Shown in pieces: positions 1-37,575 of a stretch of DNA of 37,575 bases. The translations under genes and the position numbers were made by a program. This stretch comes from a virus (lineage: Duplodnaviria; Caudoviricetes). Location of the stretch: IMG/VR virus record IMGVR_UViG_3300017780_004173, positions 1 to 37,575 of that record, one strand, 5' to 3'. The notes beneath the pieces are model-generated. The model had not been told where the DNA came from and made no database searches. It saw nothing but the letters and a program-made list of their open reading frames with translations. How positions within the stretch are numbered: position 1 is the first letter of the stretch; each line of letters starts with the position of its first letter.

Positions 1-61
1 CACTGTAGCTGTTAGTGTTTGTGCATCGGGAAACGCTCCCGTAGCGCAGCCTTCTCGTTTG

Positions 62-117
62 AGAGGGGCTTGGTGGAAAGTAGGTGGTAGCTCCCGCTCT
101 TCAACAAGCACCCCTCG
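62..117 (-). promoter_or_regulatory. Imperfect hairpin downstream of the 130 aa gene, probable leader of the next head gene
   Basis: GAGGGGCTTGGTGGAA...TTCAACAAGCACCCCTC imperfect inverted repeat in an intergenic stretch. Confidence 0.4.
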
Positions 118-122
118 CACAA

Positions 123-515
123 TCAGGCCCCTATCTTCTTAATCTTGTCGTCCACAACTCTTGTTAGATAGCCCAAGAGCTGTGCTGCCCGTATGTCATT
201 CCCATCTTTCCCATCCTCCATCAAAGACTTTATGGCAACCCACTTAAGCTCTGATTTTAGAATGTTCCATAAGAATGAGGTTGATAATTCTCGTGCCTGG
301 CCTTTTAGAAGCTCTACTGCTTCAGGAGTGAGAGGTTTCCCCCTGTGCTCCCAGCCATTTGGCGTTATCTTGAGAATGTCATCCTCACTTATGGTGTTAA
401 AGACCTTTTTGACTGCTCCTGAAAGTATCTTACCCTTTTCTTCCTCTGGGATAGTTGTGCATAACGAATCAATATCCGTATACCCTCCCAGAAGTTTGAT
501 AAGGTACTTCCTCAT
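123..515 (-). CDS. Hypothetical protein, head module
   Basis: 130 aa ORF, start overlaps the stop of the upstream gene, downstream of portal. Confidence 0.8.
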   Translation of the reverse strand: MRKYLIKLLGGYTDIDSLCTTIPEEEKGKILSGAVKKVFNTISEDDILKITPNGWEHRGKPLTPEAVELLKGQARELSTSFLWNILKSELKWVAIKSLMEDGKDGNDIRAAQLLGYLTRVVDDKIKKIGA

Positions 516-922
516 TACTCAGTGTCTCCACGCTTTGCCTTGGCGCGTGCTTTCTTTTCCTTAAACTCCGTCTCTTTCTTTGAACGAGCTACTTCAAGAG
601 TCTGGATTGCCTTACCAAGCTCTGCGGGGTCTGCTACCTCCACTACGTCGCCGCCAATGTTATACAAGAATGTAACTTCTGGTACTTCACGCGGAGCCTT
701 TGCCTTGAAATCCCAGAACGAACCTGTCTTGATACGAGTACCGTCCTTAGTGACAAGCCCTCCAAGACGGTCATAACGAGCAAGTACGAGTGCAGGGTCT
801 GCATCCTCGCCTACTCCACCGACAAGCCCTGTACGTTGCATATCACCAAGCACTACGCGCTCTAGTTTGTCTGCGTTCTCTAGCACGTATCCGTCAATGA
901 CATCAAACTTATCTGTGTCCAT
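515..922 (-). CDS. Hypothetical protein, head module
   Basis: 135 aa ORF directly after portal, basic C-terminus. Confidence 0.8.
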   Translation of the reverse strand: MDTDKFDVIDGYVLENADKLERVVLGDMQRTGLVGGVGEDADPALVLARYDRLGGLVTKDGTRIKTGSFWDFKAKAPREVPEVTFLYNIGGDVVEVADPAELGKAIQTLEVARSKKETEFKEKKARAKAKRGDTE

Positions 923-947
923 ATTGCTATTGTTTTAATTACTGTTG

Positions 948-2903
948 TTATTGTACCCCTGGCACCTGCGGGGCAACGGGGGATAACTGTTGCTGTGCAG
1001 GGTTCTGCCCCGTAATAGGTACACTTGGTGTGATTCCCTGCTGAAGTGCGAGCATCGTGTCTTTCTTCACGAACTTATCTCCCCGTCCATGGAAGTAACT
1101 GTACATCAATTCTCGAAGCATAACTTCATGGTCTACGAGTGGGTCTTGTTGTGTCTGCATATAGAGTCCCGTGAGAAGTGCTTGCATGGCCACGTCATCG
1201 CGGGGGAATAGCTCCTTATAGTCTGCACGGGATAGGTACTTCATCTTCTTGAATAGCTCAGGGTTAGCCACGTAGATGTCCTTCTCACTATCGGGGTATC
1301 CTGCTTCCTCCAATAGCTTGAGGTTCTCGCTATCCTTTTCCTCTGTGGTCATCTCCTTACCCATAAGACCCTCATCAAAGCGTAGTATCTTAGCGTTGCG
1401 CTTACCACCCTGTATCTTCTCAGGAAGAATAAACTTACGGTACTTGAGTTTTGTTGTGTCGCCCACCAATTCCTCTACCTCTGCAACGGTGAGGTGGTTG
1501 ATAGCAATATCAGCCATAAGTAGGCCGTACTTTGATACGGATGATGCTAGTCCCTTACCGACACCTGCATATATCTTGCGTGAGTTTGCTTGGGCCTGGG
1601 CAACGGTAAATGCTTTCTGTGAAGCAGGAGGGAGCTGGCCCATGGCTGTTTCACTGATAGAGCTTTCACTAAGTGATTCATCAGTCTTATCAAGAGCCGT
1701 AAACAGGGTGCCGAGCTGTGAAGCAGGGAGTAGTGGTGTGACCTTAGTGTCCTTGTCTGCAAACGAAATGACTGCATTAGGGAACATAATCTCAGTATCA
1801 ATCTTATCCGCACCAGACACTGCAACGGGCATTTCAGCCTCCAGAATAGCTCTGTTCATACCTATTTCACTCATTGCATCATACAAGCGGTTGTCCCACT
1901 GCATCGTGTTCATCATGCTCTTGTAGAAGATGAAGTGTGAGCCAATAGGGTAGTACCCGAACTGCTGAATGTTGTAGCGCGGAGCACCAAAGTTATCACG
2001 GTGCTTCATCGGATTGTTCTCTACGTTTGTGTCTCCCATGTAGATACCACCAATGAAACATACCTCAGTGTCTCCACGGCGATACGAGCCGGTGAACTCT
2101 TCCACTAGATTAGGGTGGTCTTCGTCTTTAATCTCATAAAACAGATTGTCTTCTGCATTAAATACTGCACTAAAACCTTTCTTTACATAGTCCCAGTTCT
2201 CGTGCTCGCCATACTTTGCCTTAGCTTCATCATATTCAATCCATCTGCGCTTGCCATTGAAACGATGCTTCTGTAGGTTGCGCTCAAAGGCATTAGAGAT
2301 AAGTACTTGGTCTGCTGTGTAGATAGGAGCTTTGAAGCCTGAAAGCACCTCGTCTAGTATCTCTTTCTTTGTGTATCGACCGTCCTCACCTTTAATCTTT
2401 ATGTCCTGCATCACCTTCTGGTATTCAGCTCCTAGGTACACGATAGGGTCTGATTCCATTGCAAACACAAGCGATAGAAAGTTCTCTTTGTAGTTAGAGT
2501 TCTCATCTCCTGCCATCCACTCAACAATGTCAGACATGAACTCACTGAACTCCCTGTCTTGCTCTCCGTCCTCATTCTGCGCCTCAAAGCTAGGGATTAG
2601 GTACGCTGCGGTTAGGTTAGCGTGCATGCCAATGGCCTTGTTGCGGGCCTTAGAGCGTGTACCTCGCCACTTCCACGCTGTAGCAGGGTCTTCGTATCCC
2701 TCATTCACGTAGGAGTTAATCATTCTCCGCCCACGGTTCATGTCCTCAATGACCGAGTTATCGTTTAATTCAGTCCAGGACTTTGTAAGGATATTGTGAC
2801 CATGTGTATAGTCTTTCTGCACCATATTTTGAAACGCAGCCACTTCCTTAGAAGGGCGATAGGTAGATACTGGAGAGTCTTTCTCTAGTAGGTCGGTAAT
2901 CAT
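948..2903 (-). CDS. Portal protein (P22-like)
   Basis: 651 aa, immediately downstream of large terminase, Q/P-rich C-terminal tail as in podovirus portals. Confidence 0.8.
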   Translation of the reverse strand: MITDLLEKDSPVSTYRPSKEVAAFQNMVQKDYTHGHNILTKSWTELNDNSVIEDMNRGRRMINSYVNEGYEDPATAWKWRGTRSKARNKAIGMHANLTAAYLIPSFEAQNEDGEQDREFSEFMSDIVEWMAGDENSNYKENFLSLVFAMESDPIVYLGAEYQKVMQDIKIKGEDGRYTKKEILDEVLSGFKAPIYTADQVLISNAFERNLQKHRFNGKRRWIEYDEAKAKYGEHENWDYVKKGFSAVFNAEDNLFYEIKDEDHPNLVEEFTGSYRRGDTEVCFIGGIYMGDTNVENNPMKHRDNFGAPRYNIQQFGYYPIGSHFIFYKSMMNTMQWDNRLYDAMSEIGMNRAILEAEMPVAVSGADKIDTEIMFPNAVISFADKDTKVTPLLPASQLGTLFTALDKTDESLSESSISETAMGQLPPASQKAFTVAQAQANSRKIYAGVGKGLASSVSKYGLLMADIAINHLTVAEVEELVGDTTKLKYRKFILPEKIQGGKRNAKILRFDEGLMGKEMTTEEKDSENLKLLEEAGYPDSEKDIYVANPELFKKMKYLSRADYKELFPRDDVAMQALLTGLYMQTQQDPLVDHEVMLRELMYSYFHGRGDKFVKKDTMLALQQGITPSVPITGQNPAQQQLSPVAPQVPGVQ

Positions 2904-2949
2904 ACGAGGAGTATAGCAATTAGAATGTCAATAGTCATAGGGGTATAAC
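2904..2949 (-). promoter_or_regulatory. Sigma70-type promoter, leaderless portal mRNA
   Basis: GTTATACCCC box, ATGACT, 17 nt, TGc-TATACT (2910-2915), 6 nt, ATG. Confidence 0.55.
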
Positions 2950-2950
2950 T

Positions 2951-4213
2951 TTATCTGCGAAAGCCAGAGTGGGCTGGTTTGTATATGGATACTCGCGCTG
3001 CTATCGGCTTCTTGAGTGAGTCTACTGCATACCGAATACCATCCATATGGTGATTCCATAGGTCTATAGGCACATTGATTGTAGTTCCCTCCTTGTCTTC
3101 TTTCCATGCGTAGTTATCAGATTCCTTGAGAATATTCAAGCTACGTCTGGTGACACTGATTTGCTGGTCTTGCACGAGCTGTATACCTGCGTTGATACTT
3201 CCTTGTCCTTTCTCGGCTGGTAGTATGGTCACTCCGTAGCTCTTAATCTCGTCAATACTCTTAGGCTCTGCACTATCAGCAATAGTAAGGGCGTTGTCTA
3301 GGTTGAGTAGAATGTCAGCTATCTGCTTGTTGCTTAGACCTTTTTGGTACACCTGCTCATCAAGGATAAGTCCACCATTGTATTCATACACGTCCCCAAT
3401 GGCTGTGGGGTCGTTTGTGTAACCAAAGTCTAGCCAATGGCGCACAAGGCGTGCCTCGTGTGGTATCTCGTCAATGACTTTCCAGTTGTTATATATCTTG
3501 CCTCGTACCACTTCAGGTATGAGTCCAGCAATCATATTCCAGTAGTGGGCTGGTTTAGTCTTACGATACTCTTTGTAGTTCTTAATACTGGCTTCAGACA
3601 TGTTCTGAATGTTATCCAGGAAGCTAGTGTGAATAAACAGTGTATCTGTTATGTCTTTCTTGAGCTTTGGTACGTAAAACCCTTTCTGTTCGCTATCCTC
3701 AAGGTCAAACCATCGCTGCACTATCCAGTGGGACTTTGGTGGTGGGTTGAGTAGTAGAATGATAAGAATATCCCCCTTGATAGTACGCAGTGAGTCGTCT
3801 AGTTGGAGGAAGTCCGCCTCTGGTATTTCGTCAGCCTCCTCAATAATCACGCAGTTATAGTTGGCAAGGGATTTGAGCTTACTCTTCTGGTCACTTGATG
3901 ATTTGCGGAAGCCCACAGCGTTAATAGAGTTAGCACCATACTCTATAGTCATGGTGCTGTCGTTTATATCTAACGACTCCAATACTTCATTCTCTTCAGC
4001 GCGGTCAGTGATTTCCCTATAGATAGAGTTGCGTATATCACCAAGTACATAACGCATAGTTGCGCAGCGAAAGTACTCAGGGGCCACGAGCTTAGCGTTA
4101 GCAAACTGTGAGGCCACGGTAGAACGACCAGCACCACGTCCACCCATGAGAATCGCATAGCGTGGGCGTTGCGTGAATAAAGGCTTGTATACCTTATTGA
4201 CTGTCTGCTTCAT
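2951..4213 (-). CDS. terL: Terminase large subunit (PBSX-type)
   Basis: Walker A-like GGRGAGRS, Walker B VIIEEA, LLNPP coupling motif, nuclease LDFGYTNDPTA, ADSAEPKSI, NHHMDGIRYA. Confidence 0.97.
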   Translation of the reverse strand: MKQTVNKVYKPLFTQRPRYAILMGGRGAGRSTVASQFANAKLVAPEYFRCATMRYVLGDIRNSIYREITDRAEENEVLESLDINDSTMTIEYGANSINAVGFRKSSSDQKSKLKSLANYNCVIIEEADEIPEADFLQLDDSLRTIKGDILIILLLNPPPKSHWIVQRWFDLEDSEQKGFYVPKLKKDITDTLFIHTSFLDNIQNMSEASIKNYKEYRKTKPAHYWNMIAGLIPEVVRGKIYNNWKVIDEIPHEARLVRHWLDFGYTNDPTAIGDVYEYNGGLILDEQVYQKGLSNKQIADILLNLDNALTIADSAEPKSIDEIKSYGVTILPAEKGQGSINAGIQLVQDQQISVTRRSLNILKESDNYAWKEDKEGTTINVPIDLWNHHMDGIRYAVDSLKKPIAARVSIYKPAHSGFRR

Positions 4214-4673
4214 TAGAGAAGTCGGTAAAGATTATTGCATTGCTTTCTATCTTCTCACCGCCACTGGTTACGTCCATCTTGTCTCCATACTTCTTAGGCT
4301 TCATCTTGGACATAAGCCATTTGCGGGTATCTACGCGAAGGCGTGAGCGTTGTATAGATTCGTTGTTTAGCTTCACGAAAGTAGAGCCATCAGTCCTTTC
4401 TTGTTCCTCCCAATCATTAGTACCATCATCTGCAATGTCTAACAGTTCTTCCCTTTGGTATTCAGTCCTCTCCTCACAAGCTTTCTCGTATTGCTTTGTA
4501 AACCCTTCGTCTTCTCTCAACCATTTGAACACAGTTGATATAGAAGGCAAGTCTTTACTAAGGCAAGCTGAACGTAGAGAGCTACCTAGACTTATTGCCT
4601 CACAGACTTTATCTGCTAATTCCTGTGTGTATATACTTGGCCTTCCGCCCTTATCTTTAGGTTCCTTTTCCAT
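4194..4673 (-). CDS. terS: Terminase small subunit (Sf6 gp1-like)
   Basis: GRPSIYTQELADKVC HTH start, RSRLRVDTRKWLMSKMKPKKYGDK motif, overlaps terL start. Confidence 0.95.
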   Translation of the reverse strand: MEKEPKDKGGRPSIYTQELADKVCEAISLGSSLRSACLSKDLPSISTVFKWLREDEGFTKQYEKACEERTEYQREELLDIADDGTNDWEEQERTDGSTFVKLNNESIQRSRLRVDTRKWLMSKMKPKKYGDKMDVTSGGEKIESNAIIFTDFSNEADSQ

Positions 4674-4782
4674 TTCTCATTGCATTCCTCATACCAATCA
4701 ACTGAAGAATCATAGCTTTGTCTATGTGAGTTCTCTTAGCTACTTTTCGTCTGTGTTCTTTTGTTGGTCTGTTTGCTTTCAT
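4657..4782 (-). CDS. Small basic hypothetical protein (41 aa, MKANRPTKEHRRK...)
   Basis: Translated by hand; fills the gap upstream of terS, but overlaps both neighbours. Confidence 0.4.
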   Translation of the reverse strand: MKANRPTKEHRRKVAKRTHIDKAMILQLIGMRNAMRNGKGT

Positions 4783-4888
4783 GTATTCGTTTGGGGAGTC
4801 CTTTGATTGTTGATTCTTTTGCCCATTTCTCTGCTAGGAGGGGATTGTGTTTGAACAGGTGTCGTACTTGGGCTAAGGATTTGAACAT
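4736..4888 (-). CDS. Small phage protein (50 aa, MFKSLAQVRHLFKHNPLLAEKWAKE...)
   Basis: Translated by hand; TAATG coupling to the upstream gene; resembles the FKSxAQ-start small proteins often found near terminase genes. Confidence 0.7.
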   Translation of the reverse strand: MFKSLAQVRHLFKHNPLLAEKWAKESTIKGLPKRIHESKQTNKRTQTKSS

Positions 4889-5076
4889 TACTTCTTGAAG
4901 AAGTTTCTTAGCTTATCGAAGCTCTCGCCTACCGTGAGGCTTTTGTATTCTCCTGTTCCTGCTGAGGTTGGTAGGTTACGAATCTTATTCTTTAAGCCCT
5001 GTAGACCGCCTGAAGACAGTTCTGGTCGCCCCATTGCTTTGTACATTGCGTCTTTTGAAGCTCGTGAGTTGGCCAT
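4888..5076 (-). CDS. Hypothetical protein (62 aa)
   Basis: Tightly packed ORF in operon. Confidence 0.65.
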   Translation of the reverse strand: MANSRASKDAMYKAMGRPELSSGGLQGLKNKIRNLPTSAGTGEYKSLTVGESFDKLRNFFKK

Positions 5077-5079
5077 AGA

Positions 5080-5319
5080 TTAGTTTCCAAAGGTCTTAAT
5101 CCTCCAAATGTTCATAATAATTTCACGAGCAGAAGGGATTGCCCATAGACGTGCAAGAAGTTCATCGGGTACATAGAGTCCTGAAGCGATGATGAAAGCG
5201 CGAGGGGTCATACTGCCAGACGAATGGCGAACTTCTGGTGTTGTAGTTCCCATGTCTGCACTAACTACAAACGGTAGAACAAGAATACCTGCAAGAAGTA
5301 ACGTGTATATTGTTTTCAT
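5080..5319 (-). CDS. Small exported protein with signal peptide
   Basis: MKTIYTLLLAGILVLPFVVSA-D signal peptide pattern; own promoter upstream. Confidence 0.75.
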   Translation of the reverse strand: MKTIYTLLLAGILVLPFVVSADMGTTTPEVRHSSGSMTPRAFIIASGLYVPDELLARLWAIPSAREIIMNIWRIKTFGN

Positions 5320-5363
5320 AAGATGAAGTATACTACTTTGATTATTTTGTCCAGTGGGGGATA
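5320..5363 (-). promoter_or_regulatory. Promoter of the packaging operon, leaderless
   Basis: TATCCCCCAC box, TGGACA, 15 nt, TATACT (5327-5332), 7 nt, ATG. Confidence 0.5.
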
Positions 5364-7034
5364 TTACCCTTGGTCTAGGAGCACGCGTTCATCCTGAGTG
5401 AGCCCGCCCATAGCATCTTTCTCTGCTTCTTCCTCGCTAGCGGTCATAATACCTTCCTTCTTACTCCATGCTTTTACGAAGCTATTGATTGCTTGAGCAA
5501 TGGCAAGCTGTCCTTCACCAAGTTCCATTTCAGGTTCCTCTACTACCAATGTCTTTACAGTGATGAGAGAGGACACTACTGAGGTTGCGTGCTCCACTGC
5601 ATAGTACACCGCATCCGTAGGGTCTATTACGTCCTTTCCAATCTTTAGAGCGCCGCCCGAATTATCCTGAATCTGCTTGTGTGGAGCCAAGAGTGCGTTC
5701 TTTAGAATATGAGTATCTGGTAGGGTGTCTGCGATTTCTTTGAGACAAAGTCCTCCGCCCTTCACATACCCACTCTTGAGTGCTGACTTACAGGCGTATA
5801 CACAGTCTTCAATCTTTAATTTAAGTGGGAGTGACTCTGCATCTGTCGGACTCCCTACACGGATTACTCCACCACCTGCGGATAGTGAGGCAATACGACG
5901 CTCTAGGAGCTTCTTGAACTGTGGCTCCTTTGCTTCTTTGAGCTGTCCTTGAAGGACTTTGATTCTGTCCTTTACGGCAGTTGATTTCTCCCCCTTTCCA
6001 CCAAGAGCTACCACGTCCTCACGAGTTTCTACGTCCTTTACAATTATTTTGTCTACGAATCCTACTTCTGTTCCAGTGATTCCCTCTAACTTATGTCCTT
6101 TGTCTTTATCTACGAGAGATGCACCAAAGAATACGGCGAGGTCTTCCATCTGCTCTGTGCGTAGTGATGGTGCCTTGATAGGCCATACAAATGTGGCGTT
6201 TTCGCGTCCAAGCACCATGCTTATGAGCACTTGTTCCGAGAAGTCAGGAGCAATAATAGTGAGTTTAGAGGAGCCAAACTTAGCTACGAGGTAGCGGACG
6301 AGCGCATCATTATCTAGTTTGTAGTTGGTTATGAATACAGGACAATCTTCAATGACCATTTCGTGGCGTTCTGGCTTGTTCACAAATGCTTTGCCACACG
6401 TCTTAGCAGGGAAGCGCATACCCTTAATAAGTTCTGTTTCTACTTCTCCGTTGTATCCCTCTACTACGTCAATGAAACCTTCTACGCCCACTTCATAGGC
6501 CATGTGAGCTATTTTCTTTGAAGTATCGTTATCCTCTCCGAGAGAGATTGCTGAAATCTTCTCCAGGTCTTCAAGAGTCTTTACGGGCTTGGATGCTGTG
6601 CGAATCTTGTCCTTGATGTCTTTTGCGGACTCTAGGATTTCACGACGCATCTCCATAAATCCTTTCTTTTTGGTGTCTCCTGCTGAGTAGCCTTGTGTAC
6701 GGGCTTGGGACTTGGCGTATATGTCATTGAATAGGACTCCTGCAATGATTGTGGTGCCTGTGGTTCCATCCCCCACCTTTTCGTTAGTTTTCTTAGTACC
6801 TTCTTTGAAAAACTCAGCAACGAGCTTTACGAACGGGTTCTTGGGAGTAATTACTTCAGCCGTGTAGTACCCATCATCTACGCAGCGTGGGCCACGGCCA
6901 TAGGAGCGATACATAAGCGTGGTTCCTGCTTCTGGGCCAAATGTGCGACGGACAGGTTCGTAAATAGCATCTACACCCTTCTTGGCGTACGCGAGAGCTT
7001 TGGCATCTAATGCTACGAGTGTTGATTTGGCCAT
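5364..7034 (-). CDS. groL: Phage-encoded group I chaperonin (GroEL-like)
   Basis: 556 aa; TFGP, DDGY, VGDGTTGTTI ATP motif, LERRIASLSAGGGVIRVG, KIEDCVYACKSA, GYVKGGG, VIDPT. Confidence 0.95.
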   Translation of the reverse strand: MAKSTLVALDAKALAYAKKGVDAIYEPVRRTFGPEAGTTLMYRSYGRGPRCVDDGYYTAEVITPKNPFVKLVAEFFKEGTKKTNEKVGDGTTGTTIIAGVLFNDIYAKSQARTQGYSAGDTKKKGFMEMRREILESAKDIKDKIRTASKPVKTLEDLEKISAISLGEDNDTSKKIAHMAYEVGVEGFIDVVEGYNGEVETELIKGMRFPAKTCGKAFVNKPERHEMVIEDCPVFITNYKLDNDALVRYLVAKFGSSKLTIIAPDFSEQVLISMVLGRENATFVWPIKAPSLRTEQMEDLAVFFGASLVDKDKGHKLEGITGTEVGFVDKIIVKDVETREDVVALGGKGEKSTAVKDRIKVLQGQLKEAKEPQFKKLLERRIASLSAGGGVIRVGSPTDAESLPLKLKIEDCVYACKSALKSGYVKGGGLCLKEIADTLPDTHILKNALLAPHKQIQDNSGGALKIGKDVIDPTDAVYYAVEHATSVVSSLITVKTLVVEEPEMELGEGQLAIAQAINSFVKAWSKKEGIMTASEEEAEKDAMGGLTQDERVLLDQG

Positions 7035-7035
7035 A

Positions 7036-7296
7036 CTATTTGGTTTTCTTAGACTTTTTCAAGGGCGCACCGTCAAGACTTGATTCAAATATTTCCCCGC
7101 GATTTGGCTTATCTACGGGAGATGGTGCGGTGTAATCTGAGGCAACACAATGTATTCCGTGGATGTTGCTAGTATGGTCTAGGTTTAAGCGAGCAAGTTC
7201 CTCGATAGTTCCTGTGATTGCTGTTAGTCCCTCTGTGCTCTGTACTGTGTTTTCTAAATCCTCTCGTGTTGCAAAGTCTTTTACGTTTAGTTCCAT
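7036..7296 (-). CDS. Hypothetical protein (MELNVKDF...), not GroES-like
   Basis: Start re-assigned to ATG 7296 behind a structured leader with AGAGGG; stop abuts the groL start. Confidence 0.75.
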   Translation of the reverse strand: MELNVKDFATREDLENTVQSTEGLTAITGTIEELARLNLDHTSNIHGIHCVASDYTAPSPVDKPNRGEIFESSLDGAPLKKSKKTK

Positions 7297-7304
7297 GGTA
7301 GTGA

Positions 7305-7357
7305 CCCTCTGTTCTGCTCGCACTTCATCAGGACGAGCAGAACACAAGGGATGAAGT
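7305..7357 (-). promoter_or_regulatory. Structured 5' leader (switch/pseudoknot), copy 1
   Basis: GTTCTGCTCG/CGAGCAGAAC 10 bp stem; 8 nt of the loop is complementary to the upstream ACTTCATC; same geometry as the copy at 12910-12964. Confidence 0.75.
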
Positions 7358-7372
7358 TAGTAACATTTATAA

Positions 7373-7609
7373 TCATATACTTCTTTTTCGTTCTGCAAGC
7401 TGTTGATTTCTTTTGTATCGTTTGAGGAGGTGTGGGGGAATAGAATATACCCAGACTTTCTTCATAATATACATAGGCTCCATTAAGTCCATTGCTTGCG
7501 GTAAACGGTGTTTGGGACACCTCCACTGCCCATCGTCGTTATAGGCTGTTGGTTCATTTCGCAAACCTATGTCCTCTCCACACTTACTACATACGGGGAA
7601 TAGTGCCAT
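7373..7609 (-). CDS. Small zinc-binding protein
   Basis: CSKC...CPKH, 78 aa. Confidence 0.7.
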   Translation of the reverse strand: MALFPVCSKCGEDIGLRNEPTAYNDDGQWRCPKHRLPQAMDLMEPMYIMKKVWVYSIPPHLLKRYKRNQQLAERKRSI

Positions 7610-7704
7610 TATTGTTTCAGGTTATTACATTCTCCACAGACCCAGCCTTTTGGGTGGCCGTACTTGGGGCCTTTTATTGGTTTCTTACAAAGAGCGCAGG
7701 GCAT
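7609..7704 (-). CDS. Zinc-ribbon microprotein (31 aa, MPCALCKKPIKGPKYGHPKGWVCGECNNLKQ)
   Basis: Translated by hand; CxxC..CxxC; TAATG coupling to the next gene. Confidence 0.7.
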   Translation of the reverse strand: MPCALCKKPIKGPKYGHPKGWVCGECNNLKQ

Positions 7705-7718
7705 TATCGAGAGAATAT

Positions 7719-8024
7719 CTAGGGTTTGTTGAGTGCGAGGTACAAACGGGCTACTGCAATTTCTGGTGTTGCCCCACCCATTGAATAGCCCCAGTCTGGC
7801 GCATTATTTATCTCTTCGTTCCCATCGGCTCTCCATGTTGCAAGTTCACCACTGGAGAAATTCGTGAGCTTTAGGAAGTTGTCCCCACACGCTTCAATAA
7901 GCTCACTGAGGGTTGGTTCCCATAACGGATAATTCACTTCTGTTCCGTCCCACTCAATGCCGTTTCTAATAAAAACGTATCCCGCGTCTCGTAACTCAAC
8001 TGCTAACTCGAAAGGTATGTTCAT
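7719..8024 (-). CDS. Hypothetical phage protein
   Basis: 101 aa; PTLSELIEAC and TPEIAVARLYLAL segments typical of a small phage protein family. Confidence 0.8.
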   Translation of the reverse strand: MNIPFELAVELRDAGYVFIRNGIEWDGTEVNYPLWEPTLSELIEACGDNFLKLTNFSSGELATWRADGNEEINNAPDWGYSMGGATPEIAVARLYLALNKP

Positions 8025-8026
8025 AT

Positions 8027-8143
8027 CTAGGGTTTAGGGGTGGCGTTTATCCATTCCACGATTTCGTTTATCTTTTCAAGAGCTTCAGTTATGACAAAGT
8101 TCTTGTCTTTTTCAATGAGAGCGAGGATGTTAAGTTTCTCCAT
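8027..8143 (-). CDS. Hypothetical protein (38 aa, MEKLNILALIEKDK...)
   Basis: Translated by hand; fills the gap and ends 2 nt before the next ATG. Confidence 0.6.
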   Translation of the reverse strand: MEKLNILALIEKDKNFVITEALEKINEIVEWINATPKP

Positions 8144-8165
8144 AGATAAATGATTTATGTTGGGG

Positions 8166-8381
8166 TTAGATTGCTTTTAGTTCGTAGAACTGGTTATGGA
8201 GCCATATTGCTTGATTTGACGTGAATCCGTTTTCTATCGCCTCTCTCACGAATAAAGTCCCACGACCAAGCTCTTTCCCGTCTACCTCACAACCACAATT
8301 TGCACACCCGCCGAAGAACTTACTTTCCAAGTCAATAACTGCTTCCTTTCCGCAATTGGCACAAGTGTTTTCTTTCTCCAT
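8166..8381 (-). CDS. Small zinc-binding protein
   Basis: CANC..CANC, 71 aa. Confidence 0.7.
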   Translation of the reverse strand: MEKENTCANCGKEAVIDLESKFFGGCANCGCEVDGKELGRGTLFVREAIENGFTSNQAIWLHNQFYELKAI

Positions 8382-8400
8382 AGTATAGGGTCATTAAGGG

Positions 8401-8547
8401 CTAGTGTTTTTCTATAGCAACCCACTCCCAAAAGATGTGTCGTTGCCTGTCTTTGATAGAGTATCCGCGTTTCAGTAGTTCCATTGCTGCCCTCCACTCT
8501 ATTGGGTTTGTAAAGGCTTTCCTTGTGGCGAGTAGTGGTTTCTCCAT
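8401..8547 (-). CDS. Hypothetical protein (48 aa, MEKPLLATRKAF...)
   Basis: Translated by hand; preceded by GAGGA. Confidence 0.6.
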   Translation of the reverse strand: MEKPLLATRKAFTNPIEWRAAMELLKRGYSIKDRQRHIFWEWVAIEKH

Positions 8548-8568
8548 ATCCTCAATGTTAAGTTAGGG

Positions 8569-8802
8569 CTAGGTTATTTCTTTTAAGAGGAATACTGCGA
8601 AATCGTCTGGCGTTCTCGGTGTTGAACGGCACACCCAGTGTTCGCGTTTTGCTTCTAATGCTTGAGGTATTTCTTCGCCTACGAAGGCACGTACTTGGAT
8701 GGGTGAGCGTACAGCGACATAATAATCTGGTGATGGAGGTATCTCGCGCCGTTCCACCTCCATCAACTTCCCTCCAAACTCGGTCATAAAAATGGCTTTC
8801 AT
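8569..8802 (-). CDS. Hypothetical protein (77 aa)
   Basis: First ORF downstream of the RNA array. Confidence 0.7.
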   Translation of the reverse strand: MKAIFMTEFGGKLMEVERREIPPSPDYYVAVRSPIQVRAFVGEEIPQALEAKREHWVCRSTPRTPDDFAVFLLKEIT

Positions 8803-8834
8803 ACTCGTTCGCGGAGAATAAATCTAATAATTTT

Positions 8835-9002
8835 TGTTTACATGCACAGTCTTGGAGGCGAGGATTTGCGGTGGTGGTATTGCGCCACGACGCTAGTTTT
8901 TTACCGTCTAGTCACCTCACATCAGACTTTTGGGGTACTACCCTACCAAGCGGTTATTTATAGTCTACTCTTTCCGCCACTCCAAGACACTACACACAAA
9001 CA
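8835..9002 (-). ncRNA. tRNA-like RNA unit A with interrupted T-loop
   Basis: GTCTTGGAG/CTCCAAGAC closing stem (8849-8988) plus a G-U-rich outer stem; D-arm-like TGGCGGAAAGAGTAGAC; GTGAGG-TGAC...CAAAT-CCTCGC. Confidence 0.7.
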
Positions 9003-9099
9003 GTTCCAGCACTCGGTGTAGCTCACGGGGAGTTAACTGGGTACCACCGAAGTGATACAACAAATCCACGAGCTACACAAAACGCTTGAATACTTCTCT
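9002..9099 (-). ncRNA. Structured RNA unit F
   Basis: GTGTAGCTC/GAGCTACAC stem, internal GTATCAC-TTCG-GTGGTAC hairpin, AGAGAAGTATTCAAGCGTTTT leader. Confidence 0.6.
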
Positions 9100-9113
9100 A
9101 AAACGGCGTACTT

Positions 9114-9146
9114 TACCGGGAATCCTGTTTTTCGCAATTCCCGGTA
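9114..9146. other. Perfect 10 bp hairpin inside the RNA array
   Basis: TACCGGGAAT-13 nt-ATTCCCGGTA. Confidence 0.6.
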
Positions 9147-9150
9147 GAAC

Positions 9151-9277
9151 AGTATTCCAGTGTTCACGTCTATGCTCTTTGACCGATATTTTTGGCAGGG
9201 CTGTTCTCGTAAGAGTAGTAGCCTCGGATTCGGCCTAAGCCCTTTGAGCACAGAAGAAAACACTTGAATACTTCTCT
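9151..9277 (-). ncRNA. Structured RNA unit D
   Basis: AGTATTCAAGTGTT/AACACTGGAATACT and TCTGTGCTC/GAGCATAGA closing stems; same leader as unit F. Confidence 0.6.
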
Positions 9278-9464
9278 TGGAGAGGGGCATTTGGGTGGAT
9301 TCAAGGCGTATACGTTCCTTGTTTCCTCCTAGCGATTTGCAGTCGCTACCGAGCATTATGGCCGTGTCTGTTTACTGGCGGCATCTCGGCGTACATTTTG
9401 ATGAATTCTAGTCAGGGTAATTAGTCCCAACATCAACAGACCCACCCAAATGTCTCCCTCCTAA
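9277..9464 (-). ncRNA. Multibranch RNA unit C
   Basis: ~20 bp closing stem around CATTTGGGTGG/CCACCCAAATG; arms TTGATG/CATCAA, CCGAG/CTCGG, TAGCGA-CTGCAAA-TCGCTA, CAAGG/CCTTG. Confidence 0.65.
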
Positions 9465-9474
9465 AGTAATGTTT

Positions 9475-9700
9475 GTAATGGGGTGCTTTGTTGTCTCGGC
9501 GAGGATTTGACTGAGCCTGCCTTACGGCATTTATGTATTATCACCATCACCTTGCGGCAAATTCTGTAGGCTCCGAATCTGTCACCTCGCATGGATACCA
9601 TTCCTGGCCAGTTCTCTACTTGAGTAGCCCTGCTCCTGATTGTACTGTCATGCGTCTACCTATTCCGCCACGAGACAATAAAACATCCCATTACTTCTCT
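9475..9700 (-). ncRNA. tRNA-like RNA unit B with interrupted T-loop
   Basis: 24 bp closing stem; GTGGCGGAATAGGTAGACGC D-arm; GCGAGG-TGAC...GTCAAAT-CCTCGC; GCAA and GTAA tetraloops in the insert. Confidence 0.75.
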
Positions 9701-9708
9701 TTCTATGT

Positions 9709-9808
9709 GTGAAGTGCAGGAGGGGAAGAACTACAAGGCTTAGTCTTTTCGTGTGTACACACGGTAGTTCTATGTGAATTACATGCCTCACCCCCTCCTA
9801 TTCTCCAC
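9709..9808 (-). ncRNA. Structured RNA unit E
   Basis: AGGAGGGG/CCCCTCCT closing stem, AGAACTAC/GTAGTTCT arm, CGTGTGTACACACG palindrome. Confidence 0.55.
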
Positions 9809-9810
9809 GA

Positions 9811-9890
9811 TTTCAAAGTTCTGCTTCTACTAACAAGTGTACTATGGTTTTTCTTCTGTGAAGGGTATTTTCCGCGAGGGTGTGGACAAC
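9811..9890 (-). promoter_or_regulatory. Promoter and boxA-like site for the RNA array
   Basis: GTTGTCCACA box, TTCACA, 15 nt, TACACT (9836-9841), then GAACTTTGAAA (9811-9821). Confidence 0.5.
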
Positions 9891-9985
9891 GGTGTGAGGA
9901 GATTTCTGCACGAATCGTGGAAGCACGCTCTAGCTCCTAACAAACACTGTCCACTCACTCTTTTCTTTTTAGTCGTCTTTCCCAT
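9842..9985 (-). CDS. Hypothetical protein (47 aa, MGKTTKKKRVSGQC...)
   Basis: Translated by hand; its 3' end overlaps the promoter. Confidence 0.45.
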   Translation of the reverse strand: MGKTTKKKRVSGQCLLGARACFHDSCRNLLTPLSTPSRKIPFTEEKP

Positions 9986-10008
9986 AAGAGTTTAGTGTTG
10001 GTTGGTTT

Positions 10009-10470
10009 CTAGTAGCTCGTGTTGAAGGTTTGTAGAACGATTGCGTCTTCAGTTTCTACAATATCTACGATTGCGGTTTCGTGTCCGTCTTCTGTTGTTT
10101 CGCGGAAACCAGAGCTTTCTCCATCATTTGCTACCCATACAGGGGTTGTCTTGCCCATAGTGAAGTCTCCGCCCTTGTACCCTTGGTAGGTCTTTCCTAC
10201 GGCTTCTTTTAGTTTTTCTGCGAATATGGAACCCTCCATCGGTTTCTCGCCTTCGTATTCATTATAGCCAAGCGCGAGTTCACAGTACGAACCGCGCCAG
10301 CTTCCAAGGTAGGTAGGGAAATGTTTGCCATCGTCAAACACAACTGGCTTGTCGTCACTCTTTCCTTCCATTTTCAAGATAAGTTCCCCTAGTGTGAGTT
10401 GTGCGGAAATTTTCATCTCCTCTGCACGCTTCGCGGCAACAGCATTGTCCAAGATTGTCTGTAAGTCCAT
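10009..10470 (-). CDS. Conserved-looking phage hypothetical protein
   Basis: 153 aa; SWRGSYCELAL and GKTYQGYKGGDFTM..TPVWVA motifs. Confidence 0.85.
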   Translation of the reverse strand: MDLQTILDNAVAAKRAEEMKISAQLTLGELILKMEGKSDDKPVVFDDGKHFPTYLGSWRGSYCELALGYNEYEGEKPMEGSIFAEKLKEAVGKTYQGYKGGDFTMGKTTPVWVANDGESSGFRETTEDGHETAIVDIVETEDAIVLQTFNTSY

Positions 10471-10472
10471 AT

Positions 10473-10613
10473 TTAATTCTTTTCTTTAGTGGTAATGGTG
10501 TTCTTCTTTGCTTTTGCCTCGTTTGCGAGCTTGGATATTTCCTTTCGGCGTTCTGGGGAAAGTTTGTTTGCTCGTGCTTTTCCTCCTAGTGCTCCTGCTA
10601 GTTTTGTGTCCAT
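10473..10613 (-). CDS. Small basic GGKARA-type protein, putative DNA binder
   Basis: MDTKLAGALGGKARANKLSPERRKEISK; start re-assigned to ATG 10613. Confidence 0.75.
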   Translation of the reverse strand: MDTKLAGALGGKARANKLSPERRKEISKLANEAKAKKNTITTKEKN

Positions 10614-10614
10614 A

Positions 10615-10854
10615 CTAAACACTATATTGTGCAAGTATCTGGGACTTTGCACCAACTACGTTGATAACAAAACGCCCACCCCACTTACCAGACTCAAGAT
10701 AGACTCGCTTGTTCTCTTTTATGTAAGAGGCCTGAAGATTTGATGCAAGATTTACTGCCTGTATGATTGCCTCGTCCCTGTCTTCGTGACCAAATCCTGT
10801 GTCTGTCTCAACAGAACTTCCGTCAACCCATTCCTTGCTGTAGATAGTGTTCAT
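10615..10854 (-). CDS. Hypothetical protein (79 aa)
   Basis: ORF behind its own promoter. Confidence 0.7.
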   Translation of the reverse strand: MNTIYSKEWVDGSSVETDTGFGHEDRDEAIIQAVNLASNLQASYIKENKRVYLESGKWGGRFVINVVGAKSQILAQYSV

Positions 10855-10880
10855 AGATAAGTTCTTATTGCTATATCTAT

Positions 10881-10927
10881 ACTCTATACCTTACCGCTAA
10901 GGTCGTCAATAGGTGGGTGGGGATAAC
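10881..10927 (-). promoter_or_regulatory. Promoter with palindromic operator in the spacer
   Basis: GTTATCCCCAC box, TTGACG, 17 nt containing ACCTTA-GCGG-TAAGGT, TAGAGT. Confidence 0.65.
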
Positions 10928-10928
10928 G

Positions 10929-11435
10929 CTATTCTTTCTCTAGTAGGGCTTTGTATCGGGCTTCTATTTCTAATAATTCTGGCACGCTCCACTTTTTCGG
11001 AGTCCTGAAAAGTAGGTTCAATTCCCCGAGAATATCTCCTCCATATTTCTCTTGAAGAAAGATTGCGTACACGTCAAGCCTTCCCGAGTGGTACCGATTA
11101 CAGGTAGGGCACTGTCCGTGAACATTGCGTTCGTGATACCAGAGCATATTCCCTCCGAGCTGTTGGTTCTTTTTGTCGGAGTTATGGCGGTAGTGCCCTG
11201 CCTCGGTTGTGGGTGCTCCACAAGTGCAACATCTTGGGTCGCGCGTCCTAATGAACTTTGCAAAAGCAGACCATGCTCTTTCTTTAGCCCTGGAAGGCGA
11301 GATTTGCCTCTGTGCGCCTCTTAAATCCGTATACTGCACTGTTCCTGCTTTTGGCTTCTTTTTCACGCTTGAAGGCTTTTTGAACCCCGTCCGCTTCATT
11401 TGGGAAGTTCCTCGTTTTAGCTCGGTGCGTTTCAT
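10929..11435 (-). CDS. ninG: NinG/Rap-like recombination endonuclease
   Basis: FAKFIRTRD..CCTCG..AGHY..ERNVHGQCPTCN motif. Confidence 0.88.
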   Translation of the reverse strand: MKRTELKRGTSQMKRTGFKKPSSVKKKPKAGTVQYTDLRGAQRQISPSRAKERAWSAFAKFIRTRDPRCCTCGAPTTEAGHYRHNSDKKNQQLGGNMLWYHERNVHGQCPTCNRYHSGRLDVYAIFLQEKYGGDILGELNLLFRTPKKWSVPELLEIEARYKALLEKE

Positions 11436-11536
11436 TTCGTCAGTGCCTCGTACTGTCTGTCAAAATACTCCTGCCATTCTCTTGCGTGTGGTTGAGTTGG
11501 TAGTACGGTAATTCGCTTTGGGTACTCTGGTTCCAT
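11432..11536 (-). CDS. Hypothetical protein (34 aa, MEPEYPKRITV...)
   Basis: Translated by hand; ATGA overlap with ninG. Confidence 0.6.
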   Translation of the reverse strand: MEPEYPKRITVLPTQPHAREWQEYFDRQYEALTK

Positions 11537-11537
11537 A

Positions 11538-12158
11538 CTATTTCAAGCGTCTGTCTTTGCCGTCTATTTTAACCACATCGCACATTTCGGCTATACGGGA
11601 AGCAATTCTGTCTCCAAGCCGTTCGGACAATTCTCCTAGTGAATAGTTCGACGTGATTATTGTTGGTAGTTTCGCCTCATAGCGGAAGTTTAGGATTAGG
11701 TAGAACTGCTCTGCTACCCACTCGCTCATTTTCTCCGCACCTAGGTCGTCTAGGAACAAAAGCCCGTAGAAGTCGAATAGGTACTCAGGCTCATCTTGGT
11801 CGTCAGAGAAATCCTCGCTCTTATTGAAGTTCTTTTTGAGGGTATCTATCAGCCGTGGCGTGTTCCACAGTAGGGACTTGATTGGAAGTACTGCACCATC
11901 AGCCAGGACTCTTGTGGGCCTTTTTTCGGTTCTAACTGTCCCGTCCTCTCCCGTTATTTCGGTGTCTAGGTACTCTGTGGTGTACTCCGTGGCCCTTAGC
12001 AGCGCATAGGCAATGTGCGTCTTACCAGAGCCAACACCACCGTGAATGTACATACCCTTGCGAGTTTCTTTTATCTGCTCAAACAAAGCACGTATATTCT
12101 CAGGAACATCGCGGTAGGATACGTCTTCGTACCGTTTTGGGATTTTAGTAAGAAGCAT
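11538..12158 (-). CDS. DnaC/IstB-like AAA+ helicase loader
   Basis: Walker A GGVGSGKT, Walker B LLFLDDLG, PTIITSN, RIASRI. Confidence 0.92.
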   Translation of the reverse strand: MLLTKIPKRYEDVSYRDVPENIRALFEQIKETRKGMYIHGGVGSGKTHIAYALLRATEYTTEYLDTEITGEDGTVRTEKRPTRVLADGAVLPIKSLLWNTPRLIDTLKKNFNKSEDFSDDQDEPEYLFDFYGLLFLDDLGAEKMSEWVAEQFYLILNFRYEAKLPTIITSNYSLGELSERLGDRIASRIAEMCDVVKIDGKDRRLK

Positions 12159-12900
12159 ATTTATCGTTGTTAGCTTTTAATGGTGCCACGGAAATCTCGT
12201 CGTCGTATCGCTTTTGGTTTAGGAACGTCGCAGGAAGTGGGGTGTACTTACCATCGTCTTTTGTCCAGTCCTTACTTTTTGCGTGTGCAAGCACAGAGGC
12301 TACAATTCGCTCGGACAGTTCTTTGGAGGGTTTGAGCTTGTTCCACGAACGGTACGCTTCTCCCTTGCCTGTCTTCTTCGGGTAGGCACTCCAAAAAGAA
12401 AGAAACTCGGGTGAGTACTCGGACTCCCCCATAGGGGTATCTCTCCTCTCCTTACCTATACTTACCTTACCTATACTAAGTTGACGTTTCGTTAACGTGG
12501 CGTCAACGTCTTCTATTCTGTAGTGTCCTCTCGGTACAGGAATAGCTCTGTCGTCATAAGACTGCGTATATGCGCCATTTGCTCGAATAAAGAGCGTTTG
12601 TTTTAAGTCAAGATATTTTGTTTCTTTGTAAATATCTTTGCGAATGAAGTTGTTTATTCTCCAGTGCTTCACTACACAAACTCCATCACTGAAGTCTATT
12701 ATGAACTTCTTTGCTATGAGCACTTTTAGGTCATCTGGGGCTGCTCCAAGAGCACGCACAATCTTCTTTGGGTTAGATACAAAACCATCATCGTCAGCCC
12801 TTGCGTTCAGGTGAAAGTACAGATTTTGACAGGATACGGGCATATCCATAAAAGCATCTGTGTCTATCACCTCCAAACTGGTCATTCTTCTTTGCGCCAT
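12145..12900 (-). CDS. Phage replication initiator / replisome organiser
   Basis: MAQRRM..DAFMDMP..LYFHL..ADDDGF N-terminus; FWSAYPKK..K..A and PATFLNQKRY C-terminal domain; precedes the DnaC-like gene. Confidence 0.9.
   Translation of the reverse strand: MAQRRMTSLEVIDTDAFMDMPVSCQNLYFHLNARADDDGFVSNPKKIVRALGAAPDDLKVLIAKKFIIDFSDGVCVVKHWRINNFIRKDIYKETKYLDLKQTLFIRANGAYTQSYDDRAIPVPRGHYRIEDVDATLTKRQLSIGKVSIGKERRDTPMGESEYSPEFLSFWSAYPKKTGKGEAYRSWNKLKPSKELSERIVASVLAHAKSKDWTKDDGKYTPLPATFLNQKRYDDEISVAPLKANNDKYASY
12451..12478. repeat. Short tandem iteron-like repeat inside the initiator gene (candidate origin)
   Basis: CTTACCTATACT occurs twice in the linker-coding part of the initiator. Confidence 0.4.
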
Positions 12901-12909
12901 TTGTTGTAG

Positions 12910-12964
12910 GCCCCTATGTTCTGCTCGCGCTTTACGAGTACGAGCAGAACGCAGGGCGTAAAGC
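12910..12964 (-). promoter_or_regulatory. Structured 5' leader (switch/pseudoknot), copy 2
   Basis: GTTCTGCTCG/CGAGCAGAAC stem; loop CGTAAAGC complementary to upstream GCTTTACG; AGGGG about 10 nt before the initiator ATG. Confidence 0.75.
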
Positions 12965-12977
12965 TGTTAATCGCACT

Positions 12978-13029
12978 GACGTAGTATACGTCTTTACATA
13001 TTATACACCTAATGATAAGGTGGGGACAA
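12978..13029. promoter_or_regulatory. Overlapping divergent promoters at the strand switch
   Basis: Plus: TTTACA-17-TAAGGT-7 nt-ATG; minus: TTGTCCCCAC box and TATAAT (13000-13005); GACGTA-GTA-TACGTC palindrome. Confidence 0.55.
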
Positions 13030-13190
13030 TGAAAACAACACGACAAGAAGCAGTGCGCGCTTTACGCGACAAAGGAATGACTTGTATTGAAATAGGCAAG
13101 CTTTTAGGCATTACACGCCAGCGCGTATACCAGCTACTTGACAGTTCCTACCTTGATAAGCGTAAAAAGTTATACAGTTCTCCACGATAG
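13029..13190 (+). CDS. Helix-turn-helix regulator (53 aa)
   Basis: Translated by hand: MKTTRQEAVRALRDKGMTCIEIGKLLGITRQRVYQLLD, a classic HTH. Confidence 0.85.
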   Translation: MKTTRQEAVRALRDKGMTCIEIGKLLGITRQRVYQLLDSSYLDKRKKLYSSPR

Positions 13191-13223
13191 ACGCTTGACA
13201 CCTGTCGGCGCATAGATTAGTAT
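13178..13223 (+). promoter_or_regulatory. Early rightward promoter
   Basis: TTCTCCACG box, TTGACA, 17 nt containing TGTCGG, TAGTAT. Confidence 0.65.
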
Positions 13224-13255
13224 AAGGGTATACCAGAAGATTAACGATAGAAGAT

Positions 13256-13393
13256 ATGGAGAAGACCAAAGTTCGCAAGATGTTTTTAGGCCCACAGGTT
13301 TGTTCATATAGCACAAGCGACTGCACTCCAAATGATGAGTGTGGGTGTGAGCACTTTTACCCAGAGGTGTCGGTAAAGATGAACAAAGTATGA
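13256..13393 (+). CDS. Cys-rich microprotein (45 aa, MEKTKVRKMF...)
   Basis: Translated by hand; ATGA overlap with the next gene. Confidence 0.6.
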   Translation: MEKTKVRKMFLGPQVCSYSTSDCTPNDECGCEHFYPEVSVKMNKV

Positions 13394-13518
13394 GAGACTG
13401 CCCGAACCACTTTGAGAATCTCATTATCTTTGGTGCTTGCGGTATGTGCAAAAAGGTATGGGGACTTGGCACACAACCAGAAGACTTACAAGAAGCACTT
13501 AAACACACAGACGTATGA
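13390..13518 (+). CDS. Zinc-binding microprotein (42 aa, MRDCPNH..CGMC)
   Basis: Translated by hand; ATGA overlaps at both ends. Confidence 0.65.
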   Translation: MRDCPNHFENLIIFGACGMCKKVWGLGTQPEDLQEALKHTDV

Positions 13519-13775
13519 ACCCTCTAGGAGCACCATCAAATGAGAAATACGGCTTCACAGATGCAGAGCGCAAGTATCTCTCTATGAAGCAAATCGCAGA
13601 GAAGAAAGACTACCGACTCGCTTGGATTCTTGCCTTACTCATATTTACTTTTTTTGTGTACTGGTTTGTAGACCGTCCACTGAAGGTTGAGGCACAGAGC
13701 ACCGAATCAAGTATCAAACAAAGCGACTTGCAGATTTACGAGGAATGGGAGGGACAGACGAAAGAAGTTTGCTAG
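13515..13775 (+). CDS. Single-pass membrane protein
   Basis: LAWILALLIFTFFVYWFV hydrophobic segment. Confidence 0.75.
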   Translation: MNPLGAPSNEKYGFTDAERKYLSMKQIAEKKDYRLAWILALLIFTFFVYWFVDRPLKVEAQSTESSIKQSDLQIYEEWEGQTKEVC

Positions 13776-13795
13776 AAGTATCTAACCAAATAAGT

Positions 13796-14365
13796 ATGTC
13801 AAAAACAGAACGTAGGGTACAAACTACAAAAATAGAGAAGAAATGGACGGACAAGAAAACAGGCGAGAAGAAGTCTATGACTATTGACTACGCAAAAGTC
13901 AAAGACCGCCTGAAAGAGTTTCGTGAGGAATGTGCAAACGGTGATATTGACACTCAAGTTACATTCACAAACGGTAAGGTTCTTGTGAAGGCCGTAATCC
14001 TAAAAGACCGCGCTAAAGCTGATGAAACAGCTCGTGGTACAGGACACGCAGTAGGTGATAGCCAAGACGAAAAGGGGCTAGAAAAGACCGAGACTCTAGC
14101 AGTTGGACGCGCACTTGCAATGCTTGGGTATGGGGCAGACGGCGCAATCGCTTCTAGCGAAGAAATGGAGGAATACGGCGAATACCTAAAAGAGAAAAAG
14201 CAAGAGCTTATCCTGTCTATGACCGAGAGGCTGGACGGAGTAAAGAGCCTAGAGGAACTAAAGACCGCGTGGGCCGAAGTACCAGCAGAAGTGAAGAAAG
14301 ACCTTGAAACCAAGAAGGACGAGATGAAAGCAATACTTACCAGCGTAGCGAGTGAAGCCCTATGA
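13796..14365 (+). CDS. Putative single-strand annealing protein (Rad52/Sak-like)
   Basis: YAKVKDRL..F, TGHA, EKTETLAVGRALAMLG; adjacent to exonuclease and SSB; start re-assigned to MSKT. Confidence 0.7.
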   Translation: MSKTERRVQTTKIEKKWTDKKTGEKKSMTIDYAKVKDRLKEFREECANGDIDTQVTFTNGKVLVKAVILKDRAKADETARGTGHAVGDSQDEKGLEKTETLAVGRALAMLGYGADGAIASSEEMEEYGEYLKEKKQELILSMTERLDGVKSLEELKTAWAEVPAEVKKDLETKKDEMKAILTSVASEAL

Positions 14366-14970
14366 TTACCACCAAGTACGATAGCCGAGAAGAATGGCTA
14401 GACGCCCGTAAGGGCAAGATTACAGGCTCACGCTTGAAGGATATTGTGGTAAAGCGTGGGACGGGCAAGAAAATAGGCTTTTACGAGATAATTGCCGAGC
14501 GTCTTGCTATTGAGGAGGACGGAAACGAAAGCCCAATGGATAGGGGTACACGCCTTGAAGCAGAGTGTATGGCTAAGTTTCAAGAGGAGACGGGTAAGGA
14601 GCTCGATACTTCGCTAGTTATTTGGGCTAGAGAGGAGAACGAGAACATCGCTATCTCACCAGATGCGTCAGTACTAGGTGAGAGCGCAGCAGTAGAGGGT
14701 AAGTGCTTATCGTCAGCTCGCCACATTGAAGCGTATCTCACCCAGCAAGTACCAGACGAGTACGAGTACCAGAAGATACAATACTTTGCGGTAAACGGCG
14801 CACTTGAACGGCTTTACTTTGCCTTCTATGACCCGCGTCTAACATATAAGTCATTCTTCTATCTCACGATTGAGCGTGCAGATGTGGAGAAGGAAGTGGA
14901 GGAAATGCTGGCGTACCAGAAGAACGTGCTGGAGGAAGTGGAGGAAATTGTTACAAGACTAAGTTTCTAA
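14362..14970 (+). CDS. YqaJ / lambda-exonuclease family nuclease
   Basis: EWLDARKGKITGS, MDRGTRLE, SPDA, EGKC, YQKIQY. Confidence 0.9.
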   Translation: MITTKYDSREEWLDARKGKITGSRLKDIVVKRGTGKKIGFYEIIAERLAIEEDGNESPMDRGTRLEAECMAKFQEETGKELDTSLVIWAREENENIAISPDASVLGESAAVEGKCLSSARHIEAYLTQQVPDEYEYQKIQYFAVNGALERLYFAFYDPRLTYKSFFYLTIERADVEKEVEEMLAYQKNVLEEVEEIVTRLSF

Positions 14971-14972
14971 TT

Positions 14973-15239
14973 ATGGCAAAAGATAAAGTATTCGCAAAGG
15001 GTTTCTTCGTAGAAAAGCCGAGGGCAGGAGCACCGTCATTCGTTAAAGGTCGCGTGAGTGTAAAAGTATCAGACGCTATCGCATTTCTTAATTCAAACGC
15101 GAACGCTAGTGGATTTGTGAACCTAGACTTGCAAGAGAGTACAGATGGAACAAAGATGTACTTAGCCCTAAACGATTGGAAACCAAACAAAGAGACCGCC
15201 ACAACAGATGAGGATATTGCATCTAGTATTCCGTTCTAA
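14973..15239 (+). CDS. Small SSB-like protein
   Basis: Beta-rich, acidic tail ending IPF; follows the recombination genes. Confidence 0.65.
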   Translation: MAKDKVFAKGFFVEKPRAGAPSFVKGRVSVKVSDAIAFLNSNANASGFVNLDLQESTDGTKMYLALNDWKPNKETATTDEDIASSIPF

Positions 15240-15257
15240 TAGTGTTAAAATGGAGTA

Positions 15258-15899
15258 ATGAAAAAGATTTGCTTCAAATGTAGAGCGGAAAAAGACCTAG
15301 ACGGCTTCTATAAACACCCACAAATGGGAGATGGTCACTTGGGAAAGTGTAAAGAATGTACTAAGAAAGATGCACGAGTCAGAACAATAAAAAGAAAGTG
15401 TCTTGAATGTTTGAAGGAGTTTATGACTTGGCCGACTGAAATTAAAAGAGGTGGAGGTTTGACCTGTTCAAGAACTTGCTACTACAAACGATTTATCAAG
15501 ATAGTTGGACGAGACGAGGCAAGCCCAAACTGGAAAGGAGATGAGGTTGGCAAAACCGCACTTCACAACTGGGTTGAACGTAAACTGGGAAAGCCAAAAA
15601 AATGTGAACATTGTGGTGATACTAAAAAAGGAAAGTATGACTGGGCAAACAAAAGTCAGGAATATAAGAGGGAACTAAGTGATTGGATTCGTCTGTGTAA
15701 GGCTTGTCACGCAAAGTACGATTACCCTACACGTCTTGCAAAATGGAGAGTCAAGATGAAAATAATTGAGCTTAATGGAGAAAATGCTTGTTTTGCCTCA
15801 AAAAGACTTGGTGGCGGTAGTGGACTTATACACGGAAGGTTGAGAAGGGGCTGGACAATAGAAGATGCGTTTACAAAAAAAGTAATTAAGAAAACATAA
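15258..15899 (+). CDS. HNH endonuclease-like protein with zinc fingers
   Basis: CFKC..CKEC, CLEC..CSRTC, LHNWV..CEHC..WAN..WIRLCKACH. Confidence 0.8.
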   Translation: MKKICFKCRAEKDLDGFYKHPQMGDGHLGKCKECTKKDARVRTIKRKCLECLKEFMTWPTEIKRGGGLTCSRTCYYKRFIKIVGRDEASPNWKGDEVGKTALHNWVERKLGKPKKCEHCGDTKKGKYDWANKSQEYKRELSDWIRLCKACHAKYDYPTRLAKWRVKMKIIELNGENACFASKRLGGGSGLIHGRLRRGWTIEDAFTKKVIKKT

Positions 15900-15902
15900 T
15901 GT

Positions 15903-16073
15903 ATGCAATACCAATGGCCCAATGACTCCCGTATCTTTGTACAGAACGAAGATACTCAGGAGCATAAGATATTAGCACCGCGCGAGTCTCAGTCGTTCTA
16001 CTCTCTTGAAGAACTCTTTGAGAGCATCCGAGCAATGGAGAGACAAACGAAGTTCTACCCTAATCGAAAATAG
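15903..16073 (+). CDS. Hypothetical protein (56 aa, MQYQWPNDSRIF...)
   Basis: Translated by hand; fills the gap exactly. Confidence 0.65.
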   Translation: MQYQWPNDSRIFVQNEDTQEHKILAPRESQSFYSLEELFESIRAMERQTKFYPNRK

Positions 16074-16074
16074 T

Positions 16075-16332
16075 ATGGCAAAGAAGACCCAAAAGGATAT
16101 AGTCCTACTGAAACTAAGAGAAGATGGAGAGATTACCAACATATACGCTTTTGAGCACCATATGCTACGTCTCGGTGCAATCATTCACAGCTTGCGTGCA
16201 GATGGCTTGGAGAGAGAGGGAAGCTACATAGAGGGGACTAAGAACTTCCAGTATCGCTGGGTGAACCGACCAAAGAGAATCGTGCGCTGGGAGCAGTTGG
16301 AGAACAACACAGTACGCCCTGTCTATGAGTAA
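16075..16332 (+). CDS. Winged-helix DNA-binding protein
   Basis: TQKDIVL..L..GEIT...A......RLGAIIHSLRADG; start re-assigned to ATG 16075. Confidence 0.75.
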   Translation: MAKKTQKDIVLLKLREDGEITNIYAFEHHMLRLGAIIHSLRADGLEREGSYIEGTKNFQYRWVNRPKRIVRWEQLENNTVRPVYE

Positions 16333-16756
16333 GAAGTTTGACCGTCTCCTGCACCGTGGGCGTATTAAGGACGGCCAGCTTGTACTAGACAATGGCAGGT
16401 GGTGGAAAGGAATGTTGCAGCTCTTTGAGGACACCGAGGTGACTATTCTGGTGGAGCGTAGAAAGAACAAACGAAGTACCAACCAAAACGCATACCTGTG
16501 GGGGGTAGTGTACTACTACATCGCAGAACACACAGGCTTTCTACCAGAGGAAGTACACGAATGCCTACGCTCCAAGTTCCTACGGCACAAGCGGGTATGG
16601 CGGGGTATGGAGCTGACGGTGCTCAAAAGCACAACTCAACTTACTCACGAGGAGTTTGGTGAGTACATAGAACAGTGCATACGGGAGGCTACGGACTTGG
16701 GAATTGAGATACCACCGCCAACTACTGAAATGGATAAGGTAATGGCTACGATTTAG
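16325..16756 (+). CDS. NinB-like recombination accessory protein
   Basis: RSTNQNAYLWG, EVHE.L, STTQLT..EF..YIE. Confidence 0.7.
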   Translation: MSKKFDRLLHRGRIKDGQLVLDNGRWWKGMLQLFEDTEVTILVERRKNKRSTNQNAYLWGVVYYYIAEHTGFLPEEVHECLRSKFLRHKRVWRGMELTVLKSTTQLTHEEFGEYIEQCIREATDLGIEIPPPTTEMDKVMATI

Positions 16757-16803
16757 TTATGCACACCCTCTCTGTTTACTGTCGGCCACTTGTCGGCTAC
16801 AAT
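16756..16803 (+). promoter_or_regulatory. Promoter of the accessory arm with TGTCGG direct repeat
   Basis: GTTATGCACA box, TTTACT, 17 nt, TACAAT; TGTCGG at 16780 and 16791. Confidence 0.7.
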
Positions 16804-16829
16804 AGAGATATATAAGAAGAATAAACACT

Positions 16830-16970
16830 ATGGCTAGAGAACTACTAACAGTACGCAAAGGATTTCGCCTTACTGAAAAAGAGGCAAAGAAGTTGGGAAG
16901 GAGCGCAATGAATTATCGGGACGAAGCAACACTTATTCGGGAGGCACTTAAAAGAATGGAAATTATCTAG
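16830..16970 (+). CDS. Ribbon-helix-helix regulator (46 aa)
   Basis: Translated by hand: MARELLTVRKGFRLTEKEAKKLGRSAMNYRDEATLIREALKRMEII. Confidence 0.8.
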   Translation: MARELLTVRKGFRLTEKEAKKLGRSAMNYRDEATLIREALKRMEII

Positions 16971-17401
16971 CACCTAACTAATAACTACTATGAACGAAAC
17001 AATATCTGGAATCGTGGGCGTTGTTATCCTAATCGGAATTGGGCTGGGAGTTATTCTAGGACTCATCTGGGGATTTCAGTCCTTCAAGGTGTACTCCGCC
17101 GAAATGTCAGGACACGCAGAGTACGCACAAGCAGAATCTAATCGCCGTATCAAGGTACTAGAGGCACAAGCCGCACTTGATTCCGCTTCTCTTAATGCTC
17201 AGGCAGAAGTAGCTCGTGCTGAAGGAGTCGCCAAAGCCAACGCAATCGTGGCAGACGGACTTGGAGGGCCAGAAGGATACCTACGCTACCTCTACATCCA
17301 TATGCTAGAGAAGTCACCAGAGAAGCAAGTCATCTACATCCCAACAGAAGCAGGTCTACCGATTCTTGAGGCAGGGAAAAGAATCTAGCACCTAACTAAT
17401 A
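16965..17401 (+). repeat. 19 bp direct repeat bracketing one gene
   Basis: ATCTAGCACCTAACTAATA at 16965-16983 and 17383-17401. Confidence 0.9.
16990..17388 (+). CDS. SPFH/band-7-like membrane protein (coiled-coil part)
   Basis: N-terminal TM, AEVARAEGVAKAN, YLRYLYI, VIYIPTEAGLPILEA. Confidence 0.8.
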   Translation: MNETISGIVGVVILIGIGLGVILGLIWGFQSFKVYSAEMSGHAEYAQAESNRRIKVLEAQAALDSASLNAQAEVARAEGVAKANAIVADGLGGPEGYLRYLYIHMLEKSPEKQVIYIPTEAGLPILEAGKRI

Positions 17402-17407
17402 CTCTGT

Positions 17408-17758
17408 ATGGACAAATTAGTAAACTTTTTGGGATTAGTAATCATCGGACTCACTATCGGCACGATTGCTTTGGTGCCTGTCATCCTTTCTGGCGGCGTA
17501 CATTTCGTTCTCCCTATCAAGGAGGAAATCGTGAGGACAGAGGTTTCGGTGCTGGTGGAGGCAGAGGAGTGTGGAAAGCTGGGTGGGGTGTTTCGGATAG
17601 AACAGGCGTCCCCGCTTGTCTATGATTTGATTTTGAGCAGATACCGTCCTGAGCCACTCATCTACAAAGAGAAGGTGAAAAAGAATATCCCCGCGTACAC
17701 GCTCACCTGCACCAAAGTCAACGCTCCCGAGATTCTCTTTAGCAAAGAAGTTATATGA
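17408..17758 (+). CDS. Membrane-anchored hypothetical protein
   Basis: N-terminal hydrophobic helix, 116 aa. Confidence 0.75.
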   Translation: MDKLVNFLGLVIIGLTIGTIALVPVILSGGVHFVLPIKEEIVRTEVSVLVEAEECGKLGGVFRIEQASPLVYDLILSRYRPEPLIYKEKVKKNIPAYTLTCTKVNAPEILFSKEVI

Positions 17759-18069
17759 CCACTCCCACCACCCTAGAGGAACGGTTTGACGAGAAGTTCC
17801 CACACGGACTTTATGGTGCTGAATGGTATGCAGACGGAAGTTTTAAGGTGTGTTGGGGCGAAACACCAACAATCAAGGACTTCATCCAATCAGAAATCCT
17901 CCTAGACCGAGCAACAAGGGAGGGAAGTATTCTCGGATTATTGAAAATAGCCATTTGTCCCGACACTTCGTGCGACCAGAATGGAACGTGTGTAGATGGA
18001 AATGGCGAACCCTTTCAGTGTCAGTGGTGTGATGAAAGACGAATGGCCCTATTAGAAGACTCTAAGTAA
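17755..18069 (+). CDS. Modular hypothetical protein (MTTPT family, copy 1)
   Basis: Shares three short blocks with 18788-19129. Confidence 0.8.
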   Translation: MTTPTTLEERFDEKFPHGLYGAEWYADGSFKVCWGETPTIKDFIQSEILLDRATREGSILGLLKIAICPDTSCDQNGTCVDGNGEPFQCQWCDERRMALLEDSK

Positions 18070-18076
18070 CCTAGAT

Positions 18077-18307
18077 ATGGAAATGAAATACGTTATTCGT
18101 GCAGACGGTACAGTAAAAGTATTCCCGCGAACATCTATACACGCATACCAGGTATGCGGTTGTCCCGAAGAAGATTGTCCTCGGCGTGCTGTCTCCGCAG
18201 GTTTCTACAACACAGAGACAGGTGAGGCATACGGAGAAAGTACCAGCATAGGTGTCAAATCCCGCCCAGAAGATTCTCAGATTATTAGAGACTCTAAAGT
18301 GACCTAG
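18077..18307 (+). CDS. Hypothetical protein (76 aa)
   Basis: Exactly bounded by two junction repeats. Confidence 0.8.
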   Translation: MEMKYVIRADGTVKVFPRTSIHAYQVCGCPEEDCPRRAVSAGFYNTETGEAYGESTSIGVKSRPEDSQIIRDSKVT

Positions 18308-18309
18308 AT

Positions 18310-18783
18310 ATGAAAAAACAACCAACTTGGATAACGTCCTCCTACAAAACGACACAGATACACTGGGCGAAGTCTCAGGCATCTATTATGCAGATGTTAG
18401 ACCAGGTAGGTATCAACGAGATACGCTTTACCTCAATGCCAGACCGTTTCGTGCTGGAGTTTATGGCGAAGTTTACCGAAACAGCGATACCGAAAGCAGT
18501 ACGCATTGTAGTACCCCTATTCACCAAGCTCACCGACTCACCAGAGACACGAAACAAGGAACTCAACATCATTCACCGCATACTCCTCAACCACCTCAAA
18601 GCAAAGTTTGTAGCTATTGGGAACGGCCTTACCGAGTTTGAGCAGGAGTTCATGTCTCACCTTGTTATTACTGACAAGCAGGGACGGAGCACGACTCTTG
18701 GAGAACACTTACTGCCTCAGTACACCGCAAATATTGAGAGTGGAGAGGTAGTGCAGTTTCGTCTTGGCGACGGTAACAACTAA
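18310..18783 (+). CDS. Hypothetical phage protein (157 aa)
   Basis: LKAKFVAI..G...FEQEFM motif; starts within a junction repeat. Confidence 0.85.
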   Translation: MKKQPTWITSSYKTTQIHWAKSQASIMQMLDQVGINEIRFTSMPDRFVLEFMAKFTETAIPKAVRIVVPLFTKLTDSPETRNKELNIIHRILLNHLKAKFVAIGNGLTEFEQEFMSHLVITDKQGRSTTLGEHLLPQYTANIESGEVVQFRLGDGNN

Positions 18784-18787
18784 CCCT

Positions 18788-19129
18788 ATGACCACTCCCA
18801 CAATCCTAGAGGAACGGTTAAAAGGAATGATTGGTATGTTGGGTGAACACAACACCGCATACTGGATTACTCCTGAAGTCAGTGAGAAGAAATTGACGGT
18901 TATGGAACTATTGGAACAGGAAATATCATTTGACAGAGCAACAAGGGATAGAGAACTGCGGGAGAAGATTGAGGGTGTCACTCCTGAAAAAGAAAAAGGG
19001 AACTCTGTGTTCAGAGACCCGTTCTTTCTGAAGGGTAGAAAAGATTGGGATAGAAAACTGTTTGCTATGGGGTATGTGCAAGCGAAAAAAGATATTGAGG
19101 CCCTATTAAAAGACTCTAAAGTGACCTAG
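18788..19129 (+). CDS. Modular hypothetical protein (MTTPT family, copy 2)
   Basis: Start re-assigned by similarity to the 17755 start. Confidence 0.8.
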   Translation: MTTPTILEERLKGMIGMLGEHNTAYWITPEVSEKKLTVMELLEQEISFDRATRDRELREKIEGVTPEKEKGNSVFRDPFFLKGRKDWDRKLFAMGYVQAKKDIEALLKDSKVT

Positions 19130-19131
19130 AT

Positions 19132-19389
19132 ATGGAAATCAAACAGTTCATTGAGAAGGCGATTGAGGGTGGGTACGATGCTCCATACTCTTGGGAAGAA
19201 CAGTCTTGGCAGGGCGACCACGGAAAACTAAAGGCGATTCTTGACCCACTCGCTTGGCAAGCTGTGGGGAAGGTGGAAAGCAGCAAAGAGGCTTGGCTAA
19301 CGACAGTTTCGTGGAAAGCAAATATGGTTGGCATGGCAAACGCCCTCGCCGAGGGTAAGACTATTGACGATTTCTTGGCTACCTTATAG
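19132..19389 (+). CDS. Hypothetical protein (85 aa)
   Basis: IEKAIEGGY..ILDPLAWQAVGK; starts within a junction repeat. Confidence 0.8.
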   Translation: MEIKQFIEKAIEGGYDAPYSWEEQSWQGDHGKLKAILDPLAWQAVGKVESSKEAWLTTVSWKANMVGMANALAEGKTIDDFLATL

Positions 19390-19401
19390 AATAGATAACG
19401 T

Positions 19402-19968
19402 ATGGAAAACACTATGAAGGTCTGTGAAATGTGCAGCAAGACATACAAAAGGCCTCATTCTTCTTTGAAGCAATGGGAAGCGCGGCGTTTTTGTAGTCTA
19501 AAGTGCTCAAGTCTTACGGGCAAAACCACAACTCATGGGGTATCCCAGACCCCTATTTATCACATATGGAGCGGCATGATGAAACGATGTTACGACAAAA
19601 AGTGTCCTGTATATAAGTGGTACGGAGGTCGGGGGATAAGTATTTCCGAGGAATGGAAGAACCCAGCCAACTTTGTTAAGGACATGCTTCCAACATATGG
19701 TATAGGACTTCAGATTGACCGTACCGACAACAACGGAAATTATGAGAAGGGAAATTGCCGATGGGTTACCGCAAGTGAGAACATGCGGAACCGCCGTACA
19801 AATAGACTGATTACATTCAGGGGAGAAACGAAGACACTTACTGAGTGGTCTGAGATAACAGGCATAAAAGTCGGAACCATTTGGGCACGTTTGAACGTAT
19901 TCAAGCATCCTATAGAAAAAGCACTTACCATGCGTCCTCAGCGCAGACAATATCTTGAAACCCTATGA
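19402..19968 (+). CDS. HNH homing endonuclease
   Basis: HG.S.T..Y..W..M..RC, YGGRGI, IDRTDNNGNYEKGNCRW.T..EN..NRR, TLTEWS. Confidence 0.9.
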   Translation: MENTMKVCEMCSKTYKRPHSSLKQWEARRFCSLKCSSLTGKTTTHGVSQTPIYHIWSGMMKRCYDKKCPVYKWYGGRGISISEEWKNPANFVKDMLPTYGIGLQIDRTDNNGNYEKGNCRWVTASENMRNRRTNRLITFRGETKTLTEWSEITGIKVGTIWARLNVFKHPIEKALTMRPQRRQYLETL

Positions 19969-20333
19969 CCCCCCTAAACGAAGTGAAAGCTACGTGTTGC
20001 GAGAAGTGCTTTGTTGGGTTGTTCAATGAGTGGGAGGAGTGCGCAGATACTTCTTGCAAATGCCACACCGAGAAAGCAGTTAGAGCTATTCCTGAGTGGG
20101 AGCTACTAAACAGTCAGTTAGCAGACCTTGGAGTAGCAAGCAAACCAAGCGAGATTTTTCCCGCACACCAAGCGATTTTAGAAACAATAAATCGTTTACT
20201 CACCACCCGAGAAGCGGAGACAATAAAGCGATGTAAGAAGGCACTAAAAAGTAGCCAGGAGAACTGTATGTGCTACGAAAAGAACATCTTACAGCTTGAC
20301 CGCCTCACTACCAACCCTAAAGAAAACATATGA
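19965..20333 (+). CDS. Modular hypothetical protein (RAIPEW/LTTREAE family, copy 1)
   Basis: Cys-rich N-terminus plus blocks shared with the next gene. Confidence 0.8.
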   Translation: MTPLNEVKATCCEKCFVGLFNEWEECADTSCKCHTEKAVRAIPEWELLNSQLADLGVASKPSEIFPAHQAILETINRLLTTREAETIKRCKKALKSSQENCMCYEKNILQLDRLTTNPKENI

Positions 20334-20728
20334 CCAGAGCTATTCCTGAGTGGGCTGAGAAGTATTTGAAGCTAACGCAAAACTGGAGAGACGCGGGTCA
20401 TAAGATTAGCCCGTTTGCAGTTCAAGCGACAATCGTGTTTATGCGCACCGAACTCACCACCCGTGAAGCAGAGGTGAACCAGAGATGGGAAAATGACCCG
20501 ATGACTAAAGAACACCACGCGCAAATAGTTCAGAGCGCACTCACCACACGAGAAGCGGAGGTGTCCCGCAGATTGATTCCTTTCTTAGAGGGATACCGCG
20601 AGGGTGTTATTGAGGACTATTCAACCACGAAAGAAGTAAAACTCGCAAAGCTACAAGTTCTAAAAGACGTAATGGAAATATTGCCTACCAACCCTAACCA
20701 TTATCACGAAGCACCAACTAAGGAATAG
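20330..20728 (+). CDS. Modular hypothetical protein (RAIPEW/LTTREAE family, copy 2)
   Basis: RAIPEW, two LTTREAE blocks, TNP, EAPTK. Confidence 0.8.
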   Translation: MTRAIPEWAEKYLKLTQNWRDAGHKISPFAVQATIVFMRTELTTREAEVNQRWENDPMTKEHHAQIVQSALTTREAEVSRRLIPFLEGYREGVIEDYSTTKEVKLAKLQVLKDVMEILPTNPNHYHEAPTKE

Positions 20729-20729
20729 T

Positions 20730-20855
20730 ATGAAAAACTCACTACTAAAGAGCCAGGTAGAAGCAATACTTATGCTTGTTTGCATCGCTACGTGGTTCAT
20801 ACCTGTGTACGTAGTCTTGGGGCATCTTGGCATCTTGTACCCAAAGACTTTCTAA
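20730..20855 (+). CDS. Small membrane protein (41 aa, MKNSLLKSQVEAILMLVC...)
   Basis: Translated by hand; one TM segment; starts just after the previous stop. Confidence 0.65.
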   Translation: MKNSLLKSQVEAILMLVCIATWFIPVYVVLGHLGILYPKTF

Positions 20856-20869
20856 CCCCTAACCCACTT

Positions 20870-20983
20870 ATGACTAAGAACGTGAACCACGAGTGCAGAT
20901 GCCCTTGTATTGAGAAAGACCCACAAAGACCGTGTGGACATTGTTCCGCCTACTGTAGACCTTACGAAGCACCAACTAAGTAA
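20870..20983 (+). CDS. Cys-rich microprotein (37 aa, MTKNVNHECRCPC...)
   Basis: ATG start within track ORF 20780-20983; ends in the shared EAPTK block. Confidence 0.65.
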   Translation: MTKNVNHECRCPCIEKDPQRPCGHCSAYCRPYEAPTK

Positions 20984-21005
20984 TTACAACTCTATATATA
21001 ATCTT

Positions 21006-21236
21006 ATGGAACCAACAGCAACAATTCAGCGCGTTAAGCAGATTCACTTCATGGACCTGAAGCCTGGGCACAGTGTAACAATAGGGTACGGATTTACTGG
21101 ACTCATCCTTGAACTTGAAGACGGGCGACTTATCAAACACTGCTCGACTGACCCGATGGTGCAATTTGAGGAAATAACACCGAGCAACTCTAATTACGAG
21201 CAACTGAAGGCACTCTGCAATTACTCAACACCCTAA
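21006..21236 (+). CDS. Hypothetical protein (76 aa, MEPTATIQ...)
   Basis: ATG start behind an AT-rich spacer. Confidence 0.7.
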   Translation: MEPTATIQRVKQIHFMDLKPGHSVTIGYGFTGLILELEDGRLIKHCSTDPMVQFEEITPSNSNYEQLKALCNYSTP

Positions 21237-21261
21237 CCATTATCACGAGCATAAATCTTAT

Positions 21262-21345
21262 ATGAAACTTTACGATGAAATTGAGAAAGCCGAGTTTGAC
21301 GCTAGATGGGCAGACCTACTTACCAACAGTTCCGTAGAGAAATAG
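21262..21345 (+). CDS. Microprotein (27 aa, MKLYDEIEKAEFDARWADLL...)
   Basis: Translated by hand; fills the gap. Confidence 0.5.
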   Translation: MKLYDEIEKAEFDARWADLLTNSSVEK

Positions 21346-21349
21346 ATGT

Positions 21350-21541
21350 ATGAAGAAGCAAAACTCACTCCAAACATACCTTGCGGGACGTGCGAAGAAC
21401 CCTCCGAAAAGACCCAGAGAGTGTCAGCACGATGAAAACCACTGGTGCCAGAACTGCATAAACACAGGGCAAGATGTTGAGGTGACGCTACCAGACGGAA
21501 AAATTAGCCGTGGGACTATCTTTACGAGCAAAACACCATGA
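21350..21541 (+). CDS. Small zinc-binding protein
   Basis: CQH..CQNC; ATGA overlap with the next gene. Confidence 0.7.
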   Translation: MKKQNSLQTYLAGRAKNPPKRPRECQHDENHWCQNCINTGQDVEVTLPDGKISRGTIFTSKTP

Positions 21542-21810
21542 ACAATACCAATGAAGTGAAGGAGTGCGAACACGACTACGAAAACCCTGTGAGAAAGGGT
21601 CGCGCAAAACTTCATTGTCCTAGGTGCGATGAGGACATAACACTCATGCTTGTTCTCATGCACGAGACAACTGAAAAGCCCGAGAGACCGTATCACGAAA
21701 TAGACCACTTCCATTGTTGGCAGCAAGGCAAGAATCCCGCCTGTGGGATACCTCTCGCGGAACATACGGTGTGTTGTCTGTGTGCTATTCCTTACAAGAG
21801 ACGAGTATGA
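21538..21810 (+). CDS. Cys/His-rich hypothetical protein
   Basis: CEH..CPRC..HFHC..C..H..CCLC. Confidence 0.75.
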   Translation: MNNTNEVKECEHDYENPVRKGRAKLHCPRCDEDITLMLVLMHETTEKPERPYHEIDHFHCWQQGKNPACGIPLAEHTVCCLCAIPYKRRV

Positions 21811-21959
21811 AAAAGATTAAGTGTTGGCTCGGGCTGCACTTTTGGATACTCAAAGACAAGAATATCTTTACCCCCACTGAAGTGGTGTACCGAACAGCGA
21901 TGGAGTGTTTTCACTGCGGGAAACATAAGAAATGGACTTTCTTTGAGCAGGTTCTATAG
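21807..21959 (+). CDS. Small prophage protein (50 aa, MKKIKCWLGLHFW..CFHCGK)
   Basis: ATGA overlap; CxxxxH..CxxC pattern resembling DUF1660. Confidence 0.7.
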   Translation: MKKIKCWLGLHFWILKDKNIFTPTEVVYRTAMECFHCGKHKKWTFFEQVL

Positions 21960-21961
21960 AC

Positions 21962-21991
21962 AAATCCCCCGCCTTTCAGCGGGGTTAGTTT
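21962..21991. terminator. Intrinsic terminator at the convergence of the two arms
   Basis: CCCCGC-CTTTCA-GCGGGG followed by TTAGTTT on plus and GATTTG on minus. Confidence 0.65.
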
Positions 21992-22036
21992 GGGTATTCG
22001 GGGTCTTCTCGCCTCCTAATTAGATGGAGCCTCCTT

Positions 22037-22204
22037 TCAATGTCTCCGAGGGGGTGGGCGAACGAACTGTTGAGGACGTTCGTTTCTCGTAGACGTGTGA
22101 AGTTGTAGTTCACATTGTTGTGGTCGGTGGGTCACATAAGAAAACCCACACGAACATTCGTTCCCCGAGATTGGGGTATCGCACTGCGGACAGTTAAGCT
22201 TCAT
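22037..22204 (-). CDS. Zinc-ribbon microprotein with own promoter (55 aa, MKLNCPQCDTPISGNECSCG...)
   Basis: Translated by hand; strong SD GAAAGGAAGGTG; TATAAT at 22228-22233. Confidence 0.65.
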   Translation of the reverse strand: MKLNCPQCDTPISGNECSCGFSYVTHRPQQCELQLHTSTRNERPQQFVRPPPRRH

Positions 22205-22227
22205 TTCGCACCTTCCTTTCCTCTTGT

Positions 22228-22284
22228 ATTATACCGCACACTATCCCCTTTCTTTTGTTTCCACCTGTGGACAGGTGCTATCAT
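22228..22284. promoter_or_regulatory. Divergent promoters with a central palindrome
   Basis: Minus TATAAT, plus TGc-TATCAT (22279-22284), CACCTGT-GG-ACAGGTG at 22262-22277. Confidence 0.55.
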
Positions 22285-22286
22285 TA

Positions 22287-22410
22287 AATACGAGCGAACT
22301 CCGCTAAGGCACCAAACTGTGAGTGATGCGTAGATACTCTTCGACCCCCACCCTAAAAATAGACCTTAGACAAAGAGACTCACCTAGTAATGGTGAGTCT
22401 CCGCTCATTT
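22287..22410 (+). ncRNA. Candidate small RNA
   Basis: GAGCG/CGCTC terminal stem, CTAAGG/CCTTAG arm, GAGACTCACC/GGTGAGTCTC 10 bp hairpin; begins just after a -10 box. Confidence 0.45.
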
Positions 22411-22894
22411 AATGAGTCGCAAGATAGTTCAACCCTTTTTCTGCATACGCGCACGAGTCATAATAAACACCCCATTTATTTGTACCTGAATAGCAATCTT
22501 TCGTTCCAGGGCCCCATCCAGTCGCACTGCCTTGGTTCCACATTAGGAATATGCCCCGCTCACTCATACCTTCGTTGAGCCACTTAGAAATCATACCCAT
22601 AGTTATCTTGTGCTCGTTCTGTTCTGTTTGAAGTAATACTTCACCTGCTATTACCATAGAGTACGCACGCCAAGTAGAAGGCAGGTACTGGTAGCACCCG
22701 TACTCACCAGACTGTCCTTGTGTGCATCTGCCCTCAGCGAAACGAATTGCATCAGCAACCTTTGAAGCACGGGTAGTCAAGGAAACCACCTCCACTATGG
22801 GAGTCTGCGCTGCTTCGGCAACGTGTACCATTACGGGTATCTGTTGCACAGGCGCAAATAAGAGCGTTAAAACACTAAATATTGAGGGTAAAAT
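22409..22894 (-). CDS. Exported lysozyme-like / lytic transglycosylase
   Basis: IRFAE catalytic Glu, GEYGCYQYLPSTW, WN.G and terminal YA motifs; frame open to a hydrophobic leader at 22894 (track start GTG 22849). Confidence 0.75.
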   Translation of the reverse strand: MLPSIFSVLTLLFAPVQQIPVMVHVAEAAQTPIVEVVSLTTRASKVADAIRFAEGRCTQGQSGEYGCYQYLPSTWRAYSMVIAGEVLLQTEQNEHKITMGMISKWLNEGMSERGIFLMWNQGSATGWGPGTKDCYSGTNKWGVYYDSCAYAEKGLNYLATH

Positions 22895-22897
22895 AAG

Positions 22898-23116
22898 TTA
22901 CTTGACCGAAACTGCTCCAAAGAGAGCCTTGTTTCCGTCCGACTTTGCCTTCATACTTGACTCCAAAGAGGAGAAGAGTCCGGCCACTACTGTTGCGAGA
23001 ACAGGGGAAAGAACACCGTTGAGGTTTGCTGAGTCTCCTAGAAAGGAAACAACAGCCAACACTACAACGATAAGCAATCCCTTAATGAATCCTGCTACTG
23101 CGGGGGTAATTTTCAT
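22898..23116 (-). CDS. Holin-like protein
   Basis: 72 aa, two TM segments, charged C-terminus, in the lysis block. Confidence 0.7.
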   Translation of the reverse strand: MKITPAVAGFIKGLLIVVVLAVVSFLGDSANLNGVLSPVLATVVAGLFSSLESSMKAKSDGNKALFGAVSVK

Positions 23117-23535
23117 ACGTCTATAAGTATATACCCATACTTAAATTCTGTCTTGTGTATATCTGCGTGGTGTTGTCTACATACCCACACAACCTCCAGT
23201 GGTTTTGAGTGGTCAGGATGATGTGCTTCTGCTTGTCTGGATGAACAAACCATACACGGCTCTTTAACTACCAAGCCCGAATTGACAGCTCTATTTAACA
23301 TTATCCTCGCGTCCTGTTTGTGCTTGTGTTTTATAGTGCTTTTGCGTACCGCTTTTCTGATATTCTCTGCACCAACTTTTGTTTTTCTATATTTTAAGGC
23401 ACGTGCAGTATTGCACGCTCTACACATTGAACGATACAACTTATCGCCATTTGAACGAATGACTAGGGCAATACGCATAAGTGGCACATCTTCTATCTTG
23501 CACGTCTGACAGTACCTGCTCTGTGATATTTCCAT
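23113..23535 (-). CDS. HNH-like endonuclease
   Basis: CQTC..CRAC, PCMVC..EAHHPDHSKPLEVVWVCRQHH; preceded by TATAAT-8 nt-ATG. Confidence 0.8.
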   Translation of the reverse strand: MEISQSRYCQTCKIEDVPLMRIALVIRSNGDKLYRSMCRACNTARALKYRKTKVGAENIRKAVRKSTIKHKHKQDARIMLNRAVNSGLVVKEPCMVCSSRQAEAHHPDHSKPLEVVWVCRQHHADIHKTEFKYGYILIDV

Positions 23536-23574
23536 ATACCACTATTATATACCATCTATAGAAAACTTCACCTA

Positions 23575-24252
23575 TTAAGCGTAGTCAACTGCAAACAACC
23601 CGTTGTAGTAGGGTTCCTGGTCAAAGGTATTGTCGGCACTGTTCTTGTCCATTTCTTGCCACTTATTCCCAACTGGCGTAACCCACGTCGCTTTGATGTG
23701 GGTATGTTTCCCCGTAGAGTACCCCGTGTTGCCCGTGAGACAGAGCAAATCCCCTGTATTCCCGTCCCCACTGGTCTTTATGTACTTGGCGAGGTGTAGG
23801 TAGTCTAGCCGAACATATCCCCGTCCTTCGTACTCGTCTTTGGACACGATAGACAGCACCATGCCCCCACCGTTCGGTTGCCAGTTCGTGCCAATGATGT
23901 GGTAGTCAAAGGGAGCACGAATACGGTCATTGTATCCAGGAGCGATGTCAATACCGCTGTGTTCATCAAAGCCAAACCGTCGGTAGGTCTTGGGGTCGTA
24001 CACTCCCCACGGCTGGGTCACTTTCCAGGGCTGGGTCTCGTAGTACAATTCTAGCTTCTTCGGGCCATCAGGGTTCATAGGCGGTGTAGTTATCGGTTCA
24101 ACTGGTAAAGAGGGCGTAGCGGGCAATTCTGGGGCTTCCAGAGGCTCTACAGTGTCCTCCCACTGGTTTGCAAAGGCTTTGTATTTCCATAGGGAGAACA
24201 CCCCTGCCAGAAAGAGGACTACCGCACCAATGAATGTGGTGAGGATGGTCAT
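23575..24252 (-). CDS. M23 family peptidase (endolysin) with N-terminal anchor
   Basis: HSGID, YLHL, TGNTGYSTGKHTH zinc motifs; N-terminal TM and Pro-rich linker. Confidence 0.9.
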   Translation of the reverse strand: MTILTTFIGAVVLFLAGVFSLWKYKAFANQWEDTVEPLEAPELPATPSLPVEPITTPPMNPDGPKKLELYYETQPWKVTQPWGVYDPKTYRRFGFDEHSGIDIAPGYNDRIRAPFDYHIIGTNWQPNGGGMVLSIVSKDEYEGRGYVRLDYLHLAKYIKTSGDGNTGDLLCLTGNTGYSTGKHTHIKATWVTPVGNKWQEMDKNSADNTFDQEPYYNGLFAVDYA

Positions 24253-25115
24253 TTTGATTTGAATTGAAGTGCTAATCGTGCAACCATTTCACTCATTTGC
24301 TTGAGTATCTTCTGGAAGTAGGTGATGTCATTAGGAGCTAGACCAGAAGTGTTCTCTTTAAGGAAGTAGACCTGGGCCGTTTGGAATTTGGTGTCCCACG
24401 CTACTTTCTTAATGAACGGCTTGTATTGGTCGTGAATGAGCCAGTATTCCCCCTCTTTGTAGTCTAGGAGTTGTGTCCAGTGGTTATCACTGTCTCCTGT
24501 TTCTTTGTAGTACACACCATCAGCGTTCTTCTTCCACCCGTGTACCGAGACACACACAGGGCCTCGTGCGAGGGCGTACTTCAATAGAGCAGGTCTATTA
24601 AGGTTCTGTCTCGGCGCAAAGGGAGACTCGTTAAACACGTACTCATGTCCAAACTCGTACTTCTGTACCGACTTCTTAGCCTCAGCAATGAAACCCTCGT
24701 CCATTGGCTTTGGCTGATAGAACTCAAAGGTGCTTTTGATTGTCTCGTCAAAAGGAAGAAGGTTGTTATGTATCACTCCCCACTGTCTAACAGCCTCTCC
24801 CGAGACGTGTGGGTCGCCCCCAGGAGGGCCAAGGTTAGCCATGACCCCACTGAACCTCTCGCTACAGTTCTTTGGAAGGGAATACCCGTAGTAATTAGAA
24901 AGAGTTATCCACGCCTTGAGAGCACCGTAGACCGTACAAGCGAAACTCTCTACATCGTTTATGTTCTGTAGCTCGTAGTCAGGGACGTAGTTCTTCCACC
25001 CGTGACCATCAGGCATAAGGAATGTAGCTCCGAAGCGTACAGTGGCCTTCTTAGACCCAAGTGTCCAAGCCTTTGGAGGAGTAGGAGCGTATACAAATCC
25101 GTTTGGGTTAGGCAT
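24249..25115 (-). CDS. Papain-like (C1) cysteine peptidase
   Basis: ELQ....ESFAC (oxyanion Q, catalytic C), SERF, GPVCV, NHW (His), IHDQY. Confidence 0.75.
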   Translation of the reverse strand: MPNPNGFVYAPTPPKAWTLGSKKATVRFGATFLMPDGHGWKNYVPDYELQNINDVESFACTVYGALKAWITLSNYYGYSLPKNCSERFSGVMANLGPPGGDPHVSGEAVRQWGVIHNNLLPFDETIKSTFEFYQPKPMDEGFIAEAKKSVQKYEFGHEYVFNESPFAPRQNLNRPALLKYALARGPVCVSVHGWKKNADGVYYKETGDSDNHWTQLLDYKEGEYWLIHDQYKPFIKKVAWDTKFQTAQVYFLKENTSGLAPNDITYFQKILKQMSEMVARLALQFKSK

Positions 25116-25209
25116 ACCGTGAGCTACGAGTCTTTTTAGGATTCTTCGTTCCTGACTTTAGTTTCAGGATAACTTTCTTACCATTCTTTCCAGTGTATGA
25201 GAGCTTCAT
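25108..25209 (-). CDS. Basic microprotein (33 aa, MKLSYTGKNGKKVILKLK...)
   Basis: Translated by hand; fills the gap and overlaps the next start. Confidence 0.55.
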   Translation of the reverse strand: MKLSYTGKNGKKVILKLKSGTKNPKKTRSSRYA

Positions 25210-25212
25210 AGG

Positions 25213-25404
25213 TTATTGTGTTATTTCTGCCTCACGCTCATCTAGTACAGCGTTTAGTGCTTGCTTGGTTACTTTGTATACCGTATCTGGTACGGCGAGG
25301 AGCAATATGTATCCCAAAGCAACCATACAAACCACAATGATTCCACCAAGAACGATAACAGTAAAGCGATATTCCTTAATGACCTTTTCAGTTTCAGTGT
25401 TCAT
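25213..25404 (-). CDS. Single-pass membrane protein
   Basis: Long hydrophobic segment, ATGA overlap. Confidence 0.7.
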   Translation of the reverse strand: MNTETEKVIKEYRFTVIVLGGIIVVCMVALGYILLLAVPDTVYKVTKQALNAVLDEREAEITQ

Positions 25405-25709
25405 CCTTTTAAGTATTTAACTACTGCAATCCCCGAACCGATTATAACCGTAATAGCAAGCACGATACCTGATGTCCACTTCAATGCACCACTTCCAAAG
25501 ACAAGACCCTCATAGAGTTCTAGGATAGGAGCCATATTGGTCTTTATTTCTGCTACCTCCCCCTTTAATTCCCGTAGTTCAACAAGAATAAGAGCAAGGG
25601 TACCTTTTGTTTCCTCGTGATTTAACCGAGTCTCATCCTGAAATCTATGGTCTTCTTCAGCGTGAAGATGAAAAATTGCATTGATGTCTGCGTTGGTGGG
25701 TTCGGTCAT
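25401..25709 (-). CDS. Coiled-coil plus C-terminal TM protein (holin/XhlA-like)
   Basis: Heptad region then WTSGIVLAITVIIGSGIAVV; start MTEPT by ATGA overlap. Confidence 0.65.
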   Translation of the reverse strand: MTEPTNADINAIFHLHAEEDHRFQDETRLNHEETKGTLALILVELRELKGEVAEIKTNMAPILELYEGLVFGSGALKWTSGIVLAITVIIGSGIAVVKYLKG

Positions 25710-26041
25710 AGTGGCACACAAGACACCCCGTCCTGCTTGGCTTTATCTGATAATCCCTCGAACAGGTTTTCTTTCTCTGTCGCGCCCTTTTCGTTGGCAA
25801 TCGCAACATAGGCTGCCACCATTTCCTCTGAAGAGGCGGTAGCAGTATTGAGTACGGGTTCCTCATTCAGTCGCGCCTGAGCGTAGATGTACTGCTTTAG
25901 GACTTCGTGCTTCTGGCTGGTGGCTTGCTCGGCTAGCTGCTTTTGTACCGTCAGTTCGGTACCTTGCGCTGCGGTAGCTCCCCCAGCACCAATAGCAAGA
26001 GCGATGACTGCGGTGGCACCTGTTTTAGCTAGGGATTCCAT
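25706..26041 (-). CDS. Exported hypothetical protein
   Basis: N-terminal hydrophobic TAVIALAIGAGG, 111 aa. Confidence 0.75.
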   Translation of the reverse strand: MESLAKTGATAVIALAIGAGGATAAQGTELTVQKQLAEQATSQKHEVLKQYIYAQARLNEEPVLNTATASSEEMVAAYVAIANEKGATEKENLFEGLSDKAKQDGVSCVPL

Positions 26042-26045
26042 AAAT

Positions 26046-29000
26046 CTAGCGAATCTTGGTGGACATCAGGCTTGTTTGTCCCTGGGTGGTGTTGTCTGGT
26101 GCTGCGCTGGTATCCACGCCAACTCGCCAGGTGTCGGTAGTGGTTGCGGTTTCAGAACCGAATGCGTTAGCACTACAGGGAACATCGCTACCTGACTGGC
26201 TCTGTCCCGTCTCTATTGTGGTAGTTGCAGCGTATGTTCCACGCTTTATGACTGCCTTCGCTTCGGCATAGTTAGCACCAGTACATGAAGAGTTGAGCTT
26301 GGTCATAACATGCCACTGAACCACATCTCCAGCGACGACAGAGTATTCCTTATAGAACTTGGCGTTGACAGACGTAGAGGTAGCAAAGCCAGTCGTTACC
26401 GTGCTTCCTCCTCCTGATGGAGTAGTGGTAGCAATTACCTTTCCATTGGGGTCTATAGCGAGGAATGCACCTGCGGGAGTAGCAAGAGAGGCGATATAGA
26501 AGTCAGTGGTGACGCGTAGTGAGTTGTAGATGGTAGAAATACCGCTTGCTACGAAGTTTGCTACGCCCTGGACGGATAGTATGGAGCCTGGGGTAGTAGT
26601 ACCAATACCGACGTTACCTCCATCCAGAATCACCATGTTGGTGGCATTAAGAGCTGCGTTAAGGAAAAGAGCACCGGTGCTGTCGTATCCCATTGCACCA
26701 CGGCTAACGGTAGAGCCTGTAAGGAAGCGAATGAGTGACCCGGTGTCGCTACTCCTCACATAGACCGGAACGGTATCGGTACCCTCAACGTCAAGTCTGG
26801 TTGACGGACTTCTTCCAATACCGACGTTTCCCTCCACCAACAGTCCGTTTGTCGGCGCTGCTGTGGTCTTGTACCCGTCCCCTATAGATGCGTTGCCAGC
26901 AACAACGAACTTACTCGCAGGAGCTATGGCATCACCAATACTTACTCGCTGGTTTGCGGTGTCATAGTTGAGGAAGTAGTTACTAGCATTTCCAAGGAAG
27001 CCAACAATACTGGTAGTCCTCTGAAGCTCACGCCAGGTTGTGGATGCATCAATGGTTCTGGTCACGAGACCGTTATCTGCAACAAGGAATTTTTCTGCAT
27101 TACTTGAATTTGAAATGGCAAATGCACGTCCTGAACCTGTCCCAGCTCCTGTCACAGAAAGACGGGCAGACGGGCTTGACGTACCGATACCGACGTTGCC
27201 TCCACTTGGATTAAGCGCGAGTGGATAGGTCGAGGACTGTCCGACTCTATAATCGATAGACTGAATCCAGTTTGCAAAAGGGTCTGTAGCGTACGTTCCA
27301 AATGAGAGTCCATTTGTGTTGGTATACGAAAGTTGGAAGGTACCCTTACTGGTGCTGGATGGCCCAGAATCAGACACGCTATGAATCTGAAGTTTTGCTT
27401 GAGGAGTGGTAGTGCCAATACCGACGTTGCCTGTGCTCGAAATAAACATGGTCGAGGTTGCCTGTGCTACTCCTGCGTCGTTCCCCACGAGGAAGTTGCC
27501 CTTGGTGAGGGAGATGTCTCCGGGAACAAGAGAGGATACGGCTGAAACAAGGCCACTGGTGCCCTTGAGGAAGCCTGTGAGACTCGTAGCAAGTGTAGTA
27601 GCTCCTGTTACGGTCAATGCACCATTGATAGTAGTGTCTCCTGAAGATACCAGAGTTACGGGGGCAAAGAACTTCCCGTCTACTTGGAGGTTGCCTTTTA
27701 TTCGGACATGACCTGAAAATGTTGAGGTAGCTGTGGTGCCGTCTACAAAGTTTATACCAGTACCTGCTCCACCGATTGAGAGAAGTGTGCCAGGGGTTGT
27801 AGTACCAATACCAACACTCGTTCCATTATCATAGAGCGTTCCTATTCCTAGTGTATTTGCATCAGTCCAGCGTGTTACATAGTTAGCTGTACCAGTCATA
27901 GCAGATACAAGTCCCGAAGTTCCTTTCAGTACTCCTGTGAGGCTCGTTGCAAGTGTTGTTGCACCAGTGAATGTGTTTGCGCCTGTGAATGTATTGTCTG
28001 CTGGTAGGAAGGCGATTGCTTCTGAGGCAATAGTAATAGGCGTATTTACGTGGGAAGCTCGGCTCATTCCCTCATATACATAGTGGATTGTCCTGCTTGC
28101 ACTAGAGTGTCCACGTATTTTCAATACAAGGCGGTCATCTGTAGCGAAGGTAAATGCTGGTTGTGCTATAATAGTATCAACTGTAGCAACGGTAAGATTG
28201 TCAATGTCTGTAGAAGTAGCTTGGAATAGTTGTGTTTCCGTTCCTGCTGGGTTTCGCTTGAACACTGTGTACTCGATTACCGAAGTTCCAGCAGCGTTAC
28301 TAACATAGGTGTAGGTTATGAAGTCCCAGTTTCCTGCTGGTATTTTGTTGAGAATGAGTGGCCCCGTTGCTGAAAGCGTTGTCGTGGAGATGTTGTTAGA
28401 CAATGCAGTTGCACAGTACCCAGAAGCAGCGGCACAGCTCACATCTACTTCTGTAGCAAGATTCGGTTCTGTACGAAGTGCGTTGTATGTTGCTACGTCT
28501 GTCGCTACGTTCCATGGATAGAGTGTGATTCCTGAACCCTGAACAACAACATCTTCCATACAGTTTCCTGTAGTGAAGCAGAGCTGGTCTATTGTGTGCG
28601 TTCCTGTAGTGGAGGCCGTGGTAAATGTTTGGAGGTTAGACCAGGTGTTTGCGGTGGTGGTGCCGAAAGCTAGTCCAACAGTGGCTCCTGTAAGAGTGAC
28701 GGGATAGGTTGTGGAGATGGTGGCTTGTTTTGCATTGAATGTCGTCCAGTCTGCTGCGGAGAGACAGCCAGGGATAGAGCCTGTTGCCGTGGCACAGGTG
28801 ATTACCGAAGCGAGAGAGCCAATGACTGAGATAGGGTTTGAGAAGGTTATGGGGGCTGTGCCGGTGAGGGTGGTGGTGGCTACTCCACCAAGGACGGTAG
28901 GGGAGGTACCGGTGTAGTAGGAAAGCTGTGAAATACCTATGGTGGAGGTGGTAGCGACGCCACCTGCTGTTGAAGGCCAAGCTGTACGGCAGTCTACTCC

Positions 29001-29168
29001 GATACAGATACCGTCTGTATACAGTTTATTCCACAGCTTAGTAGGAGAGCCGAGGTTGTAGGTAGAGGTAGTCTCGCTCTCAATGGTGCGGAAGATGTTT
29101 GAGGTTGGTGCCGCGAGGACAGGTACTGCTAGTACGAGTGCGAAAAGGATTGTTAGGAGGTACTTCAT
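26046..29168 (-). CDS. Tail-fibre/adhesin-like protein with signal peptide
   Basis: 1040 aa Thr/Gly-rich; five G(N/S)VGIG repeats; ICIGVDCRTAWP knob-like motif; MKYLLTILFALVLAVPVLA-A signal peptide. Confidence 0.8.
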   Translation of the reverse strand: MKYLLTILFALVLAVPVLAAPTSNIFRTIESETTSTYNLGSPTKLWNKLYTDGICIGVDCRTAWPSTAGGVATTSTIGISQLSYYTGTSPTVLGGVATTTLTGTAPITFSNPISVIGSLASVITCATATGSIPGCLSAADWTTFNAKQATISTTYPVTLTGATVGLAFGTTTANTWSNLQTFTTASTTGTHTIDQLCFTTGNCMEDVVVQGSGITLYPWNVATDVATYNALRTEPNLATEVDVSCAAASGYCATALSNNISTTTLSATGPLILNKIPAGNWDFITYTYVSNAAGTSVIEYTVFKRNPAGTETQLFQATSTDIDNLTVATVDTIIAQPAFTFATDDRLVLKIRGHSSASRTIHYVYEGMSRASHVNTPITIASEAIAFLPADNTFTGANTFTGATTLATSLTGVLKGTSGLVSAMTGTANYVTRWTDANTLGIGTLYDNGTSVGIGTTTPGTLLSIGGAGTGINFVDGTTATSTFSGHVRIKGNLQVDGKFFAPVTLVSSGDTTINGALTVTGATTLATSLTGFLKGTSGLVSAVSSLVPGDISLTKGNFLVGNDAGVAQATSTMFISSTGNVGIGTTTPQAKLQIHSVSDSGPSSTSKGTFQLSYTNTNGLSFGTYATDPFANWIQSIDYRVGQSSTYPLALNPSGGNVGIGTSSPSARLSVTGAGTGSGRAFAISNSSNAEKFLVADNGLVTRTIDASTTWRELQRTTSIVGFLGNASNYFLNYDTANQRVSIGDAIAPASKFVVAGNASIGDGYKTTAAPTNGLLVEGNVGIGRSPSTRLDVEGTDTVPVYVRSSDTGSLIRFLTGSTVSRGAMGYDSTGALFLNAALNATNMVILDGGNVGIGTTTPGSILSVQGVANFVASGISTIYNSLRVTTDFYIASLATPAGAFLAIDPNGKVIATTTPSGGGSTVTTGFATSTSVNAKFYKEYSVVAGDVVQWHVMTKLNSSCTGANYAEAKAVIKRGTYAATTTIETGQSQSGSDVPCSANAFGSETATTTDTWRVGVDTSAAPDNTTQGQTSLMSTKIR

Positions 29169-29974
29169 ATACTTGAAATAGGTATATATAGTATATACAA
29201 TGTCTGTCCAGTTTCAGGGGGGGATACCTCACTCGTGAGTGTTAGGGTTGTTTCTGTATTCGTCCAATCCACTACTGGTCGATAAGAGATAGGGAATTGT
29301 GTGCCAAATATTCCAAGCACACGACGTGTCTTTGGAATAGTAAATACGCGAAGTACACCATTGCACTGACTGGTAAGGTCGTAGTATTGAATAGCTGAAC
29401 CACCTCCACCTCCACCCTTCTGTTGTGCGTTCTTCTGAAGAGACATAAACATCTCCTCGAGCCCGATGATTGCTTCTTTTGGCATCCACGGATTCGGAAG
29501 AGAAAGCATCTTCTCCTGTACCTGTTTAGGAGTGTCAGGCGAACCGTCTTTCCCGTCTTTTGACTTAGGGATACGGGCGAGTACACGGTTTTCTATAGCT
29601 TTCTCGTCTGCGTCCTTGCCGTTTTTGGGCACAATAGGGGCAGGAATATTTGCAAAAATAAAGTCAGTAAGAATCTTCTCGTCTTCAGCGTTGAAGTAGT
29701 CTTTTCCACGGATAGGGGTGTATCCTTCTTTGCCCTGCTTCACTTCGTTTACAATCTCAACAAGCTTCTTCTTTACAAGGTCAGGAAGTTCATCAAATAG
29801 CTTCTTTGTTTCAGAGTCCACCAATTTGAGGAGTCTGTCGTTCATCTCTCCCTCGATGCTTTTCACTACATCTCGCACTACTTGGGGTAGTTTCTCCTGC
29901 ATATCCCAGAGCATTCTGAAGGACTCCACTTGTGGATTTTGCTTGTGCTTTTTGAATGCTTGGAGTTTGTTCAT
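29165..29974 (-). CDS. Tail-module protein with collagen-like motifs
   Basis: GYTPIRGKDYF, GKDADE, KDGKDGSPDT, poly-Gly linker, beta-rich C-domain; ATG start 29974 preferred. Confidence 0.75.
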   Translation of the reverse strand: MNKLQAFKKHKQNPQVESFRMLWDMQEKLPQVVRDVVKSIEGEMNDRLLKLVDSETKKLFDELPDLVKKKLVEIVNEVKQGKEGYTPIRGKDYFNAEDEKILTDFIFANIPAPIVPKNGKDADEKAIENRVLARIPKSKDGKDGSPDTPKQVQEKMLSLPNPWMPKEAIIGLEEMFMSLQKNAQQKGGGGGGSAIQYYDLTSQCNGVLRVFTIPKTRRVLGIFGTQFPISYRPVVDWTNTETTLTLTSEVSPPETGQTLYILYIPISSI

Positions 29975-30012
29975 GGTTGCGTTTTTAGGCAAGGTGTGGT
30001 ATGAGTGTGGGT

Positions 30013-30078
30013 ATGATTTGGTGGATACTAGGATTCATACTTTTTATTGCGGTTGCTGGGGCTGGGACTCCTCGTTAA
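30013..30078 (+). CDS. Antisense membrane micropeptide (21 aa, MIWWILGFILFIAVAGAGTPR)
   Basis: Translated by hand; TTGCGT-17-TATGAG-7 nt-ATG upstream. Confidence 0.45.
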   Translation: MIWWILGFILFIAVAGAGTPR

Positions 30079-31438
30079 AGAGGTCACTCAGGTAGCGTGC
30101 TCCTGGCGCACCAATAAACTCCATACCCTGCCCAATTTTATATACGGTCTGACCGCCTATAGTTGCTATTGGTGTCAATACAACATCTTTCATAGCATTA
30201 AGAAATCCTCCAGCACCTCCCTTAAACTTCGCACCAGTCATTGCTTTCTGTCCCCATTCAGCAAGTCCCCTTAGATTTCCGTAATCAATATATGCACGAG
30301 AAGCATCTGTTCCTACAGCAGTGTGTATTTTCTCCCGTGCAACGCCAGAAACGATATTCTTTACATCAGCAAAGGCACCAGCAATATCCTTACCTTGATA
30401 CGCTTTCTGTGGAACCATTTTGGCCCAGCCTTCCTTGAACTGTTGCAATTTCTCTATTGGTACGTTAGCCACGTTAGCGTAATCAGCACGCAAGGCGTCC
30501 AATGCTTCTAATAGGTCTTTCTGTCTACTTAGTTCAGGAGTATCTGCCTTTATTTTTGCAGCGGCTTCATCAAAAAATGTCGGCATACTTACCTGCACAC
30601 CAGAGCGCTTGAGTGCCGGTTCAATAACATTTCCCCATAGACTCTTTGTTGCTTTCTTGGCCTGTACTCCTATACCTGATTCAGTACCCATAAGTCCCTT
30701 TTGAAATGCAGTCTCAGCAGCCGTTATTGGTGCTTTTGATGTGCCTGCTATCGCTGTTGCTATACGCTCAAAGAAGGGAACATTTGCCTTATATGCTTGC
30801 ACAAGTCTTGCTTCAGCCATAGACATTGGTATAGACAATCCCTTATAGAGAGCTTTGCCAGTGGCACTTACTGGCTTACCAAGTGCACCAATAACTTGCC
30901 CACCGATACCAGTTTCTAATCCTTGTACTACGTCTCCCGTCTGGGCAGTTGCTATTGCGGTATCTTTAGCGGCTATAGGTGCCTTAGAAGCAATGCCTGC
31001 AACTATTTTCGGAACAACTCCCACAGTTTCTTTTACTGCTGTTTTTACAGGCCCCCCAGGGCCAGCGAGTAGTTGTGCAACTGTGCCCACAACCTCTCCT
31101 GTTTTAGAGAAACCGCTTTGGTCTGTCACGCTTTCTGCGAATCTACGAGCTTCTGCCCCAGTCGTCGTTGGTATATTCCCCTTGCCAAGAGCCAGATTGA
31201 TACCTCGCCCTAGTGTTTGGTCTAGTGCGCTTTCAATTCCAGCTCCAGTCTTTATAAGTGAACCTGCTACGCCTGCCCCAAACTCACCCGCTGCGCCTTG
31301 TCCTAGTTTAACCCGTGGTGCAGGGGTTGGTGCCCACGCTGCTTGAAATTGACTTGAAAGCGATTGTGCAGAAAGAGTAGGGTCAGGTTGTGTGCCTGCC
31401 TGTTCGTTCATAAACTTAATATCTTCGGGTGTAAGCAT
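30044..31438 (-). CDS. Putative DNA ejection / internal virion protein
   Basis: Ala/Gly-rich helical protein at the ejection-gene position; ATG start MLTPED just after the previous stop. Confidence 0.65.
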   Translation of the reverse strand: MLTPEDIKFMNEQAGTQPDPTLSAQSLSSQFQAAWAPTPAPRVKLGQGAAGEFGAGVAGSLIKTGAGIESALDQTLGRGINLALGKGNIPTTTGAEARRFAESVTDQSGFSKTGEVVGTVAQLLAGPGGPVKTAVKETVGVVPKIVAGIASKAPIAAKDTAIATAQTGDVVQGLETGIGGQVIGALGKPVSATGKALYKGLSIPMSMAEARLVQAYKANVPFFERIATAIAGTSKAPITAAETAFQKGLMGTESGIGVQAKKATKSLWGNVIEPALKRSGVQVSMPTFFDEAAAKIKADTPELSRQKDLLEALDALRADYANVANVPIEKLQQFKEGWAKMVPQKAYQGKDIAGAFADVKNIVSGVAREKIHTAVGTDASRAYIDYGNLRGLAEWGQKAMTGAKFKGGAGGFLNAMKDVVLTPIATIGGQTVYKIGQGMEFIGAPGARYLSDLFNEESQPQQPQ

Positions 31439-31439
31439 A

Positions 31440-33140
31440 TTATTGTACGTAGTTATTTGCCTTTGCCCATTGATAAATATCAATTACGGTAGGCGCTTGC
31501 CCTGTACTTGGAAGCACTGTGTTTGAAAACTTTATTATAACCGGCTGTAGCTCCGGTCTACGTTTCCCCAGGTCTATAATTTTAGCATTTGCACTATCTA
31601 CAACATTTGCCGCATCATTCGCAGTATCACCTCCAAAACCTGAAAGTTCGCTAAGGATAGTATCGTCAGCCGATAACCCATTTAGCTTAACCTCCTTCTT
31701 TTTTGCTGCGATATATGGGTCTTTCTCAAGTGCTTTCACTTGTGAAGTGTACATGTCGTCAACTAGCTTCTTAATTTGAGTGCGCTGGTCTGGCGATAGA
31801 GCATCTCCTTTCTCTAATTTCTTTATTTTTAACTTTAGTTGATTAGACAACGATTGCGCACCCTGGATAAGTTTCACGTCCTGGTCGCGCGTAACGGCTC
31901 CCTCGTCAATTACCTTCTGAAATTGATTGATAGCAGCAATGTCACCCACACCAGTTTCTTGTGAAAGAGATGCTTTTACGTTGTCCGCATAATTACGCAT
32001 AGAGCTTGTCTTGCTGTAGGTGGCGTTTTTAGAAATTGAGTCATTTATGCGCGTAATAGCGGCTACCTGTTTTGAAGTGTATCCACTATCTCCCATAGTG
32101 ATATTCGTGACTGGACGTTTGCGATTTGCGTCAGCATTCATGTAAGTTTCAATGTCAATCAAAGGCTTTCCTTGTGCTGTTCTTGTAGCGTTTACTGCTT
32201 GCCATTCACCCACCACACCACTCGCATTAGCGAGGTATGGCCCCGCAAGCATAACTGCTTCGGTGATTGATTGGGCACGAGATACCGCTGCGAGTACCGC
32301 AGGAGGAGCACCCACAAGTTTAGTAGCTACATTGGTTGCAATGTCTTTCTGTAAGTCCATCTTTGATTTCGCTGCATCACTTGCAATCTTCTGCACATTC
32401 GTAATCTGGTCTTGAATCTCTTTAGCAGCCTGTTGCAGATATTCTTGTGATGCCTTAGCTGAAGCCATGGCTGTTTGTAGGTTGTTTTGCGCGAGAGCTG
32501 CGTTAGCACTAGAGATAGCTGCGTTGTACTTAGCGTCAATCTCCTGGAGTTGTTGTATGCCGTATGACCTCTGTGCGGAAATCATACCCTCATTCATCGT
32601 TGGGGCGTAGCGAGCTGTTCCTGCCCGTAGTCCTGCGGTTGTGAGATTCGTTTCAGCACTTCTATTTGTCTCTTGTTGCTGACGCTGTACGGTAGCCCAC
32701 GCACCTTGTAGGGTACGGACTTGAGATGCTGTTTGCTCTGTATTGGCAATGGTTAGCTCTTTGTAGAGTTGCTGTTCTTGACGAAGAGCGTCTCGCTGTG
32801 CCTTTTGATTAGCATCAGCCCGAGCCTGAAGAGGGTCAGTCATGTCGCTAGGCGTAGCGTTAGCAGCGTCTGCTTCTGCCTGTGCGTCGTTTGCTTGCTG
32901 ATTCGTTGCCTGATTCTGTCCTGCAAGTGTCTGTGCTGTGGTTCCTGTTGTTACTGCGGGAGTAATCTTAGTATTTACCACGCTCTTACCCGCGCTTGAA
33001 GAGAGGATACCGGCGGGGGTAGCAGGGGTACCTACGGGCACAAACTCCTTGAGAGATTTCCCTGTACTGTCAAAGTAATCACCACCCAACAGTCGGTTGG
33101 TTTCTGCTACTGAACCTGGTCCGGTGAGGGGCTGTAGCAT
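31440..33140 (-). CDS. Putative DNA ejection / internal virion protein
   Basis: 566 aa Gln/Ala-rich coiled coil; GDIAAINQFQKVIDEGAVTR segment. Confidence 0.65.
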   Translation of the reverse strand: MLQPLTGPGSVAETNRLLGGDYFDSTGKSLKEFVPVGTPATPAGILSSSAGKSVVNTKITPAVTTGTTAQTLAGQNQATNQQANDAQAEADAANATPSDMTDPLQARADANQKAQRDALRQEQQLYKELTIANTEQTASQVRTLQGAWATVQRQQQETNRSAETNLTTAGLRAGTARYAPTMNEGMISAQRSYGIQQLQEIDAKYNAAISSANAALAQNNLQTAMASAKASQEYLQQAAKEIQDQITNVQKIASDAAKSKMDLQKDIATNVATKLVGAPPAVLAAVSRAQSITEAVMLAGPYLANASGVVGEWQAVNATRTAQGKPLIDIETYMNADANRKRPVTNITMGDSGYTSKQVAAITRINDSISKNATYSKTSSMRNYADNVKASLSQETGVGDIAAINQFQKVIDEGAVTRDQDVKLIQGAQSLSNQLKLKIKKLEKGDALSPDQRTQIKKLVDDMYTSQVKALEKDPYIAAKKKEVKLNGLSADDTILSELSGFGGDTANDAANVVDSANAKIIDLGKRRPELQPVIIKFSNTVLPSTGQAPTVIDIYQWAKANNYVQ

Positions 33141-33144
33141 GGTG

Positions 33145-34530
33145 TTAGTAGAAGACTGAGGTGATTACGACTAACCCTGCAGTACCCGCACCTCCTGCAG
33201 TATCGTTCGAGCCGTTCCCGGCAATGACTGCCCCTGAACCTCCTGCTCCGTACCCAGTTCCTACGACACCTGCGACCTCGCCCGCATCTCTAGCTGTCTG
33301 TTGAGAGCCACCGTATCCGAAGAAGCTGTTGCCCCCATATCCCCCTATACCGATTGATGCAGTAGTAGCTCCAGAGTTTGCAATTCCTGTACCACCAGTA
33401 CTGCCTTGTATCTTCAAGTCTCCAGTAGTGCATGTACCACCAGTACCACCAACAGATGGAACTGCGTCAGTTCCTCCAGTACCACCTGCAGCAGAGACAT
33501 GAGTGCCAAATGAGGTAGTGCCACCGGTACCCCCTGTACCACCCGTTGCTGCTCCTGCTGTGCCTGCTGCACCAATAGTCACCGTAACAGTTGAAGCAAT
33601 AGCTGCTGCGGGAATTACAGAGCGACAATACGCACCGCCACCGCCGCCACCTGCGCCTCTACCTCCAGTCGTGGTACCGCCTCCGCCTCCTCCTCCTGCA
33701 ACTGCTTCAATTATTAAGAACTTGAGGTTAGACGGCTTGGTCCACGTTCCTGTGGTGGTAGTTGCATAAACCGTGGTACTTGCAAAGGTTGAGGTTGCAG
33801 TGCCTGAAAACGAAAGGTTCTTAGTGAAGACTTCGGGCATGAAGTTTGCATCTATAGTGCCTCCACTCCCCGTCACCACCACCTTATTCGCCGCTGTTGC
33901 GCTGTTGTAGGTACTCGTTGCGTATTGTGCCTGAAGTACGAGAGGCCCTGAGCCACCTGACACCGTACTCGCTGCTTGCTCCGCTGCCGTTGCAAGCTCT
34001 GAGATACCCTTAGCAGCCTCTGTGGCTGTGACTGAGCCAGCAAACGATGCAGCGTTTACAAAGTCATAAATATCCTCGTAAATCTGTGGGGGATTCGAGA
34101 GAATGACCGTTGAACCCCCTGCATGAACGAATTTAAGAGTCGTTGAGGCGGTGTACGGCGTAATAGGAGAGAGACCGCGAGTACAACCAGAAAGGGTCAC
34201 AGTGCCTCCCGTGTTTGTTCCTACAGTAGTACACGATGCGAATTCTTGCTTCGTTCTGTTTCCTGGCTCTATTGTTATATAAAATGTAGCATCGAGGTCA
34301 GCGTCCTGAATAGGGTAGCTGTTCTGGGGAAGCGTGAATGAAGTGAGTACGATTGATGTCGCAGACGAAGAAATGCCAGACCCTGCAAGGAAGTAAGGAA
34401 AGGTTCCTGCAAGATTTATAGATGTTGTGGAGCCAAACTCTATAGGTGGCTCTACTGGCGGCTGGTATATTCCAAGGAATGAACCTATTGAGAGTGCTAC
34501 ACCAGTTACAAAGGAGAGAATTTCATTCAT
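33145..34530 (-). CDS. Tail protein with glycine-rich C-terminal domain
   Basis: TRGL..H..GS.V N-domain, GISELAT repeat, GTWTKP..AVAGGGGGG glycine-rich domain; hydrophobic N-terminus; TATACT-7 nt-ATG. Confidence 0.75.
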   Translation of the reverse strand: MNEILSFVTGVALSIGSFLGIYQPPVEPPIEFGSTTSINLAGTFPYFLAGSGISSSATSIVLTSFTLPQNSYPIQDADLDATFYITIEPGNRTKQEFASCTTVGTNTGGTVTLSGCTRGLSPITPYTASTTLKFVHAGGSTVILSNPPQIYEDIYDFVNAASFAGSVTATEAAKGISELATAAEQAASTVSGGSGPLVLQAQYATSTYNSATAANKVVVTGSGGTIDANFMPEVFTKNLSFSGTATSTFASTTVYATTTTGTWTKPSNLKFLIIEAVAGGGGGGGTTTGGRGAGGGGGGAYCRSVIPAAAIASTVTVTIGAAGTAGAATGGTGGTGGTTSFGTHVSAAGGTGGTDAVPSVGGTGGTCTTGDLKIQGSTGGTGIANSGATTASIGIGGYGGNSFFGYGGSQQTARDAGEVAGVVGTGYGAGGSGAVIAGNGSNDTAGGAGTAGLVVITSVFY

Positions 34531-34576
34531 ATTGATAAGTATAAAGTAATAATGGTCAAGTGTCTCATGTTAATAA

Positions 34577-36421
34577 CTACCTACGTATCACACTGTCCCG
34601 CTTAGAGGAAAGTGTGGTATTTGGGCCTCGTGAAAGAATGCTCCAGTAAGCATCTACCTGCTCACTTTCGTATTTCTCTTGTATTTCATGGTAATCCTCC
34701 TTGGGCATTTCAAACACCACACGATACTTCAGGGTATTTTCAGGCTCCACCGAAGCCCCTCCTAATGGATTCGTGCCAAAAGGGGACTGACCAAGCGAAG
34801 CAAGTGATGCATTTTCAAACACAATCCCCGCGTCAGCACCATCTATAGTCTTTTGTATGTTGCCTGAATCTCCACCAAAGTCGTAATACAGAGTCGCGGT
34901 GAAGTCTGTCCCTGCGGTTATCTTTCCTTCAAGGTAAAACTCATCGTGAGTCTTTAGTTTTTCTCTGTCGCCAAAGTTGCGGTAGGCAAACAGAGCAATA
35001 GAGTGAATTGCAAACTTATCTTCTACTGCCATGTCAGTATATTCACCGTCTGAAGTGCCGTAAAAGAGCCTGTATGATTCAGGGACAGAGTTTGAGTGGC
35101 CGTAAAGTGCTCCGTCAATCGTAGAGAGTGGGCCAACGGGGAACGTCTGCGGTGGTTGCCAGTATCGTTCTATCTTTCCATTCTCGTTTTCGTCCCACAC
35201 AAGCATATAGAGCTTGGAATTGACGTTAGAGGTAATATGAAGGGTGTTTTTGAACCAATGTCCCACACATCCAGTCCAATCTTCGTCATCAAAATCAGGC
35301 TGGATAGGGTTTGAGTAGGTTTTTGGGTCTATTCCCGCGAGTACCTGTGGGTCAGTGATAATTCTGAGAGCAGGTTCGTAGGATATATACGCTAATTCGT
35401 CGCCTATTGAGACAATACAGTCAGGTGAAATCGCTGCTTGGTCTACTCCACTCTGTATTTTCTTTACTTTCAGTGTCTCTGAGAGGGTAGAACCTACGGT
35501 TATCTGTGCGTATTCTGTTTTGTACACCCCATTTCGTCCTGCAAAAATAACGAGCACCTGTCCCACACTACCAAAGCCTCCTGCGGGGTCTTCAAGGGAC
35601 AAAAGTGCGCCCTCACCTGGAAGTCTTGGGGTAGAGAACGCAAAATCCTTGAAATCAGTGTTTTTTGAGATGAAAACTTCCTGGTCGTCCTCCGAACCGA
35701 GCACAAGTTGATTCTCATGGACATGGATAGTGTGATTATTACGTCCTGCTGCTGGTTCACTCGCGTTTGTGACTACTTTCTGTATCAAAACATCTCCTGC
35801 AATGAGTCCTGTAGTATCAGCAATGCCTGTTAGGGTGGTGGTTCCTGTTCCACCTGTGTATGTGTACTCTGTCCCTGTGCGTACACAGAAAAGAGTCATG
35901 TTGCGGGTCGCGTAGAATCTATTCTCTGCAAATGTGGGGGTGCCAGTCTTCGTGATAGTTGTACCAGTGATAGATGAGACTACAGCAACACCACCACTCC
36001 ACTCATACACGTTTGCGCTCCCTTGAATAAACAAGAACAGGTCAAGGTTTTCAGTAGTATCCCACCACAAAGCCGAACGTACTTTTGCAGTAGTAGAGAG
36101 TCCGTTGAAAACCCTAGTCCATGCTGCTACCGATGTCCCGTCTACCGTGTCTAAGTACGCCTCTAATTCATCGTCATACTGTCTTGTAGGTAATTCTGTA
36201 CCTGTGGAGGTATTCCACGTCTTTGCCGTCCTAACGGGCGTGAGGGCCGAATTTGAGGCTCCTAGACGGGTATATCCAGCTCTAGTCTTTACCTGTCTCT
36301 GTTGGTCTATAAGTACGTTTTTAGAGCCACTCACCAAGTAGCGAGCATCTTCGTTTGTCTCATCGGTACTCGTTCGGTACCCGAGGCATTCATCAAGAAG
36401 TTGAAACTTGGTGGTAGACAT
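34577..36421 (-). CDS. Packaged-DNA stabilisation / tail nozzle protein (P22 gp10-like)
   Basis: 614 aa beta-rich, SKNVLID..VKTRAGY start, position after the adaptor. Confidence 0.65.
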   Translation of the reverse strand: MSTTKFQLLDECLGYRTSTDETNEDARYLVSGSKNVLIDQQRQVKTRAGYTRLGASNSALTPVRTAKTWNTSTGTELPTRQYDDELEAYLDTVDGTSVAAWTRVFNGLSTTAKVRSALWWDTTENLDLFLFIQGSANVYEWSGGVAVVSSITGTTITKTGTPTFAENRFYATRNMTLFCVRTGTEYTYTGGTGTTTLTGIADTTGLIAGDVLIQKVVTNASEPAAGRNNHTIHVHENQLVLGSEDDQEVFISKNTDFKDFAFSTPRLPGEGALLSLEDPAGGFGSVGQVLVIFAGRNGVYKTEYAQITVGSTLSETLKVKKIQSGVDQAAISPDCIVSIGDELAYISYEPALRIITDPQVLAGIDPKTYSNPIQPDFDDEDWTGCVGHWFKNTLHITSNVNSKLYMLVWDENENGKIERYWQPPQTFPVGPLSTIDGALYGHSNSVPESYRLFYGTSDGEYTDMAVEDKFAIHSIALFAYRNFGDREKLKTHDEFYLEGKITAGTDFTATLYYDFGGDSGNIQKTIDGADAGIVFENASLASLGQSPFGTNPLGGASVEPENTLKYRVVFEMPKEDYHEIQEKYESEQVDAYWSILSRGPNTTLSSKRDSVIRR

Positions 36422-36423
36422 AC

Positions 36424-37575
36424 TTAGTACTGGAAGCGAGGCTTGGAGCCGTAACTACTTACCTGCTTCTTGCTCTCACTTGGGTGTTCTGCACGGTACA
36501 TTGCATAGAGTCCAGCACGTCCCGATACATCGAGTGCGGAAGGGTCGCCATGTAGCTCTTTCTTGGCAAAGCCTATGTCAAAGTCTGAATCAGACCCCTC
36601 TACCTGTTGAGCCATAGCAATAAGTGTCTCTAATAGGTAGATTTGCATTGAATCGTTATCGAGCACAATTAGGTCATCGTCAGTTGTTGGCTGGGTGATA
36701 AAGGTGCCTGCCGTGGTCTTGAACAGAAACTTTGAGTAGTACTTGATGTCAAACGGGAAGCCAATACCGAATAGAATGTTATCTACACGAATATCTGCAA
36801 TGGCACCTGTTGATGCAACGGTGAGCCTGAATGAATCTACGAGTGTCGGGTCTACTGTTCCTGTTTCTGTGGCGGTGCTCCATGGGAAAGAGAGGATATT
36901 CCAGCCAGCTTTGAACGCTGTGCCATCCGCTTGGGTAGTTTGCGCTACGCTAGTCCAGTACTTTGTGGTGATGTCATTGCCCCAACGAGCAGTGACACTT
37001 GTCAGAGCTGCCACAGTTGGAAAATACACAGGAATAATAACCGTTCCCACTTCATCCTCTTCTGTGAGGTCTATTGCCGTCTGCCCTATATTGCTTATAC
37101 CGTCCCCTGTAGCTGCCAAATCAAAGCGTACAGAACCTCCACCTGAATACTTGTAGATAGTATCTGTTTGAATACCTGACGCGGTTGCTACGGCAATCCA
37201 GGTGCCATTCCCGTCATAGGAATCGTTTGAATTGAGGAGCTTTGATGTACGCTGCCGCCAATTTATGCGCATCATCTTTGTTCCGTCTCGTGCTTCAATA
37301 GTGAACTGTTTATCGTCTAATTTCTTCCGTCTGTCGAAATTTTCTGCAAATCCACGAGTACCCTGGTCAAAACTATTACGTTCTGCCTGGGGACTTAGGT
37401 CAATGATTGAGTGGAAGTCCGAGGGAAGAGCGTAGTTATAGAGGTCGTCGTGTACCGTCTGCGTAAGTCCCGCAAGCCTGATAGTCTCAAGAGGTTTAAT
37501 CTTGGCTAGCATCGTGTTCGCTGCACGGTTATACGCATAGTACGGGTTGCGTACCTTGTTTAGTGACCCCCCATG
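36424..37575 (-). CDS. Head-tail adaptor-like virion protein, 5' end outside the window
   Basis: Frame is open from the window edge (HGGSLNKVRNP...); YALPSDF motif, inserted beta domain, acidic C-terminus. Confidence 0.65.
   Translation of the reverse strand, partial: HGGSLNKVRNPYYAYNRAANTMLAKIKPLETIRLAGLTQTVHDDLYNYALPSDFHSIIDLSPQAERNSFDQGTRGFAENFDRRKKLDDKQFTIEARDGTKMMRINWRQRTSKLLNSNDSYDGNGTWIAVATASGIQTDTIYKYSGGGSVRFDLAATGDGISNIGQTAIDLTEEDEVGTVIIPVYFPTVAALTSVTARWGNDITTKYWTSVAQTTQADGTAFKAGWNILSFPWSTATETGTVDPTLVDSFRLTVASTGAIADIRVDNILFGIGFPFDIKYYSKFLFKTTAGTFITQPTTDDDLIVLDNDSMQIYLLETLIAMAQQVEGSDSDFDIGFAKKELHGDPSALDVSGRAGLYAMYRAEHPSESKKQVSSYGSKPRFQY

Follow-up and report, generated by a model that had tools for sequence, protein, structure and literature searches.

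Stable tRNA-like RNAs are known from the phages T5 and T4. In the T5 region (NC_005859), such RNAs are annotated as 'tRNA-like stable RNA with unknown functions', and an excerpt of PMC9697503 refers to RNA C and RNA D of T4 as 'RNAs of yet unknown functions'. Module exchange at conserved sites has been described as well: according to an excerpt of PMC2839356, the PeSLs of T4-type phages are conserved short cassettes that serve as recombination points at which non-essential modules are shuffled. Two further groups of RNAs are relevant here, namely, YrlA, whose tRNA-like domain includes D and T arms and which also occurs in phages and is encoded beside Ro60 (PMC4201824, excerpt), and the allo-tRNAs and tRNA-Sec, which combine acceptor/T-stem geometries of 8/4, 9/3, 8/5 or 9/4 with anticodon arms (PMC5389517 and PMC7609411, excerpts).

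Here, we analyse an RNA array in a 37.6-kb tailed-phage record (the whole stretch is referred to as the window), in which a fixed scaffold of base-paired stalks encloses cargoes that turn over between related phages. Short ORFs are found among the cargoes, one cassette occupies two different slots, and two cargoes of the window, units A and B, have a fold with a 7-bp acceptor and a 6-bp T stem (7/6). A previous sequence-only reading, which considered the locus a candidate for an undescribed system of small RNAs cut from one precursor, missed three points: conservation resides in the stalks, and the units inside them are exchangeable cargo; A and B are paralogues that belong to a very large family of tRNA-Leu-derived RNAs; and stable tRNA-like RNAs were already on record in T5 and T4.

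By eye, T5 RNA1 resembles A and B in its Leu-type D arm, acceptor helix and T arm and in that a long hairpin replaces the anticodon arm; however, its geometry is 7/5, its T loop is canonical and it has a variable arm. In the 7/6 family, by contrast, the T stem is 6 bp rather than 5 bp long, G55 is present, the T loop may carry an insert and a fixed variable arm is missing. T5 RNAIII and RNAIV are, like units D, E and F, stem-closed branched RNAs, and the T5 tRNA region is, like the array, an RNA cluster mixed with small ORFs, but the T5 units sit among true tRNAs and fixed enclosing stalks are not annotated there. T4 RNA C, which is expressed as a stable RNA in a tRNA cluster and has an unrelated body framed by an acceptor-like helix and a T arm, is a looser analogue than T5 RNA1, given that it is without a Leu-type D arm, has a 5-bp T stem and is not part of a slot scaffold. 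From the comparison with RNA1 and RNA C, tRNA-like stable RNAs of this kind are thus already known.

The rRNA operons resemble the array in having a boxA-like leader and long stalks that contain single mismatches, but their rRNA cargo is fixed. The early RNase III sites of T7 are local intergenic hairpins, with no gene enclosed by them. As in PeSLs, modules of the array are exchanged at conserved cassettes; yet a PeSL, as characterized in the excerpt of PMC2839356, is a promoter plus terminator between genes, whereas a single promoter would serve all slots of the array, and each linker contributes one arm to each of two stalks, whose arms pair across the cargo. The promoter and terminator scan listed neither signal inside 8835-9890. 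YrlA is permuted according to the excerpt of PMC4201824, its acceptor being an internal hairpin, whereas all aligned members of the 7/6 family are in normal order; Ro60 had no match among 54 ORFs (PHROGs) or 18 ORFs (Pfam). The allo-tRNAs and tRNA-Sec, as presented in the excerpts of PMC5389517 and PMC7609411, likewise have an altered acceptor/T geometry, and some non-translating forms lie in polycistrons near toxin-antitoxin genes; these excerpts describe no 7/6 form, and the family has neither an 8/4 nor a 9/3 branch. A CRISPR-like array was rejected, the sole repeat family in the array being 21 nt long, with three copies at irregular spacings of 178 and 423. In the open-access literature searched, we found no description of a fixed-slot array or of the 7/6 family. 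The 8495 candidate RNAs reported from the same viral collection in an excerpt of PMC10690425 may include the family, unnamed.

Organization of the array

PHROG matches in the window comprise a terminase, GroEL, DnaC/DnaD-like loaders, NinG, NinB and a RecE-like exonuclease. The array lies on the minus strand, with the replication genes on one side and GroEL and the terminase on the other, and is covered without differences by the likely source run. All six stem-enclosed units proposed from the letters alone were recovered as inverted repeats, as was the free hairpin between slots D and F (Table 1). For unit F, 2 of 200 shuffles folded equally well. The minus orientation, previously argued from tetraloops, is independently supported by the tRNA-derived arms of A and B and by the ORF cargoes of relatives, all of which read on this strand. 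The tetraloops, the -10-like hexamer TACACT and the boxA-like 11-mer are indeed present in the sequence; however, the promoter scan did not list the hexamer, because it has no canonical -35 at 16-18 nt.

Table 1. Features of the array and candidate genes for cargo exchange in the window. Fold z-scores refer to the minus strand against 200 dinucleotide shuffles and are optimistic, because unit boundaries were picked after inspection. L030, L045 and L046 are loci used for comparison.
Feature	Position	Strand	Evidence and content	Inverted-repeat arms	Fold z
-10-like hexamer, likely array promoter	9836-9841	-	sequence; similar hexamer at the same leader distance in L030/L045
Conserved leader with boxA-like element (9811-9821)	9811-9827	-	92% identical to L045
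Slot E	9709-9808	-	stalk arms 9792-9808 and 9709-9725; cargo 9726-9791, small branched RNA	9709-9725/9792-9808	-4.59
Slot B	9475-9694	-	stalk arms 9680-9694 and 9475-9489; cargo 9490-9679	9475-9505/9664-9694	-4.24
Unit B core, tRNA-Leu-derived RNA	9491-9677	-	7-bp acceptor, Leu-type D arm, 6-bp T stem
Slot C	9277-9464	-	stalk and 158-nt cargo (9294-9451)	9267-9298/9442-9473	-3.25
Slot D	9151-9272	-	14-bp stalk with one mismatch; cargo 9165-9256	9146-9177/9246-9277	-5.24
Free 11-bp hairpin between slots D and F	9114-9146	-	fold; absent from L045 and L046		-3.72
Slot F	9002-9094	-	stalk is a duplicate of the slot D stalk (repeat family D1); cargo 9014-9078	9004-9024/9070-9090	-2.78
Slot A	8835-9002	-	stalk arms 8989-9001 and 8836-8847; cargo 8848-8988	8835-8864/8973-9002	-3.42
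Unit A core, second tRNA-Leu-derived 7/6 member	8850-8986	-	44-nt T-loop insert; repeats D2, D3
NinG/Rap	10929-11435		PHROG match
RecE-like exonuclease	14362-14970	+	PHROG match
NinB	16325-16756		PHROG match

The units had been held not to be canonical tRNAs, in agreement with which ARAGORN predicts no gene in the array. Rfam yields no match to the array at the gathering score and, at E-values up to 10, only three matches at chance level; GOLLD, raiA, 6S, RNase P, group I and group II introns and C4 gave no match. The view that the stretch is non-coding holds in the window and needs qualification beyond it. A 107-codon minus-strand ORF overlapping the array at 9033-9356 has no PHROG or Pfam match, is absent from related phages and, not being conserved, was rejected as a coding region, but the slots of relatives can hold protein genes.

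In the core of unit B, about 60 nt replace the anticodon and variable arms, and the T loop carries a 73-nt insert. The cargo of slot C includes a hairpin (9330-9348) with a 7-nt loop, which we take to resemble a Cys anticodon loop. Unit C (9294-9451) is closed by a 6-bp T-stem-like helix and may be a rearranged tRNA mimic. The cargoes of D and B are partly complementary, with eight perfect pairs between 9195-9211 and 9617-9633 of the window.

Conserved linkers and exchanged cargoes

A stalk-pattern search recovered the scaffold, with the linkers in the same order, in three other phage contigs, two of them viral (L045, the most complete of the related arrays, and L046) and one from a metagenome (L131). 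Of the four arrays, counting that of the window, two are cut off by contig ends. All six linkers compared between the window and L045 are 85-100% identical and all three compared with L046 are 89-100% identical, whereas all five cargoes compared between the window and L045 are no more similar than shuffled sequences (14-73 of 100 shuffles as good). Two cargo comparisons are borderline, namely, B versus L046 (5/100 shuffles as good) and E versus L131 (4/100), and the cargo of slot F is 68% identical to the last cargo of L046 (0/100). Every foreign cargo prolongs the stalk helix. Stalk sequences vary from slot to slot; that of slot D has no covariation of its own, because it is nearly invariant in three arrays.

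Across the arrays, the cargoes are branched RNAs, tRNA-like RNAs and short ORFs. Slot E holds other sequence in L045, L131 and the sequencing run X4 and an ORF cassette in L046. In slot B, L045 has an unrelated RNA, and L046 and L131 each have an ORF cassette. The cargo of slot C is near-identical in runs X2 and X3 but different in L045, and in L046 this slot contains a different tRNA-like RNA. That of slot D is replaced by 72 other letters in X3 and differs in L045 and L046, and the stalk of slot A is found unchanged around unrelated cargo in L045, X2 and X3. The ORFs of L046, which encode 108 aa in slot E and 117 aa in slot B, show that ORFs can be cargo, and the cassette with the 108-aa ORF recurs, 93% identical, in slot B of L131, an upstream slot of which holds a 7/6 family member. 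Furthermore, contigs from four other runs (three studies) depart from the window sequence at the slot edges 9168/9256, 9785 and 8841 and also switch inside unit B, at the T-arm borders 9509 and 9593; these contigs are short pieces from related phages, and joint sides of 20-21 nt were flagged as weak.

A search for relatives by GroEL found none. Among 80 terminase loci, the scaffold occurs in none and a family member in two. Chance matches (5/7, 3/5 and 2/5) were dropped from the pattern searches, and L129, which lies inside the window, and L130, which repeats L032, were omitted from the counts. Covariation, by which the units were to be judged, proved strong for A and B (see below), whereas the cargoes of C, D and E yielded no set of homologues.

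The cargo ORFs have six homologues; they gave no Pfam or atlas match and were not found in the 401 Patescibacteria genomes searched. A distant relative found in L313 likewise has its own enclosing stem, preceded by a boxA-like site, and this protein and the cargo ORFs of L046 are candidate counter-defence proteins. The two small ORFs of L046 (L046:3056-3409 and L046:3502-3828) are paralogous, with 27% identity and common cassette arms. Several adjacent stem-closed units around a family member were also seen in the phage-like loci L138, L021, L004, L016 and L133, which may be independent arrays with other scaffolds.

A large family of tRNA-Leu-derived RNAs

Units A and B are paralogues with three repeat families in common. 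The hallmarks of the family to which they belong are a covarying 7-bp acceptor, a 6-bp T stem and G55, with no conserved anticodon arm and CCA rarely encoded. A pattern built from the T-arm flanks of A and B alone matched 29 viral stretches, 25 of which pass a strict filter for the D arm and closing helix, whereas two are variants recognized by eye and two are chance matches. The same pattern gave 19 matches in GTDB (16 real, 3 by chance), and eight of the real ones are titled Patescibacteria. In an alignment of 39 members, 91% of the cells pair, compared to 40-51% in slid controls, and the covariation score is 0.495 versus 0.135, with 0/500 shuffles as high. Counted from U8, acceptor pairs 1-7 are formed in 39, 39, 39, 39, 39, 38 and 37 members, with heavy compensatory change, and pairing then falls to 30, 28 and 24; the drop past pair 7 is the unbiased part of this result, because the filter demanded five of the first six pairs. 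The 6-bp T stem is paired in 98.7% of the cells.

The form without a T-loop insert is far commoner, with approximately 1500 viral stretches estimated and 95 of 121 examined matches passing. Pooling yields at least 143 distinct and 123 non-redundant members, these counts being pattern-based lower bounds biased toward the consensus; the T-loop insert is present in 29 of the 123, A and B included. Acceptor pairing is found at position 7 in 110/123 members and at position 8 in 80/123, A73 in 73/123 and an encoded CCA in 3/123. The central domain between the D and T arms ranges from 8 to 232 nt and is unalignable. D-loop inserts of 20-55 nt were observed in L157, L168, L205, L206, L225, L235 and L245.

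The derivation from tRNA-Leu is indicated by the D arm, since all 30 host matches of the D-arm pattern are tRNA-Leu genes. This Leu-type D arm comes with a core of U8, A14, A15 and U48, the last of which is present in 27/27 real matches of a pattern that did not require it. Host tRNAs are 7/5, whereas the family is 7/6 with G55. A canonical tRNA-Leu was rejected: the D-arm core is there, but a 6-bp T stem, G55 and inserts take the place of the 7/5 branch and canonical T loop, and an anticodon arm with a 7-nt loop is lacking (no ARAGORN call; unalignable central domain). An intron-containing tRNA fares no better, given that Rfam finds no intron, the would-be bulge-helix-bulge helix is without compensatory change and the 94 members without a T insert still have no conserved anticodon arm. 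ARAGORN calls neither A or B nor the element in L001-L029, and Rfam at the gathering score, applied to the window and 74 loci, matched the element only in L039 (tRNA model, 40 bits), a variant with a canonical 5-bp T arm.

Unannotated members were identified in SPP1 (L271:690-820) and phi3T (L272:700-835), as well as in phages of Listeria and Weissella. The SPP1 member is located between genes 9 and 11, where the annotation has gene 10, a doubtful gene on the opposite strand. Family members often adjoin tRNAs, ROOL, rliG or rli62; in L216, for instance, a ROOL RNA (L216:10-591) lies directly upstream. The Listeria prophage sRNAs rliG and rli62 adjoin members, and the excerpts of PMC7397523 and PMC6786865 do not link the element to any named sRNA.

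In Patescibacteria-type MAGs, the 7/6 RNA is found directly behind a tyrosine-recombinase gene, which lies ~250 nt upstream of the match (L132, L134, L139, L142, L143, L145, L146, L148, L149 and L150), and is possibly the cargo of a small integrative element. L150 has an apparent rolling-circle Rep gene upstream, and a DUF3800-V RNA is located just downstream of the 7/6 RNA in L132, L143 and L015.

Leader sequence and probable host

The 9-mer of the array leader lies just behind the promoter in all three Patescibacteria 16S leaders first read. With at most one mismatch, it is present in 13 of 33 such leaders, those three included, against 3.3 expected, bearing out the boxA-like element that had been noticed in the array. 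The site is not general for the 7/6 family (3/33 and 2/89). The 16S stalks of Patescibacteria are helices of 14-29 bp with single mismatches, like the phage stalks, and RNase III is encoded in 147/151 such genomes; judging by sequence, both stalk geometry and host enzyme appear compatible with an operon processed by RNase III. The replication initiator of the phage matched 3/401 Patescibacteria genomes (59% at best), and the two prophage-like host regions read contain no array. On these sequence grounds, Patescibacteria are the probable hosts.

Proposed function and alternatives

We propose that the region is a payload bay, in which fixed base-paired stalks enclose cargo that varies between related phages. 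As a whole, this explanation is moderately probable; that the array is a processed operon with exchangeable cargo is quite likely. A single transcript would start from the -10-like hexamer, with read-through predicted to depend on host Nus/boxA antitermination, and host RNase III would cut each stalk, as at rRNA stalks, to give separate, end-protected RNAs. Cargo might be exchanged by phage Red-like recombination at the 25-46-nt linkers, for which the RecE-like exonuclease, NinB and NinG/Rap are candidate machinery, and slot changes may occur through short shared ends.

Within the payload bay, A and B would be non-decoding tRNA-Leu look-alikes that occupy host enzymes attacking or modifying tRNA, such as tRNA-targeting defence toxins. 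According to an excerpt of PMC5389517, the branch read by EF-Tu measures 12 bp and that of tRNA-Sec 13 bp; the 13-bp acceptor/T branch of A and B would keep both off EF-Tu and the ribosome. A decoy is favoured for A and B because the core persists almost payload-free and because this branch should avoid EF-Tu. Taken on its own, however, the decoy role is tentative and falls somewhat short of even chances. With a T-loop insert, as in A and B, the T loop is interrupted and the tRNA elbow should be disrupted; this makes strict mimicry less plausible and argues that a normal elbow is not needed. In the most far-reaching version of the proposal, which appears doubtful in its entirety, the array is an rRNA-style operon with stalks as standard sockets, in which phages swap counter-defence modules, both small RNAs and small proteins, one slot at a time, the commonest of them being a widespread tRNA-Leu decoy with a 13-bp branch directed against tRNA-targeting immunity.

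Alternatively, the tRNA-like core might be a natural tRNA scaffold, matured and stabilized by host tRNA enzymes, and the active part would be the variable payload, that is, the 8-232-nt domain or the T-loop insert acting as an aptamer, antisense or guide RNA against host targets. This would account for a conserved core combined with central domains unrelated in length and sequence, for the insertions tolerated in both the D and T loops and at the anticodon position, and for the separate exchange of the two variable domains of unit B in other runs. Nevertheless, it is rather unlikely: one member has only 8 nt between the D and T arms and is nearly payload-free, so that the core alone has been kept, and complementarity of the cargoes to the phage's own genome is at chance level (14 nt at best; 6/100 shuffles as long). 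The latter result also led us to reject antisense targeting of the phage's own genes.

The tRNA-like units could also be processing punctuation, providing sites for RNase P and RNase Z through which phage transcripts are cut or stabilized, with no role as free RNAs. Such a role is consistent with the positions of members in SPP1, phi3T and a tyrosine-recombinase element, which lie between genes or follow them, and with a 7-bp acceptor that is kept more strictly than the outer stalk, but it is decidedly unlikely for A and B, which are sealed in their own stalks and exchanged like other cargo. Moreover, for RNase P, an interrupted T loop and a 13-bp branch are unfavourable features.

Sharp switches of cargo at the stalk edges, one cassette in two slots and a short end motif common to several slots are what would be expected if the stalks acted as DNA, being inverted-repeat ends or attachment sites of integron-like site-specific cassettes, with RNA folding as a by-product. 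Direct linkage to a tyrosine-recombinase gene in 10 of the 16 real GTDB members points in the same direction, but these ten copies are close relatives and represent roughly one event. No integrase, and none of the IntI type, was found among the 54 window ORFs scanned (PHROGs), the stalks differ between slots without a repeated attC, and the cargoes fold as RNA, with G-U pairs and the bases of the tRNA tertiary core. We rejected an integron cassette array, and the DNA explanation as such is very improbable. Finally, the notion that the units are functionless, decayed tRNA genes and terminators fits the lack of a homologue set for most cargoes but has negligible likelihood and is largely refuted for A, B and the scaffold, in view of the compensatory change across 39 sequences, the approximately 1500 stretches estimated for the plain T arm and the retention of linkers while cargo turns over.

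For the stable tRNA-like RNAs of T4 and T5, which are still annotated with an unknown function, more than 100 covarying relatives are now available, and the unannotated copies in SPP1 and phi3T make function testable by deletion of the unit in Bacillus subtilis. The slot-and-cargo array marks those RNAs and small proteins that a phage lineage treats as exchangeable payload, offering a search handle for RNA-based counter-defence, and represents a natural design for obtaining several end-protected RNAs from one promoter.

Two minor observations concern the surroundings of the array. The phage-encoded GroEL (5364-7034) is directly preceded by a 103-aa ORF (7036-7347) without a family match, which could be its co-chaperonin. 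In addition, an 8-mer, which we take to resemble a DnaA box, is present in three copies on the minus strand of the window (9880-9888, 20933-20940 and 22266-22273), the first of which lies just upstream of the array promoter, as does its counterpart in L131.
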